A DNA stretch of 64,000 nucleotides from Gammaproteobacteria bacterium (GCA_965222615.1 CBDCUI010000008.1:928001-992000), one strand, 5' to 3'; positions 1 through 64,000 are shown, numbered from the stretch's first letter. The notes: generated from the letters alone by a model not told the origin. Numbers and translations are program-made.

Positions 1-152
1 CTCCAATGGTAGGCGCATCGTTAGAAGTCATGCAACGTGATGCAAAGAAAATGCGTGGTGAACGGCCTTTTGTTTTTACAAATCTAAAGGCACAAGAAGG
101 GCTAGATGAAATAATACAATTTATACAATCTCAAGGAATGCTAGCGATTTAA
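1..152 (+). CDS. ureG: Urease accessory GTPase UreG, 3' end (partial)
   Basis: Frame from position 3 reads [41 protein letters not shown]...* (TAA 150-152), a typical UreG C-terminus. Confidence 0.9.
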
Positions 153-386
153 AAAATGAAAATTATTGACGCGAATAAATCGATATAATCCACAAAACAA
201 ACTGAGTAAAACCATTATTGGTAAAGCAACTATCCAAGCGATAATAATTCCAATTGCACCTGAGCCAGACCACCTGTTTTCAGCGTAGTTAAAAATAATT
301 TGTGCACCAGCTTTAATTAAAGCGAGAGCTGCTGCAGCCAGTAATGCCGTTAAGATGACTATGGTTATCTTTGTTAAAATATCCAT
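141..386 (-). CDS. Small hypothetical membrane protein
   Basis: ORF with two hydrophobic segments; ATG at 386 (MDILTK) chosen as the likely start. Confidence 0.5.
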
Positions 387-443
387 GTCTAGAAGCTTAG
401 TTCTCAAGCACGTATTTAGCAAGTTAACAAATTAAGTAAATGA

Positions 444-1397
444 TTGATGTATGAAGTCATGAAAGAGTTAAAGGTTGCTGCGATTCAAATGCAAGCCGTA
501 TTGGCAGATGTAGATGAGAATCTCAGAAAGGCAGAAGTATTAATTCATGAAGCAGCAAATCAGGGGGCAAAATGGATAATCTTGCCAGAATTTTTTACTT
601 CTGCTTGTGCATTTCACCCAAATATGTTGGATGCAATCATTCCCATAGAAGGAAAAGCAACAACACTACTTAAACAATTATCAAAACAACTTGATGTGGT
701 TATTGGGGGGTCGTTTCTAGCTTTACATAAACAAGATGTCTATAACACCTTCACTCTTGTATTTCCTAATGGTGATGTATATCTACATAGCAAAGATATT
801 CCTACGATGTGGGAAAATTGTTATTACATTGGTGGTAACGATGATGGAGTTTTAAATACAGAGGTTTGTTCGGTAGGCGTAAGCTTATGTTGGGAGATGT
901 TACGTTCACAAACAGCAAGGCGGCTTTTGGGGAAAGTAAATTTTGTCGTGAGTGGATCTTGTTGGTGGGATCTTCCAGAAGGTATTCCATCAATATTCGA
1001 TTCTCTGCGTAAGCAAGGGCTACAGTTATTACAGTCAACCCCTATAACTTTTGCAAAACTTCTTGGTGTGCCAGTTATACATGCTGGTCATATAGGACAC
1101 TTTGAAGGGTATGCGCCGCCTAGTGAGAAGAAGGTATATAAAAGCCGTTATTTGGGTGGATCACAAATTATCAATGGTGAAGGACAAGTGCTTGCAAGTA
1201 TGAATAATGACGATCGAGAAGGCGTGATTCTTGCTGAGATTGACATTGAGACATTATGCAAACCTAGCATGCAAATTCCCGAGAGTTTTTGGATTCCAAA
1301 AATGCCTAAAGCATTTATATCAGAGTGGGATAAGTTAAATAAACATGGACAAGATTACTACCGAAAGTACACATATAAATATCTTCAAAATAGTTAG
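444..1397 (+). CDS. Carbon-nitrogen hydrolase (nitrilase superfamily)
   Basis: VAAIQM N-terminus and Glu-Lys-Cys triad motifs LPEFF, HSKDIP, LCWE. True start may be ATG 447 or 459. Confidence 0.85.
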   Translation: MMYEVMKELKVAAIQMQAVLADVDENLRKAEVLIHEAANQGAKWIILPEFFTSACAFHPNMLDAIIPIEGKATTLLKQLSKQLDVVIGGSFLALHKQDVYNTFTLVFPNGDVYLHSKDIPTMWENCYYIGGNDDGVLNTEVCSVGVSLCWEMLRSQTARRLLGKVNFVVSGSCWWDLPEGIPSIFDSLRKQGLQLLQSTPITFAKLLGVPVIHAGHIGHFEGYAPPSEKKVYKSRYLGGSQIINGEGQVLASMNNDDREGVILAEIDIETLCKPSMQIPESFWIPKMPKAFISEWDKLNKHGQDYYRKYTYKYLQNS

Positions 1398-1408
1398 CTA
1401 ATAATTTC

Positions 1409-1903
1409 ATGGCAACGAGATTAAAAGATATACCAAAGACTATAAAGATTTTAGTATTTTTTTTTATTTTATTAGCAACCTTATATATTGAACCTTGGAA
1501 AATACTTACTAATAGTGGAACCATGTATATATTGATGTGTGAGCAACAATATGAATCGAACTCTGTATGGGAATATCATAAAAAAGATGGGCTTATCAAT
1601 GGCGAGAAAAAATGTAGCACATCGAACCTTAGGACTATTAAGTTAAAGTACAAAGCGTTTGTTGAAAAACAAAAGGTAGTATTTTCTGGAAAAGAAATTG
1701 GTGTAGTTAGTTATGATTGCGATGTATTCGATCGCAATAATTTTACCTGTCCAAATAAAAATATAAGTGTTGAAAGCGGGAAGGCGCTACTAAGCTTTGC
1801 CTCTTATGAAAGAGCAGTACCGAAATGGCGATATGTATTCACTAAAATCAGCTTATTTATGGATCAGCAGTTGCAGCGAGAGACGGTTTATTCCTTGATT
1901 TAA
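1409..1903 (+). CDS. Hypothetical membrane-anchored protein
   Basis: 164-aa ORF with one N-terminal hydrophobic helix and several Cys; no family recognised. Confidence 0.55.
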   Translation: MATRLKDIPKTIKILVFFFILLATLYIEPWKILTNSGTMYILMCEQQYESNSVWEYHKKDGLINGEKKCSTSNLRTIKLKYKAFVEKQKVVFSGKEIGVVSYDCDVFDRNNFTCPNKNISVESGKALLSFASYERAVPKWRYVFTKISLFMDQQLQRETVYSLI

Positions 1904-2046
1904 CCCAGTCGAATCTATTCCAATTAAAAAAATAGGGTTATACTACCGTTAATATCATCAAATAGGCTTATTTAGGCCATTACGCCTATATATATAAGAG
2001 TAATGTCCGCTAGCCTAGTTACGATAGCATAAATGATGGAGTTCTC

Positions 2047-2358
2047 GTGTTAAAGCTAGGGACGGTAATCATATTGTTCTTCTGCGCCTCAACGGCATTT
2101 GCTGATAAGTATGTTTATCTTATAAATACTCATTCTAGTAGTGGTGAATTTGTACAAGGTGCTGCTTATACCGATAGCAATCGTTTAGAAGTCAATGGTT
2201 ATGTAATACTCAAACACGATTCAAAAGCCAGTTTTGCAGGCGTTTGGACTCGGTCAGGTAAAATTGAAGCTGTAGATCGTTATGGCAATGTATATTTGTT
2301 TGATGTCATTAAAGTATTAGATGATAAACAAGTTAAAAATCTCGTACATAATTTTTAG
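2047..2358 (+). CDS. Hypothetical exported protein
   Basis: Signal-peptide-like N-terminus ending AFA; GGAG upstream. Confidence 0.55.
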   Translation: MLKLGTVIILFFCASTAFADKYVYLINTHSSSGEFVQGAAYTDSNRLEVNGYVILKHDSKASFAGVWTRSGKIEAVDRYGNVYLFDVIKVLDDKQVKNLVHNF

Positions 2359-2359
2359 A

Positions 2360-3058
2360 CTAAACTGACAAATGTTGCTTTGCTAGCTCCTCGGAGAGCT
2401 TGTCTATATCACCTTCTTCCACGATTTGACCGTGATCCATAATTGCAAAGTGCTGTGTAACATCGCGTACAAAGTCTAGATTTTGTTCCACTAATAGAAT
2501 CGAGCAATTTCTTTCAGAATGTATGCGTTTAATAATCTCATCAATCTCTTCCACAACAGATGGTTGAAGACCTTCGGTGGGTTCATCTAAAAGCAATAAA
2601 CTAGGTTCTTGAATTAATGCGCGTGCAATAGCCAATTGTTGTTGCTGACCGCCACTGAGAACACCGCCTTTACGTTTTTGTATTGACTCTAATGCTGGGA
2701 AGTATTCGAAAATGAATTTAGGTATTACTTTACTTTTATTATTTTTCCCACGCATAGCAACAAGTAAATTTTCATAAATGGAGATATCAGGAATAATTTC
2801 TCTTCCTTGCGGTACATAGCTTATGCCGGCACGAGCTCGTCGGTGGGTTTGTTGCCGAGTAATATCGTTATTGTTAAAACGGATAGTTCCATTTTGCGGT
2901 GGATTAATACCAGTAATGCTTTTCAGCAAGGTTGATTTACCTACGCCATTTCGACCCAATACGCTTACCATCGCCCCATCTTGTATATCCAACGAAATTC
3001 CATGCAGAATATGGCTGGTACCGTAAAAGGTATTAATATTTTGTACTTCAAGACCCAT
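2360..3058 (-). CDS. urtE: Urea/amide ABC transporter ATP-binding subunit (UrtE/LivF-like)
   Basis: Walker A GRNGVGKS, YVPQGREI, LSGGQQQQ, LLDEPTEG. Confidence 0.9.
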   Translation of the reverse strand: MGLEVQNINTFYGTSHILHGISLDIQDGAMVSVLGRNGVGKSTLLKSITGINPPQNGTIRFNNNDITRQQTHRRARAGISYVPQGREIIPDISIYENLLVAMRGKNNKSKVIPKFIFEYFPALESIQKRKGGVLSGGQQQQLAIARALIQEPSLLLLDEPTEGLQPSVVEEIDEIIKRIHSERNCSILLVEQNLDFVRDVTQHFAIMDHGQIVEEGDIDKLSEELAKQHLSV

Positions 3059-3799
3059 TTAGTGTCCTTTGCCTAAATAGACTGCTTTCACTTCTTCATT
3101 TTCAACTACTTCAGACAAAGGGCCTTCGGCTAATTTTTGTCCTTGAGCCAATACTGTAACTTTGTTGGCAATTTTTCTAACTATGTCCATGTCGTGTTCG
3201 ACTAGCATGACGGTGTGATCTTTAGCAATTTCCTTGATTAATTCTGCAGTTTTGGCTTTTCCATCAGCTGTCATGCCAGTGGTGGGTTCATCTAATAACA
3301 ATAATTTCGGCTCAGACGCAATTAGCATTCCAAGCTCCAGCCATTGTCTTTGCCCATGTCCTAGAGTGTCCACACTGTCCTTAGCCTTATTGGCCAACAT
3401 TGTAAAATCTAAGATTTCCCAGATTCTTTTGTTATCTTGAGTGGTTACCTTACCAAAAAGAGATTTGAATACTTTGCGACGCCCTTTTAAGGACACCATA
3501 ATATTGTCGTAGACAGAAAGTGTTTCGTATAGGTTTGGGACTTGAAATTTTCGACTAATTCCTTTCACAAATATTTTATCAGGTGCATTGTTCGTAATGT
3601 TTTCACCATCAAAAATAATTGTTCCAGATTTAGGTTTATAGCGTCCAGTGATCATATCAATTAATGTTGTTTTACCGGCACCATTTGGTCCAAGTACCAC
3701 ACGCAATTCATTTTCTTCAATACTGAAATCTAAATTATTTAGAATAGTGTAACCACTAACTTCAGTTGTTAACCCTTGTACTTCGAGAATGTTACTCAT
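3059..3799 (-). CDS. urtD: Urea/amide ABC transporter ATP-binding subunit (UrtD/LivG-like)
   Basis: GPNGAGKT, RKFQVP, LGHGQRQWLE, VEHDM, C-terminal VYLG. Confidence 0.9.
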   Translation of the reverse strand: MSNILEVQGLTTEVSGYTILNNLDFSIEENELRVVLGPNGAGKTTLIDMITGRYKPKSGTIIFDGENITNNAPDKIFVKGISRKFQVPNLYETLSVYDNIMVSLKGRRKVFKSLFGKVTTQDNKRIWEILDFTMLANKAKDSVDTLGHGQRQWLELGMLIASEPKLLLLDEPTTGMTADGKAKTAELIKEIAKDHTVMLVEHDMDIVRKIANKVTVLAQGQKLAEGPLSEVVENEEVKAVYLGKGH

Positions 3800-3838
3800 T
3801 ATTGTTTAGTTAAATATTAGTTAAGTGCTAGCATTTCA

Positions 3839-4987
3839 TTAAATCTCACTTGGCCCCTTAGGTTGTCCCGGGCGCCAATCTTTTTGGCGATCTGCGGCCA
3901 GCGCATCAGCTTCTTCAACTACCTCTCCAAGTGGTACATGTTTTTTTCTTGCTGACCACCATTTTCCAACAGTACCTACAATCCCATCACGCATTACCAG
4001 CACCACAAATATGAATAAGCCGCCCATGATCAATTGCCAGGTCCACGCAAGTTTTCCACTTAAGAAAAATTCTGAGCCCTTTACTAAAAATGCGCCGATA
4101 AAGGGACCAATAATCGTTCCTCTACCACCCACTGCCGTCCAAATAACTGCCTCAATTGAAAATACCGGGCCTGCATCTAAAAATGAGATAATACCGTTCC
4201 AAGCTGCATACATCGCACCTGCCGCAGCAGCCATAAAACTGGATACACAGAAGACAAATATTCGATAATTAGCCACGTTATAGCCCATAAATTCTGCGCG
4301 CACATCGTTATCGCGAATCGACTTAAGAACGGTTCCAACACGTGAATGCGTCAAAATTCTTCCCACAACAAAAAATAAAATAGTGACAGCAAGAATGAAC
4401 CAAAGATAATGCATTGTGGCATGAGTGCCGTAATCGGTAATACCGTTAAAGCCTCCCGTATAGGCTTGGTATTCAATTATGGCTTCTTGCAGGATGAGTG
4501 ATTCCGCCAAGGTGATTACTGCACAATAGACGCCGTAAATGTGGCGTTTAAAAGTAATGACACCAAATATAAATGCGATCAATACAGCAAATGCTAACCC
4601 TATAAATATTGCAAAGGGCAAGTTTTGCAAAGGTGCCATAAAGTTTGGTACTTCTGTGAGTCCATTCCATTCCATAAAATCTGGAATAGTTCCACCATAT
4701 CTTGTTGGATGGTCAACTGCGTAATCAATTTTTAAAGAAAGTGCTACCGCATAAGCGCCGATTCCAAAGTAAACCGCTTGTCCTAAACTTAAAATACCCG
4801 CAAATCCCCAAATTAAATCAATGCTCAGAGCAAATATTGCGTAACATAAAAATTTACCCAATAAAGATGTTACATAGGCAGCTCCATAAATAGGGTATGT
4901 TGCAATAGCAAGGACAATTGCAGTTGCAACTACCACAGCTAAAAAAGGAAACATGGGTGCTTTGTATATCTGTCGATCTTGCGCCAT
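3839..4987 (-). CDS. urtC: Urea/amide ABC transporter permease (UrtC-like)
   Basis: DLIWGFAGILSLGQ, PDFMEWNG, TGGFNG, AVGGRGT motifs; polytopic membrane protein. Confidence 0.88.
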   Translation of the reverse strand: MAQDRQIYKAPMFPFLAVVVATAIVLAIATYPIYGAAYVTSLLGKFLCYAIFALSIDLIWGFAGILSLGQAVYFGIGAYAVALSLKIDYAVDHPTRYGGTIPDFMEWNGLTEVPNFMAPLQNLPFAIFIGLAFAVLIAFIFGVITFKRHIYGVYCAVITLAESLILQEAIIEYQAYTGGFNGITDYGTHATMHYLWFILAVTILFFVVGRILTHSRVGTVLKSIRDNDVRAEFMGYNVANYRIFVFCVSSFMAAAAGAMYAAWNGIISFLDAGPVFSIEAVIWTAVGGRGTIIGPFIGAFLVKGSEFFLSGKLAWTWQLIMGGLFIFVVLVMRDGIVGTVGKWWSARKKHVPLGEVVEEADALAADRQKDWRPGQPKGPSEI

Positions 4988-5016
4988 TTGAGTTTATTCC
5001 TTTTTTATTTAGTTCA

Positions 5017-5886
5017 TTACGTTCTCTCGTGGTATCCAAACAATCCTCTAGGGAATACCCGTATAGCAAGCACAATGAAAATGAAAACTAATAGCTTTCC
5101 AATTACATTGTTATAAATGAATGACAAAATTGTCTCGGCTTCACCAATGAGTGCTGAGCCTGCCACAACACCCCAAAGGTTACCTACACCACCCAATACA
5201 AGTACCATGTAGGAATCAACTGCGTAGGGAAATCCCATGGTTGTTGAAACAGATTTAATTGGAGCTAACGCTGCACCTGCAACACCTGCAAGACCAGAAC
5301 CAAATGCAAAGATGAGCATGTCTATTTTTTTAGTATCGATTCCCAGACAGCCAGACATGGTACGATTTCTGCGTACTGATCTTACTTTAAGACCAAGATC
5401 CGTTTTATATAACACTAAATAAGTGATGATCATTAAAATAATTGCAAGAACGATTAGAAACAATCGATACCAAGGGAAAGGTAGTAAACCAATAACTCGA
5501 AAACCACCATCAAGAACTTTTGGTGCACCAACATAATATAATTCAGGCCCGAAAATGAGTTTCATTAAGACCTGAAGAATGATGCCTACACCCCATGTGG
5601 CGAGCAATGTCTCTAAGGGTCGTTCATAGATCCATTGAATAATCGATCGCTCTACAATCAGACCGAGTAATGCAACCACTAGGAATGCAACTGGGATCGC
5701 TAGAAAAGTATTGCCGCCTAGTTGGCCTACTACTGCAGCCGTGTAGGCACCGACCATAATAAATTCCCCATGCGCCATGTTAATTACACCTGCGACTCCA
5801 AAAATTATGGCTAAACCTAACGCGGCAATCATGAGTATTGCTACAACACTAAAGCCATTTAGAAATTGTGTAATGATCGATTCCAT
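5017..5886 (-). CDS. urtB: Urea/amide ABC transporter permease (UrtB-like)
   Basis: GVINMAHGEFIMVGAY and ETLLATWG motifs. Confidence 0.88.
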   Translation of the reverse strand: MESIITQFLNGFSVVAILMIAALGLAIIFGVAGVINMAHGEFIMVGAYTAAVVGQLGGNTFLAIPVAFLVVALLGLIVERSIIQWIYERPLETLLATWGVGIILQVLMKLIFGPELYYVGAPKVLDGGFRVIGLLPFPWYRLFLIVLAIILMIITYLVLYKTDLGLKVRSVRRNRTMSGCLGIDTKKIDMLIFAFGSGLAGVAGAALAPIKSVSTTMGFPYAVDSYMVLVLGGVGNLWGVVAGSALIGEAETILSFIYNNVIGKLLVFIFIVLAIRVFPRGLFGYHERT

Positions 5887-5975
5887 CTATACTTTATGTA
5901 TCTTTGTTACATGTCATGAATGCATACTTATTTACAGTTATTAGGTTGTATAAGCATGTTTGTTTAAGCAATAGC

Positions 5976-6013
5976 ATGTATAGGTGGCTGTTTGAATTCA
6001 GCCGCCTATACAT
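5976..6013 (-). other. Intercistronic stem-loop after urtA (mRNA stabiliser or partial terminator)
   Basis: ATGTATAGGTGGCTG-N8-CAGCCGCCTATACAT, a 15-bp stem with one imperfect pair, just past the binding-protein stop codon. Confidence 0.6.
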
Positions 6014-6025
6014 AAACATTGGTGT

Positions 6026-7330
6026 TTAACTTATATCGAATGTGCCAGATCGGTCTGGATTATTAGACTTTAACCTCTCTAAGACACTTGGATTAGTAAA
6101 ATCACAATCCTTATTCGGATACAGCAAATCAACCCATGGATCTGGACGTACCCAATCGTCGCGTTGCCAAACAATATCAAACTGACCTGCTTCATTTGCA
6201 CGTCCGATTTTTGGCCATAACCAGGTGTGATGATTTAACTCATCAATCTTGACTTTACCGCCTGGCGCATTGAATTCCTGACCTGGTAGACCTTCAAAAA
6301 TCAGAGCATCCGCATCGGTTGATTCTACTTTTTCAAAGGCTTGTGCAAGCATATGAGTTTGAAAATAAGCTGCTTCCATTACAGCATTGGTAACTTCATC
6401 CTTGCCGTATTTAGCTTTGTAAGCTTCAACAAACTTCTTATTTTCTGGTGTGTCAACAGATTGGAAATAATTGAATGAAGTTAAATGACCCAATGCATTT
6501 TCAGGACCCATGGCCGCGGTTTCTTGCTCGGTAGTTATGGGTGTAGCAATTAATATGTCTTCAGCGGTGATACCGAATTGACGGAATTGCTTGTAAAACG
6601 CTACTACTGAATCACCAACAAGATCTGAAAATACAACGTCGGGTTTCTTGGCTGCAATTTTATTGATATTGGTGGAAAACTCTGTATGACCTAAAGGTGC
6701 ATATTCTTCACCAACATCTTCACCACCATGTGCTTTTAACAATGCTTTTACTTCTCGGTTGGTTTCTTTTGGATAAATGTAATTAGATCCGATCATATAA
6801 AATTTGGGGCCAACATTTTTAATCAGCCAAGGCACAAAATCATCTAATTGTTGGTTTGGTACACAGCCGGTATAAAAACAGTTTTTACTGCATTCTTGTG
6901 CTTCATATAATGTTGGATAGAGTAAGACATTGTTATGTTGCTCAAATACAGGCAATACTGATTGACGACTTGCAGAGGTGTAACACCCTAATACCGCAGC
7001 TACTTTATCTTCAAGAATAAGTTTTTTAGCTTTTTCAGCAAATACTTGTACTAAAGATTGAGGATCTTCAATTACTGGCTCAATTTGTTTACCCATTACA
7101 CCGCCGGCAGCATTGATCTCATCAATTGCAAGAAGCTCAGCGTTATGTAGAGAACGTTCAATAATTGCAATGGTGCCACTGAGCGAATGAAGAATACCTA
7201 CTTTAATAGTGTCGCCTGCTGCAGCTTTCGCATATTTTTTCACGAAGAAATATGGAAAGTCTGTAATCGTAGCTGCAGCTGCAGTTCCCGCTACGACAGC
7301 AGAATTTTTTAAAAATTTACGTCGATTCAT
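6026..7330 (-). CDS. urtA: Urea/short-chain amide ABC substrate-binding protein (UrtA/FmdD-like) with Tat signal
   Basis: MNRRKFLK twin-arginine signal, IKVGILHSLSGT, GCYTSASRQSVLP, PNQQ; GGAGG RBS. Confidence 0.88.
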   Translation of the reverse strand: MNRRKFLKNSAVVAGTAAAATITDFPYFFVKKYAKAAAGDTIKVGILHSLSGTIAIIERSLHNAELLAIDEINAAGGVMGKQIEPVIEDPQSLVQVFAEKAKKLILEDKVAAVLGCYTSASRQSVLPVFEQHNNVLLYPTLYEAQECSKNCFYTGCVPNQQLDDFVPWLIKNVGPKFYMIGSNYIYPKETNREVKALLKAHGGEDVGEEYAPLGHTEFSTNINKIAAKKPDVVFSDLVGDSVVAFYKQFRQFGITAEDILIATPITTEQETAAMGPENALGHLTSFNYFQSVDTPENKKFVEAYKAKYGKDEVTNAVMEAAYFQTHMLAQAFEKVESTDADALIFEGLPGQEFNAPGGKVKIDELNHHTWLWPKIGRANEAGQFDIVWQRDDWVRPDPWVDLLYPNKDCDFTNPSVLERLKSNNPDRSGTFDIS

Positions 7331-7406
7331 TGCTTCCTCCTGGACTTATCTGATAAGTACTAATTGTTTGTTTTTTTAAAAGTTTGTATTTATTTTTTTG
7401 GCATGC

Positions 7407-7484
7407 AAAAAAAACCTCTAAAGAAATCTATTCTTTAGAGGCGTTGTTGCCAAAATCCAACAAAAGCGATTTTGGTTTTGTTGG
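7407..7484 (-). promoter_or_regulatory. ANTAR-type attenuator, proximal unit of the urtA leader
   Basis: Minus strand: P1 CCAACAAAA-CCAAAATCGC-TTTTGTTGG; P2 GGC-AACAAC-GCC overlapping the terminator CCTCTAAAGAA-N5-TTCTTTAGAGG-T8. Confidence 0.75.
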
Positions 7485-7505
7485 CTATTATCTTTTTGTA
7501 CAAAT

Positions 7506-7587
7506 AAAAAAAGCCCTTTGAAAACCTTAGTTTCCAAAGGGCTTTTTTGCCGAAATTTAAATAACGAAAGCGGTACTGGTTTCGTTA
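7506..7587 (-). promoter_or_regulatory. ANTAR-type attenuator, distal unit of the urtA leader
   Basis: Minus strand: P1 TAACGAAA-CCAGTACCGC-TTTCGTTA; P2 GGC-AAAAAA-GCC overlapping the terminator GCCCTTTGGAAA...TTTTCAAAGGGC-T7. Confidence 0.75.
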
Positions 7588-7655
7588 CCTTAGCTATTCA
7601 AACTGGCTCCTAATGTTTAGTACCAGTATGAGTACTTATTTTTATATTTAAGAGC

Positions 7656-7685
7656 AGATTATTCACCGAAAAAGCGGGATGTCAA
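7656..7685 (-). promoter_or_regulatory. Candidate sigma70 promoter of the urt operon
   Basis: Minus strand TTGACA (7685-7680) followed 16-18 nt later by AATAATCT, upstream of both attenuators. Confidence 0.5.
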
Positions 7686-7740
7686 GATAATTTCATAAAT
7701 ATCTGAGTATTTGTTGTAAAAGTCCAGTTTATTAGATATT

Positions 7741-8602
7741 TCAATGGAGGCTAGAGGATTTATCCATTACAAATTTTTCGTAGCACATATGAATGATAGT
7801 GAGCAACCATGAAACGAAGACAAAAGGAGCGGTTAAAGAAGGCCGACCTGAAATAATAAAAATTTGAGTAACAATAACAGCAAATACAATGCCAATAAGA
7901 GGGAATATAACAGGTTTTAAGTTTTGTAAAGCAATTGCAGTTAGCACAGCGCTAAATCCGTAGAGACCTTCTTGAATATTTAAGGCTGGAAAATTGAGGA
8001 TATGAGCAAGTAGCCAGGATAATGATGCGGCAACTACGGCCCATATAAAACTAGATTTTGAGCAAAGTAAAATTGCAACTAGCATGATTACCCTAGTTAT
8101 CCCATTTCCTTGTATATACACTTGCCCGATAGCTTCTCCTAAACCTGAGGTATAGATATTTTCGGTTGTATTGAGGACTTCAGTAGCAGGCTCTAGTTGT
8201 ATTATGTCTGACCCAAGTATTACTAACCATGTGATGAAAACAAAAGGTGCAGTAAATGCAGGAAGTTTGAAATATTGTGGGATCCACTTCGTAACAAATA
8301 CAGATAAAAAAACAACTTAAGACAAAGATACCTATGAATAATGGTGTAACTTGAAAAAAGTAGATATTCGCAATACCTATTAACGTAGCATTATATCCGT
8401 AGATCCCTAAAGCTGTGTCTTTGTTATCTAGCTTGAAAATTTTTGCAGTAGCAGTGCCAATGATTGTTCCAAAAAATGCACCCAGTGCCATTTTCCATGA
8501 ATGAAAAGCAATACTTGCTAATATTATTAAACCAGTTAATGCACAAGGCTGCACAATAACTTGAGCAATCCCTGACATTGAGCTTTTTAAAAAATGGATC
8601 AT
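7741..8602 (-). pseudogene. Urea transporter (UT/Yut family), frameshifted
   Basis: Removing one base from the A7 run (8306-8312) joins both ORFs into a 286-aa protein with two GxxQV/GxYGxx/LPxxTAPFV-type repeats. Confidence 0.8.
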
Positions 8603-8900
8603 TTTAGTTTATGTTGGTTACAATCATTTCATTTGTAGTTATTGTTTTAATGATTCTAAGAAAGTAAGCGTACTTTGAATATTAATCATTTGTAACTTAA
8701 GTAATTATTATAATTAGAATAAATCATTTTTATTTTTTTATATAGAGATATAAACCTATGAATTCTGAAGATGATTATTGATGCTAGACGTAACATGACT
8801 TGTTCGTACAAAAGGGCACGGATACTCAAATGATATGTGTTATATTGCTTAGTGATATCACATAATCTAAATATAACTTTAATAAATATAGGTATTTAAT

Positions 8901-10058
8901 GTGGTCAAGTCTTCCTGGAAAGTTGGTGTTTTGTTTTCTAAAACAGGTGTGACATCTGTTATAGAGAAAACACAATTAAATGCTACTCTTCTCGCTATTC
9001 GTGAAATTAATGCAAAAGGTGGCGTCAACGGCCGCAGCCTGAAACCCATTGTTTATGATCCGCAATCCAATCCCGAAAATTTTCGGTTGCTTGCCAAGCG
9101 TTTAATTACAAAAGATTCAGCTAATATCATTTTTGGATGTTACATGTCTAGCACACGCAAGGCAGTACTTCCTATCGTTGAAGATTACAATGGTTTATTG
9201 TGGTATCCCACATTGTACGAGGGTTTTGAATACTCAAAAAATGTAATTTATACAGGTTCGGCACCTAATCAAAACAGCATGTTCTTGGCGCGTTATTTGC
9301 TAAATCAATATGGAAATCGTTTTTATTTTGTTGGTTCAAATTATATTTATCCCTATGAATCAAATCGCATCATGAAAGATATTTTGCAATCAACTGGTGG
9401 TAGAGTCGTAGCAGAAAAGTATCTACCTTTAGATGCAAGCAGAAAAGAAATTAATCCGATTTTAGTAGATATTTTAGAGAAACGCCCGAATGTAATTTTT
9501 AGCACTATAGTTGGTTCAGCGACAAGTAAATTTTATAAGAGTTATTGGAATGCAGGCTTGCAACCAAAACAAATGCCAATAGCAAGTCTTACCACAAGTG
9601 AGGCAGAAGTTACGGCAATGGGTCATGAGGTAGCAACAGGGCATGTTACCGCAGCACCATATTTTGAGTCTGTAGACACACCTTTGAATGCAAAATTTGT
9701 AAAAAACTATAAAGCTATGTTTGGAGCATTACAGTGTACAAATGCTTGTGCCGAAGCTGCCTATTTTCAAGTCCACCTTTTTGCTGATGTGTTGCGTCGA
9801 GTCGGTACATTGGATACCGAAATCATACGTACCGCAACACTTGGCACTATATTTGATGCACCTCAAGGAACTATACAAATTGATCCTGATAATAATCATA
9901 CATACTTAAGACCAAAAATAGGGCGTGTTGATCATAAAGGCATGTTTCAGATAGTTGCAGAAACAGATAGACCAGTAAAACCTGATCCATACTTAGTCGA
10001 CCTTGGTTCAGACAAAAGCCTAAATTGCATGAAATACTATGAAAGTGAGATTAACTAG
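8901..10058 (+). CDS. amiC: Amide-sensing negative regulator AmiC
   Basis: VGVLFSKTGVT, FGCYMSSTRKAVLP, YPTLYEGFEYS, YIYPYESNR; no signal peptide; adjacent to an ANTAR regulator. Confidence 0.9.
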   Translation: MVKSSWKVGVLFSKTGVTSVIEKTQLNATLLAIREINAKGGVNGRSLKPIVYDPQSNPENFRLLAKRLITKDSANIIFGCYMSSTRKAVLPIVEDYNGLLWYPTLYEGFEYSKNVIYTGSAPNQNSMFLARYLLNQYGNRFYFVGSNYIYPYESNRIMKDILQSTGGRVVAEKYLPLDASRKEINPILVDILEKRPNVIFSTIVGSATSKFYKSYWNAGLQPKQMPIASLTTSEAEVTAMGHEVATGHVTAAPYFESVDTPLNAKFVKNYKAMFGALQCTNACAEAAYFQVHLFADVLRRVGTLDTEIIRTATLGTIFDAPQGTIQIDPDNNHTYLRPKIGRVDHKGMFQIVAETDRPVKPDPYLVDLGSDKSLNCMKYYESEIN

Positions 10059-10060
10059 CT

Positions 10061-10663
10061 ATGGCACTTGAGATCTTAAAAGATCTACGCAAACTTAATG
10101 TGCTTGTCGTGCATCCGAATGATGAGCAGGGTAATGATATTTGCCAGCATATTGAACGCATCGGATGTAACGTGAGAATGGTTTGGCCTTGTCCTAAACG
10201 TATTAAACCTAATACCGACGTAGTATTTCTGCAAACTCTTCAAGATCAACCATTTACACAAAAGCCCACCTGGCTGAAAGACGATAAAAATAGTCCCACG
10301 ATTATTGCAATTGTAGATTATGAAAATCCAACGGTTTTACAGACTGCCTATGAGGTAGGAGCCCATGCAATTCTAAATACACCTGTTCGACCATTTGGAC
10401 TATTGGCTAATTTGGTAATCGGAAGGACTCACTGGCGTAAAGAATTGGCACTGGTTTCAAGAGTTAAGAAACTCGAAACAAAAATTAGAAAGATTCATGC
10501 AGTTGAGCATGCAATTGCAATACTTGAGCGGGCAAATGATATTAGTCGTGAACAAGCCTATGAATTTATTAGAACCAAAGCAATGGAACGTCGTTTAACT
10601 ACCGAAGACGTTGCCCAAGAAATTGTCGCAGCCGATAAAGCTTTAGAAGTCAATGTTAAATAA
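10061..10663 (+). CDS. amiR: ANTAR antiterminator AmiR
   Basis: LKDLRKLNVLVVHP and VDYENPTVL pseudo-receiver, plus a C-terminal ANTAR helix bundle (EQAYEFIRTKAMERR). Confidence 0.88.
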   Translation: MALEILKDLRKLNVLVVHPNDEQGNDICQHIERIGCNVRMVWPCPKRIKPNTDVVFLQTLQDQPFTQKPTWLKDDKNSPTIIAIVDYENPTVLQTAYEVGAHAILNTPVRPFGLLANLVIGRTHWRKELALVSRVKKLETKIRKIHAVEHAIAILERANDISREQAYEFIRTKAMERRLTTEDVAQEIVAADKALEVNVK

Positions 10664-10719
10664 AGTTTCTGGAAAATTACTCTATATATTCATGAATATA
10701 TATAAGGGTTAATGAGCTC

Positions 10720-10748
10720 TTGACGTTTACTTGGATTTAGTCTAAAAA
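10720..10748 (+). promoter_or_regulatory. Candidate sigma70 promoter of amiE
   Basis: TTGACG-N17-TAAAAA about 40 nt upstream of the attenuator. Confidence 0.45.
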
Positions 10749-10785
10749 GTAAATAACACATCGCTATAAAATTAATTATTACATA

Positions 10786-10861
10786 GCAGGACCAATAACG
10801 CTCCTGCATGGTAGTTTGGGCAAAAAAGCCCTCAAGGAGAAGTTCCTTGAGGGCTTTTTTT
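10786..10861 (+). promoter_or_regulatory. ANTAR-type attenuator in the amiE leader
   Basis: P1 GCAGGA-CCAATAACGC-TCCTGC; P2 GGGC-AAAAAA-GCCC overlapping the terminator GCCCTCAAGGA-N5-TCCTTGAGGGC-T7. Confidence 0.82.
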
Positions 10862-11005
10862 ATGCGTGTGGAAAAAAAATTAGTTATGGAATGTTGGTTA
10901 AGGCCAAACAGGTTTGAAATAAAAATTTTATTCGTAATAAAACTGTCAATTTATTACCAATCTGTTCAGCGACATATGGTTATAAATAGACTAGGAGGAT
11001 AGATT

Positions 11006-12040
11006 ATGTATCACGGTGATATATCAAGTAGTAAAGATGCTGTAGGTGTTGCAGTAGTAAATTATAAAATGCCACGTCTACATACTAAAGCGGATGTTCT
11101 CGAGAATGCTCGCAACATTGCAAACATGATTGAGGGCATGAAAGTAGGCTTACCTGGAATGGACCTGGTCATTTTTCCTGAATATAGCACGCATGGAATT
11201 ATGTATGATGAAAAAGAGATGTATGAAACTGCATCAACTTGTCCAGGTGAAGAGACTGAAATTTTTGGTGAGGCATGTCGGAATGCAAAAGTTTGGGGAG
11301 TGTTTTCACTAACCGGTGAACGTCATGAAGACCACCCTAACAAAGCGCCGTATAACACACTGATTTTGATGAATGATAAAGGTGAGGTTGTACAAAAGTA
11401 CCGTAAAATAATGCCTTGGGTTCCGATAGAGGGCTGGTATCCGGGTAACTGCACCTATGTTTCAGAAGGTCCAAAAGGATTAAAAATTAGTTTAATCATT
11501 TGTGATGATGGCAACTATCCTGAAATTTGGCGTGATTGTGCAATGAAAGGTGCAGAATTAATTGTCCGTTGTCAGGGTTATATGTATCCGTCAAAAGACC
11601 AACAGATAATGGTGGCTAAGGCGATGGCATGGATGAATAACTGCTATGTTGCGGTGGCCAATGCTACTGGATTTGATGGCGTATATTCTTACTTTGGCTA
11701 TTCATCCATTATTGGATTCGATGGACGCACGCTTGGGGCGTGTGCTGAAGAGGATATGGGAGTTCAATATGCGAACTTATCTACTTCGCTCATCCGCGAC
11801 GCACGTAAAAATCAGCAATCTCAAAATCATCTGTTCAAACTTCTACATCGTGGTTACACAGGTAAAATCAATTCTGGTGAAGGTGATCAAGGTGTTGCAG
11901 AATGTCCCTATGATTTTTACAAGAAGTGGATTACTGATCCTGATGCAACCCGTGAAATGGTGGAATCCATTACTAGAACCACGGTTGGTACAGAAGAGTG
12001 TGAAATTGAGGGTATTCCAAACCCAAAAACACATCGTTAA
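11006..12040 (+). CDS. amiE: Aliphatic amidase AmiE
   Basis: [22 protein letters not shown], catalytic [31 protein letters not shown]; GGAGG RBS. Confidence 0.96.
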
Positions 12041-12050
12041 TTTTGTAACT

Positions 12051-12093
12051 GAAGTGAAGGCGAAGGCATCATGTGTGTCTTCGCCTTACTTTC
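12051..12093 (+). other. Stem-loop between amiE and the cbbQ-like gene
   Basis: AAGGCGAAGGCA...TGTCTTCGCCTT stem with only a short T tract after it; likely a stabiliser or leaky terminator. Confidence 0.55.
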
Positions 12094-12142
12094 CTGCGGG
12101 TTGGTGTAATATTCAATCCTATGAGTTTCTTGAGTATTTAGA

Positions 12143-12940
12143 ATGAATCTTGATAGCTACTTAATCACGGATGAGCCTTATTACTCGCCTACGCATAACG
12201 AGATTCAATTGTTTGAAGCGGCCTACGCAAGTCGTATGCCAATGATGCTGAAAGGTCCGACAGGATGTGGCAAAACTCGTTTTGTAGAATATATGGCATG
12301 GAAACTTAAAAAACCTCTTATTACGGTTTCTTGTCATGAAGATATGACAGCATCGGACTTGGTCGGCCGCTATTTGCTCGATGCGGATGGCACAGTTTGG
12401 CACGATGGGCCATTAACCTTAGCAGTGCGATATGGAGCAATTTGCTACTTAGATGAAATCGTAGAAGCCAGGCAAGATACAAGCGTTGTAATTCATTCGC
12501 TAACGGACGATCGTCGAATGCTGTCGCTGGAAAAGAAAAATGAGGTGGTAAAAGCAGATAAAGATTTTCAAATCGTTATATCGTATAACCCAGGTTACCA
12601 AAGTGTTTTAAAAGACCTAAAAGAGTCAACCAAACAGAGATTTGGCGCAATCGATTTTGATTATCCAAAACCCGAAGACGAGGCAAATATCATTGCACAT
12701 GAGTCTGGTGTCGATAAAAAGATTGCTATGAAACTTGTGCAAATCTCAGAACGATCAAGAAATTTAAAAGGACATGGTTTAGACGAAGGAGCATCTACAC
12801 GCATGTTAATTTATGCTGCCCAGCTTATCGCTCAAGGCGTTTCATTAGAGGAGGCTTGCGAAGTGGCTTTGGTTTTGCCAATTACTGATGATCACGACAT
12901 CCGAAATGCATTAACTTCAGCAATCGCTGCTACAGCGTGA
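12143..12940 (+). CDS. cbbQ: CbbQ/NirQ/NorQ family MoxR AAA+ ATPase
   Basis: [68 protein letters not shown]. Confidence 0.88.
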
Positions 12941-12950
12941 GGAAATAGTT

Positions 12951-15251
12951 TTGGTTGCGTCCACGACGCGAGGCAAATATGCGGTTTTCCCACGAAGTAA
13001 AGAATCGGATAGTTTTGATGCTGAATTAGCAGAACTGATTCAAGAAGGAAAATCTCATTTCTCTAAGCAATACTTCCCGCATTGGGAACGCGCTTGCCAC
13101 AAACTAGCCCATGCAGGTTATGGTAACTTAATTACTCTATCTTTTGTTCGTCACTCGCCTAAGTTAGTTAACTATATAAATCCTGAAGCAGCAATCAATT
13201 TAGCATCTACTGTTTCTCTTGCAGCAATTAAAGTTAACCGAGCGGCTCCAGAATTATTGCCTAAAGCTGCGGTAATAGCCGCACATGAATTACGATCAAC
13301 ATTAGCCTTCAACTCTTGGTTAGAAACAATAGAAGAGTTAATACGTGCTGCACCTGAATCAGTACTTGCTGTCTTAGAACGGACTCAAAAAATTCTTACT
13401 GCGTTAACACCACAGCAATTTAGATCGTGGGTGCTTGCCGGTTTGCGTTCGACTGGTGATGATACATTACGACAGATTCAATACTTTTCATTTATTGATC
13501 CTGAATCGGAAAAGTGGTTTCGCCATGAAGCTGGCGATCTGGTTTTTACAGATCTTGATAGGCGGTTAAAACTTTATCTAATTTCCCTATGGAACCTCAA
13601 TCCACCTATACGCGATCTTCCTCCTTCATCGTTACCACTATCGCTGAGGCGAATTTCAATTAGTAATGGGGTTGTGCAAATGCCGGAAGTGTTTCCGGGG
13701 TTTCATGGAGAACAAGCGGAAAATATCTTTAGAGCAGGCCTGGCACATGTGGGTGCGCATTTAATGCATTCAACTAAAAAATTTCCTTTAGGTGAGTTAA
13801 AACCTATCCAAGTCGCATTGGTATCGCTGCTAGAGGATGCGCGTGTAGAACATCTGGCGATGCAAACTTTTCCAGGTTTGCGTAAGCTTTGGTTACCATT
13901 TCATGTTGCAAAAGCAAGTGGACCGCTACTGGTGCCACATCTCTTTGCGCGACTATCGCGAGCACTGATCGATAACAATTATCAAGACCGCAATGCTTGG
14001 ATACAAAAAGCCAAGGATATGTTTTTTGATCCTGCCAATGATATGACTAATCCAGCAATGTGCAGAAAAATAGGCGTACTTTTAGGTAATGATTTAGGGC
14101 AGTTACGTGCACAATTTAATGTTAAAACTTATGTTATAGAACCACCATATCGAGATGACAATATGGGGCTATGGGAGTTTGGAGATTATCAAGGCGAAGA
14201 ACAAGATAATGATGGAATTTTTATCGAAGCCATGCGTATGGAGCAGGCAGAAGAAGATAGTTCATCACCAGATCAAGATCGAAAAGAAAGTGATGAGCAA
14301 AGTGAGCAACAATATCATGCGCGAGAGAGCTCTGACCAAGAAAGCCGTGAATCAGATGTAGCAGCTCGTTACCCAGAATTTGATTATCTCACTGGCTCTG
14401 AACGTCCAAACTGGACATGTGTCGTGGAATATTTTCCCGATTTTGGTGACGCCACTAAAATCGATAGAATTTTAGAGACACATTATGATTTAGTGACTCG
14501 TATCACGCGTCTCATTCAAGCCGCAAAAGTAAGTTTACCAGAACGTTTGCATCACCAAAGTGTTGGAGAATCATTGGATTTAGATGCATGCATCAGTGCA
14601 GTTGTCAGTCGAAGAATGGGTGAGATACCTGACCCAAGAATATATAGCACTACTGAACGTAAGCATCGTGACCTTTCTGTTTTGGTATTATTAGATATTT
14701 CTAATTCAACGAATGATCGTGTTGAAAAAGCAGGCGCCACTGTTCTTGAGCTTGAAATTCAAGCTACCAGTCTATTAACTTATGCGATGTCTGAGTTAAA
14801 TGACCCTTTTGCTATCTCCGCATTTTGCTCAGATGGAAAAGAAGATGTTCATTACTATCGTATTAAAAACTTTAACTCACCATACGATTCGACAGCACGT
14901 GCTTATTTAGCTGGATTACGTGGTAAATTATCTACGCGTATTGGTGCTGCGATGCGGCATGCAACGAATGATTTAATTACACAACGAACTCATAGAAGAC
15001 TTTTATTAGTGATATCCGATGGAGAGCCCTCGGATATTGATGTTAAAGATAAAAAATATTTGGTTGAAGATGCCCGTAAAGTAGTTCGATCGATATCACA
15101 CTTAGGAATCGATACTTTTTGTGTTGGTTTAGATTCAGGTGGCGATAATTATCTAAATAAAATTTTTGGAAGAAAAAATGTAGCGGTAATAGATAATATA
15201 GATCGCTTGCCAGAGCGATTGCCTATGCTTTATCTTCGTTTAACAGCGTAA
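12951..15251 (+). CDS. cbbO: CbbO/NorD family vWA-domain adaptor
   Basis: 766 aa; EDARVE, FPGLRKLW, YRDDN, YPEFDY; C-terminal vWA with MIDAS DISNS...STRIG...SDGEP; follows cbbQ. Confidence 0.85.
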   Translation: MVASTTRGKYAVFPRSKESDSFDAELAELIQEGKSHFSKQYFPHWERACHKLAHAGYGNLITLSFVRHSPKLVNYINPEAAINLASTVSLAAIKVNRAAPELLPKAAVIAAHELRSTLAFNSWLETIEELIRAAPESVLAVLERTQKILTALTPQQFRSWVLAGLRSTGDDTLRQIQYFSFIDPESEKWFRHEAGDLVFTDLDRRLKLYLISLWNLNPPIRDLPPSSLPLSLRRISISNGVVQMPEVFPGFHGEQAENIFRAGLAHVGAHLMHSTKKFPLGELKPIQVALVSLLEDARVEHLAMQTFPGLRKLWLPFHVAKASGPLLVPHLFARLSRALIDNNYQDRNAWIQKAKDMFFDPANDMTNPAMCRKIGVLLGNDLGQLRAQFNVKTYVIEPPYRDDNMGLWEFGDYQGEEQDNDGIFIEAMRMEQAEEDSSSPDQDRKESDEQSEQQYHARESSDQESRESDVAARYPEFDYLTGSERPNWTCVVEYFPDFGDATKIDRILETHYDLVTRITRLIQAAKVSLPERLHHQSVGESLDLDACISAVVSRRMGEIPDPRIYSTTERKHRDLSVLVLLDISNSTNDRVEKAGATVLELEIQATSLLTYAMSELNDPFAISAFCSDGKEDVHYYRIKNFNSPYDSTARAYLAGLRGKLSTRIGAAMRHATNDLITQRTHRRLLLVISDGEPSDIDVKDKKYLVEDARKVVRSISHLGIDTFCVGLDSGGDNYLNKIFGRKNVAVIDNIDRLPERLPMLYLRLTA

Positions 15252-15292
15252 AATTGAGAATTATAAAAAGTAGAAATGCGGAGGATTGATAA

Positions 15293-17230
15293 ATGACTTC
15301 AGATAAAACCTACCCTGTCCCGCAAGCATGCGCCTCGAAGGCTCATATCGATGCGGCGCGCTACGAAACAATGTATCGTCAATCGATCGAAAACCCGAGT
15401 GAGTTTTGGGCCGCACAGGCCGAGAAGTTTGTCAGTTGGTATAGAAAGTGGGATCAAGTCTTAGATTGGGACTATCATACTGGTCGCATTCGTTGGTTTG
15501 ACGGTGCGAGTCTGAATGTTTCCTACAATTGCATCGATCGTCACCTTGAGACTCGCGGAGAACAAACCGCTATCATCTGGGAAGGCGATGATCCCAGTAA
15601 AGACCAGCACATTACCTATCGAGAACTACATCAAGAAGTAAGTAAATTCGCGAATGTATTAAAGTCTCGTGGTGTACAAAAAGGCGATCGTGTATGCATC
15701 TATATGCCGATGATTCCCGAAGCGGCGTATGCGATGTTGGCGTGTACACGCATTGGAGCAGTACATTCCGTAGTGTTTGGTGGGTTTTCTCCGGATTCCT
15801 TACGTGATCGTATTTTAGATTCCGACTGTCGCACTGTGATCACAGCGGATGAAGGCGTGCGTGGGGGCAAGAAAGTCCCGCTAAAAGCCAATACCGATAT
15901 CGCTTTGCAAGAATGTCCCAATGTCAGCACGGTGGTTGTTGTGCAGCGTACTGGTGGTGAGATTAATTGGGATGTAGATCGTGACGTTTGGTATCACGAA
16001 GCTATGCAAGGAGTGAGTGCAGAATGTGCGCCCGAACCCATGGATGCCGAGGATCCGCTATTTATTCTCTATACCTCCGGTTCTACTGGCAAACCTAAAG
16101 GCGTGCTGCATACTACTGCAGGTTATCTTTTATATGCGGCCATCACACATAAATACGTATTTGATTATCATGAAGGTGAAGTCTATTGGTGTACCGCCGA
16201 CGTGGGTTGGGTCACAGGTCATACCTATATCGTATATGGCCCCTTATGCAATGGCGCTATCACCATGATGTTTGAAGGTGTGCCCAACTACCCGGATGGT
16301 AGTCGTTTTTGGCAAGTCTGTGATAAACACAATGTTGCAAGTTTCTATACCGCGCCAACCGCGATCCGTGCCTTAATGAGTTTGGGTGATGATGTGGTTA
16401 AAAAAACCAGTCGCAACAGTTTGCGCATTCTTGGTACGGTAGGTGAACCGATTAATCCTGAGGCATGGGAGTGGTACTATCACGTGGTTGGAGATGGGCG
16501 CTGCCCGATTGTCGATACCTGGTGGCAGACCGAGACCGGTGGACATCTGATTACTCCATTACCGGGCGCCACTGATCTTAAACCGGGCTCAGCGAGCAAA
16601 CCGTTCTTTGGGATCCAACCGGCGATTGTCGATGAGCAAGGCCAGGAATTGGAAGGCGAATGTCAGGGCAACCTAGTCATGAAACACCCTTGGCCAGGAC
16701 AGATGCGTAGCGTGTATGGGGATCATCAGCGCTTTATTGATACCTACTTTTCACAATACCCGGGGCTGTACTTTAGTGGTGACGGCTGTCGACGTGATGC
16801 CGATGGCTATTATTGGATTACCGGACGCGTAGATGACGTACTCAATATCTCGGGACATCGTTTGGGTACCGCGGAAGTGGAGAGTGCCTTAGTGTTGCAT
16901 GAAAAAGTGGCGGAAGCGGCCGTCGTCGGGTATCCGCATGAGATCAAAGGTCAAGGCATTTATGCCTATGTCACGCCGATGGCCGGCATTGAAACCAGTG
17001 AGGCACTCAAAGACGAATTGATCCAATTGGTGCGCAAAGAAATTGGACCTTTTGCCAAACCGGATGTGATTCAGTGGGCGCCAGGTTTGCCAAAGACACG
17101 TTCGGGTAAAATTATGCGACGTATTCTACGCAAAGTGGCCGAGAACGATATGGATAATTTAGGCGATACCACTACCCTTGCGGATCCTTCGGTAGTTCAA
17201 GAGATTGTTGCCAATCGAGTTAATGTATAA
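15293..17230 (+). CDS. acs: Acetyl-CoA synthetase
   Basis: [37 protein letters not shown]. Confidence 0.97.
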
Positions 17231-17392
17231 AGGTGTATTCAATATCTAAGTCTTTATAATTTATAGGGATTTTCATGAAAGGCAGTATTACCATTCATCG
17301 CTGTTTTTATACCGTATAGCCCCAAACGTGTAATTTAGCTGCAGTAGTTTGTTATTTCTATAGTATTGGTAGGGAGTTGGAGTTACCGAGTC

Positions 17393-17986
17393 ATGGAAGT
17401 TATTGACTCTATCTTATCTGTTTCGTATTTAAAGCTTGGGGTGATATTAATTGCCTTCTTATTATTTGTTTTGTGGGCATATCGAGTCAGTCAAAGAATT
17501 CGGCATAATTATAAGCTTGTTCAGCAGCGCAAAGCCGAGCAAAAAAGAATTCAAGAACTACGTAATCATTTCCAACATGACATTTCTACCTTCGTCAAAT
17601 CATATAGAAGTGACATCTCTACCAAACTGGAAAAAGGCAAAGTAGAAAATGGTTTATTTGTATTTTGGAGTGGTGCGGATAATATTCTTAAAGAATTTAT
17701 AAGTGATACATCAAATATAAATAGGTTGCCTAATAGAGAAGAAAGAGTTGCGATACGAAGTTTTTATACTGAAGCAAAATCATTAGTTGATGGGATACTA
17801 TATAACAACTATTTGTTAAAAAAATATCAATACTTGCGTTGCAAGATCAAGACAACAACAGCCACATCGGCAGAAATTGATGAAGTGGGTACCATAACGG
17901 AACAAATGTCATTACTAGGCACACAGTTACAACAACAACATCATGAATTGTTATCTAGTCTTCGAGCAGCAAAATCATATTTTTAG
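17393..17986 (+). CDS. Hypothetical membrane-anchored coiled-coil protein
   Basis: One TM segment followed by a helical region; start uncertain (17366 or 17393). Confidence 0.55.
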   Translation: MEVIDSILSVSYLKLGVILIAFLLFVLWAYRVSQRIRHNYKLVQQRKAEQKRIQELRNHFQHDISTFVKSYRSDISTKLEKGKVENGLFVFWSGADNILKEFISDTSNINRLPNREERVAIRSFYTEAKSLVDGILYNNYLLKKYQYLRCKIKTTTATSAEIDEVGTITEQMSLLGTQLQQQHHELLSSLRAAKSYF

Positions 17987-18012
17987 TACTATCTAAATAT
18001 AAAATCCTATAT

Positions 18013-19473
18013 TTATTTGAATGTTTCACGTCTTTTGCGTGATTCTCGTAATTGATTTTTTTTTGCTTCAATGCGGGCTTTTGAGTTCGAATCAATTCCT
18101 GGTGACCTTAGTGATAATTGAATTTGTTCCATTGCAGAACCATATTGACCATGTGCAGCATAAAAGTCACTTAGCGACTCATGACTGCGCCAAGGCATAT
18201 TCGCTTCACTAGCTGCTTTTGCTTTAAGTTTGTCAATAGCGGGATTTTGTTGCGAACGGTGATCAAGCTTGTCAAGTTTTTGTAACGCTAGTCGTGCTTG
18301 ATTTTCTTCAATTAGGCTAGTTGCTAAGTAATAAACTACGGGCAAATTATTTGGATAAACTTGATCTAAGGACTCTAAAGACATTTTTGCTTTTTGAGTT
18401 TGACCTGCCGCTATATTGATTTGTGCTTCAGCAAGCTTAATAGTCAATTCATTATCAGCATTAATGGCGATTTTTTGTAAACGCCTTAGAGCTTGCCCGT
18501 TTTTACCTGCGCGGCTTAATGCAATAGCATATGTGTAGTGATCTTGGTCATTTAATTTATCAGGTGAGTTAATTTTTTTTCTGTAGTAGTCAATCATTTG
18601 GGTGGGATTTGATGTGATTGCAATAGTCCGTGCGCGAGCATAATTAAAATGACTGGTGTTTGAAGTAAATGATCCCCGATATTGGGTTGCGCGAGTTTTA
18701 GATTCACTAATACGATTTTGCGTTAATGGGTGTGAACTTAGGAATTCAGGAATCTCACCACGATTCAATTGAGTATGTCTGCTTAAACGTTCAAAAAAGG
18801 TAGGCATTCCTTGTGGATCAATGTTTGCACGCACGAGTAATTGCATGCCCACACGGTCAGCTTCTTGCTCAAAACTTCTTGAATACGCAAGTTGTGCGTC
18901 TTGGATGCCTGCTTGCGTGGAAATGATTGCTGCTTGTCCAAGTTCACTGCTGTACGCTGCAGCAAGAATTGATCCTAAAAGTGTAAGTGCAGAAATTACG
19001 CTGAGAGATTTTGCATTGGCAAAATTACGTGCAATATGGCGTTGAGTAACGTGGGCTATTTCATGTGCGAACACACTTGCTACTTCACTTTCTTGTCGAC
19101 TGAGTGTTAATAAACCACTATTGATCGCAATAATACCTCCAGGCAATGCAAACGCGTTTATATCGGGGTTAAATATCAACAGAAACGTAAATGGGAAATT
19201 AGAGTCAATACCTCCCGAGGTAATTCGTGTCCCCAGTGAGTGAATATATTGATTAAGTTCTGGATCATTAGAGACGGATAAGTGTCCACGTACTTCTGCA
19301 ATTAAGATACGGCCAAGTTCTATTTCTTTAGCTGGGCTTAGCTCTGCGCTTGCAGGGCCACCGATATCAGGAAGATTACTTTCTGCAAAAGAGTTTAATG
19401 GTAAATTTAAAAGTAGCACGCACAAAACTGTGTAGATAGTGTATTTAAATTTGTAAAGTGCGTTTTTTTGCAT
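18013..19473 (-). CDS. bepA: M48 metalloprotease with TPR-like C-terminus (BepA/YfgC)
   Basis: LPDIG, INAFALPGG, HEIAH, YSRSFEQEADRVG, EFLSSHP; divergent from tusA. Confidence 0.88.
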   Translation of the reverse strand: MQKNALYKFKYTIYTVLCVLLLNLPLNSFAESNLPDIGGPASAELSPAKEIELGRILIAEVRGHLSVSNDPELNQYIHSLGTRITSGGIDSNFPFTFLLIFNPDINAFALPGGIIAINSGLLTLSRQESEVASVFAHEIAHVTQRHIARNFANAKSLSVISALTLLGSILAAAYSSELGQAAIISTQAGIQDAQLAYSRSFEQEADRVGMQLLVRANIDPQGMPTFFERLSRHTQLNRGEIPEFLSSHPLTQNRISESKTRATQYRGSFTSNTSHFNYARARTIAITSNPTQMIDYYRKKINSPDKLNDQDHYTYAIALSRAGKNGQALRRLQKIAINADNELTIKLAEAQINIAAGQTQKAKMSLESLDQVYPNNLPVVYYLATSLIEENQARLALQKLDKLDHRSQQNPAIDKLKAKAASEANMPWRSHESLSDFYAAHGQYGSAMEQIQLSLRSPGIDSNSKARIEAKKNQLRESRKRRETFK

Positions 19474-19704
19474 ACAGTATATGACTAACAGGTCAGTAAA
19501 ATGTTTACACTATTGTAGCGAGTATTTTGAACTAGCTACGTAAGTTACTATATGTAGGCGATATCCACATCTTTCATGTGGGAACTATCCTTCGATTATG
19601 ACTACTCCATATTAAAATATTATGATATTATAATATTTATTGTGCTTTTAGGAATTATGCCCTATAAGCTTATTTGAAAAGATATTAGTTAAGGAGTTGA
19701 GTTA

Positions 19705-19935
19705 ATGGCTGAGTTTGATCAAGAGTTAGATGCTTGTGGATTAAATTGCCCACTTCCAATTTTGCGGGCCAAAAAGGCTTTATCTGGTATGGATTCCGGT
19801 AAGGTGTTGCATATTATTGCAACGGATCCAGGCTCCGTTAAAGATTTTGAAGCATTCTCGAAGCAAACTGGAAACGAACTTTTAGATTCTAATGAAGACG
19901 ACGGGAAATTTTACTTCCGCATCCAAAAGAAATAA
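19705..19935 (+). CDS. tusA: Sulfurtransferase TusA family protein
   Basis: LDACGLNCPLPIL and ATDPGS motifs. Confidence 0.88.
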   Translation: MAEFDQELDACGLNCPLPILRAKKALSGMDSGKVLHIIATDPGSVKDFEAFSKQTGNELLDSNEDDGKFYFRIQKK

Positions 19936-20101
19936 TAAAAAATTAGATTAGTGGCATACTAATAATAATAAATCACTATTTAAAAAAACCTTTATAACTA
20001 GTGTTTTGACCTCACAGTGCAAACCTTCATGACTAGAAGGTGTGTTTGGTTTGCGCTGTATTTTAGTTTATTAAATAAGACTTTGGTTTTTGATCAAGCT
20101 A

Positions 20102-21654
<1,553 letters not shown>

Positions 21655-21735
21655 CTTCGATTACTTATGACTGTGCCATAAGTATTTTGAGACGTTTTTT
21701 AACTACATACCAGAATAAATCAGAGTTTCCCAAGC

Positions 21736-22350
21736 ATGCCAATTGCTAAAGAAGCCCGTCTGATTTTATCCATAATTGGAATACTGATTGCTGCAGCTCA
21801 TTATAATTTGGGTATTAATTTTGCCTGGCCTTTTTGGGTGTTGTTTGTAATTCTGTTATTTATATTCCGAGATTTTAAACGCAGTGTTCCAGCTGTCCCG
21901 CTAGCTGTAGTGAGTCCGGTGGATGGTAAAATTAGTGCAATTGATGAGTCGCATGATCCCTATTTAGATCGTGCTGTACAAAGAATTCATATTCGGCAGT
22001 CTATTTTTGGTGAATTCAATGTGCATAGTCCAGTTGAAGGGAAAGTTCAAAATTTGTGGGTGACTTCACCAACAACTCCAGACAGTTCTCAATTGGCAAT
22101 TTGGATTCAAACAGATGAAGCCGATGATGCAGTAATGACGGCGGATTTAAGCTCTCCACTGCGCCACGCAACTTGCAATATCAGTGCTGGTGAAAAGCTT
22201 GGTCAGGGGCAACGTTGTGGATTTCTAGCGTTCGCCTGTGATTTGGTAGTTTATTTGCCTACAACTGCTCATATCGCTATAAAGGTAGGACAATCGGTTC
22301 GCGCTGGCAGCGATATGTTGGCAGAATTCGTTCGTGAGACTACCGAATAA
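21736..22350 (+). CDS. psd: Phosphatidylserine decarboxylase-like protein (catalytic motifs degenerate)
   Basis: FIFRD, VVSPVDG, GQRCG, GQSVRAG match short-type Psd and the ilvC-psd-pssA synteny; the FGS cleavage site reads FAC. Confidence 0.7.
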   Translation: MPIAKEARLILSIIGILIAAAHYNLGINFAWPFWVLFVILLFIFRDFKRSVPAVPLAVVSPVDGKISAIDESHDPYLDRAVQRIHIRQSIFGEFNVHSPVEGKVQNLWVTSPTTPDSSQLAIWIQTDEADDAVMTADLSSPLRHATCNISAGEKLGQGQRCGFLAFACDLVVYLPTTAHIAIKVGQSVRAGSDMLAEFVRETTE

Positions 22351-22380
22351 TGAGAAGTATGTATTACTACTATAAATACA

Positions 22381-23157
22381 ATGTCTGAAGGAAAACCACG
22401 CAAGGGTATCTATTTGTTACCCAATTTATTTACAACCGGTGCACTGTTTGCTGGTTTCTATGCCATTATCGCAGCCACGGCTGATCGTTTTGAACAAGCA
22501 GCCATTGCAATTGTTATCGCTATGCTTTTGGATGGTTTTGATGGGCGTGTTGCACGTATGACGCAAACTACCAGTGAATTTGGTTTGCAATATGACAGTA
22601 TATCCGACATGGTCTCGTTTGGTGTTGCTCCAGCTTTAGTGGTTCACGAATGGGCATTGATTCACTTTCAAGGTTATCCATGGATGTCAAAACTCAGTTG
22701 GTTGGCAGCCTTTTTCTATACTGCTGCTGCAGCTTTGCGTTTGGCGCGTTTTAATGCACGTGTAAGTATAGTCAGTAAACGTTATTTTCAAGGTTTACCC
22801 AGCCCAGCTGCAGCCGCAGCTTTAGTAGGTTTTATCTGGGTGTGCCATGATATGCATCTGTCTCGGGAGGATTTTGCTATTCCTGCACTTATTGTCACGA
22901 TTCTGCTCGGTGCGTGTATGGTAAGTAATTTTAGTTATTATAGTTTTAAAGATATTAATCCTAGCGATCGAGTTCCTTTTGTGGCGCTACTGGCTATCGT
23001 CGTAGGGTTTATTTTGGCTTCCATCGATACACCGAAATTATTTTTTGCCTTGTTTGCAGTTTATGCATTTTCCGGTCCAGTGACCTATCTCATTCGTTTA
23101 CGACGTAAACGTCAATTACGTAGTGGTTTGAGTGATCATGGTAAAAGTAAGTCTTAA
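22381..23157 (+). CDS. pssA: CDP-diacylglycerol--serine O-phosphatidyltransferase
   Basis: LLPNLFT, DGFDGRVAR...G...DSISD CDP-alcohol phosphotransferase motif, RLARFN, FQGLPSP. Confidence 0.94.
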   Translation: MSEGKPRKGIYLLPNLFTTGALFAGFYAIIAATADRFEQAAIAIVIAMLLDGFDGRVARMTQTTSEFGLQYDSISDMVSFGVAPALVVHEWALIHFQGYPWMSKLSWLAAFFYTAAAALRLARFNARVSIVSKRYFQGLPSPAAAAALVGFIWVCHDMHLSREDFAIPALIVTILLGACMVSNFSYYSFKDINPSDRVPFVALLAIVVGFILASIDTPKLFFALFAVYAFSGPVTYLIRLRRKRQLRSGLSDHGKSKS

Positions 23158-23239
23158 AATGCGGTCAAACCTCATTAAAATTAGACCACTAGTGAATAAT
23201 TTGTGGAAAATTTCTCAATGACACGTTATATTCGTCTAT

Positions 23240-23341
23240 ATGAAACAAACTTTTTCAAATATGTCCCGCCTATATGTAGATGTTTTTAGTCGAACATTCA
23301 CTTTAGCCGCATTACTACTAGCACTGCTCCTGCCGCAATAG
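23240..23341 (+). CDS. Leucine-rich leader peptide of leuA
   Basis: MKQTFSNMSRLYVDVFSRTFTLAALLLALLLPQ*: 7 Leu in 10 codons including CTA CTA, 164 nt upstream of leuA. An alternative start is the second Met. Confidence 0.75.
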   Translation: MKQTFSNMSRLYVDVFSRTFTLAALLLALLLPQ

Positions 23342-23505
23342 CGGCTCAATTCTATGCCTGGCGAGGTTATACGCGATTAACATATACTATTTTCTCAGAT
23401 TCTGGATTCATATTTTATGAATAGGATTCCAGTATTAATGTCTGATGTGATGATTGTATTTTTGTAATACAAGATTAAGAAAAGATTTTTGTTAGGAGTA
23501 ATCCA

Positions 23506-25050
23506 GTGACGACCAAGGACAAGTTGATAATTTTTGATACTACTTTGCGTGATGGTGAGCAAAGTCCAGGCGCATCGATGACGCGTGATGAAAAAGTTCG
23601 TATCGCTAAATCACTGGAGCGTATGAAAGTAGATGTAATTGAGGCTGGATTCCCAATAGCGAGTGCAGGGGATTTTGAGTCTGTGCAAGCTGTCGCATCC
23701 GTAGTTACTCACAGCACAGTATGTGGGTTAGCGCGTGCTTTGGAAAGAGATATTGATCGTGCCGGCGAAGCGCTAAGTTCGGCACAATCAGCAAGGATTC
23801 ATACCTTTATTGCAACGTCTCCTATCCATATGCAGCGTAAATTGCGTATGTCTGAAGATCAAGTGGTTGAACAAGCAATCGCGTCAGTTAAACAAGCCAG
23901 GCAATACACTGATAATGTTGAATTCTCTCCGGAAGATGCGGGTCGATCGGAATTTGAGTTTTTATGTAGAGTAATTGAAGCGGTAATAAAGTCAGGTGCA
24001 ACTACTATAAATATACCGGATACGGTTGGGTATAACATTCCTCAGCAATTCGGAAGCTTAGTTGGTCGTTTGATTGAAAATATTCCTAATTCTGATCAGG
24101 CGATATTTTCTGTTCATTGCCACAATGATCTTGGTTTAGCGGTCGCAAATTCGTTGTCTGCAGTTTTAAATGGTGCACGACAAGTTGAATGTACCATTAA
24201 TGGTTTAGGTGAACGTGCTGGAAATGCATCATTAGAAGAAGTAGTGATGACTGTGCATACTCGTCAAGATATATTTCCTTGTAATACTGATTTAGATACC
24301 AAACAAATTGTGCCCACTTCACGTATGGTGTCTACTATTACAGGTTTTCCGATACAGCCCAACAAGGCTATTGTTGGGGCTAATGCATTTGCGCATGAAT
24401 CTGGTATTCATCAAGATGGGGTACTTAAGGCACGTGAAACCTATGAAATCATGCGTGCAGAAGATGTTGGCTGGGCAGCCAATAAAATCGTATTAGGTAA
24501 GCATTCAGGTCGTAACGCATTCAGAACTCGTCTAGATGAGCTGGGCATAAACTTTGAAACAGAGGAAGAGTTAAACAATGCCTTTGTGGCGTTTAAAGAT
24601 CTGGCCGATCGTAAACATGAGATTTATGATGAGGATTTACATGCACTTGTATCAGATACTAGTTACGAAAACAATGAATATTGTAAACTAGTAGCATTAA
24701 CAGCCCATTCTGAAACCGGTCAAACCCCAAATGCCCAAATTACATTGCTAGTGGATAGTAAAGAAGTTACAGCATCAGCGACAGGTGGTGGGCCAGTAGA
24801 TGCAACCTATTGTGCAATAGAAGAAATAGTAGATAGTCAAGCTCAATTGCAATTATATTCAGTAAATAATATTACTACCGGTACCGATGCCCAAGGTGAA
24901 GTAACAGTGCGTTTACAGAAAGCGGGTAGAATAGTGAATGGACACGGTGCAGATACAGATATCGTTATGGCATCTGCCAAAGCATATTTGCATGCATTGA
25001 ATAAGTTGGTTGAGCCGCAGAGGAGGAAGCATCCACAACACACCGTTTAA
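23506..25050 (+). CDS. leuA: 2-isopropylmalate synthase
   Basis: [38 protein letters not shown]; regulatory C-terminal domain present. Confidence 0.97.
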
Positions 25051-25052
25051 AA

Positions 25053-25188
25053 TAGCGCATTAGATATGTCTTTTGATTCAATACTTCGTTATATCGCTTT
25101 CTCAAATGCTCATTTACTAGCATGTAAACTCCACTTTTCGAAAGCGACAAGCCTTGTCTTGAATCAAAATTCATTATCTACTGTACTA
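25053..25188 (+). repeat. ERIC-like palindromic element, copy 1
   Basis: Nested inverted repeats (TAGATA/TATCTA, TTTTGATTCAA/TTGAATCAAAA, TCGCTTTC/GAAAGCGA) around a core shared with 26200-26347. Confidence 0.7.
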
Positions 25189-25288
25189 TTTTATTAAAGT
25201 AATTAAATCAATGAATGAAGAAAAGCGTAGTGACAAAGCAAAAACTATATCTTTGTAAGTTACATTGTAGCTGTTTCGTATATTCACT

Positions 25289-25396
25289 AGATTGCTTCGT
25301 GTACACTCGCAATGATATAAATACTCGTCATCGCGAGGAACGAAGTGACGAAGCGATTCAGTAAGACAATCATCATTGCAAGTGATGTATAGATTG
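25289..25396. repeat. Cluster of REP/RPE-like palindromic units
   Basis: AGATTGCTTCG...CTCGCAATGA (25289-25315), the inverted GTCATCGCGAGGAACGAAGTGACGAAGCGATTC (25327-25359), and a decayed TCATTGCAAG... unit (25373-25396). Confidence 0.65.
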
Positions 25397-25500
25397 TGCG
25401 GCAATCCAACTTTTTGAGGGTTATCCCAGTTGACTTATTAGTTCTAATATAAATACTTTGAAAATAAATTTTAAAATATTCTAATATCAAGATGGGTACT

Positions 25501-26202
25501 ATGAATGAAGAAAAGCGTTTGTACTACCTAGAACAAATGGGAATACAAGCATGGGTTTCGAATTTGCCTAATCAAAGTGAAAGTATAACTGTTAGCGATG
25601 CTCAACAAACAGAAATTGTTGAGCAGGAAATTAATGCAAAGACAGCGGAAAGTTTTGCGAAACTTGAGCAACAAGTCGCGGCATGTACTTTGTGTGATTT
25701 ACACCGAACTCGAACACAAACTGTTTTTGGAGTAGGACATCCGGCCGCTGATTGGTTAATCATCGGTGAAGCGCCAGGTGCTGATGAAGATCGAAAGGGC
25801 GAGCCTTTTGTAGGGCGTGCAGGACAATTACTCACCAACATGTTGCGTGCGATTGGCCTAGCGCGTGAAGAGGTGTTCATTGCAAATATATTAAAATGTC
25901 GCCCACCGAATAATCGTGATCCAAGACCTAATGAAATTGCAAGTTGCAGTTCTTATTTGCGACAACAAATTGACTATATTCAACCAAAAATTATTTTGGT
26001 AGTAGGAAGAATTGCAGCCCAATCTTTGCTTAAAACCGATACGCCGATAGGAAGATTACGTGGCAAAGAATTTTTCTATGAAGATACGCAGATTCCAATC
26101 ATAGCAACCTATCATCCTGCGTATTTATTAAGAAGTCCTCAGCAAAAACGTAAGGCATGGGAAGATTTGAAGTTTGCAGTTAGAGTTGCAAATTTGCACT
26201 AG
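25501..26202 (+). CDS. Uracil-DNA glycosylase family 4
   Basis: CTLC Fe-S ligands, [28 protein letters not shown]. Confidence 0.92.
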
Positions 26203-26347
26203 AACTCATCTCAAAATGCATCTAGCCCACTGATACTGCGTTGCAGAATGTTCTCAAATGCTCATTTACTTACTTATGTAAACTCCGCTTTTCGAACATT
26301 CTGCGCCTTGTCTGAGCAAACTATCTGCTATTTTGAGATAGGTTCTA
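26200..26347 (+). mobile_element. ERIC-like MITE, copy 2
   Basis: 148 bp with terminal inverted repeats TAGAACTCATCTCAAAAT / ATTTTGAGATAGGTTCTA (16/18) and TA ends; the left end supplies the udg TAG stop. Confidence 0.72.
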
Positions 26348-26410
26348 AATAGCAGCCTTTTATCGGTAAAGGCTGCGATTTACTCAAGATTAATTTACAC
26401 TTTATATACT

Positions 26411-26875
26411 ATGAGTGCTGCATTTGAATTTCCCACAGAGACATACCGGTTAATGACGGAATATGATTTACCGGTAGTGCTTGATATTGAATATCGAAGC
26501 TACGAATTTCCCTGGACTGAAGGGATTTTTCATGATTGTTTGCGGTTCGGATATTCATCGTGGGTAATTGAAATGAATCGCAGAGTGATTGGTTATGGAG
26601 TCATGTCACTAGCAGTGCAGGAATGTCATATCCTTAATCTATGTGTCGATCCTGAATTTCAAGGTAATGGAGTTGGGCGACGTTTATTAGACCAGTTATT
26701 TACTATTGCTCGTGCACGCAAGGCAGACACTGCATTTCTTGAAGTACGACCAACCAATACTCAAGCTCTGTCTTTATACCTTTCCGAAGGGTTTAATGAA
26801 ATCGGTACGCGTAGGAACTACTATCCTGCATTGTTTGGACGAGAGGATGCAATAATTCTTGCTAAGACTCTTTAA
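26411..26875 (+). CDS. rimI: Ribosomal protein S18-alanine N-acetyltransferase
   Basis: FPWT, HILNLCV, QGNGVG, FLEVR, RRNYYP, REDA. Confidence 0.93.
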   Translation: MSAAFEFPTETYRLMTEYDLPVVLDIEYRSYEFPWTEGIFHDCLRFGYSSWVIEMNRRVIGYGVMSLAVQECHILNLCVDPEFQGNGVGRRLLDQLFTIARARKADTAFLEVRPTNTQALSLYLSEGFNEIGTRRNYYPALFGREDAIILAKTL

Positions 26876-26895
26876 AAATTAGGAAGAAATAATAA

Positions 26896-27081
26896 TTAGT
26901 TTTCTAGAACAAATTCATATTTTTCTTTATCATTATCTTCCACTAACCCATCTTCAGCAGCACATTTCCAGGCTTCATTAATAGAATCTTCCTTTGTTGG
27001 TTTGTAACCTAAACCCTGCTCATAGATTGGGTAGGTTGCTATGTGCTTTTTATTTGATTTTTCGTAGATAGTAACTTTCAT
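26896..27081 (-). CDS. Small hypothetical protein
   Basis: 61-aa ORF with GGAG RBS, co-oriented with its neighbours. Confidence 0.55.
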   Translation of the reverse strand: MKVTIYEKSNKKHIATYPIYEQGLGYKPTKEDSINEAWKCAAEDGLVEDNDKEKYEFVLEN

Positions 27082-27110
27082 AATTTGCTCCAGTTAATCT
27101 AATCTGAAAT

Positions 27111-27311
27111 CTAAATTATTTGATATTTTTTTCTAAGTTTATTGTACGTATCGGCTAAAGCGATATTGCCAGTAACTCGGTTACCCAATTCATCAATACA
27201 GCAGTACCCGAGATTGTCATAACAGACTTTATACCCTTTTTTATATGCAGGATGATCTTGAATTTTTTCATTAAAAAGAGCAAAAAATTGTTCCTTAGAA
27301 ATTTTTTCCAT
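27111..27311 (-). CDS. Small hypothetical protein
   Basis: 66-aa ORF overlapping the upstream gene's end. Confidence 0.5.
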   Translation of the reverse strand: MEKISKEQFFALFNEKIQDHPAYKKGYKVCYDNLGYCCIDELGNRVTGNIALADTYNKLRKKYQII

Positions 27312-27591
27312 AACTAGTTTCTTTGCCCGTATCTCGGTGTATAAAGTAATTTGCTTGATCTAGTCTCTGACTATTCGAGAAATCATACTTAATGGGAAGT
27401 AACTCAAAAGGTCGAGTTGAATAGTGGCAATGTCTTACGTACCAAGGCACTCCCCATTTATCACAATTGGTTCGGCAGTAATGACAACCATCTGCCGCAG
27501 TATTACCGGGGTGTGCTAACGCTGTATTTATTGTGAGTAATAAAAGACTTGCTAAAATGTTAAAAGAATAAATCCTTTTTTTCATATTCAT
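27295..27591 (-). CDS. Small exported His/Cys-motif protein (YHYH-like)
   Basis: Signal peptide ending ALA, then HPGNTAADGCHYCRTNC...HCH; AGGAG RBS. Confidence 0.6.
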   Translation of the reverse strand: MNMKKRIYSFNILASLLLLTINTALAHPGNTAADGCHYCRTNCDKWGVPWYVRHCHYSTRPFELLPIKYDFSNSQRLDQANYFIHRDTGKETSYGKNF

Positions 27592-27710
27592 TTCTAACTC
27601 CTTTTAGAAATATTTAAAATTAACCAGCTGACTAATTCTTCAATGCAAATTTATATGTATTTCGTAAACTCTTTCTGTTCTATAACGTAGATTTGACTCG
27701 TATATTATTT

Positions 27711-28139
27711 TTAATTATCGGAGCACAAAATTTCTCTAGCAGTTTCATTACTATATTCAAAAATTTTATTAAAAATTCCTTTATTAATTCTATCGTCTGC
27801 AAATTTATTAGCGCTAATAGATCCATAATATCCACCTTCTCTATCCACAACTATTGGTGGTTTATCTGCATAATTATTAAATGGGCTATAGTCACTATAC
27901 TGAGAGCCAAAATCCCCATATTCATTCCAAATGCTTTTGTCACTGTATTCAGAACCATGGTCGCCATATTTATTACAGATAGATTCATTATTGTATTTGC
28001 TACAATTCAAACAGCCTAAAAATTCTTTATGATTTTCACCGCCAAAAATTAATAACTCTTCTTTTGAATATGCGATAGAAGAAAGTAATAAACATATCGA
28101 TAAGATCCATTTCATATTAATATTTCCGTTATATATCAA
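27711..28139 (-). CDS. Exported hypothetical protein with NxYGxxGSxYS repeats
   Basis: Signal peptide from MKWIL; GCLNC followed by SICNKYGDHGSEYS / SIWNEYGDFGSQYS. Confidence 0.65.
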   Translation of the reverse strand: MIYNGNINMKWILSICLLLSSIAYSKEELLIFGGENHKEFLGCLNCSKYNNESICNKYGDHGSEYSDKSIWNEYGDFGSQYSDYSPFNNYADKPPIVVDREGGYYGSISANKFADDRINKGIFNKIFEYSNETAREILCSDN

Positions 28140-28542
28140 CTACACATGACATCCGCCATGTGGTTCCTACATTTTCGCCAAGTATACTTTTGTGTTCAGA
28201 GCTAAAAATTTTTCCAGTATTTTTGAAGATGGTATCCATATATGATGCCCCACTAAATTGATAAACTACAGTTGTATATGTGATATTTTCATTGAGTACT
28301 ACGCCAATAATATTTTTGTCACCATAAGTTATTCGAACTACTCCCTCATCTTCAGTTTTAATTGCATATGTCATAGGTTTCAAAGTAACACGGTCGTTAC
28401 TGTATTCGTACTTTCCGCCAGAGTACATAGTTCTATAACCATTAATAGAACCATTTTTGCACTCAACATACATGGCATTACTATCAAGCGATAACACTAA
28501 AAAACATAAAAATAAAAATACTTTTTTCATAATTTTCTCCAT
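28129..28542 (-). CDS. Exported hypothetical protein
   Basis: MKKVFLFL signal peptide; beta-rich mature part bounded by two Cys. Confidence 0.55.
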   Translation of the reverse strand: MEKIMKKVFLFLCFLVLSLDSNAMYVECKNGSINGYRTMYSGGKYEYSNDRVTLKPMTYAIKTEDEGVVRITYGDKNIIGVVLNENITYTTVVYQFSGASYMDTIFKNTGKIFSSEHKSILGENVGTTWRMSCVVDI

Positions 28543-28556
28543 ATCGTTATGGCTGG

Positions 28557-29912
28557 CTACTTATTTTTATAAGTTGATCCGAGTATTTTTTTAAACTCAT
28601 TATTAATCATTAGCAAATTCTTCACAGGAAGGTCTCGTATCAGATAATCATAAACTCGGTCATCCTTGCTGCTCCATCTACGTATTACTATTTGTGCCGT
28701 TTGATTCTTTGTTTTACTTAGAAGAGAGTTAACTTGATTGAGTGTAGATACAGATTCACCGTTAATTGATTCAATTACATCCCATTCTTCTATCTCTAAG
28801 CTTTTTCCAATGGAGGATGGATCCACATAAGTGGTAAAAATACGATTTTCTGGACCTAGTTCTTCAATATCTCGGATATTCTTTTCTCTAAGTACAATTC
28901 CTGAGACATGAATCGCTTTTCTGTTCAATACGTTTTCAGCTAAATCAAGTTTTCCGGTAATTTGCTTTTGTTCCCCATCTCGTAAAACATTCAAAATTAT
29001 ATTTTCAGTATTTCCACGTAGATGGTGTATTAATTGGCCTTCATTTTTGATTGAAGTTTGATTTGCATTCACAGAAGTGATGACATCACCAGCACGCAAA
29101 TCCAATTGTTTTGGATGTAGGTAGGTTTTTGCAACAACCAGCTTTTCACTATCATTTAATGTTTCGGAGAAAATGGTTTTCAGGTTCGGCGGAGAAGGGT
29201 CTTTACCTTCTTTTAGTAAGGTAAGTATTTTGCACACGTACTCACTTGGAGTGGCGAAATTGGTATTTTGATCTTCTTCACTTGAAATACTTGCTGTGTT
29301 GATGGCTAAGACTTTATTTGTTTTCAGGCTGATCAGCGGCCCACCTGAATTTCCACCATTAATTGGTGCATCGGTTTGTATAAATTCGGAGTCATATTTA
29401 CTGGTTCTTCCCGAGATAATTCCTCGTGTACCGGTGTAGGCGAGACCCCAGGGATGTCCAAAGGCACCAACAGGGTGACCAATTTTGGGTTTATTGGCGC
29501 AATCTAGTTTGGCTTCTTTTAGCTTGCTTAAGTGTTCATCAGGTATTTCGATGACCGCCATGTCAATATAGGGGTCTACATATATTTTCTTTGCAGCTAA
29601 GAATTTTCCCTGATGTGGTGCAACTGTGATAGTAGAGATTGAACGAGTGACTACATGCGCATTAGTAACGGCCCAACCGCGTTTTTTATCAACTAAGAAA
29701 CCTGCACCCTGACTAGCTTCTTTTTCATCACTGGAAAATGGGATATCAACAGCAGTACGAATTTGGATGGTGTAATTTTTTGCTCTTTCAAAAATGTCTT
29801 CGGTAGACTTGGCGTGAATAGGCGATGTCAGTAATAGCAGGCATGATATAAGTAGAACTGAATTTCGTAATGTGCAGTTGAAAATCCGTTTCTTCACTGA
29901 AGTTGTCCCCAA
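28557..29912 (-). CDS. Trypsin-like S1C (HtrA-like) serine protease with PDZ domains
   Basis: Triad motifs TNAHV, DMAVI, QTDAPINGGNSGGPL; two C-terminal PDZ-like D-V-I-x-S-x-N segments. Confidence 0.85.
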   Translation of the reverse strand: MGTTSVKKRIFNCTLRNSVLLISCLLLLTSPIHAKSTEDIFERAKNYTIQIRTAVDIPFSSDEKEASQGAGFLVDKKRGWAVTNAHVVTRSISTITVAPHQGKFLAAKKIYVDPYIDMAVIEIPDEHLSKLKEAKLDCANKPKIGHPVGAFGHPWGLAYTGTRGIISGRTSKYDSEFIQTDAPINGGNSGGPLISLKTNKVLAINTASISSEEDQNTNFATPSEYVCKILTLLKEGKDPSPPNLKTIFSETLNDSEKLVVAKTYLHPKQLDLRAGDVITSVNANQTSIKNEGQLIHHLRGNTENIILNVLRDGEQKQITGKLDLAENVLNRKAIHVSGIVLREKNIRDIEELGPENRIFTTYVDPSSIGKSLEIEEWDVIESINGESVSTLNQVNSLLSKTKNQTAQIVIRRWSSKDDRVYDYLIRDLPVKNLLMINNEFKKILGSTYKNK

Positions 29913-30213
29913 TTTATGAATACTGCCTCCTTAAGAAAATCATCGATGTTCTTTCGAGATTCGACCTAAGCATGTCATAGGTCTTGGTTATATGACTTCT
30001 AATGTTGACGGTGTGCTTATTTGAACAGATGGAAAGTGCAAATATTTTTATATGAAATTAGTTTGCTCTATTTTTCAGTAATTCGCTTCAATCTTTTCAA
30101 GCCACAAAATGAAGTTTCCGTACCACTAGGTTGGGGTGTAATAGGTAGCTAATGCATTTTGAGAATAGCGTACGACATTCAAATTTCATGGGTTTAGAAA
30201 TATTCTTAAATAG

Positions 30214-30300
30214 GTACTATTAGTACTAAAATACGTAAAAAAATAAACTTTTTGTTGTATTAGTTTATAAAATAGGATAGATTGGTACTATGAGTACCAA
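30214..30300 (+). promoter_or_regulatory. Candidate AbiEi autorepression operators
   Basis: GTACT-N3-AGTAC at 30214-30226 and TTGGTACT-ATG-AGTACCAA at 30282-30300. Confidence 0.55.
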
Positions 30301-31063
30301 TTATCAGTCAAAAATAAACCACCTCATGAATACACAGCCGGCCGGGGTTGTGTATTTGTCAGCGTGGTTGGCAGAAAACGGTTACAGCCGAGAGCTTCAA
30401 AAGCGCTACAAAAAAAGCCATTGGTTTGAATCAATAGGAACAGGGGCCCTAATCCGTAAAAATGATCAAGTCGATTATTTAGGCGGAGTGTACGCGTTAC
30501 AAAAGCAATTGGGTTTGAGTATACATCCAGGTGGAAAAACTGCACTGTCGTTACTCGGTAAGTCCCATTATCTGGAGTTGTCCGCAAAGAAAGCGATACT
30601 TTTTGGTGACGCAAAGGAAAACTTACCTTTGTGGTTTAAAAAACATCAATGGGGTTTGGATTTAGAATATAAAGCCACTTCGTTTTTACCCTCAGACTTA
30701 GGTCTAGTCGAACTAGAGCAAAAGATGTTCACTATAAAAGTATCTAGTGCCGCGCGCGCGATATTCGAGTGTCTTTACTTAGCCCCTGAAAAACAACCCA
30801 TGTTAGAGGTGATGTATGTAATGGAAGGGCTTAATAACCTAAGACCAGCGCTTATACAATCGCTATTAGAACAGTGTCGATCTGTGAAAGTAAAAAGATT
30901 ATTTTTGTATCTTGCCGAAAAAGTAAGTCATGAATGGTTTAATCATTTAGATTTAAGGAAGATCGAGCTAGGTAAAGGGAAACGCAGTGTGGTAAGCAAT
31001 GGTGTTTATATATCTAAATATAAAATCACTGTACCAAAAGAGCTGGAAGAGAAGCACTCATGA
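30290..31063 (+). CDS. Type IV toxin-antitoxin antitoxin (AbiEi-like)
   Basis: SKINHL, HPGGKTAL, LRPxLIQxLLExCxSVKVKRLFL, LGKGKR; overlaps a nucleotidyltransferase gene. Confidence 0.85.
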   Translation: MSTNYQSKINHLMNTQPAGVVYLSAWLAENGYSRELQKRYKKSHWFESIGTGALIRKNDQVDYLGGVYALQKQLGLSIHPGGKTALSLLGKSHYLELSAKKAILFGDAKENLPLWFKKHQWGLDLEYKATSFLPSDLGLVELEQKMFTIKVSSAARAIFECLYLAPEKQPMLEVMYVMEGLNNLRPALIQSLLEQCRSVKVKRLFLYLAEKVSHEWFNHLDLRKIELGKGKRSVVSNGVYISKYKITVPKELEEKHS

Positions 31064-31962
31064 AAGAAGCTTATCAACAACAAGTGTCATTGCTGTTAGA
31101 AGTTTTGCCTGAAGTGGCAAAAGAAAAGTGCTTTGCTCTTCATGGTGGCACCGCAATAAACTTGTTTGTGCGAGACATGCCAAGGCTATCAGTGGATATC
31201 GACTTAACGTATATATCTATTGAAGAAAGAGAAATATCACTGCAAAACATTAACCAAGCTCTGCTAAGGATTAAAGAGCGCATCGAAGCACTCAAGCCAC
31301 AGGTAAATGTCATGCATAGAAGCGAGATATGTAAGCTGTATATCTCTGATCGTGGAGTACAAGTGAAAGTTGAAGTAAACATAGTCATTCGCGGGTTGTT
31401 GAGTGCGTCAATAAAGTCATCATTATGTATGCAAGCACAAAATCAATTTGATGCATTTTGTTCCATCGACTTAGTACCTTTTGGGCAACTTTATGGCGGT
31501 AAAATATGTGCTGCAGTTGATCGCCAACACCCACGAGATTTATTTGATGTAAAAATGCTTTTAGACAATGAAGGTTTTTCAGGAGAAATAAAGCAAGGGT
31601 TTCTCCTTAGCTTACTCAGCAGTGACCGACCGATCCATGAGCTATTTAATCCTAGTATGATCAATCAACAGCAGATATTTGATCATCATTTTGAGGGAAT
31701 GACGAAAGAACCTTTTACTTATAAGGAATTCGAGCATACTCGATCAAATTTGGTGGGCATTATTAAGCAAAATCTGACTCAACAAGATAAGGCATTTTTG
31801 CTTAGTGTAAATCGTCTTGAACCTGACTGGACTGACTACGATTTTGAGCGATTCCCAGCAGTGCAATGGAAGATGCAAAACCTTGAAAAATTGAAAGCCA
31901 ATAATTCTAGTAAGTTCTTAGAACAGTGTGATGCGCTCGATGAGGCCTTGTTGACTGAGTAA
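31060..31962 (+). CDS. Nucleotidyltransferase toxin (AbiEii/AbiGii family)
   Basis: FALHGGTAINLF, RLSVDID, GKICAAVDRQHPRDLFD. Confidence 0.88.
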   Translation: MKEAYQQQVSLLLEVLPEVAKEKCFALHGGTAINLFVRDMPRLSVDIDLTYISIEEREISLQNINQALLRIKERIEALKPQVNVMHRSEICKLYISDRGVQVKVEVNIVIRGLLSASIKSSLCMQAQNQFDAFCSIDLVPFGQLYGGKICAAVDRQHPRDLFDVKMLLDNEGFSGEIKQGFLLSLLSSDRPIHELFNPSMINQQQIFDHHFEGMTKEPFTYKEFEHTRSNLVGIIKQNLTQQDKAFLLSVNRLEPDWTDYDFERFPAVQWKMQNLEKLKANNSSKFLEQCDALDEALLTE

Positions 31963-32097
31963 AAAGCAGTCTAGAGTTAACTTTAGGGATTAAGTACGTA
32001 TAATCGCCCGCTTTTGAAGGGCAGAAGCAAAAAAGTAAATGATGGATATAACGTTACAAGTGTGTACACGTTTGTGTACACGGAAGGGAATTTAGAG

Positions 32098-33732
32098 ATG
32101 GCCGATAGGCTACATGTCAGTGAAACCAGGCGCAGAAGGACTTTTGCAATCATTTCACATCCCGATGCTGGGAAGACCACAATTACTGAAAAGCTTTTGC
32201 TTTTTGGTGGCGCGATTCAATTGGCAGGAACAGTTAAAGGGCGCAAGGCGGCACGTCATGCAACTTCCGACTGGATGGAGCTTGAAAAGCAACGCGGTAT
32301 ATCAATTACAAGTTCTGTTATGCAGTTTGATTATAAAAACTGCATTGTAAATTTATTAGATACACCAGGGCATGCTGACTTTTCTGAGGATACTTATAGA
32401 ACTTTAACTGCCGTCGATTCTGCATTGATGGTAATCGATAACGCCAAAGGAGTTGAAGAACGTACCATTAAATTAATGGAAGTGTGTCGGTTACGAAACA
32501 CACCCATAATTACTTTTATCAATAAGCTTGATCGTGATGGACGCGAGCCCATTGAGTTATTAGATGAAGTAGAGAGTGTGTTGAAAATTAAGTGTGCACC
32601 AATTACTTGGCCGATAGGTATGGGTAAACTCTTTAAAGGTGTATTCCATGTGCTAAATGATTCTGTGCATCTATATAACCCAAATCATCAAGGGAAAGTG
32701 CAAAAAGGCGAAGTTGTTGAAGGTTTAAGTAATTCACGTTTAGATGAGCTGATCGGGGATCTGGCGCAAGAGCTACGCGATGAGATTGAACTTGTTAAAG
32801 GAGCAAGTCATGAATTTGATCATCAGGCATATTTGAATGGAGAATTAACACCAGTATTTTTTGGCTCAGCAATCAATAATTTTGGAGTTGCAGAGTTATT
32901 AGAAAAATTTGTCGAATATGCTCCGCCACCCCAACCGAGAGAAGCCAGTATTCAGAAGACGAGTATCTCCGAAACTGAAACAAGGAATGTATCGGCAGAT
33001 GAAGAAAAATTTTCCGGATTTGTATTTAAGATACAAGCTAATATGGATCCTAACCACCGAGATCGACTAGCCTTCTTGAGGATTTGCTCCGGTAGTTTTC
33101 AAAAAGGCATGAAATTACAGCATGTTCGTATCAATCGTGAGGTAAAAATAAGCGATGCCTTGACTTTCATTGCCAAGGATCGAGAACATGTCGATCGTGC
33201 CTATCCGGGTGATATTATTGGCTTGCATAATCATGGCACCATTCGCATTGGTGATGCCTTTACGCAGGGCGAAATGCTGGCTTTTGTCGGTATTCCCAAT
33301 TTTGCCCCCGAATTGTTCCGACGTGCACAATTAAAAGATCCTTTAAAGATGAAGGCCTTGTTGAAAGGTCTTATACAATTATGTGAAGAAGGAGCCACGC
33401 AACTGTTCCGACCTTTAACCAATAATGACTTGATATTAGGAGCAGTTGGAGTATTGCAGTTTGATGTAGTGCAGCATCGACTCAAGCATGAGTACAATGT
33501 TGAGTGTCGGTTTGAACCCGTCAATGTACAAACCGCTCGTTGGGTAAACTGCGATGATGATAAAGAGCTGGCTAAATTTAAGAATAAAACTGAAACCAAT
33601 CTTGCTATGGATCATGGTGATGAACTCGTTTATATCGCGCCCACACGTGTCAATCTTCAAATGGCATTGGAAAAATGGCCCAATATCCAGTTTCGCGCCA
33701 CGCGCGAACATAGTAGCTTTTCTGAACAATAG
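32098..33732 (+). CDS. prfC: Peptide chain release factor 3
   Basis: [36 protein letters not shown]. Confidence 0.97.
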
Positions 33733-33753
33733 GGTTTTAATAGGCTGAGTGTT

Positions 33754-34488
33754 TTGACCAACTTTGCAAAAGATCGCCTCTATGCAAGCAAGCAAGACAA
33801 AATAGAGGATTTTGTTTTTGATGAGAAAGTGGCAGATGTTTTTGCTGATATGGTGCAACGTTCAGTACCTGGTTACAAGGCATTGAATGAACTATTGCCG
33901 ACAATTGCAAGTACATTTATTCAATCTGGTACCAATGTATATGATTTAGGTTGTTCTTTGGGTGAAGCTTCATTGCGAATTGCTGAATCAATTTCTTGTG
34001 ATGACATTACCATCTTTGCATTGGACAACTCCAAAGCTATGATTGATCGCCTTAAGGAAAGACTCACTACATTAAATTTTAAGACCGTCATCCAGCCACA
34101 ATTTGCAGATATAGTGGAAGTTAATATTGAAAATGCATCTTTTGTTATTCTTAACTATACCTTACAGTTCATAGATCCATCGGTGCGCGATTATTTAATA
34201 ATAAAAATCTACTCTGGTCTAAATAAACATGGTGCATTATTACTGTCTGAAAAAATAGCGTATGAAGATCCTGGAGAAGATGCATTAATGCAAAAACTTT
34301 ATGAGAATTACAAGCGTAATAATCACTATAGTGATTTAGAAATTAGCCAAAAAAGAGAAGCATTGGAAAACGTATTAGTGCGGGATACCCATGAACGGCA
34401 TATTGAGCGTTTACACAAAGCTGGGTTCTCTAATGTAACTGTACTAGCTAAGTATCTTAATTTTACTACTTACTTGGCAATTAAATGA
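33754..34488 (+). CDS. cmoA: Carboxy-SAM synthase
   Basis: FVFDEKVADVF, RSVPGY, YDLGCSLG, LNYTLQF, EISQKREALE. Confidence 0.93.
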   Translation: MTNFAKDRLYASKQDKIEDFVFDEKVADVFADMVQRSVPGYKALNELLPTIASTFIQSGTNVYDLGCSLGEASLRIAESISCDDITIFALDNSKAMIDRLKERLTTLNFKTVIQPQFADIVEVNIENASFVILNYTLQFIDPSVRDYLIIKIYSGLNKHGALLLSEKIAYEDPGEDALMQKLYENYKRNNHYSDLEISQKREALENVLVRDTHERHIERLHKAGFSNVTVLAKYLNFTTYLAIK

Positions 34489-35468
34489 TTCCAGCAGATC
34501 GAGAAATTCTCCTTAAAAGGCTTAACAAAACAGAGTTAGAAAAATTTAGTACCGAGTTGATTGAACGGCTTGATCAAAAATATGCCAATCCTGAGCATGG
34601 AAATTTTAGTGATTGGCAGAAAATTATTGAATCTCTACCCGCAATCCCGCCATCAGTAATTGATTTTAACCAAGCTGCGCCATTAATCGGTTCAACGCAT
34701 GATTGTTTACCAAAAATACGTGAATCACTTAAAGAAAAACTCAAAACTTTTAATCCTTGGCGTAAAGGTCCATTTAATGTATTTGGTATTTATATTGACT
34801 CTGAATGGCGAAGTGATTGGAAATGGTCACGTATCGCACATCACATTGAACTCAAAGATAAACTTGTCTTAGATATTGGTTGTAGTAATGGCTATTATGC
34901 ACTACGTATGCAGTCCCTGGGGGCTAAATTAATAATAGGTATAGATCCAACCTGGTTATATGTATTTCAATTCTTGGCTTTACAAAAGTATTTAGCAAAC
35001 ATTCAACAGGCTTTTGTTTTACCTTTTAAACTGGAAGATTTGCCAGCAACGCTGACTGGTTTTGACACCGTTTTCTCTATGGGGGTGTTATATCACCGTC
35101 AAGAACCTCAAGAACATTTAAATCAAGCATATGACTTGTTAAAAGAGGGCGGTCAATTGATACTAGAAACATCAATTATTGAAGACAAAGATGCCGACGT
35201 ACTTATTCCTAATGGACGCTATGCCAATATGCGCAATGTATGGATGATTCCGAGCTATGACCTATTAGAGGATTGGTTGAATAAGTCTGGTTTTATGAAT
35301 GTTCAACTCATCGATGTAAGTAAAACTACTAAGCAAGAACAACGTCAGACAGAATGGATGACTGGGTACTCACTCGCCGAGGCCTTAGATCCACATGATT
35401 CAAGTTTAACGGTAGAAGGATATCCTGCACCTTCACGCGCGATGCTAATTACTAGCAAAGTTGCTTAG
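34485..35468 (+). CDS. cmoB: tRNA U34 carboxymethyltransferase
   Basis: PWRKGPF, IDSEWRSDWKW, FSMGVLYH, RYANMRNVW, TVEGYPAP. Confidence 0.94.
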   Translation: MIPADREILLKRLNKTELEKFSTELIERLDQKYANPEHGNFSDWQKIIESLPAIPPSVIDFNQAAPLIGSTHDCLPKIRESLKEKLKTFNPWRKGPFNVFGIYIDSEWRSDWKWSRIAHHIELKDKLVLDIGCSNGYYALRMQSLGAKLIIGIDPTWLYVFQFLALQKYLANIQQAFVLPFKLEDLPATLTGFDTVFSMGVLYHRQEPQEHLNQAYDLLKEGGQLILETSIIEDKDADVLIPNGRYANMRNVWMIPSYDLLEDWLNKSGFMNVQLIDVSKTTKQEQRQTEWMTGYSLAEALDPHDSSLTVEGYPAPSRAMLITSKVA

Positions 35469-35890
35469 TCAGCTCTATGGCGAAGCAAGAGTTCTGAGTA
35501 GGTGAAAATATTTTAAAGTGTAATAACTTTATTTACCTAAAAAAATTTTACCAAGCGAATATTTTGCACGTTCATCCAAAAATATAGTCCGTTTATTTAG
35601 AGATTGACGCTTAATTATTGAAAATTACATTGATTCATTGTTCATCGAATCCATGTTCAAAGAGCACATTGAATACGTGTGATGAAAGAATTGGCATATG
35701 CAGGGATTCACACGTAAAGATCATATAAATTCAACGAGTTACCTTTTATAAAGCTGTTTAAGTCATTCTATCTAGCAGCAGCATATAGATCCCTAAATTA
35801 ATAGTTAATGTGTCGATTCTGTGCCGATACATTAAATATTCTAAGTAGCGAATGAATAATTCTAGATCATTGATTGATATGGGAGATGAG

Positions 35891-36421
35891 CAATGAGAAC
35901 AGCAAAGAGCAAGCGAGCACAGGGATTCACCTTGGTGGAGCTATTAATCGTAGTGATTATATTGGCGATATTGGCGGCAATCATCGTGCCGCAATTTTCT
36001 GCTAGTACCAACGATGCCAAAGCGGCAGCATTACAGTCCAATCTTGCCAACATGCGTTCGGCAATCGAATTCTATTTTCAAGAACACGGCGAATATCCGG
36101 GAGCCAATATTGCCACCGGAGCGACCTGTGTAAATGGAGCAGCGGTAACATCAGGAGCCGCCAATAGTGAAGCGGCCTTATTAGCGCAACTTACGCGTTA
36201 TACGAATGCGGATGGATTAGCGTGTACCGGAAAAGATGCGACGACATTTAAGTATGGGCCGTATTTAAAGAGCGCGATCCCGGATAATCCGGAAGGAACG
36301 AGCAATACTATCACGGTAGTGAATGCTGGGGTATTGGGGTTGACCTCAGGAACGACAGGTGGTTGGCGCTATGACACCGTGACTGGTGAATTCATTGCGG
36401 ATCATTAATCGATAATTCCCT
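35891..36421 (+). repeat. Direct repeat copy 1 (about 530 bp) of the pilin gene
   Basis: Matches 48714-49244 at offset 12823; only one difference seen (T36309/C49132). Confidence 0.93.
35893..36408 (+). CDS. Major (pseudo)pilin, GspG-like, copy 1
   Basis: Class III signal QG/FTLVE, hydrophobic helix, GPYL...PDNP motif, two Cys. Confidence 0.88.
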   Translation: MRTAKSKRAQGFTLVELLIVVIILAILAAIIVPQFSASTNDAKAAALQSNLANMRSAIEFYFQEHGEYPGANIATGATCVNGAAVTSGAANSEAALLAQLTRYTNADGLACTGKDATTFKYGPYLKSAIPDNPEGTSNTITVVNAGVLGLTSGTTGGWRYDTVTGEFIADH

Positions 36422-36471
36422 TGTGTGTGGGGCAGGGGGAATTATGTTAAGGACAACAAAAAGTTTTAAAC

Positions 36472-37605
36472 ATGATTTCATTGAAGCCGATAACGCGTCG
36501 TATTCAAACGGCGGCGTCCTACGTTGAAGACGGATTTATTGGAGTCGATTTTGCGATTGAAAATATAAATCTTGTTCAACTAGGAAAAAATTTTAATGGA
36601 GAAATTGTATTAAAGTCATGCTGTTCCGTCAGATATGATAATACGCGTGAAGAATTATTATCTTCACCGAAAAATCTTCGTCCAATTTTACGTCAAGCTG
36701 TCAAAGAACATGGATTTAAAGGTAAAAAGATTGTTACTTCCATGCCGTCAAGTGACGTTCGAATTATTTCAATCAATTACTCAAAATCTAAAGGCGGTGA
36801 CGATAGCCAAGCAATTCTACAAGCATTAAAAGATCGCGTCGATGAAGACCTTTCACAATATGTGATTGATTATTTGCCAGTGCGTGCAACTGAGAAAGAT
36901 AATGAACAGTTAGCACTTGTTGCAATAGTTAAGCGTGACTTGGTTATTTCATACTTGGAATTATTCCGTTATTCAGGTTTTCAGGTAGAAGCCCTAGAAA
37001 TCAGACCAGCAGCAATTAAGCGCTTAGTATATTCAACACATGTAAAGGAAGATTATGGAAATGTTTTAGTTATAAACTTTGGTGGTGATAAAAGTTTTAT
37101 CACTATCACATCAGGTCGTAGATTATTGTTTGATCAACAATTAAATTTTGGGGCTAATGTGTTAGTTGAAAAAATGGCTAAGGTATTAGAAATGTCTAAG
37201 GAGGCTACTCTTGATCTCATACAAAAGCATGGTTTTGATGTTGACGATGAAGCTCGATCTTCTCAGCTTGCCTACGGAGATGAAGATATAGCTAAAACGT
37301 TACTCGATATTGCAAGGCCAGTGCTTTCTGAACTAATTGAAGAAATTAATAGAATTTTAATATTTGCAGCATCAGAAAATCATGGCGAATCTATAACAAA
37401 AATATATCTGCTAGGCAGTCTTTCGCATTGGAAAGGTGTTGATAAATATTTAGATAAAAAATTAAAAATTTCAGTACAAGCATTAAGCAATCCTCTAGAA
37501 CCTTTTTATACGTCAAGTACTGATAACAACTTTGGAAATAAGCATTCACCTGATTTGGCGATTGCAACAGGTCTCGCATTAAGGGAATTAATCAAAAATG
37601 AGTGA
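36472..37605 (+). CDS. PilM-like actin-fold assembly protein
   Basis: IGVDF, YVIDY, LVINFG, IYLLG, LAIATGLALR. Confidence 0.82.
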   Translation: MISLKPITRRIQTAASYVEDGFIGVDFAIENINLVQLGKNFNGEIVLKSCCSVRYDNTREELLSSPKNLRPILRQAVKEHGFKGKKIVTSMPSSDVRIISINYSKSKGGDDSQAILQALKDRVDEDLSQYVIDYLPVRATEKDNEQLALVAIVKRDLVISYLELFRYSGFQVEALEIRPAAIKRLVYSTHVKEDYGNVLVINFGGDKSFITITSGRRLLFDQQLNFGANVLVEKMAKVLEMSKEATLDLIQKHGFDVDDEARSSQLAYGDEDIAKTLLDIARPVLSELIEEINRILIFAASENHGESITKIYLLGSLSHWKGVDKYLDKKLKISVQALSNPLEPFYTSSTDNNFGNKHSPDLAIATGLALRELIKNE

Positions 37606-38242
37606 AATTGATTTAATTCCAAAAAACTATCGTGAACATATATGGAAGATTAACACGCTTAAGTTATTCGGAGTGATAGTTTTGTGTTTAATTATTACTG
37701 CTGGTGTTGCATATGCGGCGCTAGAGTATGTTAAACAAGAAACTATTTCAGAGATTAATAAATTATCAGAAATTAAAGAAATTACTTCTCAACAACGTGA
37801 AATGCTACAGAAATTGCGCAGTGAAAAGAAAGAATTAGATTATCAATGGAGCTTGTTAAATGGTTTAAGAAGTGCGTTTGCGGCTGAAGATTTATTTGTT
37901 GCGATTGATGATGCAATACAAAATGTTGACGTTTGGTTTTCAAGTATAAAGTTTGAACGCTCAGAAATAGCGCTAGAAAATGAGAATACAGTTAATACTG
38001 GCTATTTCATAATTGTTACACCAGATGAAGAAAAGAAATCGTTAGCTATAGGTACAAAAATGCTTATTACTGGAGAAGCATTAAATCATTCAACCTTATC
38101 ATCATTTGTAAAAAGCTTAATAGATCAACCAGAAATTTTAGATGCAAAGGTGCTCGAAACCTCATTGAATAGAAATAAAAGATCTAAGTATGTGAAGTTT
38201 CATTTAGCTATTACGGTTAACTTGGAAAATAAAATGAGTTAA
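37598..38242 (+). CDS. PilN-like protein
   Basis: EIDLIP N-terminal motif, TM helix, coiled coil, ITGEA. Confidence 0.78.
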   Translation: MSEIDLIPKNYREHIWKINTLKLFGVIVLCLIITAGVAYAALEYVKQETISEINKLSEIKEITSQQREMLQKLRSEKKELDYQWSLLNGLRSAFAAEDLFVAIDDAIQNVDVWFSSIKFERSEIALENENTVNTGYFIIVTPDEEKKSLAIGTKMLITGEALNHSTLSSFVKSLIDQPEILDAKVLETSLNRNKRSKYVKFHLAITVNLENKMS

Positions 38243-38244
38243 TC

Positions 38245-38796
38245 ATGCACGCACTTGACCAAATTAATCAGAAGACATTTTTATTATTGCTTGTTGGTGC
38301 AGTTTTACTATTAGTTGCGACTTCTTCAGTTTATGGAATATGGCCGCAAATAAAAGATATGAAATCTGAATTTACAACACGAAATCAACTTAAAGAATTA
38401 ATCACAAGTAAAGAAAAGTTAGATGAGCAATATACGAAGATGCAAGAAGAAGTAAAAAAAATGAAACGAAACTTAAGAGGTGATATGGCAAATTTACCTG
38501 AAAAAAAAATGGAAGCTTACATTATAGGTGAATTGCAAAATATATCTTGGGAACACGGAATTAATTTGATAGGAGTGAAGCCCGTTAAGGGTAAGGAGAT
38601 TCAGATTTTTCAAGAGATTCTTTTTAAAGTCCAATTGTCTGGAGAATATTTCGATTTATATGATTGGCTTTTTGATTTACGTCAGCAGTTAGGGTTCATC
38701 GTAATTAAAAGCTTAGAGCTAAATCCTATAGCTCAAGACAGTGACAACTCATTGTTGCTAATGAAATTAACGATTGCTTCATATAAGAGTTTATAA
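38245..38796 (+). CDS. PilO-like protein
   Basis: TM helix, coiled coil, LSGEYFDL; position after pilN. Confidence 0.75.
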   Translation: MHALDQINQKTFLLLLVGAVLLLVATSSVYGIWPQIKDMKSEFTTRNQLKELITSKEKLDEQYTKMQEEVKKMKRNLRGDMANLPEKKMEAYIIGELQNISWEHGINLIGVKPVKGKEIQIFQEILFKVQLSGEYFDLYDWLFDLRQQLGFIVIKSLELNPIAQDSDNSLLLMKLTIASYKSL

Positions 38797-38798
38797 AA

Positions 38799-39170
38799 AT
38801 GATATCGAATTGCTTTAAGTTACTTTTGTTAGTAGTGCTAGGCCTGTTGTTTTCAGGGCAGGGTTTTACGGACTCAAACAGGAATAAGCTTACAAAAAAT
38901 CCCTTTATTAAGCCTAGCTTAGTTGATGTCGAAGCTGATAGAACAAGAACTAATTCTAAACAAACACATACATTGTCGAATATCAATTTGCGGGCAACTT
39001 TATCTTCCGATGATGGTTCCTTAGCGAATGTTGACGGGATAATGGTATTTGTTGGTGAAAAAGTAAAGGGGTATGAATTGATTGACGTTAGTGAAGGTTC
39101 TGCCACATTTATTAAAAATGGTAAGAAAATAACTCTCAATGTGAGTGAAATGCACAAAAAATTAAAATGA
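38799..39170 (+). CDS. PilP/MshK-like small exported protein
   Basis: Signal peptide, NPF motif, ANVDG...VGE beta domain; lies between pilO and the secretin. Confidence 0.55.
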   Translation: MISNCFKLLLLVVLGLLFSGQGFTDSNRNKLTKNPFIKPSLVDVEADRTRTNSKQTHTLSNINLRATLSSDDGSLANVDGIMVFVGEKVKGYELIDVSEGSATFIKNGKKITLNVSEMHKKLK

Positions 39171-40618
39171 AATTAATCGATTTTAATAAAACAAAAAGCT
39201 TGCCATTTAGTGTAATGGCTATTTTAGTTTTAGTATTATTTTGTGCAAATATGCATGCAAAAGACTCAAAAAAAATCTCGCTGACTTTTCATGATGTTGA
39301 GATATCAGAAGCAATGGAAATGCTTTCGATAAAAGAGCGTGTAAATATTATTTTAGCTAAAGATGTAGAAGGAACGATATCGGTAAACTTATACAATGTA
39401 ACGTTACGACAAGCAATTTTATCCATTGCCGATGCTGCAGGGTATGCAGTTGAATATAGAAATGGTAGTTATTTTGTGCTTAAGCGCGAAGAAAGTGGCA
39501 AATATGCACAAAGTGGATTAACTGAAATACGTGCATTAAAAGTCGAATATTCTGATGTAAATGTTGTGGAACAAATTCTTGAAACATATTTGTCTGAATA
39601 TGGAAAAATTACAAATCTTGCCGAACGTAAATTGCTTGTGGTAGAAGATTTACCTTCATTTATCGGTCGTATAGAAACCATCTTAGAAGAAATTGATCAA
39701 GAACCTAAACAAATTTTCATTGAAGCAAAAATATTAGAAGTTACATTACGGGATTCAGAATCATTTGGTTTAGATTGGTCAAAATTATTTACTTCGGATG
39801 GCGGAACTGGTGCAGTCGGTACAAGAGGGCTATCGAATCCGCTATCTCCTGGCTTATTTTTTGATTTGGTAACTCCTAATGTAGAAGTTGCGTTGGATAC
39901 CCTATTTACTCGAGGTCGCTTACGCACTTTATCAACGCCTAAGTTACTTGCACTAGAGAACCAAGAAGCAGAAGTAGTAATTGGTGATCGCTTGGGTTTT
40001 CGAGTAACCACAACAATAAATCAAATTACCAGCGAGACTATTGAGTTTTTAGAATCGGGTGTAATTTTACGTGTTCTACCGTCAGTTGATGGTCAGGGAC
40101 GTATTATGCTGACAATTCATCCTGAAGTAAGTACAGGTCGAGTTGAAGATGGAATACCAAATCAAGTTACCACAGAAGTTACAACACAAATGTTGGTTGA
40201 AAATGGACAGACTGTATTTATTGGTGGTTTGATTCGACGCAGTCTAGATCAAAACAGAGAAGGTGTTCCGGTATTAGGTGATATTCCTTTAGTGGGTCGG
40301 GTTTTTTCTAATAAATCAGATAGTAGCTTGAACACAGAAACAGTGGTGATGATAACCCCCCATATTGTAAACGATCACAATAATACATTTAATGCCGCAG
40401 AAAAAGCTCGTGCTATCCGTATTCAAAATGAACTTGAGAATAGAGCTTCAGAGGTAGATTCAAAAATAGATACACACACAAAAAATAAATCGACTGCTAA
40501 TGAACAAAATAAGGCAAGTGCTGATGAGATAAATCCTAGTCAACTCTCAAAAAGCCCATCATTTTCATCAAACTGCATTAATAAACATCCTGCAAACCTT
40601 AATAGCTACGGTTGTTGA
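39167..40618 (+). CDS. Secretin (PilQ/GspD family)
   Basis: QIFIEAKILEV, LSTPKL, GQTVFIGGL, GVPVLGDIPLVGRVF, ITPHIV. Confidence 0.9.
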   Translation: MKLIDFNKTKSLPFSVMAILVLVLFCANMHAKDSKKISLTFHDVEISEAMEMLSIKERVNIILAKDVEGTISVNLYNVTLRQAILSIADAAGYAVEYRNGSYFVLKREESGKYAQSGLTEIRALKVEYSDVNVVEQILETYLSEYGKITNLAERKLLVVEDLPSFIGRIETILEEIDQEPKQIFIEAKILEVTLRDSESFGLDWSKLFTSDGGTGAVGTRGLSNPLSPGLFFDLVTPNVEVALDTLFTRGRLRTLSTPKLLALENQEAEVVIGDRLGFRVTTTINQITSETIEFLESGVILRVLPSVDGQGRIMLTIHPEVSTGRVEDGIPNQVTTEVTTQMLVENGQTVFIGGLIRRSLDQNREGVPVLGDIPLVGRVFSNKSDSSLNTETVVMITPHIVNDHNNTFNAAEKARAIRIQNELENRASEVDSKIDTHTKNKSTANEQNKASADEINPSQLSKSPSFSSNCINKHPANLNSYGC

Positions 40619-40630
40619 TCAAAGTTGAAA

Positions 40631-42494
40631 ATGTCAAAAAGTAATTTAAATAATATGTCTACTTGGGTGAGCCAGCGTTTTGGGCTGATGGTGATAATGG
40701 CATCATTACTCGCTGCAATTTCTATTATCTATTTGCTATTTAATCATTTACATGCATCACGAATTGCACAAATACGTACACAAGGTATTGAACTAGTTCG
40801 TATAATATCTGAAATTCCATATCGCCAACTTGTGCCTAATGAGGGACGTCGAGGAACCTTAGAACTTATAAAATATAACAAGAACGATCCAAATTTTGCA
40901 TATGGTGCGATTGTCGATAAAAAAGGTGCGCTTATAACCAGCGCAGCAATCACTGGGATTATTATTCCGAAACTGAACCCTCCTGCAGATCCTAGTAATT
41001 GGTTAGCCGAAAAAAATCTTCTATTAGAAGATCAAGGTAAACGTATCATTGAATTTCATGCCCCACTTATAGAAAAGGGTGAGCTACTTGGTTATGTAAG
41101 ATTAGGTTTCTATGAGCCTAAGTACGGTTTATCTTTAGTGCAGATACCATTTTTGGCAATCAGTATCATTGCCAATATTTTTAATTGCTGGCTTGTTCTT
41201 ATATTTAATTAAGAAAGAAATTCGACCTTTAAAGATTGCTGGAAATCAATTAAATGATTTAGTAAATCGAGGTAATTTTGAGCAGGTAGAATTGCAAGCA
41301 AGTGGAGAGTTATCTGATTTTATTAACAAATTTAATAATTTCGTGCAACTTGCACAATCCCGAATATCTGAATTGGAATCGAACAAGGATGATTTGGTAG
41401 CGTCCTCAAAGCTTCTCACATACAAACAATCCAAGATCGAAAGTGTATTGCAAGCGCTACCGGAAGCTGTTTTAGTGTTTGATGAGTCTGGAGGCGTAAG
41501 TTTTGCAAATTCTAAAGTTTCAAGTTTATTAAGTGTATCAGTTGAAGCAATTTTGAATAATGATGTTGCAAGTTGGTCTACTGACCAAAATGTATTGAAA
41601 TACATTAAAAAAATAAAAAACAACCCGGTTTCTAGTTATCCTGCTGAAAGACTTGAATTTACTCCAGAACATTCGCCAAACAAGCGAATTGCTTTAAAAG
41701 CATATCCATTGTTTTCGCCTAAAGAAACTAAGCATGTATATGGCACATTGGTGTTGTTCCAAGATGTTACTCAAGAAAATCTTGCTAAACATGCTCGTGG
41801 TGAATTTGTAGCTCACGTTGCGCATGAGCTAAAAGCACCATTAAATGTGCTTGCAATGTATAGCGAGTCATTGCAACGAAAAGAAGGTCAATCCGCAGAG
41901 TTTCGTACTGAAGCTGTAAATGTAATTCATGATGAAGTTGAGCGTATTTCAATGCTTATTAATAATCTTTTAAGTATTACAAAAATTGAAGTGGGCAGCC
42001 TAAGTCTTGAAAGACAACACGTAAAGTTACGTGATTTATTAGAAGATATATTTGAAAACATGCAAAGAAGTGGTCGTACTAAACAACTGAATTTTACTTT
42101 CGATGTCCCCAAAGAAATGTCACCATTGTACATTGATAAGAGTTTGCTGCGTGTAGCGGTTAACAATCTATTAACTAATGCAGTTAAATATAGCGAGCCC
42201 AACGGCACCGTTACACTGTCAGCGGGAGAAATAGATAATTCAGTCTATATTAAGGTAAGAGATTTTGGAATTGGTATTGCAGAAGATGAGCAAGATCATA
42301 TTTTCGATAAATTTTATCGTTCCGATAATGAACAGGTTAGAGAACGTACAGGGCATGGTCTAGGTCTTTCGCTTGCAAAGGATATTGTGCAACTGCATCA
42401 CGGTAGTTTGCATGTACAAAGCCAATTAGGAGAGGGCTCCGAGTTTACCATTATGTTGGAAAACAATTCTTCGATGTTAGAGAGAGCGGTTTGA
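40631..42494 (+). pseudogene. Membrane PAS-type sensor histidine kinase, frameshifted near 41150-41165
   Basis: The upstream ORF has TM1 and a periplasmic domain; the downstream ORF has TM2, a PAS-like region, AHELKAPL, NLLTNAVKYS, DFGIG and GHGLGL. Removing 1 nt gives one 620-aa protein. Confidence 0.75.
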
Positions 42495-42877
42495 CTATGC
42501 AAAATATATTAATCGTTGAAGACGAGCCCCATGTAGTTCGAGTAATGAAACTAGCGTTAGAAGAGAATGGTTATATTGTAAATGTTGCGCATAACGGCGA
42601 ACAAGCGCTTGATAAGCTTGATCAAGGCCTGCCTGATTTGCTAATCACGGACATTGATATGCCTCGTATGAATGGCAGAGATCTATGCAAAAAAATTGAA
42701 GAGGAAATGCCTGATAGAAAGTTTCCTATACTTGTGCTTACTGCTAAAACTGAGCTTGAGCATCGTGAATGGACTAGAGATATGGTAAATGCGATGTTCC
42801 TAGAAAAGCCTGTAAGTATAAGAAAACTGCTTAAGATGCTTGATGAGTATAAGAGTGGATCAGGATTGGCGGCATGA
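42491..42877 (+). CDS. Single-domain response regulator
   Basis: ILIVEDE, LITDIDMP, LTA, KP. Confidence 0.9.
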   Translation: MTMQNILIVEDEPHVVRVMKLALEENGYIVNVAHNGEQALDKLDQGLPDLLITDIDMPRMNGRDLCKKIEEEMPDRKFPILVLTAKTELEHREWTRDMVNAMFLEKPVSIRKLLKMLDEYKSGSGLAA

Positions 42878-45072
42878 AAAACTCACTTAAACAAATCGAC
42901 TTTCAGAAGTTTACTGATCTGGTATTACATTTGAATCCTAACATTCAAGTGTTATCAGCTTGTGATAGCGATGGAGAAATATTTTGGTTAAGTGATCAGT
43001 CCTATAAAAAAGCAGTAAATACAGTTACGACCGAACTTCACCAAAACTTAGATCGTAATCAAAACAGTGATCATACTTATTTTAGATCCTCTGGTAGAGG
43101 AGAATCTCTCTATCACATTGTGTTATTTGACATGGCTGATAATCCATGTGGTGGCCTTACTATAATTGTAAAAGTTGATAGCAATCAAAACGAAGAGAAC
43201 CCCTGCGACAAACAAAGTTTAGAATTTGTTGCTACATGTGTCACAAAAGAGCGCGAGCTTGTTGCTGAGCTAAATTCAATGGCACATGAGTTAGAAGAAA
43301 GATATGAAGAATTAAATCTAGTATACGATACCTCTGATCAGTCTGATGGACCAATAAATGGTCCAGAAGTTTTGCAACAGCTTGTTCAAAATTGTACTGA
43401 TTATCTTGATGTTGCCATGGCGGTATTAATTATGCCTCGAGAGGATCTAACGGTATTTCATCATAATACTAAACACACTATTCACTATATTCACTCAATA
43501 CTCTTACAACTCAGAAATAGTTTATATCCATGGACGGAAGAAAATGCATCTAGTCTAGTAATGAATGATTTAACTGATACACGGCGCGTTACACTTTTAC
43601 CGGACGTGCCTTACAAAGTTATTTGTTGTCCTATTTTAGTTTCTAATAACGAAGTGAGTGGAATACTCGTCACATTAAATCCAAACTATTCTCGTGATTT
43701 TACAAATAGTGACCGCAATTTATTAGAAACCATGTCGAAAAAAGCGGCTAAAGTTGCGATGGCTAACTATGACGCCCTGACTGGTCTATTAAAACGCAAT
43801 GGATTTGAACATTTGCTTGAAAATGCGCTTGCCTCTGCACAATCAGAAGGAAAAATATATTGTGTGTTACATATAGATATAGATGGAGTGAAAGTTATTA
43901 ATGATACGGCTCATACTAAAGCTGGTGATCAGTTAATCATTGATGTCGGAAATTTAATACGTGACAAAATACGAGATACAGATTCTTTAGCACGTTTGAC
44001 TGGCGACAAATATGGTGTGTTACTTGATTCATGTTCTTTAGAAATGAGTTGCAGTATCGCAGATAACATTCGTTCAGCAATTCATGAAATGAATTTTTCT
44101 TGGGATGGACACGTTTATGATACTTCTGCATGTATAGGTGTTGCAGAAATGAATGCTGATTGTGAAAGCATTCAAAGTGTCTTTGCAGCTGCGGAGTTAG
44201 CAGTAAATGTTGCTAAGGAACAAGGTCGCAATCTTGTACAAGTTTATCAGCCGGGAGATACACAATTACAACGTCGTAAAGGTGAAGTGCTTTGGGTAAG
44301 AGTCATACAGAAGGCATTAAATCAAAACGGATTTGAGTTATATTGTCAAATGATCCAACCAATTGATAATTCTTCCCATACTTTACATTTTGAAATTTTA
44401 CTAAGAATGTTGGATACAGATGGCACGGTTATAACGCCGGGTAAATTCATGCCAGCTGCAGAAAGATTCCGTCTCATGCCAATGATCGACACATGGGTTG
44501 TTGAAAAAACCTTTGAGATGCTTGCCGAAGCAGCCGATTATGCGGACGTTAATGATTATATATGGACAATAAATCTTTCTGGTCAATCAATGAATGAACC
44601 AAATTTAGAAGAGATAGTTTCAACACTTGTAAATAAATATCAAATTTCTCCTGAAATGTTTTGTTTTGAGGTTACAGAAACGGTTGCTGTAAGTAATTTG
44701 AAAGATGCAAGACATCTTATAACTACTCTAAAAGATCAAGGTTTTCAATTTGCGTTAGATGATTTTGGCTCTGGGTTAAGTTCTTTTGCATATTTAAAGA
44801 GTTTACCGGTTGATTATCTTAAAATTGATGGAGCTTTTATAAAAGGAATTGTTGATGATCCTTTTACGGAAGCTATTGTAAGAGCGATTAATCAAGTGAG
44901 CCAAGTACGTGGTCTTGAAACAATTGCTGAATTTGTAGAAAACCCAGAAATAATTCGTTGTATCAAAGATATTGGGATTAATTATGCTCAAGGTTATGGC
45001 ATAAGTGCACCCATTCCACTTTCTGAGCAGTTAAATAAATTACGACTCGAAAAATTACGTTTTGTTAGTTAA
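42874..45072 (+). CDS. GAF-GGDEF(degenerate)-EAL protein, probable c-di-GMP phosphodiesterase
   Basis: DALTGL, RDTD...TGDKY, EILLRM, INLS, EVTET, DDFGSG, KIDG, AEFVE, QGY. Confidence 0.88.
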   Translation: MKNSLKQIDFQKFTDLVLHLNPNIQVLSACDSDGEIFWLSDQSYKKAVNTVTTELHQNLDRNQNSDHTYFRSSGRGESLYHIVLFDMADNPCGGLTIIVKVDSNQNEENPCDKQSLEFVATCVTKERELVAELNSMAHELEERYEELNLVYDTSDQSDGPINGPEVLQQLVQNCTDYLDVAMAVLIMPREDLTVFHHNTKHTIHYIHSILLQLRNSLYPWTEENASSLVMNDLTDTRRVTLLPDVPYKVICCPILVSNNEVSGILVTLNPNYSRDFTNSDRNLLETMSKKAAKVAMANYDALTGLLKRNGFEHLLENALASAQSEGKIYCVLHIDIDGVKVINDTAHTKAGDQLIIDVGNLIRDKIRDTDSLARLTGDKYGVLLDSCSLEMSCSIADNIRSAIHEMNFSWDGHVYDTSACIGVAEMNADCESIQSVFAAAELAVNVAKEQGRNLVQVYQPGDTQLQRRKGEVLWVRVIQKALNQNGFELYCQMIQPIDNSSHTLHFEILLRMLDTDGTVITPGKFMPAAERFRLMPMIDTWVVEKTFEMLAEAADYADVNDYIWTINLSGQSMNEPNLEEIVSTLVNKYQISPEMFCFEVTETVAVSNLKDARHLITTLKDQGFQFALDDFGSGLSSFAYLKSLPVDYLKIDGAFIKGIVDDPFTEAIVRAINQVSQVRGLETIAEFVENPEIIRCIKDIGINYAQGYGISAPIPLSEQLNKLRLEKLRFVS

Positions 45073-45121
45073 GTTTATTGAATTTGAACCTGTGCATCCA
45101 ACGGATAAATAATTTTAAAGG

Positions 45122-47188
45122 TTGATATCAGTGAGCGCCGCTGAAGAATATATTACTCAAGAAATCATGTGTAGCCGCGTAGGTGCTATGACCTATCTTG
45201 CGCCTAAGTCTAAACTTGTTGGAGATTCTATAGAAGCTTTTAAATCGGTCGTTTCTGATTGCATTAATAAAAATGAAAGCCATATTATAGTTGATCTTGC
45301 AACTACTGTACTTATTAATAGTGCAGCCCTTGAAACTTTATTGGACACTCAAGATGAATTAATGAAATTAGGGGGCAGTCTAAAGCTCGCAAACGTCAAG
45401 GAGAATATACTAGAGATATTTCAAATTACTGGATTTAAAAACGCAATAAGCATACTGAAAGCCGATGGACAAGCAACTGTCATCACAGCTATACAGAAAG
45501 ATTTTAAAGATAATTTGCGGCTAGGCGATATTCTTTTAGCTAAAGGCATAATTACAGCAGCGCAAATAAATGAGGCGTTAAAACTACAGGAGGCAACTGG
45601 TAAAAAACTTGGTCAAGTTATTGTAGATCGTGGGTGGGTTTCTGAACAGGAAATATTAAAGGCACTTTCTGAGCAGCTATCTGTTCCATATATTCGGTTA
45701 AAAGCGGGTCTTTATGATCCAGAAGTAGTAGGTTTGCTTGATAAAAATGTTGCAAAACGTTTAAAGGTACTACCATTATTCAAAATCAGAGGTGAGCTTT
45801 CTTTGGCCACTGCTGATGCGCAAGCAGTTCCAAGTTTTAATGAAGTCGAAGAGCGTTTAGGTTGTCGTGTAAGACCAATTCTTGCGCGTCGCGAAGATAT
45901 TCTTGAGAGCATTAATGAAGCCTATACACATAATAATCTTGCAACTGAATTTATTAGTGAGTTAGAAGATGATTTTGAAGTTATTGAAAATCAGCTCGAC
46001 CATGATTACGCAGCAATTGATGAAGTTGCAGCAGAAAGTCCAGTAATCAACCTTATAAATTCAATAATTCAACGCGCAGTTCGCGATCATGCAAGTGATG
46101 TGCATATAGAACCAGCACGTGGAAAATCTCGTGTACGTTTTCGCATTGATGGTTTGTTATATGAAGTAATGACACCCAAAGCAGAATTACATCCTGCATT
46201 AGTGTCGCGTTTAAAGGTTATGGCAAACCTAGATATTTCAGAACGCAGGTTACCTCAAGATGGCCGTATTCAAGTGCAAACTCAAGGTCGCTCTGTGGAT
46301 TTACGTTTTAGTTCATTGCCAGGTCTTTATGGTGAAAAAGTCGTTCTACGCGTGTTAGATAAAAATCAGGCAATTCTTGATGTTAACAAGTTAGGAATGA
46401 GTAAAGATACTTTAAATGTGTTTACCGATTTATTAGATAGCAGTTATGGCTTGTTACTTGTAACTGGTCCAACAGGTAGCGGTAAAACAACGAGTTTATA
46501 TGCAGCGATAAATTACTTAAATTCAATTGAAAAAAATATTGTAACAATTGAGGAGCCAGTCGAATATCAGGTAGATATTGTCAATCAAAATGAGGTGAAA
46601 GGAAAAATTGGTTTAACCTTTGCAAAAATGCTTAAGCATGTTTTACGACAAGATCCTGATGTAGTTATGGTAGGAGAGATACGTGAGCGTGAAACTGCCG
46701 AAATAGCTGTACAAGCTGCACTAACAGGACATCTTGTTTTATCCACTCTACACACCAATGACAGTGTAGGTGCGATTAATCGCATGATTGATATGGGGAT
46801 AGAGCCTTATTTATTATCTTCTGCAATGATTGGTGTTGTTGCACAACGCTTAGTCAGAGTAATTTGTCCTGCCTGTAAAACCAGTTCCTTAGCTCCCCCC
46901 GAAATTGTTAAACGCTATGCATGGTTAGAAGAAGATACGGTTAAACTTTATCGTGGTCGAGGGTGCCCCGAATGTTATGACTCTGGTTACAAAGGTCGTA
47001 TCGGTATTTACGAGGCATTGCAAGCGGATGCGGATCTGCAACAACTTATTATGACTAATCCCAGTCGAGATGAGTTAGATATTTATATCGAGAAACAAAA
47101 TATCAAAACATTGTTTTCAGATGGGTTAGATCGGGTGCGTGAAGGCATTACTACGATTGAAGAAGTAACGCGTGTAGTTAATACCTAA
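45122..47188 (+). CDS. GspE/PilB assembly ATPase with N-terminal STAS and MshEN domains
   Basis: STAS (IIVDL..TVLINSAAL...LKLAN...IFQITG), RLGDILLAKG...Q motif, GPTGSGKT, LRQDPD, STLHTND, CPAC/CPEC. Confidence 0.9.
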   Translation: MISVSAAEEYITQEIMCSRVGAMTYLAPKSKLVGDSIEAFKSVVSDCINKNESHIIVDLATTVLINSAALETLLDTQDELMKLGGSLKLANVKENILEIFQITGFKNAISILKADGQATVITAIQKDFKDNLRLGDILLAKGIITAAQINEALKLQEATGKKLGQVIVDRGWVSEQEILKALSEQLSVPYIRLKAGLYDPEVVGLLDKNVAKRLKVLPLFKIRGELSLATADAQAVPSFNEVEERLGCRVRPILARREDILESINEAYTHNNLATEFISELEDDFEVIENQLDHDYAAIDEVAAESPVINLINSIIQRAVRDHASDVHIEPARGKSRVRFRIDGLLYEVMTPKAELHPALVSRLKVMANLDISERRLPQDGRIQVQTQGRSVDLRFSSLPGLYGEKVVLRVLDKNQAILDVNKLGMSKDTLNVFTDLLDSSYGLLLVTGPTGSGKTTSLYAAINYLNSIEKNIVTIEEPVEYQVDIVNQNEVKGKIGLTFAKMLKHVLRQDPDVVMVGEIRERETAEIAVQAALTGHLVLSTLHTNDSVGAINRMIDMGIEPYLLSSAMIGVVAQRLVRVICPACKTSSLAPPEIVKRYAWLEEDTVKLYRGRGCPECYDSGYKGRIGIYEALQADADLQQLIMTNPSRDELDIYIEKQNIKTLFSDGLDRVREGITTIEEVTRVVNT

Positions 47189-47200
47189 AGAGTTTCGCTT

Positions 47201-48328
47201 ATGCCTATTGAAATAAAACAAGATGCGACCATTCACACAGATAGCCAAAAAAGTAGTATATGGCATGGGAAAGCCTCGTTCTTTAACAGCAAAAAAATAT
47301 CACCTAAAGATAGGATTATCTTATTTCAGCAAATTCAGCTATTACTTCAAACTGGAACCCCTCTGTATGCAGGTTTATGTGCTTTAGAGAAACAAATAGA
47401 AAAACCTGCAGTGAAAGATTTAATTGCAAAATTGATAGAAACAATTGATGAAGGAAAGTCTTTTTCCTATGCATTATCTAAATTTCCGAATGTGTTCACT
47501 TCAACACAAATTAATCTAATATCTGCAAGTGAAGAAGGTGGATTTATGCCTGAAGTATTACAACAGATTTTAGACATGGAAGAACGTCGAGAGAAACTAA
47601 GAAACACATTAGTATCAGCAATATCTTACCCCAGTTTTTTAGCAATTTTTTCCCTTGCAGTAGTTGTATTCATATTAACAGTAGTTTTTCCTAAGTTTTC
47701 AGAATTATTTGCCAAGATACATGATCAGTTACCAATCACGACTAAAGCACTTATGTGGATGAGCGAAGTATTGACAGATCATTGGATGATAGTGATTGGA
47801 GTGGTCGCTGCTTTAGTGCTATTAGTTAGTCGTTGGACAAAAAGTGAGGCAGGTAAATCACTTATTGATAAATTTAAGCTATCATTTCCAGTCATAAAGA
47901 ATGTTTTTACGCAGATGTACCTTGTTCAGTCTTTACGTGTCATGAGTTTATCGCTTGGAAATGGAGTGAGTATTATGGATACCTTAGCTGATTGTAAAAA
48001 TACTGTGCAAAATAAAATCTATCAGAGCTTTCTGCAAGATGTTGAGTTGAAAGTACAAGAAGGTAGTGGAATTAGTAGCGGGTTTGCACAAGTAGAGTTT
48101 ATTCCGCCATTGGTTAAGCAAATGATTACCACAGGCGAAGAGACGGGTAATTTACCTAAGGTGATGAAAAAAATTGCAGATCATTATGAAACTGAATTGT
48201 TAAAGTACTTACAAACGTTATCTAAGCTTGCAGAGCCTATTATGCTGCTATTAATGGGTGGATTAGTTGGAATTATTGTAAGCTCACTAATTTTGCCCAT
48301 CTTTTCACTATCAAGAGCTGTACACTAA
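47201..48328 (+). CDS. GspF/PilC inner-membrane platform protein
   Basis: SAISYP, VVFPKF, GEETGNL, AEP, LPIF. Confidence 0.9.
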   Translation: MPIEIKQDATIHTDSQKSSIWHGKASFFNSKKISPKDRIILFQQIQLLLQTGTPLYAGLCALEKQIEKPAVKDLIAKLIETIDEGKSFSYALSKFPNVFTSTQINLISASEEGGFMPEVLQQILDMEERREKLRNTLVSAISYPSFLAIFSLAVVVFILTVVFPKFSELFAKIHDQLPITTKALMWMSEVLTDHWMIVIGVVAALVLLVSRWTKSEAGKSLIDKFKLSFPVIKNVFTQMYLVQSLRVMSLSLGNGVSIMDTLADCKNTVQNKIYQSFLQDVELKVQEGSGISSGFAQVEFIPPLVKQMITTGEETGNLPKVMKKIADHYETELLKYLQTLSKLAEPIMLLLMGGLVGIIVSSLILPIFSLSRAVH

Positions 48329-48562
48329 ATTAGGTACAGTGTCGATTCACACTAAGCAGTTTCTCAGTAGGCTGCAGTTCGTATGACATATTTTGTCACT
48401 AGTTCTCTAATTGTATGGACAAAGTTTGTAATCTATAGAAGCTTGTCGATTCAGATATCAATTATTCATATAATCAAATATAAACTTTATAGTAACTAAC
48501 TATTTGCAAATAGGTTATTTGGGAATCCAAATTCCCAAAAATTGTAACTCCATCACTCGTCG

Positions 48563-48579
48563 TTGGCATATCTTCTGCA
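48563..48579 (+). promoter_or_regulatory. Candidate sigma54 promoter upstream of pilin copy 2
   Basis: TTGGCATATCTTCTGCA has exact GG-N10-GC spacing; palindromes upstream at 48384-48398 and 48518-48539. Confidence 0.6.
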
Positions 48580-48713
48580 CTATTCGTATCAGTTAAAACT
48601 AAATATTCGGCGTGAATGAGTTATGTGAACTGTATTGTTCAGTTCATAGCTTTGTTTGCCGATAACCAATACAGATAACTATGTATTTTTCAATAGACTT
48701 TTGAGGGATCAAA

Positions 48714-49244
48714 CAATGAGAACAGCAAAGAGCAAGCGAGCACAGGGATTCACCTTGGTGGAGCTATTAATCGTAGTGATTATATTGGCGATATTGGCGG
48801 CAATCATCGTGCCGCAATTTTCTGCTAGTACCAACGATGCCAAAGCGGCAGCATTACAGTCCAATCTTGCCAACATGCGTTCGGCAATCGAATTCTATTT
48901 TCAAGAACACGGCGAATATCCGGGAGCCAATATTGCCACCGGAGCGACCTGTGTAAATGGAGCAGCGGTAACATCAGGAGCCGCCAATAGTGAAGCGGCC
49001 TTATTAGCGCAACTTACGCGTTATACGAATGCGGATGGATTAGCGTGTACCGGAAAAGATGCGACGACATTTAAGTATGGGCCGTATTTAAAGAGCGCGA
49101 TCCCGGATAATCCGGAAGGAACGAGCAATACCATCACGGTAGTGAATGCTGGGGTATTGGGGTTGACCTCAGGAACGACAGGTGGTTGGCGCTATGACAC
49201 CGTGACTGGTGAATTCATTGCGGATCATTAATCGATAATTCCCT
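48714..49244 (+). repeat. Direct repeat copy 2 of the pilin gene
   Basis: Matches 35891-36421 except for one synonymous site. Confidence 0.93.
48716..49231 (+). CDS. Major (pseudo)pilin, GspG-like, copy 2
   Basis: Protein identical to 35893-36408; GAGG RBS precedes ATG 48716. Confidence 0.88.
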   Translation: MRTAKSKRAQGFTLVELLIVVIILAILAAIIVPQFSASTNDAKAAALQSNLANMRSAIEFYFQEHGEYPGANIATGATCVNGAAVTSGAANSEAALLAQLTRYTNADGLACTGKDATTFKYGPYLKSAIPDNPEGTSNTITVVNAGVLGLTSGTTGGWRYDTVTGEFIADH

Positions 49245-49268
49245 CGACCATATGGTCGAGGGAATTAT
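49235..49268. other. Perfect 34-bp palindrome after pilin copy 2
   Basis: ATAATTCCCTCGACCATATGGTCGAGGGAATTAT. Confidence 0.85.
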
Positions 49269-49277
49269 TTCCACAAT

Positions 49278-49835
49278 ATGAATATGTTCCGGAATAGAGG
49301 GGTTACCCTTACAGATACTATGCTTGCAGTTGCAATCATGGCGATGTTTGCTGTTATTGCATTTCCATCATTTACTTCTAGTGAAAAATATCAGCTTGAT
49401 TTAGCTGTACAAGAAATAAGAGCAGCTATAGGTTTTGCACGTAACGAAGCATTGCGTACAGGCGATGTTTATGGCGTAGATATAGATCGCACTACTAATC
49501 AATTTACTATTTACAAGGCAGATCTTACCGCAACTCCCGTTGCACAAGAGTTTATCGCCTATCATCCAATCAATAAAAACCTATACGACTATAATCTCAA
49601 TACAGATTTTAATTTATCAAATATCAAAATAACAAATACAACTGAACCTTTTTTATTTACAGATTCGGTAAGACGAAATTCATTATTGTTTACCGGGAAT
49701 GGTAACCCTGTATGGATTGATTCTAGTTCCGGTGCAATTCGTCAGCTCGTAAGTGGAAGTTTACGGTTAGCGATTAATTCACGAATAAATAATCTCAATA
49801 TAGAGCCATATAGTGGAAGAGTTACCATGCAATGA
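49278..49835 (+). CDS. Minor pilin, GspH/FimU-like
   Basis: RG/VTLTD signal, FARNEA, C-terminal SGRV. Confidence 0.75.
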   Translation: MNMFRNRGVTLTDTMLAVAIMAMFAVIAFPSFTSSEKYQLDLAVQEIRAAIGFARNEALRTGDVYGVDIDRTTNQFTIYKADLTATPVAQEFIAYHPINKNLYDYNLNTDFNLSNIKITNTTEPFLFTDSVRRNSLLFTGNGNPVWIDSSSGAIRQLVSGSLRLAINSRINNLNIEPYSGRVTMQ

Positions 49836-50275
49836 AAAAACACAGCTACGCTACAAATTGTTGTCGGAAAATACGAGGTTTTTCTTATGTAGAGGTTTTG
49901 GTTGCAACAGTATTTCTTGCGATTACGCTGGTGCCGGCATTGGAAACATTAGAAGGTGCACTGAATGGTTCGCAGGTGCATGAAGCATTATTAACGCAAC
50001 AGTTTCATCTACAAACTAAGTTAGAAGAAGTGCTTGCGCAGTCTTATGACGCATTAGATGCTGTGGCGGTTGCTGCAGGAAGTAGCACTGTACCCACCAG
50101 CTATTCTGATGCAATTGGAGAAACTCATCGACGCCTTGTCTATTTGTCTAAATACGATGGCGATAACGTTGATGGAGATGGTGACCCTTTTACTGGAGTG
50201 GATGATGATTTGCTTTGGGTACGTGTTGAAATTGAAGCCACTGAATTTTCACTTGAAACCTTAACGAACAGATAA
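49832..50275 (+). CDS. Minor pilin, GspI/PilV-like
   Basis: RG/FSYVEVLVA; contains a DGDNVDGDGD acidic loop. Confidence 0.75.
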   Translation: MKKHSYATNCCRKIRGFSYVEVLVATVFLAITLVPALETLEGALNGSQVHEALLTQQFHLQTKLEEVLAQSYDALDAVAVAAGSSTVPTSYSDAIGETHRRLVYLSKYDGDNVDGDGDPFTGVDDDLLWVRVEIEATEFSLETLTNR

Positions 50276-50276
50276 T

Positions 50277-51323
50277 GTGTTGAGTAGTTGCATGCAAGTG
50301 ATTATACAAAAAAAGCACGTAAAGGGCTTTTCGCTTATCGAACTATTGGCTGCAGTAACGATTACGGCACTATTACTGGTTGCAATGCAAAATGTAATCA
50401 GTCCTGCGCTTGAAGCCAATCAAGCGGCTCAAACTCGTAATGATACGGTTCAAGCTGCACGTTTGAGTATGGATAAAATGGTGCGTGCTGTGAGTCGCAG
50501 TCCTGGTTTGTTACTACCATTCAATGATAAACCTTTAACTCCCTACCCCGATAATATTCGCGAACAAACGAATCCAGCTTCGCCACCACCTCCTGGTAGC
50601 ACCTTAGCCACGGCAGTGTTGGCCGTCAGACAAGATCCAACTATCGATCTCAATGGTGATGGAATCGTAGATGTTGATAACGATGGCGATGGTAAAACAG
50701 ATGAAGATTTACCCGCCGATATGACCAATGATTCTAGTCCGGGAATAAAAGGCATTGATGATGATGGCGATGGTTCTATCGATGAAGGTATGTTTGCAGA
50801 TCGTGATGATGATGAATATTTAGGTGTTTCTAATGAAGATCAAATCGATGGTGTCGATAACGACAATGATAATAATATCGATGAAGATTCGTCTGCCGAT
50901 ATGAATGGTGATGGTGCTCCTGGTATTGCTGGAGTGGATGATGATGGTGATGGGCTTATCGATGAAGGCAGTGGTGAAGAAGAAGAGGAGGAGGAGGAAG
51001 AAGAAGAAGATTATAGAGATGAAGATGATGATGAAGACGGTCAGAGGAATGAAGATTGGTTTGATCCCGTGGTGTTTTATTTACAAGGGGATTCATTAAT
51101 TGAACGTATCCCGGTTCCTTGGGATGAAAATTCAAGTGGAAAGGTTACCGGAGAAGATTATGTAGAAAGCGTGCTTGCGGAAAACGTAACGCGTTTTCGT
51201 GTCGAACGTATTCTACAGGGTTCGGATCGTACCACCATGGTGGAGCTTACTTTAGAGCTTACGCCACCGGATGGTGAGATGTTTAGCCTTTCTACCCGCG
51301 TACGAGTAGGTGGGTCACTATGA
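50277..51323 (+). CDS. Minor pilin, GspJ/PilW-like, with acidic DxDxDG repeats
   Basis: KG/FSLIELL; many D-x-D-x-D-G and IDE repeats, a Glu11 tract, LAENV near the C-terminus. True start may be ATG 50292. Confidence 0.78.
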   Translation: MLSSCMQVIIQKKHVKGFSLIELLAAVTITALLLVAMQNVISPALEANQAAQTRNDTVQAARLSMDKMVRAVSRSPGLLLPFNDKPLTPYPDNIREQTNPASPPPPGSTLATAVLAVRQDPTIDLNGDGIVDVDNDGDGKTDEDLPADMTNDSSPGIKGIDDDGDGSIDEGMFADRDDDEYLGVSNEDQIDGVDNDNDNNIDEDSSADMNGDGAPGIAGVDDDGDGLIDEGSGEEEEEEEEEEEDYRDEDDDEDGQRNEDWFDPVVFYLQGDSLIERIPVPWDENSSGKVTGEDYVESVLAENVTRFRVERILQGSDRTTMVELTLELTPPDGEMFSLSTRVRVGGSL

Positions 51324-53485
51324 GAACTTTGCACCCACACGGTTTTTTATATAGTAAACAAAGTGGATTCGCTCTATTGCCTGTTGTAATTATGATTGTT
51401 GTAATCGCTGCGGTTAGTCTATTAATGAGTTACGAATCTTCTATGAATGTAAACGAGACTGCCACGCTCAGTGAATCAAAGCAAGCGATGTTGGTTGCAG
51501 AAGCGGGTATGGCCCATGCAAAGTGGCAACTTGCAGAAAATACAAACTGTAGTGAATATACCAATATTCAAGCTACAAGTCTGGGAATACATACATATAC
51601 AGCTCATGTCAGCCCAAACAGTGGTTCCCCAGTCACTGTAACTGCTACTGGAGTTTCAGATAAAGGGATTTCTAGAACGCTTACGGATACTCAAACGAAG
51701 ATTTATCAAACTCCCTTTACTAAAGAATATAAATTGGATGCAACCGGAAAAGATACTTTTATTGAGGGTGAAAGTGGCCATACCGATCATAACAAAGGTA
51801 ATGACAAATTTTTAAAAACAAATTCAGAATCAAATAAAGAATACCGTGTATTACTTCAATTTGATGTTTCCGATCTGCCGATAAGTGCAAAAGTTATTAG
51901 TGCTACACTTGAGCTGTATTTAGATTCAAGTCAAGGAAGTAGTGATCAAGTTTTAATTCATCGTATTACAGATGAGTGGCTTGAAGATGAAGTCACTTGG
52001 ATAGAAAAACGCTCTGGTTTTTTTCAAAACTGGAGCCAACAAGGCGGTGATTACGCCTCGCATCTATCTGGTTCTTTTACTGCAGATGCAAAGGGATGGA
52101 AAAGTGCAGAGATTACCAAGTTGGTGCAAGGTTGGGTGGGGGCACCCACAGAAAATCATGGCATGATTTTATTATCCACACCATCTTCTGGAAATAAGGA
52201 AAAAAAGTTTATCAGTAGTGATAATAATCAAACTGCACTACATCCCAAGCTGACTATTACTTATGCATGTGAATGCGGAGTTTATTGTGAGCCACCGACT
52301 GACCCTTTGGGATCCATCGCGCATTGGAAGCTGGATGATGAGAGTGGGTCTACCGCTTTGGATTCTGTTAGTGGGCATGACGGTACGCTTATGGATAAAG
52401 CGTCTTGGGGGACAGGGAAATTAGGTGGTGCAATCAATCTAAATGGCGATGGGGCATATATTCAGGTGCCGCATGATGATGCGCTATCCCTTACCGATGC
52501 CATGACATTTAGTGCCTGGATTAATGTTACATCATTTAGTCCATTTTATCAGACCATACTAGCTAAGGATGCAGGCGGTGCAAGTTCAAATTATTGGTTT
52601 GGTATTTATCAACGCGATCTCAGTTTTGGTTTTTGGTCAGGGCATTGGTTTGAAGAAGTCTATACTACAGGGCTCGATTTACAAATGGACACTTGGTACC
52701 ACGTAGCGGCCTCTTTTGATAATGCAACGGATGAGGTTACTTTATATTTGGATGGTATACAGGTGCAAAGTGGAAAACTAACAGCTAATCCTACCGAAGT
52801 TAAGGCAGATATTACTATCGGCCTTTCACCGGAAGGTGAATTTTGGCATGGTCTAATCGATGACATACGTATTAACGATTTAGTGCTGGAAGAAAAGGAA
52901 ATTATGAATATGGTGACTGAAGTGCAGACTGAAAGCGGTGGTTCGGAAGAGAGTAAATTACTTCCTCCAGAAGGGTCTTGTGCCGGTACTTTTCGTGATG
53001 AATTCAATCTTGAGAGTAGTTATTCGGGCAGTGACGGAACTTTAACCTGGACGACAGATTGGTTAGAAATTAATGAAAGAGATGGACCTGATTCTGGTGA
53101 TGAACGTATCATTAACAGCAGTAGTGGATTTCATCTCCGTATTCGAGATAATGATAGCGGGGGTGAAGGCGTGCAACGCGAAGCGGATTTATCCGCAAAT
53201 ACGTCTGCAACACTTACTTTTGAATATCTCCGTGACAGTTTCGACAGTAATAGCGATTACGTTACGATTGGTGTATCTAATAATGGAGGAATTACGTGGG
53301 ATCAATTGGATAGTATTGGCGGGGCGGGTACGGATTCAAGCTTTGTCTTGAAGAGTTACGATATTAGTAAATATATTACCCAAAATACTCGTATCCGTTT
53401 TCTGACCTCGCCTTATCTTGGCGGTGGTGACGAATTCCATATTGATAATGTGCAAATTGAAATAAGTGGCTGTGCAACCAAATGA
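51320..53485 (+). CDS. GspK/PilX-like tip pilin fused to DNRLRE-like and LamG-like domains
   Basis: SG/FALLP lacking E5, AEAG; LLQFD...ATLEL...ENHG...PKL; HWKLDD...WYHVA...LYLDG...GLIDDIRI; C-terminal jelly-roll ending IDNVQI. Confidence 0.75.
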   Translation: MRTLHPHGFLYSKQSGFALLPVVIMIVVIAAVSLLMSYESSMNVNETATLSESKQAMLVAEAGMAHAKWQLAENTNCSEYTNIQATSLGIHTYTAHVSPNSGSPVTVTATGVSDKGISRTLTDTQTKIYQTPFTKEYKLDATGKDTFIEGESGHTDHNKGNDKFLKTNSESNKEYRVLLQFDVSDLPISAKVISATLELYLDSSQGSSDQVLIHRITDEWLEDEVTWIEKRSGFFQNWSQQGGDYASHLSGSFTADAKGWKSAEITKLVQGWVGAPTENHGMILLSTPSSGNKEKKFISSDNNQTALHPKLTITYACECGVYCEPPTDPLGSIAHWKLDDESGSTALDSVSGHDGTLMDKASWGTGKLGGAINLNGDGAYIQVPHDDALSLTDAMTFSAWINVTSFSPFYQTILAKDAGGASSNYWFGIYQRDLSFGFWSGHWFEEVYTTGLDLQMDTWYHVAASFDNATDEVTLYLDGIQVQSGKLTANPTEVKADITIGLSPEGEFWHGLIDDIRINDLVLEEKEIMNMVTEVQTESGGSEESKLLPPEGSCAGTFRDEFNLESSYSGSDGTLTWTTDWLEINERDGPDSGDERIINSSSGFHLRIRDNDSGGEGVQREADLSANTSATLTFEYLRDSFDSNSDYVTIGVSNNGGITWDQLDSIGGAGTDSSFVLKSYDISKYITQNTRIRFLTSPYLGGGDEFHIDNVQIEISGCATK

Positions 53486-53522
53486 TGCAACAAGTAGTTG
53501 TTGGAAATTTATTTTTTAAAAA

Positions 53523-54587
53523 TTAATTTGGTAGGGATGTGGAATGGATTTTTAGCGGTGACTGGATGAGTAGCCATATACCGAATAGTATTCCACATGA
53601 ACCTCCTACAGAATTAAGTACGAAATCATGAATCGAAGTATTTCGAGACAAAAATAATTGTCCTATTTCAATCCCCAAGCTTAAGACTATACATATTGCA
53701 AATAATGGTGCATAGGCTTGTTTTTTATTTAAAATAAATAAGGAAAATAAGCCAAATACAAAGAATCCAAAAAAATTAATCACATAATCAAAAAGTCGAT
53801 TATGAAGGCTGCCATGGTGCCCGAAAACGGATAAGTGAATCTTTTTTAAATTTTTTGGTGCTGAATATATATTAGGAAATTGAAGCAAATTGTTTTTTGT
53901 GTAATCTATTGATTGCTTGTTAGTTGTGATTGTAGCCTTATTTATTTTTCCCTTCCAAGGACGATCAAAAGTTAATTCATTTCCTAATGCTAATAAATAG
54001 TCAGGATTCCAATTTGATAATGCTGCAACAGGTAAGCTAGAAGAGTATTTTTTGATGCCATTAACTAATATCTCTAACTTATTATTAGTGATTGCTACTA
54101 TGATGCTTAATTTATTGGAAGAATTAAAAACATTTTTAACTACATGTACCGGTGTTCCGTTTAAACTAGTCTCGATGGTTCGTAATCTTAAAATAAGATC
54201 AGAGTTTTGTTGTCCAATAGTAATATTTCGGAATTTAGGGTTTTTTGAGATTGTAAATATTCTTGCAGGACCAAATTGTTGTAAGTGGTTTGTTTGAACT
54301 GACAGCTCCAGTGTTAGATATGAGTTATTAATTACGTCTTGAATCCAATTTGGTGGAGCAGGTAAATAGGCGATGCTCGAACCCATAAAATTAAATTCTG
54401 TATTTGAAAATTCAACTGCAGTGTTTCTAAATAACCTTTCAGCATCATATGTTAAATATTTTTTATCTGATGATATTTTAAAGTTTGATGGAATTTCACA
54501 ATGAAATGGAAAATATCCTAAGAATAGAAATACTAAAATCATTGAGACTATAGTGGTATTCCTTCGTAATGGTAATTTTCTAAACAT
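53523..54587 (-). CDS. Membrane protein with LamG-like and C-terminal VanZ-like domains
   Basis: GPARIFTIS...LSNWN...LGNE...WKG, then NFFGF...SLGIEIGQLF...DFVLNSVG. Confidence 0.7.
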   Translation of the reverse strand: MFRKLPLRRNTTIVSMILVFLFLGYFPFHCEIPSNFKISSDKKYLTYDAERLFRNTAVEFSNTEFNFMGSSIAYLPAPPNWIQDVINNSYLTLELSVQTNHLQQFGPARIFTISKNPKFRNITIGQQNSDLILRLRTIETSLNGTPVHVVKNVFNSSNKLSIIVAITNNKLEILVNGIKKYSSSLPVAALSNWNPDYLLALGNELTFDRPWKGKINKATITTNKQSIDYTKNNLLQFPNIYSAPKNLKKIHLSVFGHHGSLHNRLFDYVINFFGFFVFGLFSLFILNKKQAYAPLFAICIVLSLGIEIGQLFLSRNTSIHDFVLNSVGGSCGILFGIWLLIQSPLKIHSTSLPN

Positions 54588-55045
54588 ATGTATTTATTAT
54601 AGTTGAAATTAGCTCGGTTCAGCAGGATATTGGATAATATATGCTTCCATAAAAATTGTAGGTATTTACCTCTATAAAAAGTATCAGAAAATTTGCAAAA
54701 AAATATGATTACATAGTGATGTTACTATTACTAATTACACGTTATCAAAAATTTCAGTATTATTAAAATGAAAAGCTTGTTCTTTAAAGTTCAAGTAAAA
54801 TATAAAGTTATAAAGGGAGTAAGCATTTTGGATTTAACTCATTTAAAGCTATCTCATAGCGATTTCATATTTGTGGTTTTGACTATGCTCTATTAAAGAA
54901 GTTTTGTAATCTTCGAAAATAAAAGTAATCAAAGGCTCATTTATTTTTTTTGGCCATATATTTACTTGATTATCCTTGTAAATCTAATATTTTAGAGTCT
55001 TTGAGACATGACTTTAAAAATAATCTCATAGATATGGAGTTATGT

Positions 55046-55252
55046 ATGAGTGTGGAAAAACCTTCATTTATTGATGTAGTGAAAAGTGTGTTAGCTAGTT
55101 TCTTTGGAATACAAAGTGACAAAAATCGTCAAAGGGATTTTGAAAAAGGCAATCCTATGCAATTTATTGCAGTGGGGCTCGTGCTTACAATTATGTTTAT
55201 TTTTGCAGTAATAATAATTGTCAAACTCGTTTTACGTTCAGTCGGTCAGTAG
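55046..55252 (+). CDS. DUF2970-like small membrane protein
   Basis: SVLASFFGIQSDKNRQRDF motif; GGAG precedes ATG 55046. Confidence 0.8.
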   Translation: MSVEKPSFIDVVKSVLASFFGIQSDKNRQRDFEKGNPMQFIAVGLVLTIMFIFAVIIIVKLVLRSVGQ

Positions 55253-55258
55253 TATTTA

Positions 55259-55906
55259 TTATTCAATTATCGCACCTTGTTGTTTAAGGAAATCAAATAT
55301 TCCCGTGGCTAGTAATTGGTAGCCTTTTGCATTTGGATGTACAGCATCAGATTTTAAGGAGTTATCATTAAGTACTTTAGCAAGTAGAGAAAATTCAATA
55401 GGGATATCAGTTTCATCTGCAATTTCCCTGTATTCGTCCGCGCTACTGAGGAAAATATTAGCTTCAGGAACGGCGAGCATGATTATTTCAATATTCCTCC
55501 GTTGAGTTTCAGCAATCATGGTTAAAAGATTTTGTTTCATTTTTGTACGTGAAAGTTTTCTTATTATGTCGTTGCCACCATGAATAAGTATTAATAAGTC
55601 TGGGTTATATTTATCCAATAATGTTGGCAAACGCACTAGACCTTCATTACTGATTTCACCCGGAATACCCTCGTTGATAACTGTTATATTACTTAAATCA
55701 GCTAATATGCTTGGGTAATCCTGTCCCTTGTTAGCACCAGTTCCATGAGTAAGGCTATCTCCAAATGCCAAGATTGTTGCATCTGATGCTAATGGACTAA
55801 GTGATGATGTATCGCCGCAAGAATAGGTAACTAGAGTTAAAGTAAAGACAACGATCAGCTTATTGCTAGACAACAAGCCTAATTTTCCCAATAATCTTTT
55901 CTGCAT
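55259..55906 (-). CDS. GDSL/SGNH arylesterase (TesA-like), probable lipoprotein
   Basis: FGDSL, GIPGE, GGND, DAVHPN. Confidence 0.88.
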   Translation of the reverse strand: MQKRLLGKLGLLSSNKLIVVFTLTLVTYSCGDTSSLSPLASDATILAFGDSLTHGTGANKGQDYPSILADLSNITVINEGIPGEISNEGLVRLPTLLDKYNPDLLILIHGGNDIIRKLSRTKMKQNLLTMIAETQRRNIEIIMLAVPEANIFLSSADEYREIADETDIPIEFSLLAKVLNDNSLKSDAVHPNAKGYQLLATGIFDFLKQQGAIIE

Positions 55907-58740
55907 AAACCTCTAGCTTCGCACCATTCGCAGATATCGTCATCAGCAAATGCTGAAAATTTTGCATCATTTTCTAAATTATTTGTCAATTCACTAAGTC
56001 GTTTAGTATGTTGGCGTACTAATTCAGATAATTGCTCGTCTTTAATTATTGCTTCTGATTTTACACGATTATTTTTACCTAGTACTATATATTCCACTTG
56101 ATTACAGTCTTTATTTAAAAGTGCATACATGGGTAATTGTACTTGTTCTCCAGCCAATATACTTTTCTTCGTTGGCGTTTGACCTGTTTTATAATCAACA
56201 ATTGCATAACCAGCTTTAGATTGGTCAATGCGATCAATTCTGCCGCTTAAGGTTTTTTTGTCTGCAATATCACTTTTTAAGGTAATTTCATGCTTGTAAG
56301 GTATAAAGTTTTTTTGTCGATTAATTTCCCAGCCGATAAAACTAGGAATAAGATTTAACCAACGCTGCAGCCATAGTTTGTTACTAAAACTCTGATCAGT
56401 AAACTTATTAAATATTTCTACACTGATAGCTTGCAATGCAGATTCATTATCTTCACGATTTCCGTCGGTTATTTTTTTAACGGATGAGCCACTAGTAAAA
56501 AAAGTGTGAATACACTTATGAATCAAGCTGCCAAAGTCTGCTTTTTCTAATTCCTCACTTAGTTTATTTGTTTTTGATAGGTTTAAAGCAGTGCTTGTAA
56601 AAAATTGGTAAGGACAATTCACTAAATTTTGATAATCTGAGATTGAAATTTTACTAAGTTTGAGTTCATCATTTAATGCAGGAGATGGCTGATATGAAAG
56701 TGTTGGCAAAGGTATTTGAAATTCTGCATTAACAACACATGTATTTTCCTGAATAACTAATTCTTGCAGTAACTCATCATTTAAGTTTTTTCCATATGCC
56801 ATATAGTGAAATGTTTCAATGGCTTCAAGCCATGGGCTAGGCGAGATCTTTTCATCGTTATATTCAGTTTGAACAGTTATTAGGATATCTGGTGCGGCAT
56901 CCAATAATTTTCTAAACAGATAAAAGTACAAATAATGTTCATCTTTCCAGGTAGGAATGTTTAATTCTGTACGTGTATATTCATTGAAAAAGACGTAGTT
57001 AATAGAGGGGCCTGGGAAATGACTTTTGTCAACTGATGCAATTATGAGTGCATCAAATTTTAATAAACGGCTTTGTTCAAGGCTGCAAAAAGTCACATTA
57101 GTACTAACTATTGATGGTTTGAAATTTTGCTGATCTAGAATTCTTACTAAAAAGCGTCTCCATTCTGCCCAACTCATTTTATTTTCAATTTTTTTGAAGT
57201 GAGTGATTTGTGTTTCTAAACAATTAAATGTTTGCCTACCTGCTTCATCTTTATTAAGTTCACTGTAGATGCCAATGGTCTTCAAGGCATTAAAGGTTTC
57301 TTCAAAATAGCGATGAATTGGTATTGATTCATGTGTACAAAGCCTAACTATGTTATGTGTAGATGCTTCAATCTTATCTATGAATGCATATAAATAATCA
57401 AGTATCTGGTTGTTGATATCATCTTGATCATTGTGTATGTCATCTAATTTGGTTCGAATCACATTCAATCCATTATGAAGATTGAAGGCCAATATAATTT
57501 CTTTTTCTAGGAAATCTATTGCTTGGTTATGAAGTTTTTTATCTACCAGAATAGGGAAAAAAGGTGATCGAGCTATGGTGACTAATTGTTTGGTTGGGTA
57601 TTTTTCTTCGATTAATTGTAACCAGTATTCAAGTATTGTGGCTGCACTTGTGGTGGATAAAGCCCAACCGCCAATGTCATTTACCAATATATTGGCATGC
57701 TCCAATACTGCACGCAGTCTACGAGCGAGCTTACGATCCGCAGTGACTACTCCAATATTTTCTTTGCCATGATAAATATAACTACGAATCTTTATATCTA
57801 TTGCTTTTACATGTTGTTCTAATGAATTGGTCTTATATATATTGAGTTGTTTATCAATTGGACTAATAAGGTGCTTATCTGAAAAAATCTTAGCACGTTG
57901 TTTAATACTTAAGTCACTATTAAGAAATACGGAATCAAAAAACTTTGTATAACTGGAAATTTTATCTATTGTTGTGTGATCTTCTTGATTCTGGCTCAAT
58001 GCTAATTTTTTAATTATTGTATCGGGTCTAGTTGAAAGTGTAGGGCTGCTCGCAGATAAATATATATGTAGTTGAGATTGTTGGTCGAGTTTATGTAATG
58101 CAGAGATCTCACGTGTAAAAAGCTTGTCAAGGCCAATACAATAAAACAATTTATCTTTAGTTGATTCGATAGCTAGCAAAGCTTGGATATAGGCATCTAT
58201 TGGATCTAGCACATTTTCATGGCTCAGTTGTTCTTGCCAAGCTTTCCATAGAGTTGTGACCAATTCAGCTTCTTGGCTTAGAGTTGTAGATGTCCGAGAG
58301 CTACTTTTGCATAAATAGTCATCTAAGCGTGTTTGATCGACATCATTCAGTGCCATTCCATCAAATAACGCAAATAACTCGCTTGCTATAGCCCATGGAT
58401 TTGCATTGGAAAATAGATTGGGTTGTTGATTGATGGCATCGACTAATATTAATTCGCGTGCATATTGAGAAAGTACTGGCTTGTGTGGCACATTGTTTGT
58501 AAATGCCCATTGTCTTAGGGTTGTACAATTTGGCAATAACACTGCTGTGTGGCCAAGACGTTCGGCGTGGGCTAATAAACTATTTTGAAGCTGGGTTTGA
58601 GGAAGCTTGTTGGGCAAAAAAATTGTGATAGTACAAAGATTAGGAAGTAGATCTTTGTTATTTTGAATTATATTTGCACTAGCGACATCCAGTAAATCTT
58701 GAAAATAAGGAACGATGATTGTATTGCTAAAATTTTGCAA
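55879..58740 (-). CDS. addB: AddB-like PD-(D/E)XK nuclease subunit
   Basis: DRKLARRLRA, GWALSTT, CPY, GRIDRID..VDYKTG, CEWC..GLC Fe-S staple. Confidence 0.8.
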   Translation of the reverse strand: MQNFSNTIIVPYFQDLLDVASANIIQNNKDLLPNLCTITIFLPNKLPQTQLQNSLLAHAERLGHTAVLLPNCTTLRQWAFTNNVPHKPVLSQYARELILVDAINQQPNLFSNANPWAIASELFALFDGMALNDVDQTRLDDYLCKSSSRTSTTLSQEAELVTTLWKAWQEQLSHENVLDPIDAYIQALLAIESTKDKLFYCIGLDKLFTREISALHKLDQQSQLHIYLSASSPTLSTRPDTIIKKLALSQNQEDHTTIDKISSYTKFFDSVFLNSDLSIKQRAKIFSDKHLISPIDKQLNIYKTNSLEQHVKAIDIKIRSYIYHGKENIGVVTADRKLARRLRAVLEHANILVNDIGGWALSTTSAATILEYWLQLIEEKYPTKQLVTIARSPFFPILVDKKLHNQAIDFLEKEIILAFNLHNGLNVIRTKLDDIHNDQDDINNQILDYLYAFIDKIEASTHNIVRLCTHESIPIHRYFEETFNALKTIGIYSELNKDEAGRQTFNCLETQITHFKKIENKMSWAEWRRFLVRILDQQNFKPSIVSTNVTFCSLEQSRLLKFDALIIASVDKSHFPGPSINYVFFNEYTRTELNIPTWKDEHYLYFYLFRKLLDAAPDILITVQTEYNDEKISPSPWLEAIETFHYMAYGKNLNDELLQELVIQENTCVVNAEFQIPLPTLSYQPSPALNDELKLSKISISDYQNLVNCPYQFFTSTALNLSKTNKLSEELEKADFGSLIHKCIHTFFTSGSSVKKITDGNREDNESALQAISVEIFNKFTDQSFSNKLWLQRWLNLIPSFIGWEINRQKNFIPYKHEITLKSDIADKKTLSGRIDRIDQSKAGYAIVDYKTGQTPTKKSILAGEQVQLPMYALLNKDCNQVEYIVLGKNNRVKSEAIIKDEQLSELVRQHTKRLSELTNNLENDAKFSAFADDDICEWCEARGLCRKDYWEN

Positions 58741-58773
58741 AAATACAGTTCTATGTTATGGCTGGTTTTGAAA

Positions 58774-59097
58774 TTATTTTTCTAGGTATTGACGCTTATT
58801 GGGCTTGAATTCCCATTCCTTTGCATCTTCAGGAGCAGGTTTCATACTAGTGATTACTGGCCACTTAGCAGATAATTCTTCATTAAGAGCAAGGAATTCA
58901 GATTGATCTTCAGCTAGATCGTCCTCACTGACGATGGCGTCAACTGGACATTCGGTTTCACACATTGCACAGTCAATACATTCCTCAGGGTCGATGACAA
59001 GCATGTTTGGGCCTTCATGAAAGCAGTCAACTGGGCAGACCTCAACACAGTCTGTATATTTACATTTAATACAAGGTTCTGTTACGACAAATGTCAT
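58774..59097 (-). CDS. fdxA: 7Fe ferredoxin FdxA
   Basis: [26 protein letters not shown]...[12 protein letters not shown]. Confidence 0.95.
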
Positions 59098-59262
59098 GAG
59101 TGAAAGCAAATTTAATTAAAGATGTAACCATTGTAGGTAAATGTTGCTTAGAAGAAAATATATGTTTGAAATATAGGTATTAGCAGATGGAGTGAACTAC
59201 AACGCAGTTTATTTAGTGTAAAAAGAAGTAATATTAGTTCCTCAAAAAAGCAAATTATTGAC

Positions 59263-60189
59263 ATGTATAATATTTTAGTCACTGGCGGCGCTGGTTTTAT
59301 CGGTTCACACAGTGTTGATCTTCTTTTGAAAGATGGTCATCAAATTGTGGTATTGGATAATTTTTCTTCAGGAAAAAAACAGAATTTGCCTCTAGACCAT
59401 CCTCGGCTTAAAGTCATTGAAGGGGATATTCGCGATCAGTCCATTGTAATGCAAGCGGCTATCGGGGTCAGTCATTGCTTGCATCTGGCTGCGCAAGTAT
59501 CAGTAGTAAAATCTATAGAAGACCCTGTAAATTCTGCATCTCAAAATATTCTAGGATTTATCAATATTCTTAATGCGGCAAAATCTAATAAAGTAAAACG
59601 TGTTGTATATGCATCTTCTGCAGCGGCTTATGGTAGTCCGGTTTCATTGCCACTTGACGAAAATTGCCAACTTAGGCCGGAGTCTCCATATGGACTTGAA
59701 AAGCAGATTAATGAGCAATATGTAGACTTATTTAGGACTTTATATGGTCTTTCAGCATGTGGTATGCGTTATTTTAATGTTTATGGCCCAAGGCAAGATC
59801 CACAGTCACCTTACGCTGGCGTTATCGCACTTTTTGCTGATGCAATTCAATCTAAACAAGCTTTGAAAATAAATGGTGATGGACTACAAACAAGAGATTT
59901 TATATTTGTCAAAGATGTGGCAAGTACAAATGCAGCTGCATTATTTTCTGATTGTCAAGGAGTACTAAATATTGCTACCGGCAAAACAGTTACACTTCTT
60001 GAATTAATTGAAGTATTGGAAAAGATAGTAGGATATCAATGTGAAAAACAATTTAATCCGCCAAGAGAAGGTGATATCAAGCATTCAGCCGCAAATACAA
60101 GGGAGCTACTTGCAGCACTAGACATTGAAGCCAAATATAGCCTAGAGCAGGGCCTACGTGAATTAATTAATGCGAATGCTAAAGATTAG
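59263..60189 (+). CDS. NAD-dependent nucleotide-sugar epimerase/dehydratase
   Basis: TGGAGFIG, ASSAA, YGLEK, RYFNVYGPRQ, TRDF. Confidence 0.9.
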   Translation: MYNILVTGGAGFIGSHSVDLLLKDGHQIVVLDNFSSGKKQNLPLDHPRLKVIEGDIRDQSIVMQAAIGVSHCLHLAAQVSVVKSIEDPVNSASQNILGFINILNAAKSNKVKRVVYASSAAAYGSPVSLPLDENCQLRPESPYGLEKQINEQYVDLFRTLYGLSACGMRYFNVYGPRQDPQSPYAGVIALFADAIQSKQALKINGDGLQTRDFIFVKDVASTNAAALFSDCQGVLNIATGKTVTLLELIEVLEKIVGYQCEKQFNPPREGDIKHSAANTRELLAALDIEAKYSLEQGLRELINANAKD

Positions 60190-62745
60190 TTAGAGAAGAT
60201 TTCTTAGTTTATATAGTATTTCTAATGATTCTTTTGGGCTTAGTTCATCAGGATTGACTTCTTCTAAATATTCAATAGCTGCATGTTTTGCGCTTTCTTC
60301 CAAGCCTAAGCCTAATTGTACTTCTTGTGTATTACTTGAATTCGCGTTAGTTGATAGTTCAAGTTGCTTTAATTTCAATTTTGCACTTGCAATGACTGAT
60401 TTAGGAATGCCAGCAAGTTGAGCAACTTGTAATCCATAGCTTTGATTTGCAGGGCCTTCCTTCACGGCGTGTAAGAAAACAATATGATCATTATGTTCAA
60501 TCGCATCAATATGTACATTATGAATATTTGCATAATGTTCAGGTAAACAGGTCAGCTCAAAATAGTGAGTAGCGAACAGAGTGAAAGATTGAGTAATCGT
60601 GCTTAAGTGCTCTGCACAAGACCAGGCGAGCGATAGGCCATCATAGGTACTAGTCCCTCGACCAATTTCGTCCATAAGCACCAGGCTTTGATCGGTAGCG
60701 TTATTGAGAATATTGGCGGCTTCGGTCATTTCTACCATGAATGTGGAACGACCCGAACTCAAATCATCCGATGCGCCAATACGTGTGTAGATGGCATCTA
60801 TTGGACCAAGCGTTGCTGCTTCAGCGGGCACATAGCAGCCAGTGTAAGCCAGCCATGTAATTAAGGCGATTTGGCGCATATAAGTTGATTTTCCACCCAT
60901 ATTGGGACCAGTAATCAATAACATTTTTCGTTGTTTATCAAGAATCACATCATTTGCAGTAAAGGCTTCTTCTTGTACTTGCTCGATTACAGGGTGTCGA
61001 CCTTGTTTGATATCAATGCGTGCTTGCTCGATAAATTTTGGTCGTGCGTAATTTAAAGTTTTTACACGTTCGGCAAGAGTCGCTAAAGCATCTAGTTGCG
61101 CAAGTCCTTGTGAACAGTGTTGTATAGTTGTTAATTCTTCTAGTAGTAATTTTAATAGCTGTTCATAGAGAAATTTTTCTCGTTTTAATGCACGCTCTTT
61201 TGCACTGAGCACTTCGTCTTCAAATTTTTTCAGCTCAGGTGTGATAAAGCGTTCAGCATTTTTTAGAGTTTGTCTGCGTATATAATGTTCAGGTGCTTGG
61301 TTTGCTTGACCGCGTGATATTTCAATGTAATAACCATGTACACGGTTGAATGCGACTTTAAGTGACGAAATTTTTGTAGCAGTTTTTTCACGTTGTTCTA
61401 ATTCTATAAGGAATTGATTTGCATTTTTGCTTAAATTGCGTAGCTGATCTAATTCTTTGTCATAACCAGTTTTTATTACTCCGCCATCACGAATCAATGC
61501 GGGTGGTTTATCTGTGATTGCCTTTGCAAGTAAAGAGGCAAGATTGTCATGCATAGTTATTAATTCACTACACTCGAGTAATAATTCGCTTTTATATTTC
61601 GTTAATTCTGATTTGATCGATGGGATGATGTGTATGGTTTTACGTAGTGCATCTAAATCTCTAGGTTGAGCAGTTTGTAATGCAATACGACTGCGGATTC
61701 GCTCTATATCATTGATCTCTGAAAGTAAACTGTGAAGCTCCATATATTCATTGGCATGAATGAGCTCTTCAATGGCGGCATGTCTTTTTTCGAGAGTCGG
61801 TAGATTTCTTGTCGGCTGATTGATCCAAGCGCGTAAACATCTTGCACCCATCGCAGAAGCGGTTTTATCGAGCACACCGATCAGGCTTTGTTTAGTATTG
61901 CCATACGTTGATTTTTCAATTTCAAGGTTACTACGTGAAATGCTATCAATTAATAAAAATTCGTTTTTTTGTAGAACTTGCAAACCATCGATATGAGGTA
62001 GGGCAGCTTTTTGTGTATCTTTAACATATTGGAGTACGGCTCCGGCGGCACAGACCGCTAATGGATGATTTTGACAACCGTAACCACTCAAGTCTTTTGT
62101 TCCGAATTGTGCACATAGAGTTTTATTTGCACTTGCATACTCAAAATGCCAGGGAGTCAGATTTTTCAACGCATATTGCTCATGTAGAGCAAATTGAGTT
62201 TCTTCGTTGATAAGTACTTCAGCTGGTTGAATACGTTCCATCTCGCTGCGAAATTCTTCTGATGAATTGCATGTTTGTAAAATGAAACGACCAGAGCTTA
62301 TGTCCAGATAGGCAAGTCCTATTTTTTCGTCAGCAGAGTGTATGGCTAATAAGTAATTTTCTTTACTACGCTGTAACAGTTCGTCTTCAATGACTGTACC
62401 TGGTGTCACGACTCTTGTTACTTTCCGTTCAACCAGACCCTTGCTAGTCGCTGGATCACCAATTTGGTCACATATGGCAACCGATTCACCCAGTCGCAAC
62501 AACTTGGCTAAATAGTTCTCAGTGGCATGTACCGGAACTCCAGCCATAGGAATTTCATCTTCACTATTTTTATTACGCGAAGTGAGAGTTAAATCTAATA
62601 GCTTAGCTGCACGTTTGGCATCTTCATAAAACAGCTCAAAAAAATCACCCATACGGTAAAACAACAACATATCTGGATATTTCGCTTTGATGCTCAAGTA
62701 CTGTTGCATCATTGGGGTGTGTTTTATTGGAGGTCGTGCGATCAT
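60190..62745 (-). CDS. mutS: DNA mismatch repair protein MutS
   Basis: [41 protein letters not shown]. Confidence 0.97.
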
Positions 62746-62799
62746 GGCATCAGTCTAGCGAAGAAAAAAAAATTAGCTATTAGAAAATTATCAAGCTTA

Positions 62800-63297
62800 A
62801 TGTCGAAGCAAGTTTCTACAAGCATTCAAGATGGAATTCATTTGCTTGCGCAGCGGATGGTCGAGAAACAGATTAAATTATGTGCTGCAGAGTCTTGTAC
62901 GGGTGGAATGCTGTCACAGTGGTTGACCACAGTGGAAGGTAGTTCGAAGTGGTTTGAATGTGGCTTTGTTACGTATAGTAATGCCTCAAAAATAAAGTTA
63001 TTAGGAGTACAATCTAAAGTATTGGATGAGCATGGGGCAGTAAGCCGTGAAGTTGCTGAGCAAATGAGTTTGGGTGCACTCAATAACAGTAAGGCCGATA
63101 TTTCTGTATCTATTACTGGAATTGCAGGACCAGGGGGTGGTAGTGAAGTAAAACCAGTGGGTACCGTTTATATCGCAACGGCTACGTTGAATCATGATGT
63201 GCATGTGGTCCACTATCAATTTGCAGGTAATCGCGATGAGATTCGTCTACAAACTACACATAGTGCTATACAGCAATTGATCGATTGTCTAGATTAA
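62800..63297 (+). CDS. pncC: CinA C-terminal domain / NMN deamidase PncC
   Basis: AESCTGG, GFVTYSN, GAVS, ITGIAGPGGG, KPVG. Confidence 0.9.
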   Translation: MSKQVSTSIQDGIHLLAQRMVEKQIKLCAAESCTGGMLSQWLTTVEGSSKWFECGFVTYSNASKIKLLGVQSKVLDEHGAVSREVAEQMSLGALNNSKADISVSITGIAGPGGGSEVKPVGTVYIATATLNHDVHVVHYQFAGNRDEIRLQTTHSAIQQLIDCLD

Positions 63298-63303
63298 TAA
63301 TAC

Positions 63304-63831
63304 ATGAGTAAAAAGCGATTATTTTTTGGTTTGATGCCGGAAGAGGGTATTCGTGATCAATTAGTAGAAGCAGCTAAATCTTTTGCAATCGTAAAAGGCG
63401 TACGACCGACCTCTAAAGATAATTTACATATTACATTATTGTTTTTAGGTGATGTAGAAGAAAATGCTCGTAAGTATTTAGAAAAAAAGGTAGTTCAGAC
63501 TTATATTCAGTCATTCACGATTCGACTAGATCTATACGGATACTTTAAACGTTCACAAATAATATGGATTGGATGTTCATCTTATCCTAGCGAATTAACT
63601 AGATTAGTTAACCATCTAAAATCTATAGGGGTTCAATGTGGGGTAGATTTTGATGATCGCCCACACAAACCTCATGTGACTTTATTTAGAAAAGTTCTTA
63701 GAGCAGATTTTCCGACTAAACCGATCTCAATCATTTGGAAGGTACACGAGTTTCATCTTATGGAATCTGTTTTAGAGGGAAATACAACACGTTATGATAA
63801 AATTGGGACTTATCGTTTGATGGACGAGTAG
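63304..63831 (+). CDS. thpR: RNA 2',3'-cyclic phosphodiesterase
   Basis: RLFF and two HxT motifs (HITL, HVTL). Confidence 0.9.
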   Translation: MSKKRLFFGLMPEEGIRDQLVEAAKSFAIVKGVRPTSKDNLHITLLFLGDVEENARKYLEKKVVQTYIQSFTIRLDLYGYFKRSQIIWIGCSSYPSELTRLVNHLKSIGVQCGVDFDDRPHKPHVTLFRKVLRADFPTKPISIIWKVHEFHLMESVLEGNTTRYDKIGTYRLMDE

Positions 63832-63921
63832 CACAATGATCTGCAATCGTAAATATTATGTAGTTTAATATGTGTGATAATTCCACATTACAAATTAATT
63901 CCAACAAAATAGAGGTGAACA

Positions 63922-64000
63922 GTGGACGAGAATCGTAAAAAGGCGCTTGCAGCCGCATTAGGTCAGATAGAAAGACAGTTTGGTAAAGGTGCGGTAATGC
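63922..64000 (+). CDS. recA: RecA, 5' end (partial)
   Basis: GTG start, MDENRKKALAAALGQIERQFGKGAVM; GAGG RBS. Confidence 0.95.
   Translation, partial: MDENRKKALAAALGQIERQFGKGAVM

Follow-up and report, generated by a model that had tools for sequence, protein, structure and literature searches.

An aliphatic amidase with a C-terminal His-Arg end as the probable client of a CbbQ/CbbO-type ATPase pair in a gammaproteobacterium

The CbbQO Rubisco activases (Acidithiobacillus ferrooxidans Q1O1 and Q2O2; Halothiobacillus CsoCbbQ; structures 5C3C and 6L1Q) are the closest known system to the gene pair described here. As set out in the accessible text of Tsai 2015, a C-terminal His-Lys/Arg (HK/R) motif on Rubisco is needed for CbbQO activation and ATPase stimulation; its penultimate His is critical, the last residue is replaceable, and an 11-residue C-terminal peptide by itself stimulates the CbbQO ATPase. 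NorQ/NorD, the FeB-insertion chaperone of cNOR, likewise joins a MoxR AAA+ ATPase with a CbbQ_C domain to a vWA partner bearing a MIDAS. CbbX, the activase of red-type Rubisco, is also an AAA+ protein described as acting via the C terminus of its client, but it belongs to the AAA + AAA_lid_6 family, works without a vWA adaptor and pulls the tail through its pore.

A different ATPase is known from amidase operons. In Pseudomonas aeruginosa (amiEBCRS), the slot directly after amiE holds the AAA+ protein AmiB, which is “hypothesised to function as a chaperone” in the accessible portion of a review. The ami operon of plasmid pYu-LOS15-16 (Pseudomonas veronii Yu15) has been reported to carry amiE, amiC, amiR, a PF07728+PF08406 ATPase and a “NorD-like” gene (Microorganisms 2026;14:1048). 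The available text of that report covers one plasmid in a few sentences, mentions the pair in passing and guesses at a role in assembly or activation; compared by description, it contains no phylogeny, census, AmiB comparison or C-terminal tag.

We analyzed a 64-kb stretch of gammaproteobacterial DNA (the window; C8:928001-992000), which holds the gene order amiC-amiR-amiE-cbbQ-cbbO-acs (Table 1). The first-pass annotation had read amiE, a CbbQ-like gene, a CbbO-like gene and acs on one strand, and the ORF coordinates and family matches bear this out, with gaps of 102 nt (amiE-cbbQ), 10 nt (cbbQ-cbbO) and 41 nt (cbbO-acs). The same amiE-cbbQ-vWA-acs order occurs in loci L007-L015 and L175 and on two annotated plasmids. 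AmiE is an aliphatic amidase distinct from the formamidase AmiF, since the formamidase model NF009803 scores 271 bits, under its cut-off of 406; it matches the aliphatic amidase structures 2PLQ (E 1.9e-193) and 2UXY (E 1e-185). The acs product uses acetate freed from acetamide.

Table 1. Features of the ami locus, in window coordinates.
Feature	Position	Strand	Basis
Urt-like ABC transporter	2360..7330	-	Pfam Peripla_BP_5, BPD_transp_2, ABC_tran
Urt-like binding protein	6026-7330	-	
Urt-like permeases	5017-5886, 3839-4987	-	
Urt-like ATPases	3059-3799, 2360-3058	-	
amiC-like amide sensor / negative regulator	8901..10058	+	Pfam Peripla_BP_5, 482 bits
amiR, ANTAR antiterminator	10061..10663	+	Pfam AmiR_N 128 bits, ANTAR 39 bits
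Leader terminator, amiR-amiE interval	10828..10861	+	11-bp G+C-rich stem, 5-nt loop, run of 7 T; read from sequence
amiE, aliphatic amidase, 344 aa	11006..12040	+	NCBIfam NF009802, 710 bits (cut-off 427)
His-Arg, last two codons of amiE; proposed activase tag	12032-12037	+	
Hairpin without T-run, amiE-cbbQ spacer	12051..12092	+	RNA fold
CbbQ-like MoxR-class AAA+ ATPase, 265 aa	12143..12940	+	Pfam AAA_5 PF07728 116 bits, CbbQ_C PF08406 113 bits
Walker A of CbbQ-like protein, residues 38-45	12254-12277	+	GPTGCGKT
CbbO-like adaptor, 766 aa	12951..15251 (TTG start)	+	Pfam VWA, residues 577-743 (14679-15179)
MIDAS of CbbO-like protein	D582, S584, S586 (14694-14708); T662 (14934-14936); D690 (15018-15020)	+	
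acs, acetate-CoA ligase	15293..17230	+	NF001208, 1095 bits

The regulatory genes resemble those of other ami loci: amiC-like copies with 86-88% identity precede amiR-amiE in L006, L011 and L175. The leader terminator between amiR and amiE was not listed by a consensus scan for terminators. The surrounding RNA (10775-10875) folds at -41.3 kcal/mol (z = -5.7), a stability equaled by 0 of 200 shuffles, and, judged from the P. aeruginosa ami leader as outlined in the review, AmiR probably exerts its antitermination at this hairpin. The amiE-cbbQ spacer (12041-12142) also folds stably (-32 kcal/mol, z = -3.9); its hairpin may stabilize the mRNA, or may act as a partial stop that keeps amiE expression above that of cbbQO. 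The Urt-like transporter is probably for amide uptake, and its context suggests membership of the ami unit; a UrtA-like gene lies close to amiE in most related loci.

The ATPase belongs to the CbbQ/NirQ/NorQ group of MoxR-class AAA+ proteins and has the domain composition of CbbQ. Its translation contains a Walker B-like YLDE, which lies outside the strict Walker B pattern. It is closer to Rubisco-linked CbbQ (65-72% identity) than to NorQ-like proteins (52-59%), and its best solved relatives are CsoCbbQ (5C3C, 417 bits) and AfCbbQ2 (6L1Q, 387 bits), followed by NorQ (9QH4, 312 bits). In the CbbQ tree it groups exclusively with amiE-linked rows, and a split with support 99 puts it on the CbbQ side.

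The partner protein had been called a full-length CbbO homolog with an intact MIDAS, and both parts of this description hold. It aligns to Rubisco-linked CbbO proteins over at least 94% of its length at 28-36% identity, falls in their size range (about 750-780 aa), and retains the full set of five MIDAS residues, which are conserved in 128/128 aligned CbbO/NorD-like proteins. Length, full alignment and MIDAS thus place it with CbbO. The MIDAS residues given for AfCbbO2 in the accessible source (D573, S575, S577, T656 and D684) have equal spacing within the Asp-Ser-Ser set and from Thr to the last Asp.

We find that amiE-linked CbbO proteins form their own clade beside, not within, the Rubisco-linked clade. 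An IQ-TREE analysis of 60 CbbO-like proteins recovers the Rubisco-linked rows as a single clade (SH-aLRT 100) and puts the window protein in another, whose 27 rows are all amiE-linked (SH-aLRT 97). A search for an amidase-linked clade of this kind had been proposed; nesting within the Rubisco-linked clades is ruled out, as forcing the window subclade to group with Rubisco CbbO costs 125 log-likelihood units (AU test, p-AU 0.0001). None of 63 CbbQ_C-anchored pairs from non-amiE contexts falls inside the amiE-linked clade.

The likeness to NorQ/NorD extends to the VWA domain, which aligns to solved NorD 9QHD (residues 470-764). However, NorD-like partners are 604-709 aa long, only the C-terminal third aligns to the window protein, and their clade is separate from the amiE-linked CbbO clade (SH-aLRT 99-100). 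A cNorB-like match is absent from the whole genome, all four COX1-family genes lie on contig C7, and Cytochrom_D1 has weak matches only, at C8:625-642 kb. A NorQ/NorD system would be encoded with norCB, and its vWA partner would measure about 610-650 aa and have an N-terminal part unrelated to CbbO. We rejected this assignment because the pair has no adjacent norCB, the genome has no cNorB-like match, and the 766-aa partner aligns at full length to CbbO. RefSeq at times names such vWA genes NorD (row H27).

Rubisco itself had to be weighed as a client, since the genome encodes one. Genome-wide searches, rather than a full ORF annotation, place no Rubisco, nor or nir gene in the 64-kb window, in line with the first-pass annotation, and no form IA or form II Rubisco gene neighbors the pair. 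The sole RuBisCO_large gene (C8:834671-836134) lies about 100 kb away; it is of red type and adjoins, by rbcLS, its own CbbX gene, and its RbcL ends in TTAAA. The CbbQO-like pair is thus available to a different client. Furthermore, a RuBisCO_large match is absent from three of five other genomes with amiE-cbbQ-cbbO. The concern that the pair might activate a Rubisco encoded elsewhere was therefore not borne out. Having no Rubisco in the window, a CbbX-served Rubisco in the genome and a separate clade, the pair is not filed as a Rubisco activase, and that candidate was rejected.

The neighborhood is conserved despite rearrangement. A CbbQ- and/or CbbO-like gene lies in the fetched flank of 87 of 116 AmiE loci, so the synteny, which had been proposed for counting, extends well beyond this genome. 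Either the pair or its vWA half flanks 73 of the 80 loci with AmiE most similar to the window's, a set biased towards window-like AmiE, and is found in 6/23 loci of a phylum-wide sample, 5/10 of a class-wide sample and 2/2 plasmid loci. Among the top 80, it is directly downstream of amiE in 40, on the same strand 0.6-8 kb off in 15, and convergent in 18. The locus records are named as Gamma-, Alpha- and Betaproteobacteria, plus one Verrucomicrobia MAG and one Polyangiaceae MAG, and the pair also occurs on Rhizobium etli and Brucella anthropi plasmids.

A Clp-type AAA+ protein occupies the slot after amiE in 10 loci. The Clp-like AmiB noted for Pseudomonas has its counterpart in other genomes, with AAA_2 + ClpB_D2-small matches in the gene after amiE in L102-L105, L107 and L108. 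AmiB-like proteins (about 320-356 aa) have no vWA partner. The window gene in this position has AAA_5 + CbbQ_C instead, and an AmiB assignment was rejected. A test of mutual exclusivity between the two systems had been proposed, and AmiB and an amidase-type pair share a locus in 0/116 cases.

AmiE proteins linked to the pair carry the end that marks Rubisco clients of CbbQO. H343 and R344 of the window AmiE are invariant in 30/30 aligned CbbQO-linked AmiE, and a penultimate His is present in 87/87 AmiE with the pair in the flank (HR or HK in 86, HA in 1). The 21 of 116 AmiE without a penultimate His have no amidase-type pair, and AmiE beside AmiB ends instead in a different, Lys/Glu-rich tail. 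Eight further AmiE have the His and no pair in the fetched flank. Five of their genomes nevertheless encode an amidase-clade CbbO, 8.7 kb (L079) or 11 kb (L037) from amiE, or elsewhere in the genome (L024, L025 and L083). L040 has a CbbO-like fragment, outside the tree set, on amiE's own 1.8-kb contig; the sole match in L073 is an unplaced 186-aa fragment; and a genome search of L181 gave only Rubisco-type CbbO and NorD-like genes. For comparison, 21/21 RbcL encoded within 3.5 kb of cbbQ in the loci gathered here, of forms I and II, end in HK, HR or HA.

H[KR] ends are rare in the window's own genome, at 6 of 1824 ORFs of at least 200 aa. A search for acidic residues peculiar to tagged AmiE gave none, and position 343 alone discriminates tagged from untagged proteins. 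The His trait changes at least seven times in the AmiE tree, with only four independent contrasts on well-supported branches; about two of these run in the same direction and none in the opposite (p at least 0.25), the sequences being related. The association of this C-terminal tag with the pair is new here. The first-pass annotation had proposed an undescribed client class: the gene pair and a guessed role had already appeared in the Microorganisms report, and the tag, census and phylogeny, absent from its accessible text, go beyond it.

The pair could instead travel with amiE while serving another product, such as Acs, the Urt-like transporter, a urease-like enzyme or the Rubisco encoded elsewhere. 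The position of acs directly 3' of cbbO in the window and two plasmids is compatible with this, as is a vWA gene after amiE with no cbbQ nearby in three loci. However, of the 40 top-80 loci in which cbbQ immediately follows amiE, only 8 also carry an acs (>50% identity), and the window's Acs, AmiC, AmiR, CbbQ and CbbO all lack an H[KR] end. In L039-type Burkholderiales loci, UreE_N, urease-alpha-like and UreG genes lie between amiE and cbbQ, so that urease-like genes adjoin cbbQ; yet in L039 AmiE alone has the H[KR] end, against 0/5 other ORFs checked between the two genes. Loci with a Urt-like gene and an untagged AmiE are without the pair, and the Rubisco evidence above argues against that enzyme. 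We consider a different client very unlikely.

Thus, the tag, the synteny, the separate clade and the lack of any locus shared with AmiB make AmiE very probably the client, which supports the original proposal that the pair is dedicated to the amidase. The CbbQ-like and CbbO-like proteins together are probably a CbbQO-type remodeling machine that acts on AmiE, not on Rubisco or NO reductase. The client-cbbQ-cbbO gene order and the client's His-Lys/Arg end match the Rubisco systems. In contrast to them, the predicted client is a nitrilase-superfamily amidase, with a fold unrelated to Rubisco, and the pair also occurs in genomes without Rubisco.

By gene order and the leader hairpin, amide-bound AmiC would free AmiR, which would carry transcription past the terminator, and amiE-cbbQ-cbbO-acs would be transcribed as one. 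By analogy with the contacts described by Tsai 2015, a CbbQ hexamer with one CbbO would dock onto the AmiE hexamer at two points of contact. The AmiE C-terminal His-Arg, visible in the sequence, would enter a pocket of the CbbQO complex, and an acidic residue on the AmiE surface would bind the MIDAS metal of the CbbO VWA domain, whose ligand residues are likewise present. ATP hydrolysis would then shift AmiE into a conformation in which it is activated or kept active. The Q6O1 stoichiometry and the activase activity are both putative here.

An opposite effect is conceivable, in which the pair switches AmiE off, dismantles its hexamer or passes it to a protease once the amide is gone. C-terminal tails typically serve Clp-type unfoldases as recognition signals, the alternative slot occupant AmiB is Clp-like, and the direction of the effect is not given by sequence. 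Against this, the pair is apparently co-transcribed with amiE and acs behind an amide-controlled leader, so its synthesis would coincide with the need for AmiE. The loci inspected carry no protease gene alongside the module, and the known CbbQO and NorQD systems, as their accessible descriptions have it, both activate their clients. A negative device is thus highly improbable.

An activating machine could serve AmiE in more than one way. Because 21 of the 116 AmiE have neither tag nor pair, and family amidases have been solved recombinantly (2PLQ and 2UXY), AmiE as such is independent of the machine, and the benefit of the pair must be conditional. If AmiE is the client, we lean slightly towards a putative role in restoring enzyme blocked during catalysis. 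The blocked states could involve ligands that bind tightly or leave slowly, or acyl or carbamoyl intermediates that have stalled and that the pair would open to water. An AAA+ motor by itself cannot cleave a covalent adduct. No inhibited state of AmiE needing repair is known, and we know of no established tight-binding-inhibitor problem like that of Rubisco. More tentatively, again with AmiE as client, the pair might help new hexamers into the active state.

The second role could also be the whole of it: a once-per-molecule folding, hexamer assembly or activation of new AmiE, with no repair. Tag and synteny fit assembly as well as repair. Related MoxR/vWA pairs mature their clients, as NorQD does in inserting FeB into cNOR, and the accessible literature has C-terminal ends forming the dimer interface in the nitrilase superfamily, which could give a tail-binding machine a point of action in assembly. 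On the other side, AmiE assembles without the pair in other bacteria, as in 2PLQ and 2UXY, and to our knowledge it has no metal cofactor needing insertion. The closest characterized relatives, CbbQO, act on mature inhibited enzyme, and the CbbQO ATPase is described as sensing the inhibited state of its client. Biogenesis alone is therefore a rather doubtful account.

In other ami operons, the same task would fall to a non-homologous ATPase, the Clp-type AmiB. Speculatively, the His-Lys/Arg dipeptide may be a portable “service tag” of CbbQO-type clients that also arose outside Rubisco, on an unrelated enzyme. AmiE may then run into dead-end states for which ATP-driven repair was solved twice, by the CbbQO-like pair and by the Clp-like AmiB, each reading its own AmiE tail. 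If so, the C-terminal tag could predict clients of orphan MoxR/vWA pairs.

Six successive genes on the + strand of the window encode an AmiC-like protein, AmiR, AmiE, a CbbQ-like ATPase, a vWA protein, and an acetate-CoA ligase (Acs). The first-pass annotation had described amiE followed on one strand by a CbbQ-like ATPase, a CbbO-like vWA protein, and acs. The ORFs, their families, and the gaps of 102 nt (amiE-cbbQ) and 10 nt (cbbQ-vWA gene) agree with this description; a further 41 nt separate the vWA gene from acs. It had also called the MIDAS, the metal site of the VWA domain, intact, and all five residues (D582, S584, S586, T662, and D690) are present and are kept by 128 of 128 relatives in the alignment. 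A Walker A motif was found in the CbbQ-like protein. No specific NCBIfam model was found for either protein of the pair.

Genes of the amiE cluster and its upstream neighbour, in window coordinates
Feature	Position	Strand	Remarks
Urt-like ABC transporter	2360-7330	-	upstream of amiC
AmiC-like binding protein	8901-10058	+	
AmiR	10061-10663	+	ANTAR domain
AmiE	11006-12040	+	NCBIfam aliphatic amidase, 710 bits vs cut-off 427
AAA+ protein, 265 aa	12143-12940	+	AAA_5 + CbbQ_C
vWA protein, 766 aa	12951-15251	+	TTG start; VWA domain at C-terminal side
Acetate-CoA ligase	15293-17230	+	

A strong terminator hairpin lies between amiR and amiE (10828-10861), and the surrounding RNA (10775-10875) folds at -41.3 kcal/mol (z = -5.7). 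Judged by sequence, this hairpin fits the form expected of a leader under AmiR control. It was overlooked by a consensus terminator scan and found by hand reading and folding. The amiE-cbbQ spacer holds a second hairpin, without a T-run. Two further observations concern the neighbourhood of the cluster. Between the Urt-like transporter and amiC, a urea transporter gene (Pfam UT; 7741-8602, -) is broken into two ORFs covering profile positions 3-100 and 172-290, and is probably a pseudogene. Behind acs, a 206-aa ORF (17366-17986, +) belongs to no Pfam or NCBIfam family and has a 59% identical copy at the same place in L011, another fetched locus.

The arrangement is not unique to this genome. 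AmiE relatives were scanned in one genome per species, which gave 579 confirmed stretches; the best 80 of these (83-94% identity), a set biased towards AmiE resembling that of the window, had a CbbQ- and/or CbbO-like gene within their 8-kb flanks in 73 cases. The cbbQ gene was directly downstream in 40 of these top loci, farther downstream but still on the same strand in 15, and in convergent orientation in 18. Their records are named Gamma-, Alpha-, and Betaproteobacteria, together with one Verrucomicrobia MAG and one Polyangiaceae MAG. In an evenly drawn phylum-wide sample of 401 genomes, 176 had a CbbQ_C match, and 23 besides the window's had a true AmiE (at least 73% identity). Here the pair directly followed amiE in six genomes, a Clp-type ATPase did so in seven, and neither was found in ten, where amiE mostly adjoins fmdA and urt genes. 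Six of the seven Clp-type ATPases (319-356 aa) carry Pfam AAA_2 and ClpB_D2-small; the seventh, at locus L106, was recognised by a tblastn match. Ten loci added from a class-wide sample had the pair (2), a vWA gene alone after amiE (3), AmiB (3), or neither (2). Absence of a partner from the flank was scored only for loci with at least 6 kb on both sides. Two plasmids, Rhizobium etli pRsp8C3a and Brucella anthropi p3, share the window's order amiE-cbbQ-vWA-acs; RefSeq names their products “CbbQ/NirQ/NorQ/GpvN family protein” and “VWA domain-containing protein”. The synteny count proposed in the first-pass annotation thus places the module well beyond a single genome.

The module is present in the Verrucomicrobia MAG (L033), in the Polyangiaceae MAG (L069), and at the plasmid loci L169 and L170, and the L033 and Pelagibius (L017) CbbQ group together. 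This occurrence outside Proteobacteria and on plasmids argues that the module moves as a unit. Variants of the arrangement also exist. In Burkholderiales loci (L039:9111-14540; also L041, L047, L050, and others), a UreE_N protein, a 596-aa urease-alpha-like protein, and a UreG-like GTPase are encoded between amiE and cbbQ. Among the ORFs checked in this stretch of L039, AmiE alone ends in HR. At three adaptor-only loci (L177:10260-12110, L179:10315-12102, and L180:10278-12158), a CbbO-like protein of 595-626 aa directly follows an HR- or HK-ended AmiE and aligns to about residues 200-765 of the window's CbbO. The 616-aa protein of L177 has no Pfam family, yet BLAST aligns it to CbbO residues 204-765. 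No cbbQ was found within 9 kb of these three vWA genes. With three cbbQ genes at other sites in each of these genomes, the adaptor may use a borrowed CbbQ ring.

AmiE itself carries a mark of this association. A single column of the AmiE alignment, the penultimate residue (343), splits pair-linked from other AmiE; no acidic residue that might bind the MIDAS metal came out of this comparison. The penultimate residue is histidine in 95 of 116 AmiE (HR, 85; HK, 9; HA, 1), and the remaining 21 end otherwise. Every one of the 87 AmiE flanked by the pair, or by its vWA half, belongs to the His-tailed group of 95. Conversely, no amidase-type pair lies beside any of the 21 untagged AmiE; ten of these have AmiB as the next gene, and eleven have neither AmiB nor the pair. 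Of 17 untagged AmiE in the phylum sample, 13 come from genomes without any CbbQ homologue. For the eight His-tailed AmiE whose flanks lack the pair, the search was widened: an amidase-clade CbbO lies 8.7 kb away at L079, 11 kb away at L037, and elsewhere in the genome for L024, L025, and L083. At L040, a CbbO-like fragment, which is outside the trees, shares a 1.8-kb contig with amiE; for L073 the only CbbO-like find is a 186-aa fragment at a contig edge, and the genome of L181 yielded only a Rubisco-type pair and NorD-like genes. On the AmiE tree, the histidine changes at least seven times, in step with the partner wherever this can be judged; the loci are related, however, and the four contrasts on well-supported branches are too few to give a formal test power.

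A tail of this kind is rare by chance: H[KR] ends are found on 6 of 1824 ORFs of at least 200 aa in the window's genome. It is also the tail of CbbQ-associated Rubisco. Every RbcL encoded within 3.5 kb of cbbQ in the fetched loci (21/21) ends in HK (18), HR (1), or HA (2), on form I and form II alike, though these are only ~30% identical to each other. In their account of this motif, Tsai et al. (2015) associate HK/R ends with Rubisco large subunits linked to cbbQ and cbbO. They report that loss of one or two end residues, or one extra alanine, abolishes both activation and ATPase stimulation; that the last residue is replaceable and the penultimate histidine hardly; and that an 11-residue C-terminal peptide stimulates the ATPase by itself. 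As a sequence pattern, the AmiE tail (an invariant His, then mostly Arg or Lys, always at the extreme end) matches this rule. In an AlphaFold2 model of the AmiE monomer (mean pLDDT 71), residues 326-344 are coil with pLDDT below 50, which is weakly compatible with an accessible C terminus.

The pair and AmiB exclude each other, as the first-pass annotation had suggested testing: none of the 116 loci holds both AmiB and an amidase-type pair. L106 was the one candidate, with amiE-amiB followed by a LysR gene and rbcL-rbcS-cbbQ-cbbO. However, its pair follows rbcL-rbcS and sits in the Rubisco clade, and therefore belongs to Rubisco by both position and tree. AmiE followed by Clp-type AmiB (L102-L108, L182-L184) has a conserved tail of its own in 10/10 loci, Lys/Glu-rich, often G-K-E-K, with small end residues. 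From its sequence, this tail may be AmiB's own recognition signal, which suggests two unrelated motors reading the same end of one enzyme. A passage in a 2025 review calls AmiB poorly described and its chaperone role only hypothesised.

We placed the pair in its family using 60 fetched context regions with 63 CbbQ genes. The phylum sample comprised 210 CbbQ_C matches in 176 genomes, 150 of them listed; the picks were previously unfetched listed places outside family f41, three added places, and 19 regions within family f41. Trees included CbbQ scoring over 150 bits at a coverage above 0.85, and CbbO of more than 500 aa with coverage above 0.25, excluding genes cut by contig ends. The window's CbbQ shares 65-72% identity with Rubisco-linked CbbQ and 52-59% with NorQ-like proteins. 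Rubisco-linked CbbO (743-797 aa) match the window's vWA protein along almost its whole length, with 28-36% identity; for the partners of NorQ-like proteins (604-709 aa), alignment is confined to the VWA third. One NorQ-like locus is ordered norC-norB-norQ-x-norD.

FastTree analysis of 137 CbbQ and 128 CbbO-like proteins set the NorQ/NorD-like rows apart (support 99-100) and divided the remainder into a Rubisco-linked clade and amiE-linked clades. We then used IQ-TREE (LG+G4, short search) on 60 CbbO-like rows, hand-picked from 118 pairs after the FastTree result was seen. Rubisco-linked rows formed one clade (SH-aLRT 100), the window's protein fell within a clade of 27 amiE-linked rows (SH-aLRT 97), and nine other amiE-linked rows were unresolved at the base. 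Adding 12 sequences united the 36 amiE-linked rows, along with eight of the additions, in a single clade (SH-aLRT 96). A tree constrained to group the window's subclade with the Rubisco-linked clade was rejected (delta lnL 125, p-AU 0.0001; the AU group was chosen after seeing the tree). The amidase-linked clade that had been proposed as a check on the reading is therefore present, and nesting within the Rubisco-linked clade is rejected. Among the 63 CbbQ of the fetched regions, no pair from a non-amiE context fell in the amiE-linked clades. As a separate observation, two Rubisco-clade pairs without RbcL within 6 kb are preceded by a 176-aa ORF (L116:8945-9475, -; L118:6861-7391, +) with a penultimate His (LHP and LHS, respectively) and no Pfam family (checked for L118).

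The window's genome (3.1 Mb, 39% G+C, 9 contigs) was also searched for other clients. Its sole Rubisco lies at C8:834671-836134 on the window's contig, ~100 kb from amiE; its operon, rbcL-rbcS-cbbX-rpe-tkt-fba-prk, is preceded by a LysR gene. The gene 3' of rbcS encodes a 325-aa AAA + AAA_lid_6 protein, a CbbX-type activase; this Rubisco thus has its own activase, and its large subunit ends in TTAAA. A cNorB query found no match in the genome, and its four COX1-family genes are all on a contig other than C8. These genome-wide searches place no Rubisco or nor gene within the 64 kb, in agreement with the earlier statement. Rubisco as the client is rejected by its own CbbX, its TTAAA end, the lack of any RuBisCO_large match in three of five other genomes with the module, and the AU test. 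NO reductase (cNOR) is likewise rejected, given the separate NorD-like clade and the cNorB and COX1-family results, as is Acs, which has no H[KR] end and whose gene, at above 50% identity, is present in only 8 of the 40 top loci with cbbQ directly downstream of amiE.

The same genome has a second cbbQ (C8:50147-50959, -; L005:10147-10959), alone beside aprBA, in a different clade, and with no adjoining vWA gene. On the same contig, ~1 Mb away, a vWA gene (C8:1061287-1063323, -) encodes a protein of ~700 aa with 45% identity to the partner at L134, the locus of the nearest relative of the second CbbQ. These two genes are a split pair of a third clade, whose partners have 687-706 aa; a CxxCxxCC protein is encoded upstream in L134. 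The Rubisco operon has, a few kb on its upstream side, an N,N-dimethylformamidase-like gene (DMFA2_C; L004:3265-5586; C8:829264-831585) accompanied by an ABC permease gene; the former hints that this autotroph has further amide metabolism.

Gene order, intact ATPase and MIDAS motifs, clade, and tag are given by the sequence itself. Most probably, and by analogy with the Rubisco system, a CbbQ hexamer with one CbbO would dock on AmiE through the tail and an acidic surface residue at the MIDAS metal; docking would stimulate the ATPase, and the motor would then alter the conformation of the enzyme. If AmiE is the client, the pair somewhat more probably than otherwise repairs blocked AmiE. A one-time role in AmiE assembly is a possible but less probable alternative, ranked lower on the ground that the nearest relatives work on enzyme that is already mature and inhibited. 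Older literature describes time-dependent inhibition of Pseudomonas amidase by urea. AmiE catalysis proceeds through a thioester on the active-site cysteine; PDB 2UXY is cited as the crystal structure of a trapped acyl-transfer intermediate. In the nitrilase superfamily, C-terminal ends are described as forming the dimer interface, so pulling or fixing the tail could loosen this interface and open a blocked site.

The gene pair had been noticed before: Microorganisms 2026;14:1048 describes a Pseudomonas veronii plasmid ami operon with a PF07728+PF08406 ATPase and a “NorD-like” gene. Beyond this paper, a literature search over main article texts found no publication linking an aliphatic amidase to CbbQ, CbbO, NorQ, or NorD; PMC13209695 was the sole match to connect aliphatic amidase with NorQ/NorD, and for MoxR with amidase the matches listed held only peptidoglycan amidases and similar. 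The word “amidase” is absent from the main text of Sutter 2015, whose supplement might list amidase-linked homologues, and a 2017 review of Rubisco activases mentions NirQ/NorD as the only non-Rubisco homologues. The claim of an undescribed client class for CbbQO therefore holds in part: the gene pair was already in print; its breadth, its clade, the AmiB exclusion, and the AmiE tag were not found there. As far as we found, what is new is the breadth, the separate clade, the AmiB exclusion, and above all the shared client tag.

To our knowledge, the only role described for CbbQO is that of a Rubisco activase, with its nearest relatives thought to be divided between Rubisco and NO reductase. 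If a large sister clade is indeed tied to the amidase by the same tag, AmiE, which forms soluble homohexamers and can be followed by a colour assay, would be a second, much simpler client for working out how MoxR/vWA motors act. Annotators could then be advised against naming a pair beside amiE after the activation of Rubisco or NO reductase. Such a link would also suggest that biocatalytic amidases can lose activity in ways for which cells have a repair route, and the role of AmiB would gain a testable hypothesis. The recognition rule of the machine would then be general and transferable.
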